From Podarcis gaigeae (Eukaryota), in the NCBI GenBank assembly GCA_964106915.2, contig OZ066926.1: a DNA stretch of 64,000 bases, one strand, 5' to 3'. The notes under the pieces are model-generated. The model was given only the letters and a program-made list of their open reading frames with translations, was not told the DNA's origin and searched no databases. The position numbers and the translations under genes were made by a program. Positions 1 to 64,000 of this stretch are shown here, one piece after another. Within the stretch, counting starts at the first letter, position 1. Each line of letters begins with the position of its first letter.

Positions 1-886
1 CCAGAGAAATCTACAGAAAGGATGCTGAACCGTACATGCTCACTAGGTGTAACGGGAATCACACACACTGAAAAACATGAGATTTCATATGAAGTGACAT
101 GCAGTGTTTTGCATTGACTATACGCACATGTATGTACTGGCAAGGAGAGTTCCCACCTGCACAGACTCCACATTTCTGGGGGGAGAGGAGGATTATGCCA
201 ATAAAAATTGCTTCCCATGCACCTCAGTGCAATAACAGAACCGCACAGAAACGAGTTAAGGATGTGTGTTCTCTTCACTAACTTATTACCAAAGAATCCA
301 AACACATCATCACCAATCTGTGCTGTTATGTACCAGAGAAAACCCAGCCTTCATCCAAGAGGATCTGAAGGAATTCACTAACACACCAACCAGAGGGCTT
401 AAAAGTTAAGCATCTGCAATGCACATCAGGTGCTAGAAAACAGCCATTCCGCTGCCCCTCAAGGAAAGGCCACAAGCTCACACCCAGGCCAAAGTTGTCC
501 AAAGTAACACAACACTGGGCGAATCATCCAGAGTGGGAACCCAAAAGAGCAGCATGACATTAGCGAGATTCTCTTTTACTTAGGACCAGCCAAGCAGGTT
601 ACAAGCTCCTTAATTGCACAGAACTCCGGGGCTGCCGGGGAAGAGCCCTGTGTAACTCTGAGGCTTCCATCCTCTTAGAACTACAGTATTAGCTGATCGG
701 AGCCATGATAACCCCTCTCCTCATTTTGAGTCTCTAATGCAGATGGACACACAGAGAGAGCAACCTGCCTTGAAGCGAAGGAAAGGCGATTCCCAAGCAG
801 GACAATGTAGCAGCTGTGTTACTAGCAGGGATTTCAGCGCCCTGTTGGGAAGGGAGGTGGGCTAAGCGGGGGTCTGTATCTCTCAC

Positions 887-1174
887 CTTGCTGTTAGAAT
901 CCCACCGGAGCTTTGAGATCCTTGCTCTTCCACCGCACCTGCATCGCTTTCCTGCTTTTTATTCTTAGTTATCTCTCCTTTTTCTCTCGCTCCAACCTTC
1001 CAAGGGGTGGCTGGGAGTTGGGATGGGATGTCACCCGTTCCCTCTTTCTTAAGGGAGGGTATCTTCTTGAAGGGCCGGTGACTACGCGACCCCCAAGCGA
1101 CGATGGGTCTCTATCGCGGAAGGCCCCATTCAGAAGTTTGCTTCATCCAAAAAGTGGGAGAAGGAGAAGAAGAG

Positions 1175-1225
<51 letters not shown>

Positions 1226-2530
1226 TGAGAGGAGAAGGGGCTGCAGTCTTCTTCGAGGAGGGGGGACACGACAGAATGAAAGAGGGAGAAGGAGGGAGCT
1301 CTGGGAAGGGGGGGGGGGGCGACGAATGCAGCAGCCAGCCGCGGTTCTGTGGGGTGGGAGCAGGAGGGCGAGCTGGCGGTGGTCAATATGGAGCTGGGGG
1401 CCGGAGGAGCCGAGCTGGGGGGCCGGAAGAAGGAATGCAGCAGGAGGGAGACGGGGAATGACAGGATGAAAAAGGGAGCCAAGCGGACGAATGCAGCAGG
1501 GGGAAGAAGGGAGCGCGCGAGCAGACGACAGAACGAGGGACGCAGAAGGAGAGGAGGGGAAGAGGCAGAGGGGCGAAGAGAGGGGTGCAGGAGAGGGGGG
1601 AGGCGGAGGGGGGTTGGAAAGGGGTGCAGCGGATGGGGGAGGGGGACAGGGAAGCCCTCGAAGGGACGAAGGAATCGGGGACGCGGAAAAGGGGGAGAGA
1701 ATAGAAGAGGGATCCCGGCAGAAGGAGAGAGAGGGAAGGAAAGGAAGAGGGTCCGGAGGAGGAGGAGAGGGGAGTGCTATGGGGGGGGGGTGTTTCCAGG
1801 CAGGAGGCAAAGGACTGAAAAAGCCACGCAATGGCGAGAGGCTCGGGGGGGGGGGGTGGGCAAGGGAATGCAGCAGCAGAGAAAGGGAGAACGGGCGAGT
1901 GGGGAGCGATCAGAAATCGCAGCAGGAGGAAAACCCGTTTGGGGAGGGGAGTCAGGGAGCGCAGCAGAGATGCGGGTAAAAGAGGGAGGGGGATAATTAA
2001 ATCAATAAGTCCCAGTTGGGGGAAAGGAGGGTCTCCCTGAGCCAAAGATAGCCTCGTTATCTGGAGGGCGACCCCCAAAAGGGGGGGAGAGAAGGGTGGC
2101 TGTGCAGGGGGGGGGGATCGTTGGATGGAAAAAGAGAGCGGGCGAGGGGGGCTGCGGTGGAGGCGCGTCGGAGGAGGGAGGAGGAGGGAGCCCGAGAGAG
2201 AGAAAGGCTGCTACCGATTTTGTCCTGGGGGGCTTCGATCGGGCAGTGATGCCGCAGTCGGGTGCCGAGAGGTGGCTGCCTGTCTCTCGGTCCCCCTCCC
2301 TCCTGCTTTCCCCCTCTCTCCCTCTCTCCCTCTCACACACTCGCACACTCACACGCACGCACACAAACACACAGGCTGGCACGCACAGGGCGCCCCCGCG
2401 GCCGGATCCCGCACGATCACGGGATCTGCTTGGCTGGGAACTGACGAGGTGCGCGAGGAGAATTCACAATCGCCCCAGCCCAGCACACACACACACACAC
2501 ACACCCCAGCCCGGCTCCCTGCAGCTGGCC
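887..2530 (-). other. Putative long non-coding first exon (5' leader) of an unidentified minus-strand gene that continues off the left edge
   Basis: Strong minus-strand donor CAAG|GTGAGA (intron starts 886). CpG-rich, pyrimidine-rich leader on minus. The last ATG before the donor (MQVRWKSKDLKAPVGF*) stops before it. The 5' boundary is approximate. Confidence 0.5.
1177..1221. repeat. (GA)n microsatellite
   Basis: Direct read of the sequence. Confidence 0.95.
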
Positions 2531-2830
2531 GTGATGTCAGAGGGACCACTCTTAAAGGGACACAACGCCCCGGCTTCCCGCCCCGACCTCGCCAACCGGG
2601 GGGGAAGTGGGCTCGTCTGCTGGGTGGTGTGTGTGTGACAGAGAGAGACAGAAAGCGGATAGATCTGAATAGGAGAGGAACGCACACGACAGATAGCAAG
2701 CGAGCAGGATGTAGCGGTGAATATCCGAAACGTGGGGAATGTCGACATTCTCCACATGTCTGACACTCGCGGTAACATTCGCTCTGCCCGCATTCACATG
2801 TGTGTGGAGCGCGCGTGTGTTGGTCTAGAC
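2380..2830 (-). promoter_or_regulatory. CpG-rich promoter of the left-hand minus-strand gene
   Basis: High CpG density; minus-strand CCCTTTAAGAG (TATA-like) at ~2549-2559 followed by TGACATCA (CRE/AP-1-like) at 2532-2539. Confidence 0.45.
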
Positions 2831-4606
2831 TGTCGACAGTCAGATATAAAAATCAGCCTTCACCAAATTTCGGACAATGAGCTAGCCTGGATGTCTGCGT
2901 ATGTTTTGGTACACACACACACACACACCCCACAACACATACGTGTGCCTTAGTGCGGGCATCTGAGCCCAATACATTCACAAAACCGACCTGGGATTGT
3001 CAGCATTTCGTCTATGAAAGCGAAGAGCTAACCGATCTTTGGACAGTCATTGTAGTCTATGGAAGTGTTTTTTCTCTCTTGGTACCTGTCATATACAACA
3101 ACTATTATTACCATCATCATCATTATTACCTTTATCAGCACCACCAAAGATTCACAGCTGATGCTGCTGGGATAATGGCAAGTAAATACAGTTCGTTAAA
3201 AATGTTAATGATAACAAAGCCAGACACCCACAACTGGCACCTGCGCCAGAGCACCACCTTGTTTTCTGCACACCTCTCTGAAATGCACGTAAATCTCCTT
3301 CTCACCACCACGCGGGCGCGGAGTCCCCCCTGGTGTGAGCATCAGGATGGGTGGCGAATGGAGAAAAGAGGTTTTGTAATGAGCCTTCATACGAGGAGTT
3401 CCTAGGACTGGCCGTGAGGGGACTGAGCGTCGATGCTCTCTGGAGCCAGAAATCTTGAAAAGGGGAGGGAGATCTGGCTTGGTTTTCTTTTTTCCTTTTT
3501 GTAGTTTCGGTTCCTGAGGTCTCTTCGGAAGCTGAAGGGACTCCAGCCGAAGTCAGGAGGGACTCCTGGTCTCTCTCAATGAGAGCCTCGTTCAGTACAC
3601 AACAGAAGATAATCCTGTTGACCCACAAGAAATGACCCAATCCCATATTATGGCGAAACCTTTATCAGATCCTCATTGGATATCATGGCCTTATGAAGCT
3701 TATTGCCATAGTTATTAATATGAGTTTTGGTCACGTTGGAAGCTTTAGATTCCTTGGATCTCCTAGTGGTAATCTAGTGAGTTCACAGAACTGGGTTTTT
3801 GGGTTCCCTTGGTATGTGGAGGAAGTAAATGGGAAGAAACTGGGAGAGGAGCATCTGTAGACAACTGGGAGGCAAGAAACGAGCCAGCAGCTGTCATAGC
3901 TGAGGATGATGGGAGTTGTAGTCTCCAAAACATCTGAGGGGCACCTGGTTGCGGAAGCCTGAGTCACAGGAGAGACACATCAGTGGGTTTTAAAAATTTA
4001 TTGTTGTGATTTATTCATCACCTTCCGTACATGTCCCAAGGCGATGCACAAAATAGGATTGAAACAGCTAAATAGCAGTTACAAAAATAAACAGAAACAA
4101 TGCAGAATGAACACCGTATGGGAGACACTTATTCATCCAGCTGGGTGGAGCAAAAATGTCTTCTGGGGAAATGTAGAGAGTGGGCGCCTGGTCTATCTCA
4201 ACAGGGGGCGCTGTTCCACAGAGCAGGGGCAGCCACACTGAAACCCCCGGATACCTCAAAATTTATTGTTTGGAGCTGAGCTTCTGACCATTGCAGGAAA
4301 TAAGAGCCAGTGCTCAAGGAAAGTGGCAATAGGTAAAGGGCCCCAGAGGCTGATGGGAAGTGAGGGCCTGAGACAGTGGGAGCAAGCTGTAGGAGCTTGT
4401 GGGAACCTGAGGAGCAATGAAACTGATGAGGCTGGGTGGGAAGGAAGAAAGGGACTGAGACTCAGGTAGGCGCAGCTGTAGGGGTGAAGGAAGAAGGAGG
4501 GTCTGTTTCAACATTTCAGCATGCTTTAATCTGATCCTCTGTGTGTGGGAGTTAGGACTATTCAGGCCCCACACTTTGCACATGCTTAGAGGCACTCTTT
4601 TTAGTA

Positions 4607-4837
4607 CAGTGGTACCTTGGGTTACAGTCACTTCAGGTTACAGACGCTTCAGGTTACAGACTCTGCTAACCCAGAAATAGTACCTCGGGTTAAGAACTTT
4701 GCTTCAGGATGAGAACAGAAATCGTGCGGCAGCAGCAGGAGGCCCCATTAGCTAAAGTGGTACCTCAGGTTAAGAACAGCTTCAGGTTAAGAACAGACCT
4801 CCGGAACGAATTAAGTTCTTAACCCGAGGTACCACTG
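4607..4837. mobile_element. Tc1/mariner (pogo/Tigger-like) MITE
   Basis: Terminal inverted repeats CAGTGGTACCT...AGGTACCACTG; TA on the left flank. Confidence 0.8.
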
Positions 4838-7800
4838 TCCTTCTTCATACACTGACCGTGCCTCTTGAATTTTGGCATGCCATGTATTTGTTTAAAAAGC
4901 AACACAAACACACAGCCGTGCTAGGGGAAAAAGAAGTTGCCAACTTTGCATTTATTTGTTAGTCAACTGTATACCCGCACCTTTCCTCCCAAAGGAGCCT
5001 AGAGCGGCAAACAACAAATGATAAAAAACCCTCTTTAAAACAATTCCAATGCAAATGTAGACTGTAGAAACATGCAAACATTCCCCAGTAAGCCTTCAAT
5101 GAACTTCAAACCACAACCAGGCACTCGAAGAATCTGAAAAGATAAGATACCACAAAACCCCAATTTGCAACCCTGTCCCCTCCAGAAGGCAGCAGGGCCT
5201 TCCCATTCTGTTGCAGAACTGGGCTTCTTTGGTACCAGGTGCTGCAAAAACACCAAATGGCGTCCATTCCTCGCCTTGAGGCATTTTGAGTGGGCGAATG
5301 TAGAGATATATTTATCATCAGACAGTAACAGAACAGAAGCCTCCTTTTATCCTTTTCCCCCCACAGCCCACAAACTCAGCCTCCCTCTGCTCCAGTGACA
5401 GAGATGAGGGAAGATGGAGAGAAATCTCAGAGCTGGTGAGACTGTAAACAGTCAACAGGAGGAAGGTGGCCAAAGGGTAGGCTGGAAACTGCAAAAGTTT
5501 TGGGTTGTTTCTGCAGAAGGTATTTAAAAATCTCCAACTCCTTCTGTGAGATACGATAGGCTGAGATATTTAATTTGTAAAATTAAAGTATCAAATATGC
5601 AAACACGAAGACACAAATCACCTCCTTTATTAAAATCAATAACATGAATACAAAAACAACATATTCCATGATCTGTGGTTGACATACTCCTCTGTTGTTC
5701 TGTTCTTTAATCAAATGTGTGATCAACCAAGCTGTTTACTCTTAATTCTTCATTTACGCCCCCAAAACTGAGAGGTTTTTTTAAAAAGAAAGAAAGAAAA
5801 AGATGCAGAGGTAGTCTTCTCAGGGTTGTTGCCACAGTCACACATCACTTGCTTGCAGACCACTTTGGATCATGCAATGAGGTCATCATTGTGCGTCATG
5901 AGAGGCAGTTGCCACCACCCTGTGACACTTCCTTCTCCTTGCCTTCTCCTTCAGTACTGTGATGTCATCAAACCCAGCATTTCCAGGGCCCTGATCCATT
6001 TCATTGACCATTGCTTGTTAATGGCAGCCAGAGAAACACTGAGTGTGACTGCCACCCCTTTATGAGTATTATCATTATTAATAATAATATTTATACACTG
6101 CTTTTCAACATAAAAGAAATCTGTAAAAAAAAGCAACAATATGAGAGGAATTAAGACCAGTCAAACAAACCATTAAGCAATGAAAACAAAGCATGTAAAA
6201 TCCAGGGATTCTGTATAAAGCAAAAGCTGCCATTTTTATAAAAAAAATCAGCCCTTCCTTCCTTTCTTCCTTTCACACCATCTATGTACATGGTGTTGTA
6301 CAAATAACAAGTTTGAAAGGACTCAGCCCCAAAGGACGTAAAATCTAAAAGAGACCCAGGGAAGCAGCAGGTGAAGGGGGCAAATGGAGACGTGAGGAGG
6401 CAAGGGAAGAATATGTGATTGCATCAATTAAATGTTCTTTAGCTCAGGGCCTGGGCAGCGGGCGATCCAAAGACTTTGTGGGAAATGTGAGGTTTGGACT
6501 TGAAGCAAACAGGACTGGTGGTCACACAGAGGCATTATGGGAGGTGGTTCCAGGCATGGGCGGCAGCAAGAGAAAGTGGGTAGAGTCCATTCAGGGTGCA
6601 GGAGGCCCTTGGACGACTGAGCATGGTAGAGTTGGTTGGGTGAAGATCACAGGAAAGGGCCTTCTAAACTAAGTTAGTGAAATCCCACCTAAAAGAGAGG
6701 AGAAATGGGGGTTGGAGGAGCCCTCTGGAGTGTGTGCTTATGCCTTGAGATCTTCAGACAAAGGGTGGTATACAAATTTAATAAATAAATGATAACCAGG
6801 GGGCCACTGCGAGCAAGGCCCTGTTCCTGGCATCCAGCAATCAGATCTAACCTGGCAACAGGTCCAAGGGAAATCCTCCAGTACTCAGGAAGGCTCAATT
6901 TCCCTGGTGACTTTTTCTACTACTCAATGGTGTCTTCCCTATGTCGTCTACTCTGGGCTACAGATTCATAGAGAGATACATTGGTTTATCAAAGGCCGGA
7001 GCAGCAATATGTGACTGGAGTAACAATCACACAATGACAACATGGCGAAAGTGAGTGAGCTGTAAGTTGATGGCAGCCACAAATGTCCCATCCCTGCATC
7101 TTGCCCGTACCTCATTTGAGCCTGTGCATGCCACCAAGCAGAGATAACAGCTGTGCCTGTTCGCTCCCCACCCCCCAATATTTCAGCAGTATCCCATCAT
7201 GCTACTGCTGGGGTTAACATTTGACATTTTGCTAGAGTGAGCTACCACTGTAGAGAGGCATCAGTGTTTAGCCTCCCTCCCTAGGGTTTCTAGAAGTGGG
7301 TGAATGCATCTGAAATTTGAGTGGGTGGGTAAATGCACTGAGTCCCTTGGGCACACAGAGATGAAATGCATGGGCATGAAAGCTAAGGTGCCATGTAGGG
7401 CACAGCCTGCCATTTTAACACATACCACAGTTACCAAGCATAGCATATTGTCAACCCCGTTTTTCACATCTAGGGAGCTCATAGCTAAGATGAAATTTGA
7501 GTAAAGATGTGAAGGCCAGGGAGGGAGGAGATGTTTGTGGGAAAGACTCAAAAGCATTTCCTCCCTATGAAATGGGGAAATGTGGGTATTTGGGGCAGAG
7601 GTGATTGGGGTTTATATCTTGTGAGCAAGTTTCTGTTTCAGAAGGATGAATGAAATAAGTTTTAAAAGAAGTGACTTGAGCTAATATTGTTACTCAGCCA
7701 ATTCACACTGCCTGCAAACTGTTAGTTCCAAGCTTCATAGGTGGTAATGTTAGTGATGACAGCATCGCTACCATGTTGGATTTGGCGGCTAAGCAATCAA

Positions 7801-8864
7801 CACTCTTTGGTGTTAGAAATGTACTTTCAGAAGTTGCAGAGCATAGGCCATCTTGATGTGTTTCGGTCCAGAAAGGCAGTCTGGGAGTCTGGCAAGTATA
7901 TTGCTCCTACAACAGGGATGGGGAACCTGTGCCCTCCAGATCTCATTGACTCCAACCCATATCGGCCCCGGCCACACAAGCCAATGCTCAGGGATCATGA
8001 GACTGTATTCGAAGGGTGTGGAAGCTCCATCCCAAAGGCCAGATTTGGTCCACCAGGGGTCTCTGTTTGGCCTGCGAGGCCATGTCCCTCCAAACCATGC
8101 CCACTCGCTCCACATTTGATGATGTATGTGATGTCAGGTGTGGGGCAAATACTGATGTGGCTGAAATGGAGCAACTTTGAGCTCCAGGATTGTTCCTTTG
8201 CTGCTGGAGCAAGGAACGCCCCCACTGCTCATCTGTTGGCTTTCAGAGATTCAAAGAGCAGCTCAGAGCTGTTTGCAAAAGGGCTTTCAAAAAGCCCCTA
8301 CACTGCACTTTGAAGTTGCAGCAATCTGAACTTCAATGCACAGCATCATCTGATGTTGTAGTGACACTAGGTGATTGACAGGTGTGTAGTCCTACCCATG
8401 TGTCAAATTTGCCCCCCAGCCCACCCTAGGGTTGGGGGATATAAGGGTCTGGCATGCTGACTAGATTTGCCCTTTGCCAGGCTTGCAGCAGAAGTGCAAG
8501 AGGTGATAAGTAAATAGTCATAGGCTGACAGCCTCAGTTTGAAAAAGTGCTCTGCCCCCCCCATTTCCTTACACATACTTAGGCACCTCCATAGCAAGAG
8601 TCTACAGAGCAGCCTTCACCAACTGGCACCCTCTAGATATTTTGAGCTACAACTCCCATTGGCCCCAGCCAGCACCAGGTTAGCAAAGGTTGCTATAGGG
8701 CTTCATCTCTTGGCTTGCACAAATCTTTTAGAGCGGGGAGTCTGTCCCATCAATCTTGGCCAGTGTGGCCAATGGCTGAGGATGATGGAAAAGGTACAGG
8801 TGTCTCCCCACATATGCACATTTGACCCGTGAGTGACCACATATATATGTGGGGCTGGGAAATA

Positions 8865-9033
8865 CCGTATTTTTTGCACCATAACACTCACTTTTTTCCT
8901 CCTAAAAAGTAAGGGGAAATGTCTCTGCGTGTTATGGAGGGAATGCCTACGGGTGGCATGCCTACGGATTTTCCTCCTCTAAAAACTATGTGCGTGTTAT
9001 GGTCAGGTGCGTGTTATAGAGTGAAAAATACGG
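8865..9033. mobile_element. Tc1/mariner-superfamily MITE
   Basis: TIRs CCGTATTTT...AAAATACGG flanked by TA on both sides. Confidence 0.8.
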
Positions 9034-9777
9034 TAATTAAATCAATTCAAACTGCAAAAAAAGCCACACAAAAAGGGCGAAAATGGCCAAAGAACAGTGA
9101 GAAAGCTGCAAAAATGGAGCAAACAGAGCAATCCCAAGCACTTTGGGGTACCAATATATTTCTGAATCACGGCCAGGCACTCCAGGGTACTGGTCTACCC
9201 CCCCATTGCTGTTTCTACATCATCAGCGATGAGGAAGGCTGAGAGCCACCATTGCCACCATTCATGCCAGTCTGGTAAGTGCTGCTGGTTTTTAAAGGGT
9301 TCCCAGTGGTTTTGAGGGTGTTTGCAGGCTTTTCGGATTATATTCACCACTACATGTGATTTCACATATATGTGCGGTAGCCGGGAATGTAACGTAACCC
9401 CCGTGTAAGTGGGGAGATGCCTGTATGTGCACATGAAACACAGAAGGTTATAACTGACCCCTTGCCAAACTATGAAAGCTCACGAACAAAAGAAGTAGTT
9501 GTCCCCTTGCCCCTTTGGGGGCTGGCTCAGACCTTGCCAGTCTGCGATGCTGCTTAAGGCCGCACCCACTCCTGTTGCCCATTAAATGCCTTGTTAGCCT
9601 GTTCCCAATCTGACCATCACCCTTCTTAAACTATTCCCCCACAACGAGAGCCAGGCGCAATTGTGAAGGAGCTCTGGAAAGTCAAATTTTGAAAAGACGA
9701 TGAGGGGGGGGGAGAAGAGCAAGGGCGGGTGTCAGATATCACTGAACTCAGCACCCAGAGCTCAAAGTGCTGAATTG

Positions 9778-9779
<2 letters not shown>

Positions 9780-9826
<47 letters not shown>
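9780..9826. repeat. (TC)n microsatellite
   Basis: Direct read. Confidence 0.95.
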
Positions 9827-9829
<3 letters not shown>

Positions 9830-10935
9830 CCAAGTACATTTTCCTCCTCTAATAGCTTCATGTTTCCCTTTGCTCAGCTGTCACAGCTCACGTCCCCTTC
9901 AAAGACTCTGCTTTGAAACACAACATTATTTATTGAACAGGCAATTTGCCGGGGATGGGAGGAAGCCGGGGGAAAGAGGTATCCCTGGCCAGTCCTGCAG
10001 ATGACCCTTGATCCCTGGACACCCATAAACCAACGGACCGTTGGCCCTTCCCTCTGGTTTTCCCCAAAACCCCTGGCACAAAACATCTCTCATTTCCTTG
10101 CGGCGTCCCTGGGTTCCCTACGTTTTCGCGATTTGCCGACAACAATGTGCAGCAGCAGCAGCAGTCCTGAAGATTGCTGCAGCGCCCAACAAATCCTGGA
10201 ATGCCATGGTTAACTCCAACTCAGGGCAAGCCCAAGGCATTTTGCTGCCTGAGGCAATAGATGAGAGGCCCCTCTCACCCATTCCATGCTCGGAAGCCGA
10301 CCAGACTGGTTGTTGAATCTCAGTGGATGAGACAACATCCTCCAGAATATCTCAGGGCAAAAGACTTGCTTAGGGGGCACGGGGCAGGCTGTGTGTGACA
10401 CATAGCTTTGCCATCCCAGCAACTCACCGCTGACCCCAACACCTATATCTGCTGCTAGAGGCTGCCACCACATCCTGCCTAATAGTAGAGCTGGCCCTGA
10501 CTCCCACTCTCCCTTAGTGACCAGGAACAGCAGGAGTTACTAAGAATTTAAATGGCCTGGGTCATAGGCTCCCAACATGAATGAGCATAAATGTATGGAA
10601 GGCCTGTGGGTGGGTGGGTCTAGCAGGCAGGTGCCCTAGAAGCAAAGTTTTGTTTTTTTCAAAAAAGGAAGAGGGAAGGAGCAAGAGATCTGGGGCCTGG
10701 GACTTCCCTTTGGGCCAGCCCCTAATAATTAACGCCCCTGCCTGGCATGGTATACATCCCCTGGATCACAGTCCCGATAATTCACTGTCCTTACTTTGGA
10801 TACTTCCAGACTACCTGTTTCCTTGAGCATTCGTCCTGATTTGTTCCTGGGGAGGTTAGATGACATTGCACCAAAGCGAGGACTCAGCTACATTAGTTAA
10901 AAAACAACAGTGTTTTGAATGCATTATAAACATGC

Positions 10936-10953
10936 AACACCAGATGGCGCTGG
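10936..10953 (+). promoter_or_regulatory. Candidate CTCF site (forward)
   Basis: CACCAGATGGCGCTG matches the CTCF core CCASYAGRKGGCRS. Confidence 0.55.
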
Positions 10954-11274
10954 AGAGCAAAACAAAATTCTAGGTGCTTTTCCATAGCTTTTTTTTCCTT
11001 TTGTATTTAATTTCTGACTTATTTATAGTGTTTTTTCCCCTGGGTGTAGATCCACCCAAGTGTTATCCCACACTTTCCAATGCATTTCCCCATCACTTAT
11101 TGCAAAAAGTCCAATCTTTTGGAGAAGCCGGTTTGTTGAAATCAACCGGAATTTGTCATCCCATAATTGAATCCCACCTGAAAATAGTGATAGTCTGGAA
11201 GTGCCCGCTTTTGAGAATGTCTTGTTAAAATGTGTTAGTCCAAGTTGTGAGTGTTGTCGTTCTTCAGAATTCAG

Positions 11275-11308
<34 letters not shown>

Positions 11309-12601
11309 GGGTGCCTAGAAGTTAGATCTCTGAGCAAATGCTTGTGCGTGAACACTAAGGCATAACGCAGTGTACACAACATCAGTTTCAAATGCTAGTA
11401 AGGCTTTGAAACTTCTGTTAACAGATGGTAGGACAATCCTCCCCCCCCCCCCATAAAACACCTTGGTTTTGAAAAGTGGGAAATGACATGTTACTGCACA
11501 CAGCAAATAGAGCCTTTAGCAATATATGGGTGCAATAGGCAGGGTAAGCATGTGTCAAAATAATAACCCCTTGTGTGTATTAAATGTTTCCCCATTTTTG
11601 TCTGTGAAATTATGGAGGGGACAACTAGCAAATTTATGTCACACACACAGCTGTCAATCTGGGTGATAACAACTTCTGAACACTCTTCAACCTCTGATAT
11701 GCTTCTTCAAGAGCAGGGTTTGATTATCTCGCTCACCCCCTTCACTATAGCTCTGAACTGAAGTGGGAGCAGAGCATCTTGACTTGCTGTGTGCATTGTG
11801 CCCAAGAGCCATTGTGAGCTAAGGGCACCCACCCAGGGCTGCGGCACAGCAAGCCTCAGCCCCCTTCTGGTTCTGAGCTTGTTTTCTTCCCTGCCCCTAG
11901 GGGCAGATGGCTCTTTTAATTTTGGTTTCTCTGAGTTTCTCAGTTTTCCAATCTTAGGTTTGGTTCACTGCCCTTGCACATCGGTTTGTAATTTATTTAT
12001 TTAAAGTCCTCATGACAATTTGTCATTATTTTAATGCACAGTTCTCCTACTATATACATTTTTTTACAAGCAATTTGCACACAATTGTGTATGTTGTTTT
12101 CACAAACATGGTGTGGTGTTGTTGTTGTTTTGCATTCTTTACTACACGCTTTTTGTTTGGAAAACTGGCTTGCAGAATTTGGTGAATTCCAAAAGGTAAC
12201 TTTGGGGGGGGGGGTTATTTGCATATTGTTTTAGGAAGGTGCAAATCACCAAATCGAATTTCTGCCCTGTGTGCCTCCTCCTGCCTCAATTCTACGCTTA
12301 GAGCTGGAAAGATGAATAGGTGCTTTCTGCCAGAATTCACGCTGCGTTTTAGAGACATATAGCACAAGGTCAGGGACACTACCTTGTCCTGTGTATGTGT
12401 GTGTGTGTGTGTGTTAGCAACAAGCAAATTTTGGATGGCCACTGAGGCCACCAAAGATTTATCAGCCCCTGCTCAAGAGGTAAAGGAGATCCAGACCTGG
12501 TCTAAATAGAATAAGCAAAAAAAGCTAGCAAATGAAGTGATGAAAAAACTTGAGGTGTTAGTGTGGATTCAGCTGGGGAATCCAGTTTTTGAATTCTCCT
12601 C

Positions 12602-12749
12602 CAGTGCTTTTCTTCTGGGGGGTATGCAGGGGTACGCATACCCCTAAGCATTTTGTGAATCTAAGTTTGGCCTCACTGAAGGGCAGTATTTCAATACGAG
12701 TAGGAAAATAAGAGTACCCCTAAACATTTTTCTTAGAAAAAAAGGACTG
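12602..12749. mobile_element. hAT-type MITE
   Basis: TIRs CAGTGCTTTT...AAAAGGACTG; 8-bp TSD TTCTCCTC / TTCTCCCC. Confidence 0.75.
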
Positions 12750-13312
12750 TTCTCCCCTATGCATGAAACCCCCTACAGTAGAAAAATGGCATGATTGGGA
12801 GAGGGCTGAGCTTGAATCCTCCTCTCTGAAGTGTTTTTAAATTTTATTTCTTGCTTGCAGGGATTAAAATTATTTTCTGAGGTTCTTCTTCTTGTTGTTT
12901 TCACCATACCTAAACAATAACAATTAAACGAGAAGCTGGCTTGCAAGTTCTCTGCATGCGGTGATCAGAAGTGCTTTCCCACTCAGTCTGAAGTGGTCCA
13001 GGTTCATCCCATTATCTCTCCACCGCATCGTTCTGCGGGGTGTGCAGAGCAGGCCTCAAGGGGCTGGGAATCGAAAGAGAGTCAACAGCACTTGTTGGCA
13101 GCAAGGGGGCGGCTTTTGAGTCCTTGTTCTTTCATCCCAACACCAGTTTAAACTGCAAAGCTTTCTCTGCTGTTCCCTAGAGGAACAAAGCATCCTTCGA
13201 ATGAATCATGCGCGCCAGCAGGAGAGCAAGGGTACTGGCCCTGTTTAGAGACCCTTCTGGACTTCGGCCCTAAAGTCCTGCACTGCCGGTAACCAATGCA
13301 AGAGCCTATGAT

Positions 13313-13436
13313 GGATGTAGCTCAGGCAGTAGAGCTTGAGACTCTTAATCTTTTTGGAGGCCAAAAGATTCCTGCATTGCTGGGGGTTAGACTCGATGAC
13401 CCCTGTGGTCCTTTCCAAATCTACTGTTCTATGATT
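13313..13436 (+). mobile_element. tRNA-Lys-derived SINE with CR1-type 3' tail
   Basis: TAGCTCAGGCAGTAGAGC..GAGACTCTTAATC head; GGGGTTAGACTCGATGACC..TTCCAA..TTCTATGATT CR1-like tail. Confidence 0.7.
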
Positions 13437-13760
13437 TTATTATTCTAAGAGAGCGTGTGGCCAGGTAAGAACACCAGGACTTATGGACAAGGCCTCTTAT
13501 GTCTGGATAATCACTTTGCAAGGACAACCTCTGAGCTGTGGCTGTGTAAACATGACATCTCACCAGAAGCTTAAGGTCACATGTCAGAGGTCTTCTCCAT
13601 GTGGTAGAGTTAGCTGGAGACTCTGTGCTGCAGAAAGCAAGGTGAGAGCTTCATCAAGACAGCACAATGTCTCTATTTCGGTGAGAAAGTAAACATGGAC
13701 ACTGCCTAGGCAATGCCTAAATCCAGGTGATTATTAGCTATCAACTAGGTTTTATGACAA

Positions 13761-14115
13761 GGGACGTGGGTGGCGCCGTGGGTTAAACCACAGAACCTAG
13801 GACTTGCCGATCAGAAGGTCGGTGGTTCGAATCCCCGCGACGGGGTGAGCTCCCGTTGCTCGGTTCCAGCTCCTGCCAACCTAGCAGTTCAAAAGCATGT
13901 CAAAGTGCAAGTAGATAAATAGGTACTGCTCTGGCGGGAAGGTAAACGGCGTTTCCATGCGCTGCTCTGATTTCACCAGAAGCAGCTTAGACATGCTGGC
14001 CATATGACCCGGAAGCTGTACGCCGGTTCCCTCGGCCAATAAAGCAAGATGAGCGCTGCAACCCCTGAGTAGGTCTAGACTGGACCTAATGGTCAGGGGT
14101 CCCTTTACCTTTACC
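13761..14115 (+). mobile_element. Full-length Sauria SINE
   Basis: GGGACG..TGGCGCCGTGGGTTAAACC head, B-box GGTTCGAATCCC, (ACCTTT)n tail; TSD CTAGG(T/C)TTTATGACA. Confidence 0.9.
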
Positions 14116-14451
14116 TAGGCTTTATGACAGAGGTGGAGAAGTGATCCTCATGTCCCCTCCATCCTCTGTGGCTTTTCTTTGATAGGTGAGCAGAACCGCC
14201 CACCTGTCAATCACCTGGTGTCAGAATGTCACTAGGTGATGTATTTTGCTTTGGTTTGAAATCAGACCACTGCAGGCAAAGGACTTCAGGGGCAGAGGGG
14301 GGAGATGGGAGACAGGACAGTCTTGCAGTGTTTAGGCAGCGAACTGAAGCGAGTGACTCTTTAGTCCCTACCAACTCTCCACATTGGCAACTCTCCAGAA
14401 CTAATCAGGTTAGGGGGGAAAGGAGCTTGCTTTTTAGGACCACTATCCTCA

Positions 14452-14691
14452 TTGCTAGGTTGGCAGGAGCTGGGACCGAACAAAGTGCAAGTAGATAAAT
14501 AGGTAAATGGCGTTTCCATGTGCTGCTCTGGTTTCGCCAGAAGCGGCTTAGTCATGCTGGCCACATGACCCGGAAAAACTGTCTGCGGACAAACGTCGGC
14601 TCCCTCAGCCAGTAAAGCGAGATGAGCGCCGCAACCCCAGAGTCATCCAAAACTGGACTTAACTGTCAGGGGTCCTTTACCTTTACCTTTT
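14452..14691 (+). mobile_element. 5'-truncated/rearranged Sauria SINE
   Basis: AAGTGCAAGTAGATAAATAGG core and TTTACCTTTACCTTT tail. Confidence 0.8.
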
Positions 14692-14808
14692 ATCCTCATT
14701 GCATTAATCACTGCCTCAGCCACCCTCCTAATACAATGTCCGGGGCAGCCGCCCCTACCATTAGGCAAAGTGAGGCAACCTCATCAGGTGGCAAATGCTG
14801 CCTGTTTC

Positions 14809-15164
14809 GAGACAGCGGAAGAAGATTGGAAGAAATTTAAGGACTATCTTAAGAAACATTGCAAAATAAATGAATGTTAGAACGATGTTGGTTTAGAAAT
14901 TAGGTGGTTTCTAGCTGTAATGATTATATAAATAAGAAAAGAAAAATTGAAAATCAATAGAAAATTTGGGAGGGATTTGCTGAGATTAATTAATTAGAAA
15001 TTGGAATACAGAAAGGGGAGGTATGAGGAGGTCGGGAAACTAAGGTATAAGAAAATAAGGGATTGAAATTATACTTGTTGTGGTATGTGTTTTGTTTGTA
15101 TTTTTTGTTATTTTTTATTTTTATATAACATTTTGGAAACTTCAATAAATATCTTTTTTTAAAA
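14809..15164 (+). mobile_element. L1-clade LINE 3' fragment
   Basis: ORF2 C-terminus-like EEDWKKFKDYLKKHCKINEC*, AATAAA and A tail; 16-bp TSD AAATGCTGCCTGTTTC (14793-14808 / 15165-15180). Confidence 0.75.
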
Positions 15165-15725
15165 AAATGCTGCCTGTTTCTCATGACTCTTCCTGACAGA
15201 GCTGTGTATGGCACATGGCTTGATCCAGCCTCCCAAACTAGCCAGCTTCCCCAGGTGTGGTCAGAGGTGGTTTTAGGATAGTGTGACCAGTTTGGCCGGA
15301 CTATGTGCTGTGCTGCAAGGGGCGCCACGGCAATGCTGTAGAACGGAGCGCAAGAGGCAGGAGGTGGCAAATTTTAGCATCGCATTGGGCGCCACTGAAA
15401 TTGGAGAGCCCGAAGTCTGCCACTGGAGTTTCCGAGGCCCCTATCTCATTGATGAAGTCAGATTGAACAGCCAGCCCACTTGGATTTGCCTCAGGCAGCC
15501 ACATGCTTTGGGCTAGCCCTGACAATGTCTGCTGCGTGTCACAGTGTTTTTACAGTGTTTTTACTTTGCATTAGTGGGTGGGGAATCTGGCTTTTCGTTA
15601 AGAACATAAGAGCCACGCTGGATCAGGCCAGTGACCAATCTAGTCTGTCATCTTGTTGTTGCAGATGCCTATGGGAAGCCCAAAAGCAATACCTGAGCAC
15701 AACTGTTTAAATCAGGCATATGCAA

Positions 15726-16168
15726 TCTGGGAGAGGAGATGGTAGAAGAAGATTGGAAGAAATTCAAGACCTACCTACAGAAACATTGTAAACTGTATGA
15801 ATGTTAAGAAGGATGCTAGATTATAAATAACTTGGCACCATTAAGTTAGGTGAAGTGATATATGAAGATAAGTTAAACTTAAGAAAAGACGAATTTTGGA
15901 TAAATATTAGGCTAAATTTAAATTTTTAAGGTTTGAATAAATGATATCAAAAATTTGAGACACAACACTGGAAAATTAGATAATAAGAATGGAAATAAGG
16001 TGATAAATTGCTGGTTAGATATTTATAAATTAGGAACGCAGGAGTGGGAGATGCGAGGGAGTCCAAAGAAGTTAAGAAAATATGTCATGATATGTGTTAT
16101 TTTGTTTCTTTATTTGTATTGTAATTTATAAAAAAAAACCTTCAATAAATATTTATATAAAAAATAAA
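15726..16168 (+). mobile_element. L1-clade LINE 3' fragment inserted in the end of a MITE
   Basis: EEDWKKFKTYLQKHCKLYEC*; AATAAA and A-rich tail; TSD TAAATCAGGCATATGCAA. Confidence 0.75.
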
Positions 16169-16173
16169 TAAAT

Positions 16174-16309
16174 CAGGCATATGCAAACTCGACCCTCCAT
16201 ATGTTTTGGGACTACAATTCCCATCATTCCTGACCACTGGTCCTGTTAGCTAGGGATGATGGGAGTTGTAGGCCATAAACATCTGGAGGGCCGAGTTTGC
16301 CTATGCCTG
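16174..16309. mobile_element. hAT/MER5-like MITE
   Basis: TIRs CAGGCATATGCAAACTCG...CGAGTTTGCCTATGCCTG; internal GGACTACAATTCCCATCA / TGATGGGAGTTGTAG inverted pair. Confidence 0.75.
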
Positions 16310-16929
16310 GTTTAAATCAATACACCTCAGCATCTGTTTCTGAGATCTAGTTCTCTGTGAGGGACAGGGAACCTGTGGTGCTCCAGTTGTTGTACTCCAA
16401 CTCCCATCAGCCCCAGGCAGCATGGCCAAAGGTCAGGAGTGATGGGAGTTGTAGTTCAGCAAGATCTGGAGGGCCACAGCTTCCCCAGCCATCCTTTGGA
16501 GGCTACAGGTGACCTTACTCATGTATGTTATGGGGTCCGTACACTGGGGTGAAGCTTTATCATCAGCCCATGGGCTTCCTTCCTTCGTGGACAACCTTCT
16601 GCATGTCAAGAGATAGGCGTGGCCAAAGGCTGCCATGGGCAGAGCAAGGGACATGACTCTCATTTTTGTACCGTCGGCTCCATTCCACCCATGAAAACTC
16701 CAGAGGTTTCTAAACAGGCACCAATCTTTACATCAGCCATCCAGGCAAACAAGACACATAATGAAGGTATCAAGGACACAAGCCAACCAGCCAAAAGCAT
16801 GCACTGAAGGTGCAGAGTGAGGCCCAGGGAGAGTTCTGAGGACCTAATGATGAATGGAGAGCCACATTTGCCCCTGCCCCAGATCTAAGGTTCCTTAACT
16901 GTGTTGCTAAACCTATCTGTCCAGCTGGC

Positions 16930-17098
16930 CAGTGGCGTAGCGTGGGGGGTGCTGGGGGGGCCGGCCGCACCAGGCGCAACATCTGGGGGTTAGGGTTAGG
17001 GGGTGCAAATCCACAGGTTAGGGGGCGCAAATCCACGGGTTAGGGGGTGCAAATTACTTGCCTTGCCCCGGGTGCTGACAACCCACGCTATGCCACTG
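16930..17098. mobile_element. hAT-type MITE carrying TTAGGG-containing tandem repeats
   Basis: TIRs CAGTGGCGTAGCGTGGG...CCCACGCTATGCCACTG; perfect 8-bp TSD CAGCTGGC. Confidence 0.85.
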
Positions 17099-18033
17099 CA
17101 GCTGGCTCCCTCCCGTTGCCCCTGGGATCTCAGTGCCCCTGATTATTAGTTGCTTCTCCCTCCCTCCCTCCTGCTGCTAGCTGGATGCCACAGACAATTC
17201 AGGTAACCCAGCCCCTTCTCCCCCTATGCTTGGGCTGAGTTTTGGGGCTTTCAAAAAGGCATTTTCCTTCAAGTGCATCAGTCACAGCAGCAAAAGAGGG
17301 GGGAAATGCTTCACTCTCCTTGTGACTCCTAGCCTCTGCCCCTCTCTCTTGGTTCGCCACATTGCTTACCTCTCCTGGTCTCATTTATTCCATGTATAAC
17401 ACTGTGCATATGATGTGTCCTGCTGGACAAGATTAAGCAGACCTTGTCTGATTCAAGGCTGAGACAGGGGAGCAGAGCTCCCTCTGCTGGCGATGACCCA
17501 CACTGGTTCATTTTACTCCTGGGAAATGTTGTTCAGGGCTACAGAGAGAGTGCCAGAATGTTTGAAGGGTGAGGCTCTTGTTGTGGGGCTGCGTGCGCAT
17601 GCGCACAAAAGCAAAGGGAACCCCAATGAGCCTGCCAGCAGCTCTGGTGTTCAATGCGATTACGAGAAGGGGGGAAACTTGCAAGTGAACACACCAGGGT
17701 TGTTTCTTTAAAAATAAATCAACAGCACTTGGAGAAAGTAGACCCACATCCTTGCTCCTTTAGCAGTCTGCTTTCCTCTGCAGCCCCTATCCCAGTAGGC
17801 AGCCCTGTCCATTGACATCTCTAAATTGTCCCTCCTTGTCAGATGCATGAGACTATCTGAGTTCCCAGACTGTAGTCTGAGGACCACCAGTGGCCCATGA
17901 GCTTCCTTCAAAGTGGTCCATGGCATGTTGGTAAAAAAATGGCAGTGGCTGTGAGTGGTTGGGTGCAGGGACCTTTCCTGTGTTCTCAGAACCCAGCAGT
18001 CTGGCCTGCCTGGAAGGTGAAAGGGACAGAGTC

Positions 18034-18176
18034 AATGGAATAGCTCAGTCGGTAGAGCAGAAGACTCTTAATCTCTGGGTCAAGGGTTCAAGCCCCGCAT
18101 TCAGCAAAATATTGCTGGGGCTAGATGACCCCCCCCCCACCCTTGCTGATCCCTTCCAACTTTTACAGTTCCATGA
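18034..18176 (+). mobile_element. tRNA-Lys(CTT)-derived SINE with CR1-type tail
   Basis: TAGCTCAGTCGGTAGAGCA..GACTCTTAATCT..GGGTTCAAGCCCC then GGGGCTAGATGACC..CCCTTCCAAC..CCATGA. Confidence 0.75.
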
Positions 18177-19245
18177 AGGGAGTGGAGAGGATTATCATCG
18201 CAAAAGACAGAGCGACAGGAAGAGAGAGGAGGCAAATTGAAGGTGTGGTAAAGGTCTACAGAATTTAACACCAGTTGAAATCTGCTTATTTATTGGAATG
18301 GTTTTTAATAACTTTTAAAATTGTTTTATCACTTGTGGTTTGCTGCCCTGGGCTCCTTTGGGAGGAAGGATGGGGGGTGGGGTATAAATTAAATAAATAA
18401 TGATTTAAAATGAAATACAATATAGAAGAAATAAAAGAAGTGTTAAAAGTGGCTGGGGAAACCCAGCCAGATGGGTAGGGTATAAATCATAATAGTAGTA
18501 GTAGTAGTAGTAATAGTAATAATTAAAATACAAATCATAGAGCATCTACCACAGCACATTCTAAATTATCACTATGGGCCAAAAAAAAAGCATTAAGTGG
18601 TCCACCAACACTCTCTGCAATTTTCAAGTGGTCTGCTGGAGAAAAAGAAGAAGTAACTAACCTAAATGTGCTGAGTCGAGGACTTTCAATGATGATTGAA
18701 TTATTCTCTCATGCTCTCCAGCTATCTTCACAGGTACTTTGCAATCTGGGCAATTAAAAAGTATGGTGTTTTCCCTATCCACTCTTATGTGGTTTTATGG
18801 GCAAAAATAAAAATAAAAATCCCCATTAATGACCATGAAAGATATGCCAGATCACTTTGATCCATCTAAGCCCAGCCATCTAAAGTGGCAGTTTCTCTCC
18901 AGCCAAGGTCTTTCCCCATATTGGCTTACCGTGACATTTCTTTTTAAAAAAAAAAAACGGGATGGTGGGAGTTGAACCCAGGACATTCTCTATGAAAACC
19001 ATGTGCTCTTACCACAGAGCTATGGGAAGAAGAAAGAGAACATTTAAAGCTGCTAGGTGGTTGATCCCTCTCGCCCTGCTACAACCAGCATGGTCTCCTT
19101 TGTAGTAGTCTATCTGTTAAGTATTCTTTGTTGGCTGGGGGACTGCATGCTGAGATTCCTGCATTTCAGGGGGTTGGACTAGATGACCCCCAGCCCCAGG
19201 GATCCCTTCCAATTCTAGGATTCCAGGCCTTGGTAATAGTCATCC

Positions 19246-19263
19246 TTCGCCATCTGGTGGCCA
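19246..19263 (-). promoter_or_regulatory. Candidate CTCF site (reverse)
   Basis: Minus strand TGGCCACCAGATGGCGAA, near consensus, with an upstream GCAGTG motif. Confidence 0.65.
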
Positions 19264-21219
19264 TGTGTCCTCACTGCGCTTGGAAGGGATGCATCTGCTA
19301 TCATTTGTTATGCACACTCTGCTCATTCCAAGGGCCAGCAGTCCTTGCAATCCCTGTGAGGCTACATAACCCCAGCCAGGGTTTCAGCCCCTGCTGTCCA
19401 CACACGCCCTTGTGGGTGGTAGCTGCGGTATCCAGGGGCAGGGAGTGGCCAGCAGGGAAGAGACGGCTGAGGCTTTCTTTATGCAGGAAGACTTCTGGTT
19501 GTGCACTACGGGGTGCAACTGAGACTTCTGCTCAAGGGCACAAAGGCAGACATGACATTTGAGGGTAGTGAGGTTTTCCATAATTGTACTGCTATGCTCT
19601 GCCCAACCCACTTCCACCAAACAGTGAGGAGCTCCAGGATGCAGCAGATTCAGTTTTCTTTGGTAGGAGGTAAACGGAGGCTTACTGACGTTTTTGTAAT
19701 ATTTGCATTTGTTTACAGGTTGAGCATAGGTAGAGGCATCTGGTTTAAGCAAGACAAAGACAAAGAGCTTCTGTTGGTTCTGCATCAGATGTTTACTAGG
19801 GAGACAGGGCCCCAGGGTCGCACTTGGAAATCTACGCAAATGTAATGGTCACCGCAAAATGCTTATTCCGTACAAGAAAAACCGCTGTAGCTTGGTGCCT
19901 CCCCCTCAAAAAAACACACCAGGAAAACAGCTACCTCACTTCCAAAATAAAACACAAATAGTAAAGTCACCACCCTGAGAAACAAGCCATCCAGCTCAAA
20001 GAGAAAGAAGTTCAAACATTTCTAAAAGTAAAAGATAAAAAATATATATTTGGGAGCTGCAAGGGATCTTGGCAGGCCCCAAGGGGGTGCCTGAGGCTGC
20101 CACAGAGTCCATATTGGGGACCCCAGTAATAGTGGGTATTATATACACATAGCTATAAGGGATCAGGGGTGTGTGAGGTGTTAGGGGAGTAGTACCTCTG
20201 GTGGGGGACATGTTATGCTCCTTCTGGGGCACTTTGTCCTTTCACCCCTACCCTGCACTGCGCTCTCACCTGCGGCTCCTAGAAGCTGCCAGTATGTGAC
20301 AGAGCCACACCTGGGAGTGTCTTTGACTGGCTGGCTAAGCCATGTGAGGGGAGCCAAGGTGTCTCAAACCCTCAGTGAGTAAGGGATTTCCTCTGCGTGT
20401 GAATACAGGCTCCAGTGGACTGAGCGGATGAGATCAATAGCGGGTCCGATGGTCAAGAAGGCGGTTTCTGCACATATAGAAGTGAGGGGCAGATGGGGCT
20501 TCTCAATTTGGGAAAGTAGCCCATCTAGGAGAAGGAAAACTCTGGTCCTAAACCTCCGCTGCATTGTGGGACATCTTCAGGAGAAGAAAAGGCAAAAGAG
20601 TAAACCCTACACAAATCCAGAGTGGACTCACTAAAACACAGTTATGCCTCCTTGCGACAACTCCTGTTGCCCAATATTTTGCTCTGCTATCCTCTGGACC
20701 ACATCAGCGAGGCCGAGAGGGAGGCCTTGTTGTCTGGGCAGCCCAGGACCTCCATGCGCACTGCCCAGGCTTGTGCCCCGAGGAACTCACTTTAGTGCTG
20801 CTTACATAGCAATTTGACTTCACCCCCGGAGGTGTTCTCCATCGTCTCTTGATACAGACGGCTGCCAACAACAACATAATGGATCAGCACACATTTTTGG
20901 ATTCTCTCTGGGGGTGTAGCGCAGAGGGTTGTCACGGGGAGCTCCTGAAATCCACCACAACAACTCTGATGGCAGCTGCTGCAATCGCCACCGCCTCCCC
21001 TCCCTCCCACCATTGCTGTCCCCAAGCTAGAGAGAGGGAGCTGTTTGCAAGGCGCTTTGTTCCCCAACAGGAATGGGGTGCGGGTGGGGAGTGGAGATGG
21101 TGGCCATGGAGCAGCTGGCCAGGAGGAGGAAGAGGGGGCTGCAACAGATGTCAGCATTTGATACGCTGCTATACGGAGCTCAAAGCACATTTGCAGTTCT
21201 GGGGGCCTCTTTTTGACTA

Positions 21220-21318
21220 ACGTCTGTTATGTGATATTTTACTGTATTTTTGGTTTTTATGGAAGCCGCCCGGAGTGGCTGGGGAGGCCCAGCCAGATGG
21301 GCGGGGTATAAATAATAA

Positions 21319-21367
<49 letters not shown>
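21220..21367 (+). mobile_element. L2-type LINE 3' end with (ATT)n tail
   Basis: GCCGCCCGGAGTGGCTGGGG..CCAGCCAGATGGGCGGGGTATAAATAATAAA followed by (ATT)n. Confidence 0.7.
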
Positions 21368-21368
<1 letters not shown>

Positions 21369-22369
21369 GTCATAGAGCTTCACTGATTACTTTAGGCTTG
21401 CATACATACCCCATCAGAAACACATTCCCCCCCACACAAACAAAATAATATTTGGAACTGTATCTCTGTGATAGGAAAACTACAGCTCCCAAGATTCTTT
21501 GGAGGTGGGATGTATGCTTTCAATTTCCTTTTAGTGCATGGTGTGTGGGCAGCCTAGGAGAGACTGCCCACAGAATGATCCAGAAGAGAGATGATCCACG
21601 AGGACCTCAGTGTTTGGATTGAGAACTGTAGCAGAGCTGAAAAGCTGCTGTGGAGAATTCTAAACATCCTCCCCCAGTGTTCAATATATCACAAAATTCC
21701 TTTGTACCTTAAGCAATAGCCTAGGGGGGTTCTGAAACAGTTAAAGAATTCTAAAAACAATCGCAGTGAAAAACATCTAAAAGCAGTTACAGCTGAAAAC
21801 ATTCTAAATGCAATGACAGTAAATAGCATTCTTCTGTCCAATGATCACAGAGTTGCCTGGAACAATATTCTTGAACCACCAAATGCCTGGGTAAACAGGC
21901 TTGTTTACGTATTCCTCCGGCTATTTAATAATGATGGATGCAGGCATGCACGTCACGAGGGAGGACATTCCACAACGAGGGGGGGCTACCACTGAAAAGG
22001 CCCTGTTAGTGTGAGTTGCTGGCATTGTCAGCTGCCTCTTCAGACTCTCTGGGGCCTTCTGTACTCCTGCTTGAGCTGCTCTCCAGGGACTGCTCACTGT
22101 TGATGGGTAGGACCCCCATGTTCTCTTCTTGGGGTTCTTTGATGGGAAAAGAGAAGAAGGGAGTCTCTGTCAGCTCCGGGCTGTAAGCATCCTTTCCAAC
22201 ATGTAAGGCTGGGCCACTAGGGTGAGTGGAGTGCTGCCTCGCCAACTTCAGTGTGCACTCAGCCCATTTTCTTACTTGCAACCAGCCCAGAGGGTGGCCC
22301 TGGCTGCCAACATCCTCCTTAAGCCACATTGATGCCCTACATTTTAAGCACCATGATATTACTTTAACC

Positions 22370-22611
22370 CATGGATAGGCAAACTAAGGCCCGGGGGCTG
22401 GATCAGGCCCAATCGTCTTCTAAATCCGGCCCATGGACAGCATGTTTTTACATGAGTAGAATGTGTCCTTTATTTAAAATGCATGTCTGGGTTATTTGTG
22501 GGGCATAGGAATTCATTTTTTCCCCTTTTTTTCAAAATATAGTCCAGCCCCCCAAAAGGTCTGAGGGACAGTAGACTGACCCCCCCTGCTGAAAAAGTTT
22601 ACTGACGCCTG
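22370..22611. mobile_element. hAT/Charlie-like MITE
   Basis: 8-bp TSD CTTTAACC on both sides; GGCCC-rich subterminal motifs. Confidence 0.75.
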
Positions 22612-22736
22612 CTTTAACCCATCATTCTTCCCTCAAAGAATCCTGGAAGCTGTAGTTTGTTATGGATACTAAGAAAAGTTGGGAAACACCCCACCCACAT
22701 TCCACTCGCAGAGCTACAGTTCCCAGAGTTTCCTGT

Positions 22737-23093
22737 GAAGGTAAAGGTAAAGGGAACCCTGACCGTTAGGTCCAGTCGTGACCGATTCTGGGGTTGCAGT
22801 GCTCATCTTGCTTTATTGGCCGAGGGAGCTGGCATACAGCTTCCGGGTCATGTGGCCAGCATGACTAAGCCGCTTCTGGCAAACCAGAGCAGTGCATGGA
22901 AACCCCGTTTACCTTCCCACCAGAGTGGTACCTATTTATCTACTTGCACTATGAGGTGCTTTCGAACTGCTAGGTTGGCAAAAGCAGAGACCGAGGAACA
23001 GGAGCACACCCTGTCGCGGGGATTTGAACCGCCGACCTTCTGATTGGCAAGTCCTAGGCTCTGTGGCTTAACCCACAGCACCACCCGCGTCCC
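22737..23093 (-). mobile_element. Sauria SINE
   Basis: AAGGTAAAGGTAAAGG tail on + and CACCACCCGCGTCCC head. Confidence 0.9.
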
Positions 23094-24162
23094 TTTTTCC
23101 CCTGTGAAGAGGGATTGCCTATTACTCCACTCTAGGAATTGGCCCAAGGGGCTCCGGGCATCACTGCTTTCCACCACACCACAGATGAAAACAGCAGCAT
23201 GCTTGTAGTATTATTTTGTTAAGATCTTCCTATTCACTTTTCTGGAAGGGGCAAATATTTTTGTATTCCTACACATCTTTTTTTGGAGGGGGGATGGTAC
23301 ACCTGGTGCCTGTTAAGTACCAGCTGTCTGGATGCCCTCAAAGAAGAGGAGCTGAATAGCCAATTGAACAACAGTAACAAAACTTCCCAGGATTCACAGG
23401 CGGCCTTTGTGTGATGCCTGATCACCAGGCCGGCCAAATCATCCCTGCCAAATTGCCAATTCAAGCTCAGCGTTTTGTACTGGGAAGCCTGACGGAGGCA
23501 AAACGGCTTTTTATTGACACATGGCACTCAAACGTACAGACTGGCTGTCGGGTTTCAGGCACCATTAAGGAGAGCAGAGTGGACCGTAGCCAGATCTGAC
23601 CCAGGAGCCGCCCTCTACCAGGAAGATCACCTTCAGGGAAATGAATGAGAAATGCACAAGAACTTGGCAAAATTATGCTTTTCCCCCCTCCTGCATTTCC
23701 AGTTCATTTATGTGGGGCTTGCTCTAGAGATCTTCCTAATGCACCCCACTGGGTGCTGTAGGCTCTTACTCCTTACATGCTGTCCAGGCTTGCACCCCAG
23801 AGAGGTCATTTGGGTGCCGCTAACACAGAAGTTTGGCTTCACCCTGGAGGCACACTCCATTGTCTCTTGAGACAGACAGGTGCCAACAAGCTTTTCCTTA
23901 GAAAGCAAAAGAAAGTAGTTCAGAGCATCTGCTTTGTATGCAGAGGCTCCCAGGTTCAGACTCTGGTATCTGCAGATAGGAGTGGAAAATCTAGAAGGCC
24001 AGTGCTCTGACCAAGTGAAAAGCATCTTTTTATATTCCTATTAGAAATAAAGGGTGGTGGTCCCGGGTTTTTAGGGGCAGCTGCAGTCCAGTGGTTGACC
24101 ACCTGCTTTGCATGCAAAAGTTCCTGTGTTCAATTCTTTGGCATCTCCCTACATGACCTGAA

Positions 24163-24573
24163 AGGGATGCAGGTGGCACTGTGGGTTAAACCACAGAGCC
24201 TTGGACTTGCCGACCCGAAGGTCAGCGGTTCGAATCCCCACGACGGGGTGAGCTCCCGGTGCTCAGTCCCTGCTCCTGCCAACCTAGCAGTTCAAAAGCA
24301 TGTTAAAGTGCAAGTAGATAAATAGCTACCACTCCGGTGGGAAGGGAAACAGCGTTTCCGTGTGCTGCTCTGGTTCGCCATGCTGGCCACATGACCCGGA
24401 AGCTGTATGGCGGTTCCCTCGGCCAATAAAGCGAGATGTGCGCCGCAACCCCAGAGTCACATGACCCGGAAGCTGTATGGCGGCTCCCTCGGCCAATAAA
24501 GCGAGATGTGCGCCACAACCCCAGAGTCAGCCACGACTGGACCTAATGGTCAGGGGTCCCTTTACCTTTACCT
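24163..24573 (+). mobile_element. Sauria SINE with a 70-bp internal tandem duplication
   Basis: Head, B-box and ACCTTT tail; repeat units 24388-24457 and 24458-24527. Confidence 0.9.
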
Positions 24574-26676
24574 GACCTGAGGTGGGAAGAAAAAAAAATT
24601 CCTGAAACCCTGGAGAGCCAGCCAGTACAGACAGTACTGAGCTAAATGGACCTGTAGTCTAACTTTTATCAGGCACTACGGCTACCTGTCATGGATGCTT
24701 CAATTGAGATTCCTGCATTGCAGGGGGTTGGACTAGATGGCCCTTGGTGGTCCCCTTCCAACACTATTATTCTATGATTCTGTCTTCCAGCCAAGAAGCT
24801 CAAATGCCTCCGTCATCCTACAAGCCCAGCAACCTCACCATCTGCCACCCAGCCTCTCCTCCTTTCTCTGAAGACACCCTTACTTTTCCTGCGAGAGAAA
24901 CTAGGTCAAGGAAAGATACCTCCTTTTGCAAATGACGTTTCGCACTTGTCACGGCTTGGGATCCTCATAGCAACAGCCGCCGTACTCTTGAGATGGCCTC
25001 CCCGCCCTCCGGCTCTCATCTCATCTGCACTTCCTGTATGCTCCAGCCGGGGGCAGCATTGTCTATCTGCCTGGATGTCTCGCATCCATGCGCATGTAGA
25101 CGGAAGGATATCAAATTGCTTGCAGCCCCCTTTTAAAAATAAAAATGCTTAACTATTTAACAAGCAATGCTTCGCGAAACAAAAACAACAACAACACACA
25201 CACTCCACCAATGTTTTAAGCAGCACTTCAGCTTGTGGTACATTATACTTTCGGAATTGACCGAAAAATAACAACAGTTAGATGAAATCATAGTTTAAAA
25301 TGATGTCCTTGTGTTCTCCTCCATCATCATCATCATCGTGTGCCAGCTGTGGAAGGACGTGGTAGGGTCTCCTTGATCACAAGCCCCCCAACAGTCGGCA
25401 TCGTGTGTGTGTGTGTGTGTGTGTTACTCCATCACATCAGACAAACGTGTTACTTTGGACAATGATTGCCTGCATCATTCCTGGTTAGAGCGCTGGGCTG
25501 GGGAGGCCCGGGTGGTCCCATCCCTTCTTGGATTCATGGCTTGCCTGGTGACTTTGGGACAGTCAGTCTCCTCGGCCTACCCCACCTCGCAGGGTTGCTG
25601 CGAGGATTAAATGGAGGCTGGTGGTTTCTATGTGTTCTGTCTGAGCTCCCTGGAAGAAGGATTGGATCAAAACGGAATGCCGCCCCCACTCTCAAAAAGG
25701 ATAGAAAGAAAAGTGCAGGGGCTTAAATTCTGTGACCTGGTTCCTCTCCTATGGTCAAGGGAAGCACTCGGCATGACCTCAGAGGCACTCTTTCTTCTTC
25801 AAATATCCCTAGGGTGTGAAGGTACGGAAAACTGGCAGCGGGTGTGGGGTCGGGAATGATTTCAAATATTTTCTAGGGCTAAGATCCTGTTCAGATTAAG
25901 CGCTGGCTGGATGGATGAGGCATTCATCATCATCATCATCATCATTCCACCCTTCACCCCAAGGTTCTGGTATCAGATGTGTCCGGGGTTAAATCTTATC
26001 CACCGCCCCAGCTGTCGCTCCCTTCTTAGATGCACGAAGAATCAGTAGTAAAGCGTTCTGCACATGCTCAGAGGCACCCTCTTGGCTTCACATATTATAC
26101 AGACGAGCCCTTGCATTGAAAAAAAATGGTTCTGGGGCGAAGGCTTCAATTTCATCCGATGCAGCCTTAAAACGGGGTGTGTTGGGGGGGTGGGCGTGCG
26201 AGCTCTCCGGCCACCCTCCGCCTGGCGTTCCTCCCCACCCGCGACCCTCCCTTTGCCCCACTCTCCCCAAAGCCCCGGGGAGCGTTGCTGCTCCTGCCGC
26301 CGCTGCCTCCGCGTGTGGTTATTGCTGTTTAGCATTCCATCACGCACTCGCTTCCGCCTAATCACTGCTAGGAAAGCGGTGCCTTTACCGGCAACTTCAG
26401 ACCTGCCAGGAACAGCTAACGGCCCTGACTGCGCATGATTAGCTCATAAACACCACCCAAGCCAGGAAGAGAGAGGGAGAGAGCGCAGGGCCAGGACGCC
26501 TGGGTTCTCTGGCCAGGGAGCGAGGGGTCCAGAGCGCTGCTGTGTCAGGATGCCGAGGCTCTCTCACCAAGGGGGAGTGGCGAGTCGCGGCCGGCTCCGT
26601 GGCTCCATTGGGGCGGGTGCCTTGAGGGGTGTGTGTGTACTGGATTGCTGTAAAATAGAGATACATCTCTCTTTCT

Positions 26677-26677
<1 letters not shown>

Positions 26678-26722
<45 letters not shown>
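26678..26722. repeat. (CA)n microsatellite
   Basis: Direct read. Confidence 0.95.
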
Positions 26723-26723
<1 letters not shown>

Positions 26724-28221
26724 ACTCTTCCCTGCCCCCAGCCATTGATATTGGTTGTACTGACTCCATTGTTTTCTACTGCACACACAACTGATCGGGG
26801 ATGGACAAGAGATATTGCAGCAGCAACCAGCACCTATTCTGCATCCCTGACGCAATGTGTATACTCATTAAGCTCACACTTCTGGGAGCTACTGTGAAAA
26901 GAAGGGAGAGTGCCAGTCGCTGTAACCATTAAGAGGGATTTGCAAACGACGAAGGATGTAAAAATGATCATTATACGTCAAGCATGCCACTTTTTGCAGA
27001 CTCATTCAGCACTGCATGCACACCTACATATAAACACATCTGCGCATGGGTAACATTGCCCATACAGACCCCACGTGCTCCATAAGCACTTGCCAGGATG
27101 CCATCGCAGTATACATTCAAAACAGGATATGTACATATAACACCATGTGTGCAAACTGTGTACACCACCCCAAAAATGTACACAGATACTGTACTGATGC
27201 ACACAATCATATTTGTGTGCGTGCTCCTCATGTGTCAGATACAGGGAGAGAAATAAACACACCCACATTGGGCATCATATATGAAGGCATTTTAATGCAT
27301 GTGCACACACCAAGGGGACACACACACATATGTACACCTTACATTGCAGTAATATGCACAGACAAACCATAGGTATGCCTTCGCAGTATTTACCCTTAAG
27401 GAATGATCCACCCAAAGAGACACACACAAATAAATAAATAGATACAAGACAGCACAGATTTATGCATGTCTACTCAGAAGCAAGTAAATGTGCATAGGAA
27501 TACAGCGCTATGCACACACTCAAGGGCAAATCCACAAGCTCCATGCACATGCCAATTTTGCACACGCATCCACCTATACATATGGCATGTCTGCACCTGC
27601 CCAAAATGTGTATATCTGGTACTGGTGTTACAATGGTTCTGTAAAATCGAGAGGTACAGTATAATAGAAATATATTAAATAAAACTAGCAAGTGCCCCCC
27701 ACCTATATATTGCCTTGATTTCTTTTTCACATTTGTATCATATCAGGGTGAAGGTGGCAGACATGAGACCGTTGCTTCTACATCACAACAGCCCTACAAG
27801 GTAAGTTACGAAGAACAGAAGAAACTGGCTTGCATAGAGTTGACCCACCTAGCCCAAGTGTAGGGCTGGGAGTGAGTGTCCAGGGTTTCAAACACAGGTC
27901 TCTCCCAGCTGTACCTGGAGATGGCAGGGGTTGAACCTGGGACCTTCTCAATGGAATGCATGAGCTCAGCCATGGAGCTTCAGCCCCTTCCTAAATTAGG
28001 CTCAAAATCAGCAACCAAACTAAGGATAATCTCCAAGCTCATTCCAACCCAGGTATCTCCCTGGCCCAAGTCCACCACTTGTGTGTAAGACTTGCAGCAC
28101 TATAATCCTATATCCAAAATCCACAGGATCAAACATAATGTTGCTGCATAGTGAGCAAGCTTTGGAGCATTTTCCGAACTCTTTCATCAACCTAGATGTT
28201 AGGCAGATAAAGGAATACAAT

Positions 28222-28458
28222 ACAGTCATACCTTGGTTGTCAAACGCCTTGGTACAGGTATGTTTTGGCTCCCGAACGCCGCAAATCCGGTTTACGAATG
28301 TTCTTTGGAAGATGAACGTCCAACGCGGCTTCTGCGGGTTCTGATTGAGTGCAGGAAGCTCCTGCAGCCAATCGGAAGCCGTGCCTTGGTTTTTGAACAT
28401 TTTCGGAAGTTGAAGGGACTTTCAGAATGGATTCTGTTCGATCCCAAGGTACGACTGT
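28222..28458. mobile_element. Tc1/mariner (Tigger-like) MITE
   Basis: TA-CAGTCATACCTTGG...CCAAGGTACGACTG-TA. Confidence 0.75.
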
Positions 28459-28781
28459 ATCTGCAGGTTATAACAAAAAATGCATGTGTAATGTATATGG
28501 AGCTTTAGGGGCAAATGAGGGCCAGCAGATTTATCCTCACATGAACCCTGTGAGGTAGGTTGGGCTGAGCAACAGCAACTATTACCAATATTACCTAGCT
28601 AGCCATCATTGTAACTGAGCTTGAATTTGCACCCTGGACTCCCCAGTCTTAACAAAACACCAGATCACCACACTGTAAAGTACCATTTATGTTCATCTCC
28701 AGCTTCACTGCTGAACAGGAATATGAACCCAGGTCTTCATTCCACACTCTTCCCAGAACACCACACTGTAAAAGTAGTAGT

Positions 28782-29163
28782 AGGTAAAAGGTAAAGGACC
28801 CCCGGACGGTTAAGTCCAGTCAAAGGTGACTAAGGCATTGCGGCGCTCATCTTGCTTTCAGGCCAAGGAAGCCGGCGTTTGTCCACAGACAGCTTTCCGG
28901 ATCATGTGGCCAGCATGACTAAACTGCTTCTGGCACAACGGGACACCATGACGAGCGCTAGAGCGCACGGAAACGCTGTTTCCCTTCCTGCCACAGCAGT
29001 ACCCATTTATCTACTTGCACAGGTGTGCTTTCAAACTGCTAGGTTGGCAGGAGCTGGGACAGAGCAACAAGAGCTCACCCCATCCAGCGGATTCGAACCG
29101 TTGACCTTCTGATCAGCAAGCCCAAGAGGCTCAGTGGTTTAGACCACAGCACCACCAGCTCCC
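28782..29163 (-). mobile_element. Sauria SINE
   Basis: AGGTAAAAGGTAAAGG tail; reverse-complement B-box GGATTCGAACC. Confidence 0.88.
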
Positions 29164-29599
29164 CTTAGTAGTAGTAGTAGTAGTAAGTAGCAATAACAAT
29201 AACACATTTGTATTATTTATTATATTTATGAGATGCTTCAGTAAACATCCCTATAAAATTGCAATAAACGTAAGAGACAACCAGCCTACGAATTCAGAAA
29301 GCAAAACCAGTGCTGATATTCAGCAGGAAAATACTATCTATAGCACTTCCAAGTGTTCAGAGCGTTTCTCCGTGCGCCAAGCAGTTCTAACCCCTTTAAC
29401 AACTCTGTTAGCCAAGTCAGTATTATTACCATCTCTCCTCTCTGAGTTCACAGCCTCGGCCTCTATTTTACAGGGAGCGATGGGGCGGGTGGAAGTCAGT
29501 GCCTGGGTAAGACCGCCTAGCGGTTAGCTCACAGCAGGGCCGAGATTCGAACCGGGTACTTGGTGGCCCGCGGTCCCGTCGCTTAGCCGCTGCGCTACA

Positions 29600-30999
29600 C
29601 CGGCTCTCATTGGATGTTCCTCTCCCTGTTCCGCGCACAAGAAGCTCTACCTACACCGCCTAATAGGTGCGCACGCACAAAAACTCCTGCTCCGTGCACG
29701 CGCGTCAGTGCAAACTGCCCATGTGCAGAGGGCAACCTCATGCGCAAAGTGAAGGCGGCGGGCGGGTGGCTGGAGTGGGAGCCGCCACGGGCCACTTGGG
29801 GGAAGGTTTTCCCACTTCGTCTCTTGGGACGCCCGGCCACGAGGGGGTTAACCGGGTCTCGCGTGGCTGTTGTTTTTTCGCTTTTCGGCCCGCGGGATCT
29901 CCCTGCAAGCCCCTGGATCACCTTACCCAACCTCTCTTCCCTCTTCTGCAGCAGGGATAGGCGGGGACCAGCTCGCTTTCCCCTCCTCCTTACCAACAGT
30001 CCCCTCCACACTTCCAGGAATCACCCAGGAAAAAAAAAAGGCAGGAGGGGGAGGGCGAGGGGGAGGGAGCCTAGCGGGGTTTACACAGCCACTTCCTGCC
30101 AATCAGGAGCCTGCCAGCCACCTCCGGCGGCCAATGAAAGTTCTGACCATTCATAAAAATAAATACTCTTGCCACACTCCACCCCAGCCACACACAGGCA
30201 CCAGGAATCCAAGCCTCTCTTCCCCCCAGCGTGTCAGTTTCCCCGTGAAACATACAAGCTCCTCTTGGAACCGGAGCAGCTCAAATATTATTCTTGTAGC
30301 TCTCGCTCTCTTTCCCGCCCTTCTCCATCCCTCCAGCTCCCAGCACGATGCAGCCAGCAGCAGCCACACGCTGACATGAGATGCGAGTTCACCGGCTCTC
30401 GCTCTCTTCCTCCTCCTCCCACCGCCGACCAGCCCCGCTTTACTCCGCTAACGGGAAAAGCGCTTCAGAAACGCGCGCGCACATTCACACGCACTTCCAG
30501 GAAACCAGAAAGACGCTGCGATTCTTGGCGAGAGGAAACGGATCGGTCGGCCTTTCTGCGCGTACACTCCTCCCCCCTCCTCCTCCTCCGCCCCGAGCAA
30601 CTTCCACCACTTTCGACTCCTCTTGAGTAGTCCTGATCCGGGAGGTATCCGGTGTGTGTGCCGGGGAGGGGAATGTGGGGGGGAGAGAGAGATTAATTGG
30701 CCCAGCCTGGGAACAAGCCTCCCATCCGGTGCGCCCCAGGCGCGCGGGGCGTTTGCAGACTCTGCTCGGCGCACCGCTTCCCCCTCGCGACCACAACCCG
30801 CCCCCCTCGCCGGCGTTGCAAGTATGGCAAAGGCAGGCGATCGGACTGGGCTCGGTTTCGGCAGAGGATCCCGCGAAGGGAAGAGCATTTTTAAATTTTG
30901 ATCCCCCCCCCGCACCCCACCCGTTTCCTCCCTCCCTCTCTTTTCTTCCACTCTTGGAGAGACACACACAGGCACCTCGCTGCTTTCACGCCGCCAAAG
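29600..30999 (+). promoter_or_regulatory. CpG-island promoter and non-coding exon 1 of the SOCS3-like gene
   Basis: GAS motifs TTCCAGGAA at 30012-30020 and 30495-30503; ETS CACTTCCTG 30090-30098; CCAAT at 30099 and 30131; CATAAAA 30152; consensus donor AAG|GTAAGT (intron starts 31000). TSS not determinable. Confidence 0.7.
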
Positions 31000-32776
31000 G
31001 TAAGTGAGTTTAAAATAACGACGACGGCGAGAGCATTAATAACCCCCATCCCACTCCCTGTTTTATATTGTTGGTGCCAGAAGTGGGGGGGGGGGGGACA
31101 GGGCTGAGATTGCAAAGGTGGGGAAGAAGACGACGAGAAGACAGGACCAGCCCGCCCAGAGCTAGAAGCGAGGAGTAGTCAGTGCCTGGGTAACTTTGGC
31201 TCCTGCAGTATTGTGGTGGTTTTCATGTCGGGCGCTACTCAGCCTAGGAGAAATAACTTTCTCCAAGTTTAATTTTGTTTCCTCGTCATAAAGGATTAAT
31301 TATCATGACGGTTATTAATTATTTAGGGAAATAAGGGGAATCCAGATTATAGGCAAAGCAGCACCGTGGTTTAGGTTGGGTTGGTTGGGGGTGGGGGTAA
31401 ACAAGGACTAGAATCTGTACAAATTGGAAATCTGACCAAAACAAAAAATCAAAGAAAATGCAAACTTCCAAAACATTTAACATTTTGGTTTTGAGAGCTG
31501 GAGGACATTAATGTTCTATCTTCGTGGCTGTTGTAATTAAAACAAAACAATATGCACAGCCAACTTGCTACATTCAGGATTTTTCCATTTCCACCACACA
31601 CGCCTTAAGAAAACCTAGTGGGATTGCGCAACTGGGAGTATTGGGAAGGAAGTGGAAAATCAGCAGGATTTTTAAATTCAGCTAACCCAACAGAAAATTT
31701 ATTTAGGAGCTAGTTTTCGAACCATAGCAAAACCTTGTTTGGAAGCCCCAGCTTATTTCCACATATTCCCCTTGTAAAGATGAACAGTGTTTCTTTGCTA
31801 TTTTGTGGAATTCTATCCCTAGTATCATCAACATCATCGTTATTTGTTATCGCCATCATCAAAATAGGTATTGATTGCCTTTCCGTAAAGCATCCTGAAG
31901 GCATTGTTGCTGCTTGAAAAATGAAGGAGACAATAACATGTAATTAAGAGCAGCGAGAAAAGGAGGGGCCTTTTGGGGTAAAGGCTGCAACTCAGAGGAA
32001 GAGCATCTACTTTGTGTTGCAAAAGGTTCCCTGGTTCAGGTGCGGCTGGGCATCTTCCGTGTCTGAAACCCTGGAAAACCACTGCTAATGGTGCTAATAC
32101 TGAACTAGACGGACTAATTGTCTGACTGTGTTTAAGGCTTTTTACTGTATTCCTACAGTCCAACCCAAGATGTGCATATTTAAGTCCTGTTTATTTAAGT
32201 GGAAAACTTATGCCCATGCTTAAGCCTTCCGTTTTAAATGTGATCCCCTTTTCTAAAGCCTTCAAGTCCAAAACGATTGCAAAAAAGTTTTGCTAACAAG
32301 AGAGAAAGAAAGGCAATGAGGTGTGGCCAGCTTGGCAGGGTGTTCTGCCATTGCGATGCCACTGTTGAGGAGACTCTTCCTTAAGTATAGAGGAAAAGGT
32401 GTGTGGGACTTGGAGTAAAACCGCCTTAGAAGATCACCGGTGCCAAGAATGCTCATATGTGCCTCTTGTTTATGGTTAACCATCAAGGACTTGATTTAAA
32501 CCCATGCAGAGGTTCAACAGGTAACCTCCACCAGGGGACCATTCTGCAGCTCCCCCCCCCCCCCGGGAGTGAATTGTCCAACTGCACCCAAGGCAGAAGG
32601 AAAACCCAGAGCGCCGACTCACACAGAGATATGACAGGCAACACCCATATGACATCTGCTCTTATATGACTGGAAGCTGCTAGTACAGGTGATCCAAGGA
32701 GGATTTCTCTCCTCCAGCAAAGACTGGAAAGCTAGAGCAGTGACTCACAGAGAGGCATCCTTATTGTGGATGGGTA

Positions 32777-33333
32777 CTAGATCAAGGGAAGTAATAGTGC
32801 CACTGTATTCTGCTCTGGTCAGACCTCACCTGGAGTACTGTGTCCAGTTCTGGGCACCACAGTTCAAGAAGGACACTGACAAACTGGAACGTGTCCAGAG
32901 GAGGGCAACCAAAATGGTCAAAGGCCTGGAAACGATGCCTTATGAGGAACGGCTAAGGGAGCTGGGCATGTTTAGCCTGGAGAAGAGGAGGTTAAGGGGT
33001 CATATGATAGCCATGTTCAAATATATAAAAGGATGTCACATAGAGGAGGGAGAAAGGTTGTTTTCTGCTGCTCCAGAGAAGCGGACACGGAGCAATGGTT
33101 CCAAACTACAAGAAAAAAGATTCCACCTAAACATTAGGAAGAACTTCCTGACAGTAAGAGCTGTTCGACAGTGGAATTTGCTGCCAAGGAGTGTGGTGGA
33201 GTCTCCTTCTTTGGAGGTCTTTAAGCAGAGGCTTGACAACCATATGTCAGGAGTGCTCTGATGGTGTTTCCTGCTTGGCAGGGGGTTGGACTCGATGGCC
33301 CTTGTGGTCTCTTCCAACTCTAGGATTCTATGA
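32777..33333 (+). mobile_element. CR1 LINE 3' fragment (ORF2 C-terminus), apparently young
   Basis: [43 protein letters not shown], open to the native stop; CR1 3' UTR ending GATTCTATGA. Confidence 0.95.
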
Positions 33334-36300
33334 CTTCGGGCTCACAAAAACAGTCAATCATTTACCGGTACTTTCTTTTTTTTATGGGGGGGAAAAAGAA
33401 CATAGGAAGCTGACCTATGCCTGGTCAGGCTTTTGATCCATCCAGGATGTAGATCTACCTACTGCCTTTCCCATCACCTGCTACCTGATGTTTTTAAGTG
33501 GGGGTCCAGGAGTTGACCCTGGGACCATCTCAATCCAAAGCTTCACCCACTGAGCCAATGTCCCCTTCCCCAGTTTCCTAATGGCAGGGCTTGCAGTTTC
33601 TTCATAGTGTTTGTTGCGCTTAGGTAATTTTAGACTCTGGACACTAATGGGCTTGCAGCCTGCCCCACTTTAGGCGGTCATGTGTTTTGCTTCCCTTTCT
33701 TCAGAATGTGGCAAGCCTTTCACCCCCTGTTCCTGCTGCCGAGGGAGACAGCTGGACCTCTGGCACAAAGACTTGCCCAATGGCAGCCACTGTTTGCTTG
33801 TGGCACCCAAGTTGGCAGGGACATTGATGGGCAACTTAACCGTTTCAAGGCCTGGACACAAAGGCAAATGTTAGCATAACATTTGCATGTGCTAATGTAT
33901 ATGTAAAGATGGGAACATCTCTAGGGATTGAATCTGATACTTTCTGCGGGTGCTCCAACCACTAAGCTGACAGACCTCCCCCCTTAAAAAAACCCAAAAA
34001 CCCACACACAGATTTCTCACCCAAATCATCCCAGATAAATTTTTCAGTTAATTTGGAGCAGAGGTTGCCTCTACTCAGTTCCTCTTCAGATTCATTTATC
34101 CCCATTGATTTCTCACAGCCCCTTCTCCAAATCAATTCTTTTTGCCCAAATCAACTCTAGATAAAGTAGTCTTAAATTAATTTATTTCCCCAGGTGAGTA
34201 TCCTACACAATAACCTAGAGCTCTCTCACACGCATGCATTCAATTTCCCTTGAATTCATTACCTGGCTAACACTAGGGGGCATTAGAAAAAGGTTGAACC
34301 CCCGTATCTCATGGGCCCACCTGTATCAACTCTACAGTTTGGGAATTACCAAATTCTCAATGTTTGTGTGTGGGTGTGGAGGTTTTATTTCTGCATCAGA
34401 ACCTTAACACAATTCTGCCAGCCTGTACAGGGTGCTTTGGTGCGGGGGTGTGTGTGATTTCTGCCTCAACTCAATTTTCCCCCAGGAAAGATTGGGAAAC
34501 AGGGTACTGTACTAGAATCCTGCTGCCACATCCAAGCTCGTGCATCTGAACAACAGAACTGTGCTCTAATGTAATATAAATCCCCACCCTCCCTCTCAGT
34601 ATTATTCACAGATGCCTCCTTTAAAAAATAAGAAGAAATTCCATATATTGTTTAATTTTTCTGGAGTAGCATTCGCCACGTCGATTCTGCTGTGGGAATG
34701 AAGGCTTCCAAAAGCACTTTTCTGGCAGAGGTTCTTTGTAAACACTGGCATAGCATAGCTCCCCCCCCTCAAAGCAAGTTAACCACACCCATCCCAGTTA
34801 GTCTCCTCCCCCTAACTTTTGCAGAGGGCCTTGGGAAGCAGCTACAGTGGGATGATAAGATCTTCCAAGATGGTGTTCAGCAGCAGAATGGTCACTGCAG
34901 CCTGATGTGTTCTTGGGGCTGTATCACTTCAGTATCGAGGCAGGAGGAATTGAACGATGGAGAGTTTTCTCTTGCACTTTGGCCATGGAAGCTAGTATGT
35001 TGGGGGAATGATTCTTGATTTCTGTATGCAGGGATGTTTTGGTGTGGGGAAACTTGTCAAATGTGCAGCCTTCAGCTCCCAGTGGTACAGTCTTGAGGAG
35101 GCTTTACCAGGCGGAGCCTGCATATTAGCTCTAAAACGGGGGTTCAGACCTTGTTGTTGCTTTCTATGCTCACAAGCAGATACGCATCAGGTGAAGTTTC
35201 CCTATCGCTACAGCTCTCTCAAGGAAAAGCATCACCTGTTGAATTTCTGCCCACACACAGCTTGCAGAGGTATATGATGCCTACCAGAGGGGAAACAAAA
35301 AATATGGCAAACCCTGGTCTAGGCCATACTTGAGTAGTCTACGAGTCCTTATTATAGGAGACTATCAGGAGGTTCAGACCTAGAGGGCACCAGCATATAT
35401 TGTTCTGAGATGGGCAACAACTTTGGGGTTCTTAATGTGTGCAGTTTGCAAATCCGTGGGAAATCCTAGACAGCTGGACAGTTCAAATTACTTGAGAATG
35501 TGCAATGAACATAACAGTGACTCCTTTCCAAAGTGACAAAAAAGGTCTTTGCTTCCGCTTTCCCAAGAAGTAGGGAGTTGCAGGGTATGTTTTCTTTTAA
35601 TGAAATATCAGCTACAAAGGCTTTGCAGCAGGTGTTTACTTATAAAAAGACAAAAACATTTTGGGAGCAAACAGGCTTATATTTATCAGGCCCGGAAGTG
35701 CTATTTTGGGTAGTAGACTCTCAAGGTGGTACTAGGTGAACAGCTACAGCCCACCCCAAGACTTCACTGCCAGCTCTGTGAGATTCCTTGTATGACTCCC
35801 TATCTCCACCCCAAACTCTGGTGGGTGTTGCATTCCAAAGGAAGGAGAGTTTTCCATCCATCAAGGATCAGTATGCTGTTTTGACTACCATAAGTGCCTC
35901 ATACAAAATCGTTTTATGACCAGTCATATCCATATCACTAAATGTTTAGCACATTTAAAACACCTGCCTTTCCCCAAAGAATCCTGGGGACTTTGGGGGA
36001 AGCCACCTGTTGAACGGCTGTAAATATGCTTTAAACGTATGGTGTTAGATGTGATGTCAGTAGAGGGATTTGAACCCAACTCTTGCAGGTCTGAATGCAT
36101 TGAAGCAGGCCTGGTTCTAGGATAAATAGCACCCTGGGGTGAAGGATGCCTGCAGCAGTCCCCTCTGTGGCTGGTTTTGTAGGGTTGCCAAGTTATGTAC
36201 CTTGTGCAAGGTTGCAAAACCCGACGGTATAACATGCCCTTGTTGCTCCCAGGCGTTCCCAGAAATGCTCATGAAAAGATCCCGGAGCTACCTGTCAATG

Positions 36301-36694
36301 ATTTTGCCCCAGCAGTGTAGACAGAACAGTCAACAAACTCTGAACTTAGCTGGACAATCACACACACACACACCCCTTCTTCAGCTTGGCACCCAAGGAG
36401 AGCAACAGAGCTCATCCACCACTATGTTTGAGCTACAGCCATTCGTTCCAAGTAATCACACAACCAGATCTGCTGCGAGATCAATCAGTCTTCTATGCTT
36501 CTGTCCAGTTTAGTAACAGGAAAAGCTTTGGAGATGTGTCAGCAGAACAAGGTGGGAGAGGGGTGAGGCAGTGGAAGGGAGAGTACCACTGTACACTGCA
36601 GATAAGAGGTTCCTACAAGAGCATCTTCTCAACACTTCGTCCCTGCAGCCTGGACTATGATACAGTGGGGGAAATATCATTGCTTCTTAGAATG

Positions 36695-37005
36695 ATGGGA
36701 TTGTAGAGTTGGAAGGGACCTCAAAGATGATCTCTGCAATGCAGGAATATCTGCTAAAGCATCCACCCAGCCTCCACTTAAAAACCTCCAAGGAGAGTCT
36801 GCCACCTTCCAATACAAGGGAGTCTGTTCCACTGTTGAACAGTGCTTGGTGTTAAAAAGTTCCTCCTGTAGAGTCAGGATCTCCTTTCTTGTCACTTGAA
36901 TCCACTGGTTCCAGCCCTAATCTCTGGAGCAGGAGAAAACGAGTTTGCTCCATCTTCCATGTTAACAGCCCTTTAGATATTTGAAAATGATTATCATATC
37001 TCCTC
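36695..37005 (-). mobile_element. Degenerate CR1 3' fragment
   Basis: Reverse complement of CR1 end motifs (GTAGAGTTGGAAGGGACC; TATTTGAAAATGATTATCATATCTCCTCT). Confidence 0.65.
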
Positions 37006-37986
37006 TGAGTAGAACTGAGTTGGATACAAGTCATTGATTTTAATGGGTGTATCTGCTGTATGACTAATTGGATATCACTCAGGATCCTAATATGTCCTCC
37101 CTGCTTTGATATCTGGGCACCCAAATTTGCCTTTGTTCTTCTGGGTATAACTTTCATGAATGATTCCCATAGTGGCAAAGATTTGTGCAAGAGCTGAGTT
37201 TGCTCAATCATAGCTCAACATACACTGGACAACATAGCTAAGGCTTCCTGCAAGAAGTTGAAAGCTGTGAAGTCAAGTGCTCTGACAAGCTTGGCGTACC
37301 GGAATGTCAACACAACATCCTTGGTTTGATCTGGTCAGCCAAAGAGGTTTTTTTCTGCCCCCACCCCCCAAGGCCTTACCAATTTTGATGACGTGGCAAA
37401 AAAATAAAAATTAGGTAGAGCACTAGAGTGAGCAGAGAGACCTAATGCCCTGCTTAGGTTGCAAACCACCTCCTGCCCAGTTGGCAGATTGATCTGGTGG
37501 CCACAACCTCCCATCTCAGCTGAACTGCATGGAGTTGCAAGTGTGTGAGGTGGCCACACACACCACTGATGGAACAACACCTGGAAGTTTTTGGCCAAGG
37601 GTGAATGTGGCTCTCAAACCAAAAAAAGCTCTGCTTTGGATAAAATGCCAAAGCTACTTTTCAAACAAACTTTGCTAAACCTGCTTTGTTCAGTCATGCC
37701 GCTCCAAGATCTTTCACAGCAAATGCACAGGAATAATATCAAGCATTTTTAGTTAGCGTGTCTCCATTTAGGCGCATATTGAAATAGAGCTATTTCCCAA
37801 GTTTCTTGGTTCTGCTTTTATGCCTTGTCTCGAGCAAAGAAGACGTGAGTCCAGGGGAGAGACCTGCACCTTTCAGCTGGAGTTTGAAAGCCTGCAGGCT
37901 CCTGCTGCATGAACCGTCTCTGTCTTCCTTTTCAGATGCTGCTCCGGTAACCGACTGAGCGTCTCTCCCGGCCAACTGGAGGCGCA

Positions 37987-38601
37987 ATGGTCCCCCTGTG
38001 CTGGTGCTGCCCGCCAGCACCTGCACCAGCTGCGGCGGCCATGACGGGCACGGCCACAACCTCCTACCACTTCAAGAGTTTCTGTGGGGAGTTTGAGCGG
38101 GTGGAAAGCGCCCTGGAACGCCTCGAGGCCAGCGGCTTCTACTGGGGCAGCCTGTCTGGGGCCGAAGCCAAGCGCCTTTTGACCTCCCAGCCGCCCGGCG
38201 TCTTCCTCGTGCGAGATTCTTCCGACCACCACCACCTCTTCACCCTGAGCGTCCGCACCAACACGGGCATCACCAACCTGCGCATCCAGCAGCAGGGCTC
38301 AGCTTTCCACCTGGAGGCCTTGCCAGGCGCTGGCCACCCCCCGGCCTTCCACTGTGTGGTCCGGCTAGTAGAGCACTATCTGTGCCTGGGAGCAGTAGAA
38401 GGGGGCCCCTGCTACCTGGAGAGGGAGGGGCAGCCCCCAGTGCCTTTGGCCCTCACCCATCCTCTCTGCTGCAAAGTGCCCACCTTGCAAGAGCTGAGTC
38501 GCCGGGCAGTGCGTGCCAGTATGAGGGGCAGAGGCGATGCCAGGGCTCAGCTGCAGGGGCTGCCAGTACCGCAGGGACTCTTGAACTCGCTGTGCACCTG
38601 A
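37987..38601 (+). CDS. Suppressor of cytokine signalling 3-like protein (divergent SOCS3 paralogue), 204 aa, single coding exon
   Basis: KIR-like YHFKSF; ESS helix; SH2 with GFYWG, FLVRDSS, FTLSV, NLRIQ and FxCVxxLVxHY (SOCS3-type); PLxLxxPL; SOCS box TLQELSRRAV...LPVP. Acceptor TTCCTTTTCAG at 37935; Kozak GCAATGG. Confidence 0.92.
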   Translation: MVPLCWCCPPAPAPAAAAMTGTATTSYHFKSFCGEFERVESALERLEASGFYWGSLSGAEAKRLLTSQPPGVFLVRDSSDHHHLFTLSVRTNTGITNLRIQQQGSAFHLEALPGAGHPPAFHCVVRLVEHYLCLGAVEGGPCYLEREGQPPVPLALTHPLCCKVPTLQELSRRAVRASMRGRGDARAQLQGLPVPQGLLNSLCT

Positions 38602-38699
38602 AAGGCTCTTTTCCTTCCTAACATTCCTTGTACAGTACATAAGCAGGCCTGTCTGCACAGTGTATTGCTGGGGGCGCCTGTTTATCATTATATTTGTGG

Positions 38700-38705
38700 A
38701 ATAAA
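38700..38705 (+). terminator. Polyadenylation signal, SOCS3-like gene (first candidate)
   Basis: AATAAA ~100 nt after the stop codon. Confidence 0.55.
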
Positions 38706-40952
38706 CCAACTGGTATACTGGAGGGAGCCATCTCTTCATTCATCAAAAGCCTTCAAATTCATTCTGATGCTCTCAAGATGTCAAGTATCACCAGAAGCAG
38801 AGAAAACGAAAAAAGCTGCCTATTCCAGGGCCTGGGTGGGCTTGTAACACAAGCTCCCATCTCAAAAGCACATCCAGAGAAAGGTATAAAGAACTGCTTT
38901 TGGGAGGAGTTGCATCCTTGCAGGTTCACACTTGTAATCTTGATGGCCTAAGATGTAACTGTTGCCCTAGACCAGGTAAGAGTTCTCTTCTTCACCAGAA
39001 AGTCACTAGGAGATGCACTGCTCAGTGTTAAATGAGGGGTAGATGCAGTAATCTAGCAACAATCAGAAGTGTAGTAATTTTGTCAGAATAAACCAGTCTT
39101 CTAGGTGTGAGCAACCTCCGTTCCTTCAGATGTTGAACTAAAAGCCCCCTCATCCCTGACCACTTCTCATGCTTGTTGGGCTGATGGGAGTTGCAGGTCA
39201 GCCACATCTGAAGGGACAAAAGTTCCCCATACCTGTTTTAATGTGCCACAAGCCAAGGTTCTTAAAACGTTTAGCTAGAAATTGTGCACTATGCTACAAA
39301 TGAGAAGCCCTTGCTTCCCATAGTGTGTGGGGAAGGATGTGGGCATTCCATGACCAAGGAAAAGGCATTCTTTGTACAAACTGGTGTTGTTGCAAAGGGA
39401 TCCTTCTCCCACTCGCTTTTCATGTTTGACCACCACATCCCATTTTTCTACACGTGACACAAATCTTTCCAGTCACTGCCCTAAGGGCAGGTCATTACTG
39501 TAACTTGACAGGCCTCGAGAATGTTGACACAGGAAACTAGTTGTTGAGAGAACGACGTTTTGAGGCAAAAAGAAAGTACAAGCTCAGCTAATCTGATGCT
39601 GCATCTGGCGACTCTTTAGCTTGTGTATGTTTTCATAAACAGCCTGGTGTGTGCAAAGGCCATGTCACTGGGGAGCCTGGAAGAGCAGAGGGGGGCACAG
39701 ATCTGCAGCAGTGTTTAAAGAAAGCAGTGACTTCTAGTTTATTACTAGGGACTAGGCTATACCAGTGAGCATATATGCTCAACACTTGCCATGCACTCAA
39801 ACCCTGTACAAACCAGCAGGAACAACCTGCCATACCAGATGTGTTAAAGCTTTAAAACAAAAAAAGAAAATCATTTTAGACAAAGCTACCTTTGTCTAAA
39901 ACTGCACCTGACCAATTAATAATTGAAGTTAATTTTTGTATCCTGTGCTGTTCCAGTTTACCTGAACGTTAATTCGAGCCACCCTGCTCCCATTTAAATC
40001 AACTGCAGTCACAGGTTGTCTGATTTCAATCTTATTCTAGGGTTGTAGATTCTCATTTCTTGTTGGCAAGCCAAATCTCTTACTGGAAACTCTGGGAGTC
40101 CCTGCCAATTTGTCTCCAAGGCGAGGTGACTCAGAGCTTCAAGCTGCTCTGATAAAACTTGGAAGGCTAATTTAACTTCAACTTCTGTTTGCTTGGAAGT
40201 CTCCTTAAAAGCAATGAGACACAGCACACATGGGAGGTGTATGCAAAGTTGGCACCCAAAGCGCTCAATTATGCTCCCGGACCCCAAATCTCTCACTTTT
40301 CCACCTGCCATCTGTTCCTGTAGATTTGCCTCCGGGAAAGATCCCAACTTGTTTCCTGCCAATTTCTTTACTCATCGCTCACCTTTATGCTATTTTCAGC
40401 AGCGATCGTTTCCATCTACTGGAGATAAGGATTGCAATTCAGCTATACATATATGCATGCTAATTCCAGGAATAATCCCCCTTGAGTGTACAGAAAAACA
40501 AGGGGTAGTATTATGGGTCCAGGGAATGAATGACCCAGGCAGCCACTGGGAATGGCCTCTCCTCTAGATTTGTTTTGACTTTCCAAGGCAAGGGGGAGGG
40601 GGTTGGCAGAAGACAAAAAACAACTGCTCCTTGTTTTTGGACCCTTCTGTGTGCAATGGAGTCAACCATTTCATAGATGGAAAAGAGGCGTGTATATGTT
40701 AAGAGTACAGTATTGGCCTCAAATGCACTGTACCCTCCTCAGCCACACTCCACTACTAGCCCCATTCCCAACCAACAATTGGCTGCTGCTCCTTCCTATG
40801 CAGATGTCCTGTTTGCTAGGAACCAACCTCAACTGAGTTGCTCATTCGAACAGAGCGCCCCATGCGAGATCACTTGTTGCAGGTATTATCAGGTATTTTT
40901 GAGATGCACCCCCGACACTAGAAGGGCTACAATATTTTATCCACAAATATTT

Positions 40953-40958
40953 TTTATT
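40953..40958 (-). terminator. RPS9: RPS9 polyadenylation signal
   Basis: TTTATT on + (AATAAA on -), ~70 nt after the stop. Confidence 0.85.
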
Positions 40959-41029
40959 GTGTAATGTTACAGTTAAGGCAGGCTTGATTCCCCACCGGCA
41001 TGTGCGGGGGGGGGGGGGCACCCCACAGC

Positions 41030-41230
<201 letters not shown>

Positions 41231-42141
41231 TTACAGACGTTCCAGCTAAACCCGGCAGCATTCTTCTTAAGAACGGTTTTTCACAGAACTAGAAAGCTAA
41301 AGTGATTGACGGAAGAGAGCCAAGTGAGGAATCAAGTGATCACCCCCCAATTCCAGCACTCAGGGAGCTTAAAATTTAAAAGCTCAGCGTTTGGGAACAT
41401 GGACATTAACATCCTGCTCCTATTATCAAAGCCAGGGTTAACCTCAGCCCCTTCCTTAATTAACACTGCAATGAATTCCTAAACATGATACTCAGAACTA
41501 AGCCCCACCATTCAGTAGGCTTTTCTTACACATTAATAAGTGTTTTACAATACAACTCAATGCAACTATGCCCTCACAACTTCTTACTCGCAAACTGCTC
41601 ACAGAACAAAGGTTCAGAACCAACCAACAGGAAATGCTTGGGAGAAACTGACTCAAGTTTGACATTTACTGCTGCTGCCCTCAGTATACAATGGCAAGAT
41701 GAATGCCTGGTTATCCTGAAAACTGGGTGTAACAGCAGACAATTTGCTAACGAGGGATAACATTAACACTTTGTGCCAAGAAGGAGCAGAGTTGCTAGTT
41801 GTTACCTCTACTGCCCACACGCCAAGACCTTCGCAAGGTGTACGGCTGAGCCGCAGTGAACCTTGCCGAAATTGTTGGTGCTTTTGGCATACAGCCTCAT
41901 TAGGCAGACTGCAGGGCTTTTAGGTTATCCAGGGTTCCAGTCCATGGGAGGGATTGGTGGGGTAAAAAGACACACGGCTGGGACATGTCCACACATCTCC
42001 CTGCACAGGCCACACATAAGAGACATCAGATGCATTACTTCAGAGGTAGACCCTGTCTTTACAGCCCACAGCAACTCAGTCATTGCTTCTGGCTTCTGCT
42101 TAAGTGAAATGCCATTTCTAAACATACTCCAAGGCAACCTA

Positions 42142-42378
<237 letters not shown>

Positions 42379-43226
42379 CTAGAGAAGTGGGCACAAGATT
42401 CATGTATTTTGGTACGTCTTATGTGGCCATGTAAAAAGCATTCTCTATGAAATACTAATGACGGGTAGGGGAGAGAAGAGGAAGAAATGGCACCAAGTTG
42501 ACGACAGCATTTGAAACTCCCTTTGTTCTAGGCGCATTTTGCGACAGGGAATTTCATTAGTGTGAGCAGTTTCTGAGCTCTGGGTGCAGTACTGCGCCTA
42601 AGATTTCATATTAAAATTGCCACTGCTAGAAGGAAAAGAGGACCCTTTTCTGCCTCCCCACTTTCAGCCATTCTGAAGACTGGAGAAGGGACCCTCATAA
42701 GATTCTAGGGGTGGGCAGGGGAAGTATGGATTTGTTTTTTGCAGTCTTCAGATAAGGACCAGACCATGTGAAAACTGAATTTAAGATTTTACCTGCAGTT
42801 CATTCATTTTCAGCTTTGTATTCTTGTTATGAAAAAGTGAACCTAGAAACTATTGCAGCACCCATAACCTAGGTTTAAGGTGCCATTTAGCTCCTAGCTT
42901 TCACATCTCAGTTTCTAACACAGGTTGACACGTTTAGTTACATACTACTAAGCAGCACTATAGTATATTACATTGACCTTGAAATCACAGTTTAAATCCC
43001 AACTCAGCCACAAATGGTGGGCAGTCTTTGAGAAGAGAGTCACTCTCAGCCTTAGTCTCTGATCTGAAATATGGGACTGATTTAAAAGATTCTCAAGACA
43101 ATATATAAATATAATTACAGCAGGGAAAAAAGAACAATTCAACATAGGTAACTGATATTAATCCAATAGATATGGTCTATTCACTTAAATCTAACACAAG
43201 AAATAAGCACATCTGAAAGGCATTAA

Positions 43227-43227
<1 letters not shown>

Positions 43228-43294
<67 letters not shown>
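43228..43294. repeat. Compound (CA)n(GA)n microsatellite
   Basis: Direct read. Confidence 0.9.
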
Positions 43295-43295
<1 letters not shown>

Positions 43296-43488
43296 CCTGT
43301 ATCTAAGTAGTATTTACAATAATATCTATATAACACATTGAAATCTAAAACCAGATACCATCAACTAACCATTATGGAAAGATGTAAACATTACAACTGT
43401 CCATAACAGTAAGTTGATAATCTCTGGTTTTAAATTTAATAGGACCAGATCCAAGAAACTGGTAGGATTCATAAAGGAAGTGAACTCA

Positions 43489-43788
<300 letters not shown>

Positions 43789-43805
43789 TCATCCAGGATA
43801 AACTA

Positions 43806-43910
<105 letters not shown>

Positions 43911-45414
43911 CTAAAGGGAGTCCAGTCCTGTGGAGAAAAAAGTTGAGATCTATATAAGTGGCAGGCAGATGAAACAAGTGAAGCAAATGAAGTTTTGATA
44001 TATTTCACAGCTACTTCTCTGTATAATTTATTATTACAGTCTCTCATTTCATTTATACATTCATCCAAACCTATGACGTAGGCTAGGCCGGCTAGGAATT
44101 TCAAGTCTAATGTAAGCCTTTCCTACTTGTAAGGTCAATACTACCCAATGAACCACACCACCCAAACTGAGCTCAGGGTAAATTCAATACAAGTTTTGTT
44201 TTTTGGAATCTAGACTGACCCTTAACTGACACTACTGGACACCAGAGGGTCACAATTGTTCTTTGTAAATTTGTGTTGAAGCCCTTAAGGTGATATAAAT
44301 CATGTAAGTTTACCCATTTGAAAGGGGAGAATAGTTTGTTGAAGCAATATGCCACTTTGGACCACTTGCTATATCCAAAAGAAAGCAGCTACTTGCAGCC
44401 AGTCAGCATTTCAGTGCAGATACTGAATTACAGCAAGCAACTAAAGTACACTTTTTACAATAAACCAGCAAGGCCCTTTGGCCCCTTTTAAAGTCCTGTC
44501 CTGCACAAACTAAGCTAAGCAAGACCTGTAATATATGTGGCACAATTTACTGCTACTTCAGTATTTTAATATGGTCAATATTTTAATATGGATATAATTT
44601 GAGCAGGAAAAAAAAGTGTGTGATTCCATATAACAATGGTTAAGCCCAAACGCTCCCAACTGAGCAGGGAGGTATGAGAATTTGTGAAATGCTCAAAGAT
44701 GTTATGGACCATCAGCAAAATAATCTCAAAGAAAGGCACATTCCCTACTCCTCATATCAAGGATGATTTTGCATAAGCAGCATTCACCCACCCAGCCTCT
44801 GGGAAGGAAACATTTAACACTGAATCAACTCAAACTGACCAAAGTTTTGAAAACGATCCCACCAAAATTATAGAAAAAAGGGAGCACCTAGAAATAGCTG
44901 CTATTTTTTCAGCAACACGTGGGGTGACACCAAGTCAGAGAATTGCAGAGTTGGAAGGGACCAAGAGGATCATCTAGTAGGAATCTTTCTGGCCAACGTG
45001 ACACTTGTAAAATTCACAAGACAGAGAAGGCTAATTCCCCTTTAAAAAATAATTCAAATCACGTGAGACCGGCGGTTCGAGGGAGCGTGTTTAATCCCCA
45101 CCATCCACGAATCCCCCGAATAGGCCGAGCAGCACCGCGGCAGCAACCATGCGACACGTGTGATCTGCGCACGCGGGGCTGCCCTAGTTCTATAGCCCGC
45201 ACATGCGCATTGAGTGAGTGAGGCGGGGGCCGCGCGAATAAATCCTCCAACTCCCTGATTTAAAGTGGATTCGCAACCGCTAAGGCACTTCTAGCAGCTG
45301 GTTGCCGAGAACAATTTATTTGGAGTCACTTAAAACGTCCTTCTCGGCCACCGGGGCGCTTCTTATTCCCCGACACCGCGCCTCGGGTCGCCGTGAAACA
45401 AAACCTCCACTTAC

Positions 45415-45452
45415 CTTCCGACGCACTTGACGGCCACTACTAAAAGGAAGGG
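45415..45452 (-). other. RPS9: RPS9 non-coding exon 1 with 5' TOP tract
   Basis: Minus CTCCCTTCCTTTT (TCT/TOP initiator) and donor AAG|GTAAGT at 45414. Confidence 0.88.
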
Positions 45453-45585
45453 AGCGGCCTACGAAGGTTGCTTATATAACTCGTGCCATGCCCCGCCTAC
45501 CGTCTCCGCTAGCCAATAGCAAGGCGACGTCTTTCCTGCCTAACCTATTGGCGGAGGGCTGCTTCGCGGCGCGGTAACCAATTAG
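45453..45585 (-). promoter_or_regulatory. RPS9: RPS9 core promoter
   Basis: TATATAAG at 45478-45471; GC box 45491-45498; CCAAT/ATTGG at 45513, 45547 and 45578; CpG island. Confidence 0.8.
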
Positions 45586-46699
45586 CGCTTGCTCCAAGGA
45601 TGATAGAGAAGAAGACGTAGAGTGGTCGAGGGGAGGGTAGCACGTTGCATTAACGGTCCAGGAGTCGGCAGCGTCTGTGTGCCGAGTGGAGCCGCCATTG
45701 CTTTGTGGGGGTTGGAGCCCTAACAGAGGTATTCATTGGGGCCGGGGAGTTTCTCCCTCGTTGTCCGCGCCATCCCTGCCTGCGGTTTGAAGTTGGCTGA
45801 AGCGAATAAACAGGCGTCCCTGCTGCTTTCTGAAACCGACTGTCTCAACGGTTCCTTATAACGCCTCCCCCCCCCCGTGCCCTGAACCATAGAGATGCCA
45901 AAGAACCCACAATGCGTTTCCGCTCCCTTTTCGTTATAGAGATACACACAAAAAAAGTAGAGTCGAACATGTCTTCGCCGCTGTTTCTCACTTCCGGTCT
46001 TTAGACCCGGCGTTCTACTCTGTTTCTATCAAAAGAAACGCGTGGCCAGTGACGGCTTTTTCTGGTTGTGTGCGTGTGTAGTATAGGATGCGTGTCAGCT
46101 CTTAGTATTTTCTGTCTCCATGCTCTCACCCAGTAGTACCCTAGTATACAGCAACTATGGCCATTCAGTACCTTATGAGAGGCAGAGGGGGAAAGATGGT
46201 GCTTTAGTCACAGCCGCTCTGGCTATTGGGTGATGGCAAGAAGCGTGTGTGCAGCAAAAAGTGGCTAATTGATTTGGTAAATAATAAGGGGCGGGGCGGG
46301 GGGACATGGGCAGAGAAAGTGTTGGGAGCTCAGGCAGCTTCAGACATTTCTTTTTTTATAGAAAAAAACAATATTATACATCAGTTTACATAAACTTAAA
46401 CTATGGTATATTATACATACAATACATATATTACTTACCTACATACTCAGACATTTCTTTTCCCCGATTTGATGGGGGCAGAGATGGCATGCACTGCAGA
46501 GACCTGTGTGTGTGTGTGTGTGTGTAGTGGCCCATCTCTCTTTGCCCACCCAGGTACTCTGCAGAACCTGGCCAGGCCTGGTGAAGCAAGCAGAAAACTG
46601 CTTGGACCCATGCTTTCTTAGGCATGGGACAAGCGGAAGTGTGGAAGAGCCCTAAATGTCTTTGCGGAAAACTATTCCAGAGGGTCACTCCGCTGGGAA

Positions 46700-47050
46700 G
46701 TGGTTTGACCATAACTAGGTGATAATTCCAACCCCCACTAACATCCCGACCATCCTCCCCTAACCCTGAGACAAATATGAAATCCAGGGTGTGCCTTCGC
46801 TTCTGCATTAGATCAGTGACAAGCTGAGACAGCCCCATGGTTGTCATGAAAGCCATGAGGTTCAGTGCTGGGTCTTGGCATGGATGTTGAAGACCTTCAG
46901 AAACAAGGCCTTAGGGTTTTTCAGCACCACGCCCAAGACAAGCTCAGGCAGCAGAGCTGTTGGGCAGCAGGGTGCATGGTATACCAGTAGGAGGCCCCTG
47001 TATGTCTTCTAGCCTTATGCCAAATGCAGGCTCTCATCGCCTGACCAAGG
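46700..47050 (-). mobile_element. Degenerate L2/CR1-clade APE endonuclease fragment
   Basis: Minus translations LLLVY..., FNIH and MTTMGLSQLV...HTLDFIF resemble non-LTR endonuclease motifs. Confidence 0.65.
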
Positions 47051-48009
47051 ATAGAGGGGTTTCCTGGCGGGTCAAATGGTGCTTGTGTGAACTATTTATT
47101 TTATTTACATCCCACACCTTCCTCCCATGGTGGCAGCTCCCCAACAACAACCCTGTAGTCTGTCTTGAAGCTGCACACTCACCCAGATCTCAGTAATACG
47201 TGCCGGCACAACTTCCTTATCCATGATTTAATAGTAGATGGGGGAGATTTCATTTTAATGTGAACTGACCTGGTATTCACCAACAGCACCACCAGGCTAG
47301 AGGGCACAGTGGTTAGTCCACCAAGTGCCTGTGGCATGGGGAGGGAGTTTGAAAATCAGCAGTAGCTATCTTGGACCTCACCTCTCCACCATTAATTTAA
47401 AATACTTTATATTACAAAAATTACCGTATATATGGCTTGATTGTAGTAAAAACCTTTAAGCGATTTACAACAAATATGAAAATTATCAATAAAAACAGTT
47501 AAAACAATTAAAAACTTGTACAAATCATTAAAATTACAATAAAAGAAATTAAAATACATCAACGTCTAAGTGTCTGGCTCTGCTTGCCTATATTTACTTT
47601 CCTGTATTCTAATGTCCTTCAGTATTGCTGCTTCTGACAGTGGCAAACAGTAAAACGAACATGTTAGCAAGAAAATAATGAAGCATGTCATGAAGATAAT
47701 TATATATAAAGCAAGGCAGCAAAAAATATAAATCCTAAAAATGCCATTGCAACTTAAACGGCCTCGGAAAATGAAGCAGTTTTCATCTAGCATAAGAGAG
47801 ATCTAACTTTTCTAGATAGCTTGGGCACTGTACTTGTAGCATTGCTAACTTTGGAAGTAGACTACTGCAACAAGTTTTGTTTGGGGCTTCCCTTGTGTTT
47901 CCCAGCAACATGTGCAGAATGCAACGGCCTGGCTTCTGATAAAGGTTTCATATCAACAGCACAGAACCCCTCTCCTTAAGGATGTTTAGTGGCTGCCTAT
48001 ATACTACTG

Positions 48010-48375
48010 GGGGACGCAGGTGGCGCTGTGGGTTAAAGCCTCAGCGCCTAGGACTTGCCGATCGAAAGGTCGGCGGTTCGAATCCCTGCGGCGGGGTGCG
48101 CTCCCGCTGCTCGGTCCCAGCGCCTGCCAACCTAGCAGTTCGAAAGCACCTCCGGGTGCAAGTAGATAAATAGGGACCGCTTACTGGCGGGAAGGTAAAC
48201 GGCGTTTCCGTGTGCGGCTCTGGCTCGCCAGATGCAGCTTTGTCACACTGGCCACGTGACCCGGAAGTGTCTCCGGACAGCGCTGGCCCCTGGCCTCTTG
48301 AGTGAGATGGGCGCACAACCCCAGAGTCTGTCAAGACTCGCCCATACTGGCAGGGGTACCTTTACCTTTACCTTT
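48010..48375 (+). mobile_element. Sauria SINE (distinct subfamily)
   Basis: Head, B-box, (ACCTTT)n tail; TSD TATATACTACTGGGG. Confidence 0.9.
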
Positions 48376-49883
48376 ATATACTACTGGGGCCAAATTAAAA
48401 GTCTTACTGCTAGTTAGTTTATAAAGCCCTGAACAGTTTACTTGAGGGACCGCCTGTCTTCATATCTAACTGTCCAGGTTTTATGTTTGGCAGGAAAGGC
48501 AGTCTCTGCAAACAGAGGGCATTTTGTGTGAATGCACCTAGGTGGTAGAACTCCTTCCATCTGTACTTTTCTGCTTACACAGGGGCCTTATCTGTGCAAC
48601 CCATCAGTTATTGTATATCATTGCCCAGCTCAGCTGCTGGCTAAGTATTCTTATGCTATGTGTTATGTTTAGCACCTGGGCACTCTGTTCACTATGTGGT
48701 ATCTAAGCTGGTCAATCCTCCCCACTCACCTCAAGCCTCTTGGTTTGAAAAAAAAGAAAGAGATATGGTAAAGTTAAAAATTGAATTCCCCGAATGGTGG
48801 GGGGCAAGTACTCTTTGGTGAGAGAGCCCCAGGAGAGATTTTAAATCACAAAACAAGCAGCAAAGTAAAGCGTGGAAATATAGACTGACTTTTAAAATAC
48901 CCCAAGTTGCTTCTAAAGTTCCCCACTTTCCTTAGCTTGGAATGAGGCCACCAGATTGGTAAGCTAGAAATGGTTTACTTACAAACTCTTCAAAGGTCAG
49001 ATTCATGTGCTTTTCCATGCAGCAGCAAGAAAATACAGGCAGTACAGTAAAACATAGATTCCAAAATGGCTAGTGTTTCTAAATTATTTTTATAGAAACA
49101 TAAAGATGGCTTTATTAAGCCACATGGCTTGCAGCAACCAGCTTGGACCTCCTTACTAGTAGGGTTCACATGGTGCAATTGAGAAAACAAAGAGTTTGAT
49201 AACCTTTCCTCCCAAGGTGAGGTGGAGTGATCCAGCTAAACCTGGCAGAACAGCTTACTCTATGGTCTTAACCTCTTCATACATTAATCAGAGTTAAGCA
49301 TCTTGGTTATATGAGGCTGGATATCCCGCAAGGCTCTGGTTTCAAGCTCTGGTCTCCTCTCAAATCCATTTCTGTCTTGGGCTAGAATCAGTTTTGAAGA
49401 GAGTTGAAAATGGTCTTCCGTGTATGTGATATTTACACTGAAATTAAGATTTCTAATTGAACAAATGGGAGCTTGCATTTCAAGGCAAATAACAGATGCA
49501 CCCCCACCCCTGCCGCCACCTGCCACGCCTCTGATTTACTTTCTTTAATGCCTGAAATTGCTAATTGTATGAATGATGGCGTGTCTTGCTTGGCCCTGAA
49601 CGACACTGAGAATGCTTGTACATAACTATTTCCACATTAACGAATGCAAATACAGCAGAACATATGGAACTCAGGAAGCATGAGACATAAGGCACTAACC
49701 GCTTCATATTATTTTTTCTTTAAATGAATGATTAGGAATGCTTCACTAAGTATCAGACCTGGACAAATATATCTTAGGGATAGACACATTTGGATGCCTC
49801 TAAGAGGTAAATACAGTCAAAGAACAATATGGAGCAAGAACCACACATTGGATGACTAGGATTTTAACTTGTTCAATGTAAAG

Positions 49884-49885
49884 TT

Positions 49886-49942
<57 letters not shown>
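49884..49942. repeat. (TTTC)n microsatellite
   Basis: Direct read. Confidence 0.95.
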
Positions 49943-49946
<4 letters not shown>

Positions 49947-50587
49947 AGTGGGTGGCTGAATTTGCCCAGACAATGAGTTTCTTTCCCCTTTCTCCTGCAC
50001 TGTTGTGTTCTGGGATGTAGAAAATTGCTCTTGGCTCAGGGAGCCTGAAGGCTTGTAAATCACCCCCCTTTCATTAGACACTTTCATTTGGTAAGCAATA
50101 AAGTGCTGAGGAACAGAAAATGCTAGATAAATGAAGCTGCTAATTTACTGGGTGTCTTTTAAAGCAGAGGGGAAAACAATAAAGTTAGGTTTGTGTAAGC
50201 ATTTGTTTGTGGCTCAGCCTCCTGTCCTGCTTCTATCCTTAAAGCTCAGCTTTCGCTCCCTCCCTCCCCTCCCTCCCTCCAAATGATCCTCTCAGAAGAC
50301 ATGGCTCCAGGCATCTATTTGCCTTCAAGACAAAAGTATCCAGGGTCCCTAACATCTTGTCCATTTCTCTCATGTAACTTCATGGATGAGTGGGGATTTG
50401 AATGCAGGCCTCTCTGGTCCAAGCCCTAAGAACATTCAGCATATTACAGGACAACAAACCCGGGTTTACCACTAGGGGCTTAACTTTACATTATGTGCAA
50501 ATGTGCACCAGAGCTTAAATTCCCTTTTGTTAAAAGAAGAAAAACGGTTTGAGGAGGGTGTAACTGAGAGTCAAGAAGTGGTATTGC

Positions 50588-50943
50588 GGGACGCAGGTGG
50601 CGCTCTGGGGGATGCGGGTGGCGCTTGTGGGTTAAACCACAGAACCTAGGACTTGCCGATCAGAAGGTCGGTGGTTCGAATCCCCACAACAGGGTGAGCT
50701 CCCGTTGCTCGGTCTCTGCTCCTGCCAACCTAGCAGTTTGAAAGCACGTCAAAGTGCAAGTAGATAAATAGGTACCGCTCTGGCAGGAAGGTAAACGGCG
50801 TTTCCGTGCACTGCTCTGGTTCACCAGAAGCGGCTTAGTCATGCTGGTCACATGACCCGGAAGCTGTAGGCCGGCTCCCTCGCAACCCCATAGTCGGCCA
50901 CAACTGGACCTAATGGTCAGGGGTCCCTTTACCCTTCACCTTT
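50588..50943 (+). mobile_element. Sauria SINE with duplicated 5' head
   Basis: Two tandem GGGA(C/T)GC(A/G)GGTGGCGCT heads; TSD AAGTGGTAT. Confidence 0.88.
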
Positions 50944-51434
50944 AAGTGGTATCTAGGGAGAGGGAAGGGGAACATTCCCCTTTCCCCACTCCAGATCTCC
51001 TCTCATGCAGCTCTCTCTCTCTCCATCCCCCTTCCTGGATTTCAAGGGCGTGTTTGCCTAATAGTAAAACAAAGGCAAACATAAGTGAGAACTGTACCTT
51101 TTAAACTGGCTTAACTGTCCTGATTTCCCCCCAGGAACTCTAGGTACTATAGTTCCATGAAGTGGTTTAGGGATTCCAAAGAGCAATTTCCCTTCATGGT
51201 CCCAAAAGTACAACCCTCAAGTTCATGGACAGAAGCCAAGGCAGTTAAACGCATCTCATACCAGTTCAAGCATGACATGTAGTCATGGTCTTAGTGAATT
51301 TTCATGTGATTTTCATGTGGGTTTTCTGTGCAGCGCTGTGACAGTAACATGTGCTGACAAATTATGAAAGTTTTCCCATTGGAAAGTCTGAGAAGGCCGT
51401 GATGGCATACACACCATACATTTAAAGCACCCCT

Positions 51435-51930
51435 AAAAAGTGGAAAACTCAAGAATTACCAACAATAGAAGAATGGCAGATGAAGATGATGGATTTTTCA
51501 GACCTAGCCGACCTAACCAGAAGAGTCCGCGACCAGAAGGAGGAGTAGTATCAGGAAGAGTGGAATAAATTTAATGATTATTTAGTTAAATTTGTTAAGT
51601 TAAACTAACTGAAAACAGCTTGCAGATACTTAATGGGCTAAGGATTTTATTTATGTTAAGTGATGAATTAATATGTTTAATTCCATAAGGTGAAGATCTA
51701 AGGATGTTAATGTTTAAGTTAAATTTCATAAAAATTGGGATTTGGAAAACCGTTAAAAGGACATGCAATGAAATTCAACCAAGGGGAAGCGAGGAAGTCA
51801 CTTAACAAAGTTAATAACTGTAATTTTCAATAAGGCTATGATTTATGTTTGTATGTTTTGTGTGTTTGTTTGTTTGTTTGTTTATAATATTGTGAAAACT
51901 AATATTATTATTTTTTGAAAATAATAATAA
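51435..51930 (+). mobile_element. L1-clade LINE 3' fragment nested in a palindromic MITE
   Basis: KWKTQELPTIEEWQMKMM...EEWNKFNDYL; TSD TAAAGCACCCCT. Confidence 0.75.
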
Positions 51931-53323
51931 TAAAGCACCCCTGAAAGAATCCTGGGAGCTGTAGCTTGTTAAGGGTGCAAGGAATTATAGCCTCTGTGAG
52001 GGGTAAACTAGAGTTCCCAGGATTCTTTTGCAGGGCGGAGATGCTCTTAAATGTGCTTTAAATATATGGTTTGCATGCAGCACATATTTTAAAGGCCCCA
52101 TCTGCACTATACCTTTAAAGTGGTTTTCTACTACTACTTTAAATGGTCATAGCTCTTCCCAAAGAACTCTGGGAACCCAAGTTTGCCCATCACAGAGCTA
52201 TAATTCCCAGCACCTTTAACAAACTACAGTTCCTAAGATTATTTGGGGAGGTATGCTTTAAATTTATAGTGTGCATGGAGCTAGCTGCACCTCCAAAAAT
52301 CCTGTTTTGAGTAGCCAACCAGTTATTGCCGGAAAGCCCACAAACCAGTCGCATGATGGCAAGGGTCCCTCTCTCACTGTATCATTTCAGTACCTGGTAG
52401 TCAGAAGGCACAAATTATGTGTCTTCTTACTCCATGGTGCATGAGGAATAGCACCAGGTATCTGTGCGCCACCATTTTGTGTGAGTGAAACACGGTGGCA
52501 ACTGGGGTCTGCATGCATGCAATTATTTGTTTATTTACTTATAAAATTTATACACCGCTTGGCTGTAATAAAAAAAAAAACCCCAAAGCTGTTTACGACA
52601 AAGTAAAACAATAAAACCAATAATAATTCACAGCCAATATACAAAAGTTGAAAATGCTAAAACAGATTAAAATTACCTCAACTTTCTAAGCATCTGAGCA
52701 GACTTGTCTGAACAAGGATGTTTTTAGTAGGTGCCGAAAAGAGATAGCAAAGCCACGTGCTTGATCTCAATAGGCAGGGAATTCCAAAGTTCTGCCACAC
52801 TAAAAAATCAAATTCTCACTGCAGCTTTAATGGCTGACACAGTGAAATTATTACTGTAAGCCCACAACTCACACAGGGGTTACATTCTCGGGATGGCGAC
52901 TAAAGGCAAAATCACATCTAGTCAAAACCCACTGGGTTCAATGGTAGGCAGGATTGCCAAAGTCGTTTCCCCCAGAACCCCTTTTAGGTTTTTTAAAATT
53001 ATATTTGCCACATACGTAAAGCTAAAGGTGCACAAGTTAAATGTGTGTAAGTTGCAGGCTTACTGTATTATTTTTTAATTGACCACACTGCGTATGATTC
53101 CAAGACCGTTTCAGCATGTGTGGAAACTGCTGCCATTTTGCACTGGATTATTTATTCATCCTGTTTGCATTCTACCTCCAACAAACTCAGGGCAGAGTAT
53201 TTTTCAGCATCCCATATTTTTCCTTTACAAAATCCTAGGAGGGTGCTTAGGCTGGAAGGTAGTAACTGGATCAAAACCATCCAATATGATTATCAGAGTT
53301 GAGGAAGGCTTTGAACCCATGTT

Positions 53324-53392
53324 GAAGAGTGCCTGGCGTGCTCTGGTCCATGGGGTCACGAAGAGTCGGACACGACTAAACAACAACAACAA
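53324..53392 (+). mobile_element. Bov-B (RTE) LINE extreme 3' fragment
   Basis: GCCTGGCGTGCTCTGGTCCATGGGGTCACGAAGAGTCGGACACGACT plus (CAA)n; 12-bp TSD TGAACCCATGTT. Confidence 0.85.
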
Positions 53393-54430
53393 TGAACCCA
53401 TGTTTAAGGCTGTTCACCTTGTGGTTAGTGCACCCACTAACGCCCCCTTCTGACACCAATTGGCCACACCCCTCATTGGTCAGAATTGTGGAGGCCTGTC
53501 TGTACACAGGCCTCTTTTCAGACCAAAGCTGAATGAATGGCTGTCAGGCAGATGTGGCCTCAGTGTCATCCAGTGCGGTGATTGTGGCTTGCAGCAGGTC
53601 CAATCCCCTGCCCCATATGTTTGTTGAAGGTGGGTCATTTGAATATTTCTTCTCTCTGATCCGAATGGGAATCTCTCTGGGATGCATGAGGCAACGTGTT
53701 TGGATGACTTTGAGAAAATGGTTCTGTGTGACATAAAATACAGTTCATGACACCATGGGAATGGAGTCTAGTCTGCCGTTGAGATGGAGCAGGGACTTTT
53801 CAGTGGCGGCCTCTAAGCTCTGGGATTCCCTCCTACCCATTCTGCGGTCCTTGTTCTCACATTCTGCCACCTCTTCCTTCCAGAGGACAGGGAAAAAATA
53901 TATTTCATTCTGCCTTTCCTGTTTGGTTGTTTATTTGATAATTATGGGATTCTGCCACCACTGTTTCAGCAGCTGTTTCCCTTTATTCAGTGTTTTAATT
54001 TTATTGTTGTTTACGTAACAATTAATTGTTTTCCCATTAATATTGTTTTAAATCTTTTTATCACTGTTGGACACTGCTTGGTGGTCGAAAAGCAGCATGC
54101 AGCTACTGTAAATAAATACAGCAACACTTCCTATCTAGGTGTAAGACATTTTCTGCAAGCATGAAATATTGTGCATGATCTGTTATGTTTGTGTGTGTAT
54201 GTTTGTGTGTGAGAGACTCTGTTTATGCCTGTGTGTGTGAGAGAGAAGGAGATTCTCCTTATGCTTATGTGTTTGTGGAATATGACACTGAATCTGGCAG
54301 ATGCTCAGCGGCATAGCACTACTTGTGTGCAAAATATCCTCTCCCCTTTTGCAGCCCTCTCTGCCTCACTGCCCTGAACCCCTTTTTTAATCACTCCATC
54401 CTTTCACCTTCTTGCTCCTGCACTCCCTAC

Positions 54431-54461
<31 letters not shown>

Positions 54462-55244
54462 ACCCAAGAGCAGGTCTCCATGGTGATAACACCCCCCCAT
54501 CCATTCCTGCATCCTCCTCCCTTCAGTCTAAGTGACATGCCCATTGTCCAATCCACAACCCGGGCTGCATGGGAGGGCTTTGATCTCCATCAATTTCTCT
54601 GCTACCCGAAGAGCAAGGTTTCTGAAGGGGGGGGAACACCCAGCCTCCTTCCCCCCTTTTTCTCTTCCCCCCTTTTTTCCCCTCTTTCCTTCCTTCCTCC
54701 TTTCAACTGGGATTTTAGGTTTTTCTCCTTCACCTCTTCCCCACCCCCCCTCTTCCCCACACATCTGCTTCCTCCTGTTCCCTCCCCCTCCCCATGTGAG
54801 ATCACCTATTGTTACAATGGCTTTCTTGGCCCCCCCTCCATCCTTGCCGCCACTTCTCTTCAGCCACCTTTGACTATCCTCTGCCCTCCCCTCCCTCTAT
54901 ATTTATTCCATTTCCCATCTCCTCCCCTTCCTCAGCAACGAGAGAAGATGATGCCTGGGGATGAGATCCAGGTAGCAGCCAGCCAAGCGGTCGCACATCC
55001 TCCGAAGGATGCAGGCGACACAACGATCTGTTGGGTACCATTGTTCTTGCCGTCTTCGGCTCTGCTCCATCCCTTCTGATGACTGATGCCCACCGTGTCT
55101 CTGCTTTTCTGTGCATTGCTGGCTGGCGGATCTTTCCCTCCCTCTCTCTCTCCCCCTCTCTCTCCACTCCCCACCCCCACCCCGCACCTACGTCTTGAGA
55201 CCTCTCCCCGCCTTCCTGATCCATGATCCCAGACTCCCCCTAAG

Positions 55245-55332
55245 ATGCTAAGACAAGGCCCCTTCCTTCTCCTGGCTGCGTCCATGTCGTATTTCAACCC
55301 AGAGAAAGCTTTGGCAGCGCCTTCGGAAAACG
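55245..55332 (+). CDS. LMTK3: LMTK3 coding exon 1 (signal-peptide-like)
   Basis: MLRQGPFLLLAASMSYFNPEKALAAPSEN; donor G|GTGAGT, phase 1, matching exon 2. Confidence 0.75.
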
Positions 55333-55861
55333 GTGAGTCTTCTTGGCAGGTTGCGAGGGCTCCCATTCATCTGTGACAGTGGCCACCCCTCCTTGCCTTT
55401 GCCTCCCTTGCCTCCACCATCTGTGGCCACCTGTTTGTGTGATGGGTTACCTGCCCAAATGAGACAACCATCCCACTTTCATGTGTGCAAAGCTGGGCAC
55501 GGCGGCAGGGCTTGCGGGATTTCTCGCTTCCCAAACAAGAGGCTGGCGGTGTTTTCTGGGTTAATAAATTCCATTCCGGAGAGAAGGCTGGGATTCCTGT
55601 ACAGACCAAATTAATCATTGCTGGTTTTCCTCAGATGCCTATGCCGGCGGTTCTTTGCTGGTTGACTGGATTCCCCCAACCCCTTCTTCCTTTCCGACCC
55701 TGGCGAGGGAAATTGAGTAGACCTGGAGGGGCTGAAGGAGTGGCAAACAAGAATAGAAGTTATTTGGGGTGTGCGAGAACAAATATGTTTTTGTACATGG
55801 TGGGGCCCATGATCAGAGCACAGCAGCAAAGATCTGGGATTAGTGTGTGAAGAAAACAAGG

Positions 55862-55862
55862 A

Positions 55863-55912
<50 letters not shown>
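55862..55912. repeat. Compound (GT)n(GA)n microsatellite; a similar one lies at 56347-56409
   Basis: Direct read. Confidence 0.9.
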
Positions 55913-55919
<7 letters not shown>

Positions 55920-56345
55920 AGGGGTGGGCGTGAGGTCTGTGGCATCTTGAATATATAGCATGAAGCCACATTTGGTCTGGCAGCCATCTGGAGAGAGCGG
56001 CGTGACTCACTATGGATGTGCCCTTGGCACAAGGGTCTGGTGGTGGTAGAGTTTTGTGGGAATTGGCATGTGCTGTGGGACTGCTGAAGTGCTGGGAGGG
56101 CCGGCATGCCTGAGATAGAGAAGGTACTTGGGGCCTGAAGGGGGGTTGTGAAGATGAGCTGAAAGAGAGAGGAAGGTAGAGGTGTGTGCGTAAGGGACGA
56201 AAAGCTGAAGGGAAGGGTGGGTGGATATGTACTGATGGATCGTACAGGTAAGAGTAAGTGACAGGACCTCATCCACTGCTTACCCTTCTGTAAAATGGGA
56301 GCAATAAAGACTTTCCTCATAATGTTAGCTTGTGGGGTGTTTACA

Positions 56346-56412
<67 letters not shown>

Positions 56413-59000
56413 GGGGTGGGGGAGAGAGGTCACACCCACACCATACATTTAAAGTATATGACTCCTCACAGAGCTACAATTCCCAGCTCCCTTAACAAAC
56501 TACACTTCCCATGATTCCTTGGGGGAAACCATGCTCTTTAAATGTATAGCGTGGCTGCGGCCAGAGATTAGGACAAGGGAACATTGCTTGTGGTTTTACT
56601 GGAAGTCACTGCCTGGCCTGTTGCGTGAAACAGGATGTTTGCATTGGATCAACATTTGGTCCTATCCGATAGGGTTCTTGTTTTCTGCGAGACAGAAATA
56701 ATCACAAAGATTAGTTCCTCGCAGTGAATTCTGAAACACTGTTGGATCAAAAGGCCTGTCAAACAGGCCAGGAGTTTTATCTTCCTTATACCCTTAAAGG
56801 ACATTCAAAACACATTCTTTTCATCAAAGAATTCTAAGCTTTGTAGTTTACCCCTCATGAGTTGCAGTTCCCAGAAATCCTTAAGAAACTACACTGCCTC
56901 AAATTCCTTGAGGGGAAGGGGAATGTGCTTTTAATGTGCTTTAAAGCTATAGTGTGTATGCAGCTTTGGACAAATTCAATGTTATTCTTGACAAAGTAGC
57001 TAATGAGTTTTATTTCAGGATCCTGTCACCCCTACTGTTCCAACAGCTGGAAAGTTTTTTCCTGAGTTATAATCAAAGCCCTTTCTCTTGCAAAGTCAGT
57101 GTGTTCCCTCATGTACAACCCTTCCAATATTTCCCTCTCTTTTTCACCTCTCGTTCTATACATGCTCTGGTGCCATACTGCAGGCTGGAATGGTGGGACT
57201 CAGGCTACCATTGGCTTACTTGCCATGATGTCACCCGGAGGGTAGGGTGTCCTGGGTTGAGACCTTGGACCTTTTTGGCCCAGATGCTTTCTTCTGCAGA
57301 CAAGGGCAGATAAATCCATAGGGAAACAATTGATTGTTCTAGTAGCCCATTCAAGGACAGGCTAATCAAGGCCATTTGGGTGATGTCAGAAGAAGCAGTT
57401 TGGTGGGAAGTCCCATGACTTCATGATGGGCTCGGGACAGAGGATGTGACATTTCCCTTTGCTTCATCAAGAAAAAGTCTATGGGCTCACCACAGACTGT
57501 TTGCCAGGCTTCTCTTAATGTAGGGATTCATATATTTTTCCTGGAAAATCCAGCTGGATTTCCATTTCTGGTATAACTTTTTCCATGTAACCACCCCCAA
57601 GCCTTTAGAAAAGAGACACCTCCAACTAGAGGATTAAACTGGTTTAACGGTCAATTCCCATTCCTACAAAACCCTGGGAATTGTAATTATTTTGGAGGAA
57701 GGGGCTAGACACCTCAGCATCTTCACCAAACTACAGTTTCCAGAATTCTTTTTTTTGGGGGGGTGGGGGGGAGTAATGGCAGTTAGAGAGGTATAAAACA
57801 GTTTATATAGCCATGGCAGTATATTGACTGTTTTAGTTTTTTTCGGTTTTAGATCTGAAAAATACATCTGCACAGTTTAGAGTTCTGCTTCTGAGGCACC
57901 AAATGGACAGGTGGTTGGCAGTGAATGGAAAGTGGGATGGATAAAGTAATTGACAGGGAGTTGGTAAAAAGATTCCATTGGGGAAGACCCGGCCTCAGCA
58001 CCCAGCATGTCAGGGCAAATGTCAGGACCCTCCTGGATGGGTGCCACCATCCTTTCATATAAATTTTGCCTAAGCATTTTGATAGGGGAGCAACTGCTGC
58101 CACAGCCATCTTTATCACCTAGAATGTCTCTAGGCCTCAAATCCATGGAGCCCAAAGGCATTCTGAGGGGAGGGAAAGATGGTGGCAGCTATAGCTGCTT
58201 TCCTCAGCTGCTGGTAACCTTCTGCGGTGTCCAAGTGAGGTTGTGGGGAGTGAGAATTGGTAGGGATGGGTGGCGGTGCTGAGCCCAACACGCAGCAGAG
58301 CAAGTGGCAAGGCACTGGTGTCTTCATTTGTCTGGAAAGACCAACCAGCATGGCAGTGTGGAGGACTGGAGGAAAAGCTTGCTGAGGACCCATTCACACT
58401 GGGCGCTGTAGGGCTAGATGTCAGGAGGTCTGCATGTGGGGAAAAGAGGAGACTGGAGTCACGTGGCTGGGAGGGTAAGTAGTACTGTAGTTTGTTAAGA
58501 GGATGAGGAGTGGAGGAATGTTTATGATCATGAATGGAAGGAACGGTTTCTGCCCTGGTCTAGGGAAGTGTGTAGCCAGATTTGTGGTGGAACCGGATTA
58601 AACATGAAATAACAGATGACTGGAGAATGGTGCCGTAGGTCCTGAACAGATGTGTAAGGGCTGAAACCACAGAGAATTTGTTTACATTTGGGGGGTTGAA
58701 AAAACACACACACACACCTGACATCTGTCCTCCATTCTCTCTCATTGACTGCATCTCAGTCCCAAGATGTAGAATTCTGGAAGAAAATTTGAATGCTTGC
58801 TTATTTACTCTCACTCACGGTCCTAGCGTTAGGCAGAGTGAGGCGGCTGCCTCAGGTGGTGGATGGTGGAAGACAGGCAATGGCAGCGAGGTGTTGGACA
58901 AAGCTGTGTGTTCCCTAGGGGTTTCTCTCCACCTCCTAAGCACGTACGCTGCCCTCAGGCAAGGTGGAGGAGGCTAGCCTGTCACCTGTCTTCAGCTCTC

Positions 59001-59182
59001 AGGCTGCATATGCACCATGTCTTTAAAGCACATTGAAAGTACATTGATTCCCCCAAAGAACCCTGTGAATTGTAGTTTACCCCTCACAGAACTATACTTC
59101 CCAGCACCCTTAACATACTGCAGCGCCCAGGATTCTGCGTGGGGAAGCTAGATGCTTTCAATGTGTGATGTGTGTACAACCT
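59001..59182. mobile_element. Palindromic MITE-like repeat; related copies at ~21400, ~51405-52075, ~52095-52285, ~56430, ~56790 and ~62030
   Basis: Shared CACC(A/G)T..TTTAAAGCAC / AACTACAGTTCCCAG motifs and imperfect inverted termini. Confidence 0.6.
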
Positions 59183-59394
59183 AGTCTCATTTCTGCTTTA
59201 CAAGTAATAGGAGGGTGCCATCTTGTATTTTGCCTCAGGCAGCGAAAAAAGTTTGGGTCAGCCCAGCTGCTTTGGCTGATTCTTATAAATGCCATATTAT
59301 GGATTGTGGACAAACCTAGCTTTTGACATTTTAAAATGTGCTTTAGAGAAAGACCTTGTCCCCTTTCTTCCTCTGCCTCTTGCCTCCCCTGCAG

Positions 59395-59528
59395 ATGGCT
59401 TGTCCCAAGGCCGGGCTCCCCTGGCCCCTCCCTATGCTGTGGTCCTGATCTCCTGCTCAGGCTTGCTGGCCTTTATCTTCCTCCTCCTCACCTGCCTGTG
59501 CTGCAAACGGGGCGATGTGGGGTTCAAG
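59395..59528 (+). CDS. LMTK3: LMTK3 exon 2 (transmembrane segment)
   Basis: [44 protein letters not shown], the LMTK3 signature sequence. Confidence 0.95.
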
Positions 59529-60054
59529 GTGAGCCTGGTTGTGGGGATTTGAGGTTGGTCATGGAATGCTTTGGGGAAGGGATGTTGTTGTTATTTGCTG
59601 AAAGGCATTTGTGGCTTGTATTCTGTGAAGCTAAACAGCATCATGGTTTGAAGTGTACAGTTTCCTAAGCAAAACCTATAGCCCTCCCATTAGTCCCTGA
59701 AGGTCAGGGATGATGGGAGGGACACAAGTTCCCCATCCCTCATGTTGGTGAGAAGACCTTGTACCAGCGGTTAACCACATTGGGCATTTCCTGTGGGCCC
59801 CATTACTCTAAAGTGCTCCTCGCCAGCCTGATCTGCTGCCCACTAGCTCACCATTGGGTCCAGCTCCACCCCATAGCAGTTGGCTAGCAACCTCTACCTC
59901 CTTGCTTGGGCACTGAGAAGGGGGCCAGAGGGTCCTTCTTCTCAGATTCTGGCCTTCTTGGTGAGATGGCTAGGCATTGCCTGCGCTAGTGCGGTTTGCT
60001 GTGATAGCTAAAAAGGCTTTTGAAAATCATTCATTTTTTTGAAAAAGTTAATAA

Positions 60055-60187
60055 TCATAGACTTGTACAGTTGGGTCCAAGAGAATTGTCTAGCCCAACT
60101 CTCTGCAATGCATGACTCTTTTGCCCAAAGTGGGGCTCAAACCCACAACCGTGAGATTAAGAGTCTCATGCTCTTATTAACTGAGCC
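60055..60187 (-). mobile_element. tRNA-Lys-derived SINE with CR1 tail
   Basis: Reverse complement of GCTCAG..GAGCATGAGACTCTTAATCTC..GGGTTTGAGCCCCAC plus CR1-like tail. Confidence 0.65.
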
Positions 60188-60699
60188 GCAAGAGTAGAAA
60201 GGAGCGCCAAAGGTCAGTCCTCTGTGTTTAAAAAGTCTTTCGAGCCGCCATGGCAAACCACAGAAGTGACGGCAGAGGCATTCTCCAGGCCACCACATCA
60301 CCAAAATGCTTGTCTCTATAAAGGATGTCTTTGGCCCTTTCTCAGAGCCCAGGTGCTGAGGGAGGTGCCAGCGAAGCTGTTATTGTAGCCGTGAAGAATG
60401 TTTTTAAACAGGATTAAGAGAGACGTCAGGGCGGAAGGGAAGAGGAGGGCGGCAGTGTTGTCCCACAAAGGGGAATATCAGGTGCAGCAGGGGTAACTCT
60501 GATGATGGTGGTGTTGCATTGGCCATGCCAAGGTCCCCATTAAACCTGGCACCAGCCCTGTTGGTGGGTTCTGACGCTTGGGGATGGCAAGGCCATGGGG
60601 AAACACTGAGGTTGCTAATTCAGGCAACAGACTGGGAAATAATGGGGAAACCAGCAGAATATCTTATCATCCTTACACTCCCCTCTGCCCACCTGGCAG

Positions 60700-60850
60700 G
60701 AATTTGAGAACCCTGATGGAGAAGAATATTCTGGAGAATACACACCACCTGCAGAGGAGACGTCCTCCTCTCAGTCTATCCCGGATGTCTACATTCTGCC
60801 TCTCTCAGAGGTCTCTCTCCCATCCTCCAACCAGCAGATGCCCAAAACAG
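60700..60850 (+). CDS. LMTK3: LMTK3 exon 3
   Basis: [50 protein letters not shown]; CAG / GTAAG. Confidence 0.95.
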
Positions 60851-61728
60851 GTAAGATTCATTGGAGAGGGCATGCATGCACCTGCCTGTCTCTTTATTTG
60901 CTGATTTGCTACTGGGTTAGGTTCAAGGTACTTGTGTTTATCCACAAAGTCCTAAACAACTTGGGCTCAAAGTGCCTTGGGGACCACCTGATTCCTCATG
61001 CTCCACCTTGATCACTGGGATCCTCTGATGGGGCCCTTCTGGTGGCTCCCCATGGCCCTAAGGATCAGTTGGCCATCTCTAGGTCCCAGGCCTTTTGTAT
61101 GGCAGACCTTGCCCTGTGGAACTGCCTACAAATGGAGGCTTGGCAGGAACCATCCCTCTCTTCCTTCAGACGTCGTTTGAAAACTTTTTCTTTTACAATA
61201 TTCCCCCCTCCCCTCATAGCCAGCCAGTATTTATTGATATTTATTGCTGTTATTATGGCTCTTCTGATTTTACCTTTATATGTGTACTCCGCCTAGTTCT
61301 ATTTTTATGGAAGTGTGGATTGTAAATTTGTAAAAATAAACAAACAAATCCCACACCAGCTTGGCCCCATATAGATGGGGAGCTTTTGGTCCTTCAGACC
61401 CTGTTGAACAACAACCTCCGCCAACCCTGGCCATTTTCTGTGTTTGCTAGGGCTGATGGAAATTGTAGTTCAGCAACATTTGGAGGGCCAAAGGTTCTCC
61501 ATTCTTGCCCAGAATGATAGGTGGCCTACAAAGGGAGAAGCAGCGCTCATTATATTTGCCAGGAAGGTGATACCATCCTGCCCCATCAGCTGCTGCTGCT
61601 AGCTTATGTTCCAGTAGCTTGTCTATTAACTTTTGAATGTGGGGGGAAACGAAGTTGGGAGGTTCATGCTCAAGTCATTGGGTCATGACATTGACTTCTG
61701 TTACTGCCACGCTCTGTCTCTCTTTCAG

Positions 61729-61805
61729 ATCTAGTTAAACACTTGGGACTCAGCAGACAACACCTCAGTTATTTGCAGGAGATTGGAAATGGCTGGTTTG
61801 GAAAG
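61729..61805 (+). CDS. LMTK3: LMTK3 exon 4 (kinase Gly-rich loop)
   Basis: [25 protein letters not shown]. Confidence 0.95.
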
Positions 61806-62781
61806 GTGAGCAAAAGCTTGTTGTTGGGGATGTGATTTTTGTTGTGGGACCCAAGGTTCTTTCCTGCGGGCTCCAGTTTTATTCTCAGGGAATATGAAGA
61901 GCCACTGTAAGTTTAAAAATAGCAATAATTTGAAATATTATTATGCAGCTAACAACAACAGAGTAACAGGACACTTATGTAATGCAGATGCACAAAATGA
62001 AACAACAGTAAATAAAACAACAACCATGGTTACATCCACGCCATATATTTTAAAGCACATGGCTTCCACCAAAGGATCCTGAGATGTGTAGTTTGTTAAG
62101 GTTGCAGGGAATTGTAGCTCTGTGAGGGGTAAACGACAGTTCTGCAGATTCTTATGTCCTTTAAATGTGCGTTAAATGTTCTCTAACTGTGTAGTGTGGG
62201 TGTGACCAGTCAATTGCACAATACAGGAAAAATAAATAAATCTCAATATTGGGTGGAAAGGATAAAAGAAAACCTACAGCCATCTTACATTTAAATAACC
62301 AGGATCGAGAAGGTCCTCTCTCTCCAGTTGCCACCTGCCTAAATTTAGATTAGAGGGACATAGAGAGAAGCCTTCAAAAATGAACAGAAGGTTCAGTGAG
62401 TAAAAGGCAGTATCCGGACACAAAGCTGGGTAGGGCTTTATAGGTAATTATGAATTACCTTTGAATTGTGCCCAGAAATGAACTGGCAGTCAGAGTGGCC
62501 CTGTAACAACTGGCGAGATGTGTTTTGTTTAGTTGGTTCCAGGCTGCATACATATCCCTGGCTTAAATCGCTGCCAGGTCATTCTTTTTCTGAACTCTGA
62601 AGCTAGTTTGGAAGAGGAAAAAAAATGGATGTGCAATGTTTCATAAGAAATGACAGGATAGATATGGATCATGGCCAATGTCGTGTGGACACCGCTTCCC
62701 TAAACCACTGGTAAGATCACACTGGATGGGAGCGTGTGTTCACAACTCTGGTTAGTAACTGTTTCCCCCCCTGTTCCACAG

Positions 62782-62900
62782 GTAATCCTGGGTGAAATAT
62801 TCTCAGATTTCACCCCTGCACAGGTTGTAGTGAAGGAGCTACGGGTGAGTGCTGGGCCACTGGAGCAGAGGAAATTCCTGTCAGAGGCCCAACCATATCG
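62782..62900 (+). CDS. LMTK3: LMTK3 exon 5 (catalytic Lys, alphaC)
   Basis: [39 protein letters not shown]. Confidence 0.95.
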
Positions 62901-63092
62901 GTAAGAAGCAGGAGAAACTGAAGTGGGAGGAAGAAACAAGGGGCAAAATATCCCCATATAAACAGCTACCTTATTTTGAGGCGGCTGCTGCAAGAGCTAA
63001 AGCTGTCCATGATTCCAGTAAGTGTTATAACTCATGCCAGTCTCCCCAGTAGCCCATCATCATGTAATAGGCGAGACTCCAGTAACACAATT

Positions 63093-63343
63093 GCAGTTGT
63101 ACCTCGGAAGTTGAACAGCTTAATTCCCAAACATTTTGGCTCCCAAACACCGCAAACCCAGAAGTGACTGTTCCGGTTTGCGAACTATTTTTGGAAGCCG
63201 AACGTCTGACGGGGCTTCCGCGGCTTCCGATTGGCTGCAGTAGCTTCCTGAGGCCACTCAGAAGCTGCGCTTTGGTTTCCGAATGTTTTGGAAGTTGAAT
63301 GGACTTCCGGGACGGATTCCGTTCAACTTCCAAGGTACGACTG
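63093..63343. mobile_element. Tc1/mariner (Tigger-like) MITE
   Basis: CAGTTGTACCTCGGAAGTTGAAC...GTTCAACTTCCAAGGTACGACTG; same family as 28222. Confidence 0.75.
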
Positions 63344-63452
63344 TACTCCCTGCTCTAAATAAAAAAGCCTGGCGGAACATAAGAAAAGGGAGGAGCATAG
63401 GAAAGAAGGAATCTTTTTAAAATGGATTTATACTCAACCCAGTCGAGCTTTG

Positions 63453-63710
63453 TGTTAAGTTGTGGGTGAACATATCAGACGACACAGCGATTCTTCAAAC
63501 AGCTCTTGTTTATTCAGAGGCCAGAATAGAACTGAACTGAAGGGTTCAGTCAGCCCGCTTATATAGAGCTCCAGTACAACGTAACTGTAACAACATTTTG
63601 TAACTATCCAATCACTGAATGTTACTTTCGATCCCTTATTTGCATATGTGGACCTGAACTATCTACAGTATCCCCCTGCTGGCTCAGGGTGAGAACTTCA
63701 GTACATAACA
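63453..63710 (-). mobile_element. Solo LTR
   Basis: TGTTA...TAACA termini; 5-bp TSD CTTTG on both sides; minus-strand TATATAA and AATAAA in U3-R order. Confidence 0.85.
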
Positions 63711-63895
63711 CTTTGCTTACTTTGGAATGTAGTGTCAGCTCTTTTTAATTTTATTTGCTAAAATGCAGTTGGGGTACACTTTCAGCCCTCGAAAACTGAG
63801 CAGAAACAGGTGCCGCCTCTTTGTGATGAATGGAGCAAAACCTTCTTTTCCCCTCCTCTTTCTGCCCTTCTCTCTGTCCACCCACTTCCCTCAAG

Positions 63896-63983
63896 AAGCC
63901 TCCAGCATCCAAACATATTGCAATGCCTTGGTCTGTGCACAGAGACCATCCCTTTCCTGCTCATCATGGAATTCTGCCAGCTG
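63896..63983 (+). CDS. LMTK3: LMTK3 exon 6 (gene continues past the window)
   Basis: [29 protein letters not shown]; donor GTAAGT. Confidence 0.95.
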
Positions 63984-64000
63984 GTAAGTATCCTTAAGCC

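Follow-up and report, generated by a model that had tools for sequence, protein, structure and literature searches.

A SOCS3b-type gene beside RPS9 in the lizard Podarcis gaigeae: transcript structure, lineage and a proposed mode of action

Gene structure, transcription and genomic neighbourhood

The window considered here is a 64-kb stretch of DNA from the lacertid Podarcis gaigeae (64,000 nucleotides, zero N). It carries on its plus strand a two-exon gene, for which the name SOCS3b is used below, with RPS9 and LMTK3 as its downstream neighbours. The features lying outside the coding sequence are as follows.

30008..30024, + strand: conserved 17-mer containing the predicted distal STAT-type (GAS) element TTCCAGGAA at 30012-30020
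30495..30503, + strand: proximal STAT-type element TTCCAGGAA
30874..30999, + strand: non-coding exon 1, minimum extent given by the 5' end of contig X1; donor at 31000
31000..37935, + strand: single intron, GT...AG, 6.9 kb
37936..38716, + strand: exon 2, with 5' UTR, whole coding sequence and 3' UTR (contig X1; runs X23 and X24)
37936..37950, + strand: 4-codon upstream open reading frame (uORF), its start coinciding with that of exon 2; putatively translated
38700..38705, + strand: polyadenylation signal AATAAA
40930..45452, - strand: RPS9, tail-to-tail with SOCS3b
59395..62900, + strand: LMTK3, four coding exons, 21 kb downstream of SOCS3b and continuing past the window end

Reads and contigs from close relatives were mapped onto positions 33700-39400. 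One of these contigs, X1, spans 37934-38716 at a depth of 423, compared with 3-8 for pieces within the intron, and terminates 11 bases beyond the polyadenylation signal, at 38716. Its loose 5' end of 124 letters matches window positions 30968-30997, directly before the GT donor at 31000, indicating that exon 1 is spliced to exon 2 across the 6.9-kb intron; the RNA status of X1 is a guess, although DNA would not be expected to show a spliced joint. Exon 2 is also covered by two RNA-seq runs at a depth of about 1-6, and the first mate lies on the minus strand for almost all of these reads, which in most stranded libraries points to RNA of the plus strand. SOCS3b is transcribed and spliced as a two-exon mRNA. 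The original prediction had proposed a non-coding exon 1 followed by a single coding exon; the layout is confirmed by X1 together with the donor at 31000, and expression is supported by X1 and the two runs.

Exon 1 is situated in a CpG island, the observed/expected CpG ratio being 0.72-0.75 at 29-31 kb of the window. Further CpG-rich stretches occur at 1000-3000 and about 26000-27000, where a crude scan revealed no coding exon. Two repeat-derived segments were observed in the intron. A reverse-transcriptase 3' fragment at 32689-33333, which resembles a CR1-type LINE, coincides at 32778-33333 with an alignment gap in Zootoca, which points to a recent insertion or deletion at this place, while a repeat fragment at 36690-37000 attracts many partial reads from elsewhere and is not an exon.

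Upstream of exon 1, the distal 17-mer is identical in the window, Zootoca, python, gecko and green turtle, with its 9-mer core kept in alligator, and the proximal element is kept in Zootoca, python and gecko. Since the pattern TTCCAGGAA is marginal by count alone (4 matches in the window against 1.5 expected), it is conservation rather than the number of matches that provides the evidence for STAT-type elements, and this conservation suggests STAT-driven feedback. No STAT element was found within 10 kb of Xenopus SOCS3b. The uORF is likewise found again at the corresponding position, where it comprises 4 codons in Zootoca, python and gecko and 8 in turtles and alligator, and short uORFs are also present in Xenopus SOCS3b.

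The tail-to-tail arrangement with RPS9 is shared by Zootoca, python, gecko, green turtle, alligator and caecilian; in Xenopus, RPS9 was not found within 10 kb of SOCS3b. For one of the LMTK3 exons, the sole PDB match is LMTK3 itself (E 2.9e-17). The interval between SOCS3b and RPS9 contains a further TTCCAGGAA match at 40464 and two short non-coding blocks (39467-39542 and 40055-40183) that are conserved in python and gecko and represent possible regulatory elements. The last RPS9 intron holds another block conserved in python and gecko (41775-42030, minus strand), whose core of 45-48 bases (41822-41872) is kept in alligator and turtle. At the green turtle locus, large minus-strand gene models with Ig domains span the SOCS3b-RPS9 pair and probably result from the merging of models in a leukocyte-receptor-like cluster alongside.

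Coding sequence, lineage and distribution

The coding sequence is an uninterrupted open reading frame of 204 codons, which can be divided into the following segments.

37987..38601, + strand: SOCS3b coding sequence, 204 aa
37987..38010, + strand: Cys-rich N-terminus (Cys5, Cys7, Cys8), candidate S-acylation site
38041..38043, + strand: second in-frame Met (Met19), in a nearly invariant alignment column and aligned with the second Met of SOCS3
38065..38085, + strand: kinase inhibitory region (KIR), residues 27-33 (YHFKSFC)
38086..38136, + strand: helix of the extended SH2 subdomain (ESS), residues 34-50, aligned to the SOCS3 ESS; helix at 36-49 in a low-confidence model
38137..38379, + strand: SH2 domain, residues 51-131, with invariant phosphotyrosine-binding Arg76 and with Leu84 at 38236-38238
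38476..38592, + strand: SOCS box, with BC box and LPVP Cul5-box motif, C-terminally shortened

An intact 204-aa protein with the order KIR-ESS-SH2-SOCS box had been predicted and is present, and an in-frame stop 39 bases 5' of Met1 rules out a longer N-terminus. The domain order characteristic of the SOCS family, an SH2 domain followed by a C-terminal SOCS box, is recovered by Pfam, with SH2 (PF00017) at residues 51-131 above the cut-off (E 7.9e-13) and SOCS_box (PF07525) at residues 164-199 barely above it (25.5 bits; cut-off 23.5). Among solved structures, SOCS3 ranks highest for the window protein (119.8 bits), followed by SOCS2 (82.8) and SOCS1 (69.5). The structure prediction, made with 24 sequences, reached a mean pLDDT of 46, which is too poor for a fold search. 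The SOCS3-like SH2 motifs quoted in the original prediction were found in the protein, as was the strong divergence from canonical SOCS3 that it described, with identities of 38-39% to frog SOCS3 and 42% to cod SOCS3a. Among its close relatives, the protein is 99.5% identical to those of Podarcis muralis and Lacerta agilis, and NCBI already holds an identical protein (P0081). Pairwise dN/dS values of 0.07-0.24 among reptiles (every p < 1e-4), far below 1, demonstrate purifying selection. Mean column identity across SOCS3b proteins is highest in the KIR (0.90) and decreases through the ESS (0.86), SH2 core (0.84) and BC box (0.76) to the Cul5 box (0.65).

The N-terminal segment has characteristics of its own. 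Of the SOCS3b proteins included in the count, 85 have 3-4 Cys within the 32 residues preceding the KIR, and the segment between the two Met starts contains zero lysine; that the Cys cluster is an S-acylation site is a guess. In mammals, SOCS3 has an alternative start at Met12, yielding a shorter isoform (PMC6593527). The annotated alligator SOCS3b of 189 aa begins at the second Met (locus L003, 9944-10000) and is probably short, as an in-frame upstream Met with a Cys-rich segment exists there.

The lineage to which the gene belongs has a published counterpart. Wang, Wangkahart, Secombes and Wang reported in 2019 that coelacanth, amphibians and reptiles possess a '2R vertebrate SOCS3b', which is the sister of SOCS3, is distinct from teleost socs3b and shares about 35-41% identity with canonical SOCS3 (PMC6368001). 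The accessions in Fig. S25 of that paper include python XM_007439874, anole XM_008118448, coelacanth XM_006000626 and Xenopus NM_203661, and the homologue clusters of the window protein include XP_007439936, XP_008116655, XP_006000688 and NP_988992 from the same species, XM/NM and XP/NP entries having been paired via RefSeq numbering, species and name. The window gene also displays the layout regarded as typical of SOCS3b, in which the last of two exons alone is coding.

In a maximum-likelihood tree, the window protein grouped with published SOCS3b and shark proteins (clade support 98/95), canonical and teleost SOCS3 formed a separate clade (100/99), and the sister relation between SOCS3b and SOCS3 received 92/86 in this tree without jawed-vertebrate SOCS1. 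A word search that used teleost SOCS3 as its seed listed exclusively fish proteins among its best 120 matches, the tree is without lizard canonical SOCS3, and the alignments exclude five mammal-type SOCS3 representatives of possibly human origin (P0241, P0244, P0248, P0255 and P0336). The gene is almost certainly SOCS3b, a duplicate of SOCS3 that predates the split between sharks and bony vertebrates, and the vertebrate genome duplications are the most likely mode of its origin. The ancient paralogue postulated in the original prediction, together with its suspected assignment to a SOCS3b-type lineage, is corroborated by the tree and the accessions. The lineage is not new: it was published in 2019 (PMC6368001), and dozens of genomes already carry an annotation of the gene.

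It is barely credible that the window gene is instead the lizard's only, fast-evolving SOCS3, a retrocopy or a decaying pseudogene. NCBI does call some SOCS3b orthologues plainly 'suppressor of cytokine signaling 3', but the SOCS3b clade has been separate since sharks, which speaks against a canonical SOCS3 identity, as originally predicted, and the canonical features of SOCS3 (position in the SOCS3 clade, BC-loop Phe-Phe and a D-x-P-[LIV] C-terminus) are lacking in the window protein. Moreover, both genes occur in the same species, the frogs Hyperolius and Aquarana each carrying one gene in each of the two clades, and canonical SOCS3 is reported alongside SOCS3b in anole (PMC6368001). A retrocopy, against which the original prediction had argued, and a pseudogene are ruled out by the intron and its splicing, the intact reading frame and the dN/dS values, in addition to which the poly(A) signal and conserved synteny speak against them. 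An orthologue of teleost socs3b was also considered and rejected, teleost socs3b falling inside the SOCS3 clade.

Homologues labelled 'SOCS3-like' were found in squamates, turtles, alligator, frogs, newt, caecilian, coelacanth, lungfish and five sharks. The extra gene attributed to reptiles does occur in them, but its presence in sharks, coelacanth, lungfish and amphibians indicates that it is not reptile-specific. Word searches gave zero SOCS3b matches in birds, mammals and ray-finned fish, in agreement with the lack of a human counterpart predicted earlier, and in an exhaustive profile search no more than two 50% clusters (one turtle-led, one shark) scored in the range of SOCS3b before the drop to SOCS3; this search, which reports clusters without their members, rules out another, strongly diverged one. 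A loss in birds is unsure, because turtle SOCS3b has a coding-sequence GC3 of 0.98, LMTK3 has in the past been counted as a bird loss, and the chicken has CACNG7 on chr31, one of its dot chromosomes. The presence of SOCS3b in sharks gives it an age compatible with whole-genome duplication. Aatk, Lmtk2 and Lmtk3 form a vertebrate-expanded trio; RPS9, LMTK3 and CACNG7 are presumably located on human 19q13, and the paralogues AATK and CACNG1/4/5 presumably on 17q24-25 near SOCS3, an arrangement with which the RPS9/LMTK3 neighbourhood fits an origin by genome duplication. In lampreys and hagfish, at least three divergent SOCS1/3-like lineages were observed (P0245, P0247, P0256, P0277 and P0360), which group firmly with neither SOCS3 nor SOCS3b; for a lamprey SOCS1-like query against the PDB, SOCS1 was not among the matches displayed.

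Inhibitory surface and proposed mechanism

The KIR of SOCS1 functions as a pseudosubstrate in which the last Phe, Phe58, is essential (PMC5908791). In SOCS3b, the essential Phe is represented by the invariant Phe32, and the hydrophobic P+1 residue by Phe/Tyr29. The BC loop has a different character. SOCS1 Phe112 stacks on the glutamine of the JAK GQM motif, and its mutation, with the replacing residue not stated, raises the IC50 2000-fold (PMC5908791), whereas SOCS3b has no aromatic residue here, Leu84 (matching SOCS1 Phe112 and SOCS3 Phe79) being present in 106/106 proteins. The equivalent residue is Phe in all teleost (120/120) and frog (14/14) SOCS3 sequences and Leu in SOCS2, invertebrate SOCS and 2/10 divergent teleost SOCS3 representatives, the last of which indicates that Leu is tolerable at this position. 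Asp77 and Phe85 of SOCS3b correspond to SOCS1 Asp105 and Phe113. The original suggestion of an extra direct JAK inhibitor is plausible given the conserved KIR, although Leu84 speaks against it.

The conserved KIR, its SOCS1-like residues, Leu84 and the changes in the SOCS box together favour, as a reading that is somewhat probable, an inhibitor that is induced by STAT, docks on a receptor and uses its KIR against JAK, with lower affinity or a narrower choice of kinase than SOCS1 and SOCS3. Cytokine-activated STAT would bind the promoter elements, as their conservation suggests; the two-exon mRNA is made; and the uORF and second Met may tune the amount and form of the protein. The SH2 domain, with Arg76 intact, would dock on a receptor phosphotyrosine, and the KIR would enter the substrate groove of the receptor-bound JAK, with a weaker affinity or a narrower JAK choice expected from Leu84 in place of the GQM-stacking Phe. 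More speculatively, the Cys cluster of the long form might tether SOCS3b to the membrane and compensate for the lower affinity. SOCS3b probably still binds Elongin BC, and its recruitment of Cullin5 is probably weak. No biochemical or functional work on SOCS3b was found in the literature beyond PMC6368001.

An action like that of CIS or SOCS2, in which the SH2 domain blocks receptor phosphotyrosines and Elongin BC-Cullin5 degrades the receptor without direct JAK inhibition, would accord with Leu84, the state of SOCS2 and invertebrate SOCS, and with the LPVP motif in reptile copies, a motif of this type being needed for tight Cullin5 binding (PMC5908791). This is nevertheless unlikely, as the KIR is more conserved than either the BC box or the Cul5 box, and the SOCS box itself has been altered: most frog copies have LPVS or similar, neither an Arg two residues past the motif nor the aromatic residues of the C-terminal end are present in SOCS3b, and the precomputed Pfam SOCS_box is missing for most amphibian copies. 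The lacertid BC box, for its part, has Ser171 in place of Cys. The strong conservation of the KIR alongside an invariant change at the GQM-stacking position, together with a Cys-rich N-terminus missing from SOCS3, could also be accounted for by an active KIR that is anchored at the membrane through the Cys cluster and aimed outside JAK1/JAK2/TYK2, at JAK3, which lacks the GQM motif, or at a receptor tyrosine kinase. Such retargeting is quite improbable, given that the other GQM-facing residues, Asp77 and Phe85, are kept and that the Leu shared by the two teleost SOCS3 representatives is tolerated there. Doubtful to a slightly greater degree is the idea that SOCS3b constitutes a third distinct KIR-bearing SOCS, lipid-anchored and inhibiting a kinase beyond the reach of SOCS1 and SOCS3 (e.g. 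JAK3), which, if true, would represent a layer of cytokine control lost by mammals.

Significance and comparison with known systems

As a discovery, lizard SOCS3b matters little. Its interest lies in being a natural variant of the SOCS1/SOCS3 inhibitory surface, in which a SOCS1-like KIR is combined with a SOCS2-like BC-loop Leu; this pairing, unchanged from sharks to lizards, makes it possible to test directly which features turn a SOCS protein into a JAK inhibitor and how this ability evolved. For reptile and amphibian immunology, naming also matters, as annotations apply the label 'SOCS3' to two distinct genes and the name socs3b denotes another gene in teleosts.

Teleost socs3b, also called SOCS8, has only the name in common with SOCS3b. 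It is a fish-specific (3R) duplicate of canonical SOCS3 and falls within the SOCS3 clade, both in the present tree and in PMC6368001. SOCS2 and CIS resemble SOCS3b in the combination of SH2 domain and SOCS box, the BC-loop Leu and the LP-hydrophobic-P motif, but have no KIR and group in a clade of their own.

SOCS1 (PDB 6C7Y; PMC5908791) provides the closest parallel in the KIR, its His54, Phe55, Arg56, Thr57 and Phe58 corresponding to His28, Phe29, Lys30, Ser31 and Phe32 of SOCS3b. It differs in scoring lower than SOCS3 (69.5 against 119.8 bits), in having Arg59 and Phe112 where SOCS3b has Cys and Leu, and in having IPLN in place of LPVP. Canonical SOCS3 (SOCS3a; PDB 4GL9 and 2HMH) is the best structural relative by sequence and shares the KIR-ESS-SH2-SOCS box order, the two Met starts, a STAT-type promoter element and the two-exon layout. 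Unlike it, SOCS3b has His-Phe/Tyr rather than Arg-Leu in the KIR, Leu for Phe79, a Cys-rich N-terminus without Lys6, no C-terminal tyrosines and a long intron. The long PEST insert of canonical SOCS3 is also missing; however, frog SOCS3 is short there as well and shares the LP-hydrophobic-P motif, so neither trait can be regarded as a speciality of SOCS3b.

With respect to the 2R vertebrate SOCS3b of PMC6368001, 'SOCS3-like' at NCBI, the available portion of that paper does not analyse the synteny, promoter, residues or function of this gene and records one SOCS3 in elephant shark. New here are the extension of SOCS3b to elasmobranch sharks, which do have it, the tail-to-tail arrangement with RPS9 from caecilian to lizard with LMTK3 nearby, and the conserved STAT-type element, short uORF, second Met and Cys-rich N-terminus. 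In kind, the window gene is no different from that published lineage.

What the first reader, a model, noticed from the sequence alone, without database searches (positions are those of the whole stretch)
41800..42030. RPS9 intron 4: structured hairpin plus cryptic donor, a candidate autoregulatory poison exon
Seen on the sense (minus) strand at 41870-41830: UUCG(G)CAAGGU-UCAC-UGCGGC-UCA-GCCGUA-C-ACCUUG-CGAA, a two-stem hairpin with an asymmetric internal loop, retaining CpGs in a CpG-poor intron. A donor GAG|GTAACA follows 24 nt later (41805). A candidate acceptor TGTGCAG| at 42001 would give a 195-nt exon with an in-frame TAA at 41927-41925, ~120 nt before the junction. Extending exon 4 instead hits TAG at once. 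Both products satisfy the NMD rule. Established: uS4/RPS9 autoregulates across life, through splicing in eukaryotes. From memory a very similar element lies in human RPS9 intron 4; this is unverified. Inference: the hairpin is the uS4-sensing switch.
Basis: partly seen in the sequence, partly recalled or inferred. Interest (0 to 1): 0.75.

Follow-up and report, generated by a model that had tools for sequence, protein, structure and literature searches.

The report
Conserved hairpin in RPS9 poison exon
The last intron of this reptile's ribosomal protein S9 gene holds a predicted stop-containing extra exon with a predicted RNA hairpin whose sequence recurs in birds and mammals; it is likely the site where spare S9 protein would divert its own message to destruction, a feedback loop already outlined for vertebrates in 2012 but whose binding step is untested.

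Summary
Hairpin stability, CpG cluster and donor are each only modestly above chance. Comparison decides it. Nine of 100 non-canonical RPS9 isoform tails (6 birds, 3 mammals) translate the hairpin almost letter for letter. Four of these models join exon 5 21-32 nt after it. Eight squamate isoforms read this exon's frame, six stopping at the same codon. They start 9 nt upstream, where this genome has GG instead of AG, so the 42001 acceptor looks like an in-frame replacement. No compensatory pair was found, no fish or amphibian match, no 18S sequence mimicry, and no RNA junction data for this species. Poison exons with conserved predicted structure in the last RPS9 intron of vertebrates were reported in 2012 (PMC3315480), so this is a new member of a known kind. 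What it adds is a base-level candidate uS4 site with an invariant internal loop. Direct binding is inferred, about 55%.

The parts
42143..42329 (-). RPS9 exon 4 (coding); its donor opens the 935-nt last intron; read-through meets TAG at once
42025..42029 (-). branch-point-like yUnAy (A at 42026), 25 nt before the 42001 acceptor; predicted
42010..42011 (-). position of the acceptor implied by eight squamate isoform models; GG here, not AG (lost acceptor, polymorphism or assembly error)
42001..42002 (-). predicted acceptor AG in this genome, 9 nt downstream of the squamate site, same frame; first AG after the branch-point-like site
41806..42000 (-). predicted 195-nt poison cassette exon
41925..41927 (-). 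premature TAA, 119 nt before the predicted junction; same codon position in 6 of 8 squamate isoform tails
41830..41870 (-). amniote-conserved predicted hairpin: lower stem 41866-41861 with 41838-41833, internal loop 41860-41856 with 41840-41839, upper stem 41855-41850 with 41846-41841, variable apical loop 41849-41847
41800..41808 (-). cryptic 5' splice site (first intronic G 41805); junctions at a similar distance in hawk, pangolin, vole and panda models
41030..41207 (-). RPS9 exon 5 coding part (last exon)

Best explanation
This is the reptile copy of the vertebrate RPS9 last-intron element: a predicted poison exon carrying a predicted two-stem hairpin whose sequence is conserved in birds and mammals, which free uS4 protein likely binds at the internal loop, and this would favour use of the weak donor at 41805 and send the transcript to nonsense-mediated decay. 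Shown here: the anatomy, the in-frame stop meeting the 50-55 nt rule, conservation of the hairpin sequence and of the stop position, and gene models that join exon 5 just after the hairpin. Shown by others: PTC cassette exons in this intron of vertebrates, their rise when NMD is blocked in human and mouse cells, and RpS9-dependent unproductive splicing in fly. Inferred: that the hairpin forms in vivo, that uS4 binds it directly, that binding promotes inclusion, and that this species uses the AG at 42001 after losing the older acceptor 9 nt upstream. I put the poison exon at about 0.9 and direct uS4 sensing by this hairpin at about 0.55.
For: Hairpin translated in 9 of 100 isoform tails, scores 33-39.5 against 17.5 for the next best and at most 19.5 in 25 shuffles each. 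No change at 60 codon-forced cells of the upper stem or 22 of the internal loop; 2 of 53 changed in the lower stem, 5 of 10 in the apical loop; all indels lie in loops or at the bulge. An unpaired loop this invariant suggests a recognition surface (inference). Junction to exon 5 21-32 nt after the hairpin in 4 models, against 24 here (counted by hand from the peptides). Eight squamate tails follow this exon's frame; the six equal-length ones share 10-16 of 27 residues, so length and stop are kept while the peptide drifts. PMC3315480: PTC cassettes in the last intron of human, rat, frog and fish RPS9, RNAz structures over the PTCs, and fly RpS9 overexpression raises the PTC isoform. PMC12809107 and PMC11352633: the human and mouse isoform responds to NMD block. 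PMC4856989: yeast Rps9B recruitment needs an intronic two-helix structure with a central bulge. PMC4937301: L10a binds an element between two donors and switches donor choice.
Against: No compensatory change in 9 matches; the internal loop is as conserved as the stems, so conservation does not prove pairing (paired against all unpaired positions p 0.25, against the apical loop alone p 0.049; the species are not independent). Pair 41861-41838 is broken in 2 of 9 and 41860 is changed in all 5 gap-free cells. No sequence likeness to the genome's own 18S rRNA (53% of 300 shuffles score as well). No significant match in 13 fish, amphibian and turtle tails. The evidence is from gene-model proteins whose RNA support I could not see. 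The panda cassette has no internal stop and the hawk, pangolin and vole models stay in frame, so these four show the donor, not decay. Two other squamate entries (P0064, P0136) have unrelated tails. Plocik and Guthrie call direct binding 'mere speculation'; the yeast evidence in the passages I read is ChIP.
Confidence: 0.55

Rival explanations
1. The poison exon and hairpin are real, but the hairpin is read by a general splicing factor or sets exon strength passively; RPS9 level acts indirectly, or the exon answers to growth signals such as mTOR.
For: mTOR inhibitors strongly raise RPS9 and other poison exons in human cells (PMC12809107). No rRNA mimicry. L10ARE is not sufficient on its own and other factors are suspected (PMC4937301).
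Against: Translation inhibition also stabilises NMD targets (established). uS4 orthologues feed back in fly and yeast, in yeast through a two-helix intron structure.
Confidence: 0.27
2. uS4 binds the hairpin, but the main output in this lineage is retention of intron 4 or a 337-nt extension of exon 4, not cassette inclusion; the older acceptor was lost here because the cassette route is dispensable.
For: The squamate acceptor AG reads GG in this genome. Lamprey and fly use alternative donors. Human RT-PCR lists retained forms beside the poison forms. Extension meets a stop at once.
Against: An in-frame AG 9 nt downstream, with a branch-point-like site 25 nt before it, keeps frame and stop; it scores like the real exon 4 acceptor.
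Confidence: 0.13
3. The sequence is conserved for a linear reason (overlapping protein-binding motifs or a DNA element) and the fold is incidental.
For: No compensatory changes; 47 of 3,450 GC-matched windows fold as well.
Against: Substitutions and indels fall in the apical loop, loop edge and bulge; both arms are conserved around a variable loop.
Confidence: 0.05

Closest known systems
Vertebrate RPS9 last-intron PTC cassette exons with RNAz-predicted conserved structure (Plocik and Guthrie 2012, PMC3315480; human poison exon in PMC12809107; mouse in PMC11352633)
   Same: Same gene, same intron (the paper's human primers map to exons 4 and 5 and span the same 242 nt here), PTC cassette, conserved structured element.
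   Different: No reptile among the genomes that paper lists; its text gives no vertebrate fold and no binding test (figures not seen). Human inserts are 172 and 262 nt by my subtraction, against 195 here. The acceptor appears shifted by 9 nt in this lineage.
S. cerevisiae RPS9A intron two-way helical structure (Petibon 2016, PMC4856989)
   Same: Two helices around an internal bulge in an RPS9 intron, tied to uS4 feedback.
   Different: Inhibits splicing of the only intron rather than promoting a poison exon; non-homologous intron; sequence not compared here.
L10ARE of RPL10A/rpl-1 (Takei 2016, PMC4937301)
   Same: About 40-nt conserved element upstream of an unproductive donor in a ribosomal protein gene; no likeness to the rRNA site.
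   Different: Different protein; alternative donor rather than cassette; direct binding shown there, untested here.
Drosophila RpS9 AS-NMD autoregulation (PMC3315480)
   Same: Homologous intron, PTC isoform degraded by NMD.
   Different: Alternative 5' splice site, no cassette; the response to excess protein was shown there.

Membership tests
Vertebrate RPS9 last-intron poison exon element | Lies in the last intron of an RPS9 orthologue | tested here: met
Vertebrate RPS9 last-intron poison exon element | Cassette bounded by AG and GT that brings a PTC more than 50-55 nt before the last junction | tested here: met
   stop 119 nt before the junction; sites predicted from sequence
Vertebrate RPS9 last-intron poison exon element | High conservation at the element | tested here: met
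   6 birds, 3 mammals for the hairpin; 8 squamates for the exon frame; by back-translation of gene models, not DNA alignment
Vertebrate RPS9 last-intron poison exon element | Conserved RNA structure with covariation support | tested here: inconclusive
   stable fold, changes confined to loops and edges, no compensatory pair
Vertebrate RPS9 last-intron poison exon element | Isoform is spliced in this species and stabilised by NMD block | not tested
   no read data were laid; human and mouse evidence only
Ribosomal-protein autoregulatory RNA site (L10ARE, RPS9A type) | Direct, specific binding by the encoded protein and a splicing response to its level | not testable with these tools
   needs EMSA, CLIP or a minigene
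rRNA-mimic operator | Sequence likeness to the protein's rRNA site | tested here: not met
   hairpin, exon and intron score no better than shuffles against the genome's own 18S; three-dimensional mimicry not tested
Intronic snoRNA, miRNA or other Rfam family | Match to an Rfam model | tested here: not met
   none of 5 weak hits in 40500-46000 lies in intron 4

The most novel reading that the evidence does not exclude
The 41-nt hairpin is the vertebrate uS4 operator: a compact amniote-wide fold whose invariant asymmetric loop binds uS4 without copying 18S rRNA sequence and acts as a protein-switched enhancer of a poison donor, while the acceptor side turns over freely (here by a 9-nt in-frame shift). 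This would supply the binding site that the 2012 paper could only speculate on.
Probability: 0.5. Interest if true: 0.5.

Novelty: new member of a known kind. Interest (0 to 1): 0.32.

Why it matters
RPS9 is the case where ribosomal-protein feedback was traced from bacteria to animals, yet in the papers I read the vertebrate binding site was left as speculation. A 41-nt target with a mapped invariant loop, variable loop and homologous donor makes that question testable with a handful of mutants. The apparent loss and in-frame replacement of the acceptor is a small example of selection keeping a poison exon while its splice site turns over. The system itself is not new.

Tried and rejected
Sequencing runs: no RNA holder listed. 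Read laying returned no data, so splice-site use in this species and the GG at 42011-42010 stay open. Metagenome scan with a 17-nt piece of the 5' arm: 97 loci, 0 with the 3' arm or an RPS9 exon, all chance (the protein test used a wrong frame and was redone). Rfam: nothing in intron 4. 18S sequence mimicry rejected. By-eye likeness of the salmonid P0093 and paddlefish P0128 tails to the hairpin, including an apparent compensatory pair, rejected: 16 and 8 of 100 shuffles score as well; P0093 had been dropped by my trimming rule. Acceptor at 41977, which gives 172 nt like one human insert, set aside as probable coincidence because squamate models point to 42009. CpG enrichment is not significant after scan correction. 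Third protein search added no hairpin match. Earlier scan findings: none relevant. Human poison-exon coordinates not found in the supplements searched. One supplementary figure of PMC3315480 gave no text; figures are not held, and Figure 4 and S1 of that paper may show more than I could see. Alignment A1 was made and not used.

Full report
Observation. The minus strand carries RPS9: ATG at 43904, coding exons ending 43808, 43712-43590, 42329-42143 and from 41207, 194 aa. The last intron is 935 nt. The hairpin is at 41870-41830 as written, folds at -18.7 kcal/mol with z -3.12, keeps pair probabilities of 0.84-1.00 in four longer contexts and is single-copy. The donor at 41805 ranks second of 97 GT sites and the AG at 42002-42001 is the best-scoring internal acceptor (rough recalled matrices). 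The 195-nt cassette stops 119 nt before the junction; exon 4 extension stops at once. Taken singly these features are not far above chance: 47 of 3,450 GC-matched windows fold as well, a donor this good falls within 30 nt with p about 0.06, and the CpG cluster has p 0.12 after scan correction.

Conservation. The tools list no vertebrate genome collection, the own-genome search reports no relatives, and a metagenome scan gave 0 real homologues among 97 loci. I therefore used annotated RPS9 isoform proteins whose tails translate intronic sequence (320 proteins; each search listed only its best 120 of 3,327, 4,735 and 292 hits). Of 100 non-canonical tails of 10 aa or more, 9 match the hairpin in a frameshift-aware alignment: P0106 hawk, P0100, P0075, P0079, P0116, P0078 (passerines), P0111 panda, P0126 pangolin, P0114 vole. 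They score 33-39.5; the next is 17.5, and shuffles reach at most 19.5. Most of the other 91 end before the hairpin would be reached or come from distant groups, so they say little. At codon-forced positions the upper stem shows 0 changes in 60 cells, the internal loop 0 in 22, the lower stem 2 in 53 (both at 41861), the apical loop 5 in 10; position 41860 changes in all 5 gap-free cells, four passerines add a base there, and the mammals add a base in the apical loop and differ at the bulge. I grouped 41860 with the loop edge after seeing this. No compensatory pair was seen. Thirteen fish, amphibian and turtle tails gave no significant match.

Splice sites. Four models join exon 5 shortly after the hairpin: 21 nt (hawk), 30 (panda), 32 (pangolin, vole), against 24 here (counted by hand). 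The panda cassette is 199 nt. Eight squamate isoforms (two anoles, two geckos, four snakes) begin their tail with the same residues and follow the window's frame from 42008. Six have the same length and stop codon position, sharing 10-16 of 27 residues; one is a residue longer and one is frameshifted. This places the organism among squamates, closest to the anoles in this set (inference). Their exon start maps to 42009, where the window has GG instead of AG. Two squamate entries (P0064, P0136) have unrelated tails. All of these are gene models, and I could not see their RNA support or their downstream exons.

Mechanism. Most likely free uS4 binds the internal loop, favours the weak donor 24 nt downstream, and the included exon triggers NMD. 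The exon, stop geometry and conservation are shown; fold in vivo, binding and direction are inferred by analogy. The hairpin has no sequence likeness to the genome's own 18S rRNA and no Rfam match. Rivals are an indirect or growth-signal readout (0.27), retention or exon extension as the main output (0.13), and an incidental fold (0.05).

What is known. PMC3315480 (parts 2-6 of 7 read; figures not seen) reports PTC cassette exons in the last intron of human, rat, frog and fish RPS9, RNAz structures over the PTCs in mammals, flies and teleosts, and fly autoregulation; it calls direct binding speculation. PMC12809107 (passages and one supplement part) treats the RPS9 poison exon as well known and lists products of 242, 414, 504, 1087 and 1177 bp; the 242 matches the exon 4-5 span here, giving human inserts of 172, 262, 845 and 935 nt by subtraction. 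PMC11352633 (passages): the mouse inclusion isoform rises without SMG5. PMC4856989 (passages): yeast two-helix element, ChIP evidence. PMC4937301 (passages): L10ARE. PMC8047918 and PMC7025504 (passages) agree. PMC10351882, PMC11572221 and PMC13164374 (passages or supplements) added nothing. Nine searches listed no paper that, by title or abstract, gives the vertebrate fold or a binding test; the library lacks most subscription papers and bioRxiv supplements are closed.

Verdict. A real, conserved element and a new member of a known kind. Interest 0.32; about 0.5 if uS4 binding to this loop is shown.

Noticed in passing
window 43345-43434 (- strand, intron 3): A near-perfect 90-nt AT-rich hairpin, -43.2 kcal/mol, with miRNA-family hits far below cut-off. 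Its 3' arm has 6 partial matches elsewhere in the genome, so a repeat-derived inverted copy is more likely than a miRNA; it is a far stronger fold than the intron 4 hairpin.
   Followed up: partly
window 41208-42142: Intron 4 is 935 nt, the same as the largest human insert deduced from PMC12809107 (1177 minus 242). Probably coincidence; not explained.
   Followed up: partly
window 41716-41805: The cryptic donor and a fair acceptor at 41716/41715 enclose 90 nt, the same step that separates the human product pairs; a simpler reading puts the human 90 nt upstream of the exon.
   Followed up: no
window 41960-42015 and 41730-41785 (- strand): Two further predicted hairpins, one covering the 42001 acceptor (-17.4) and one downstream of the cryptic donor (-11.8, best z in the intron scan). 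Conservation unknown.
   Followed up: no
window 41946-41972 (- strand): A pyrimidine-rich tract inside the predicted exon with no AG until 41917; acceptors at 41916 or 41908 would not give an NMD-type stop within the cassette.
   Followed up: partly
window 43229-43296 (- strand, intron 3): Compound (TC)n(TG)n microsatellite.
   Followed up: no
P0181: A termite RPS9 isoform model also inserts a cassette-like stretch after exon 4 and enters the last exon out of frame.
   Followed up: no
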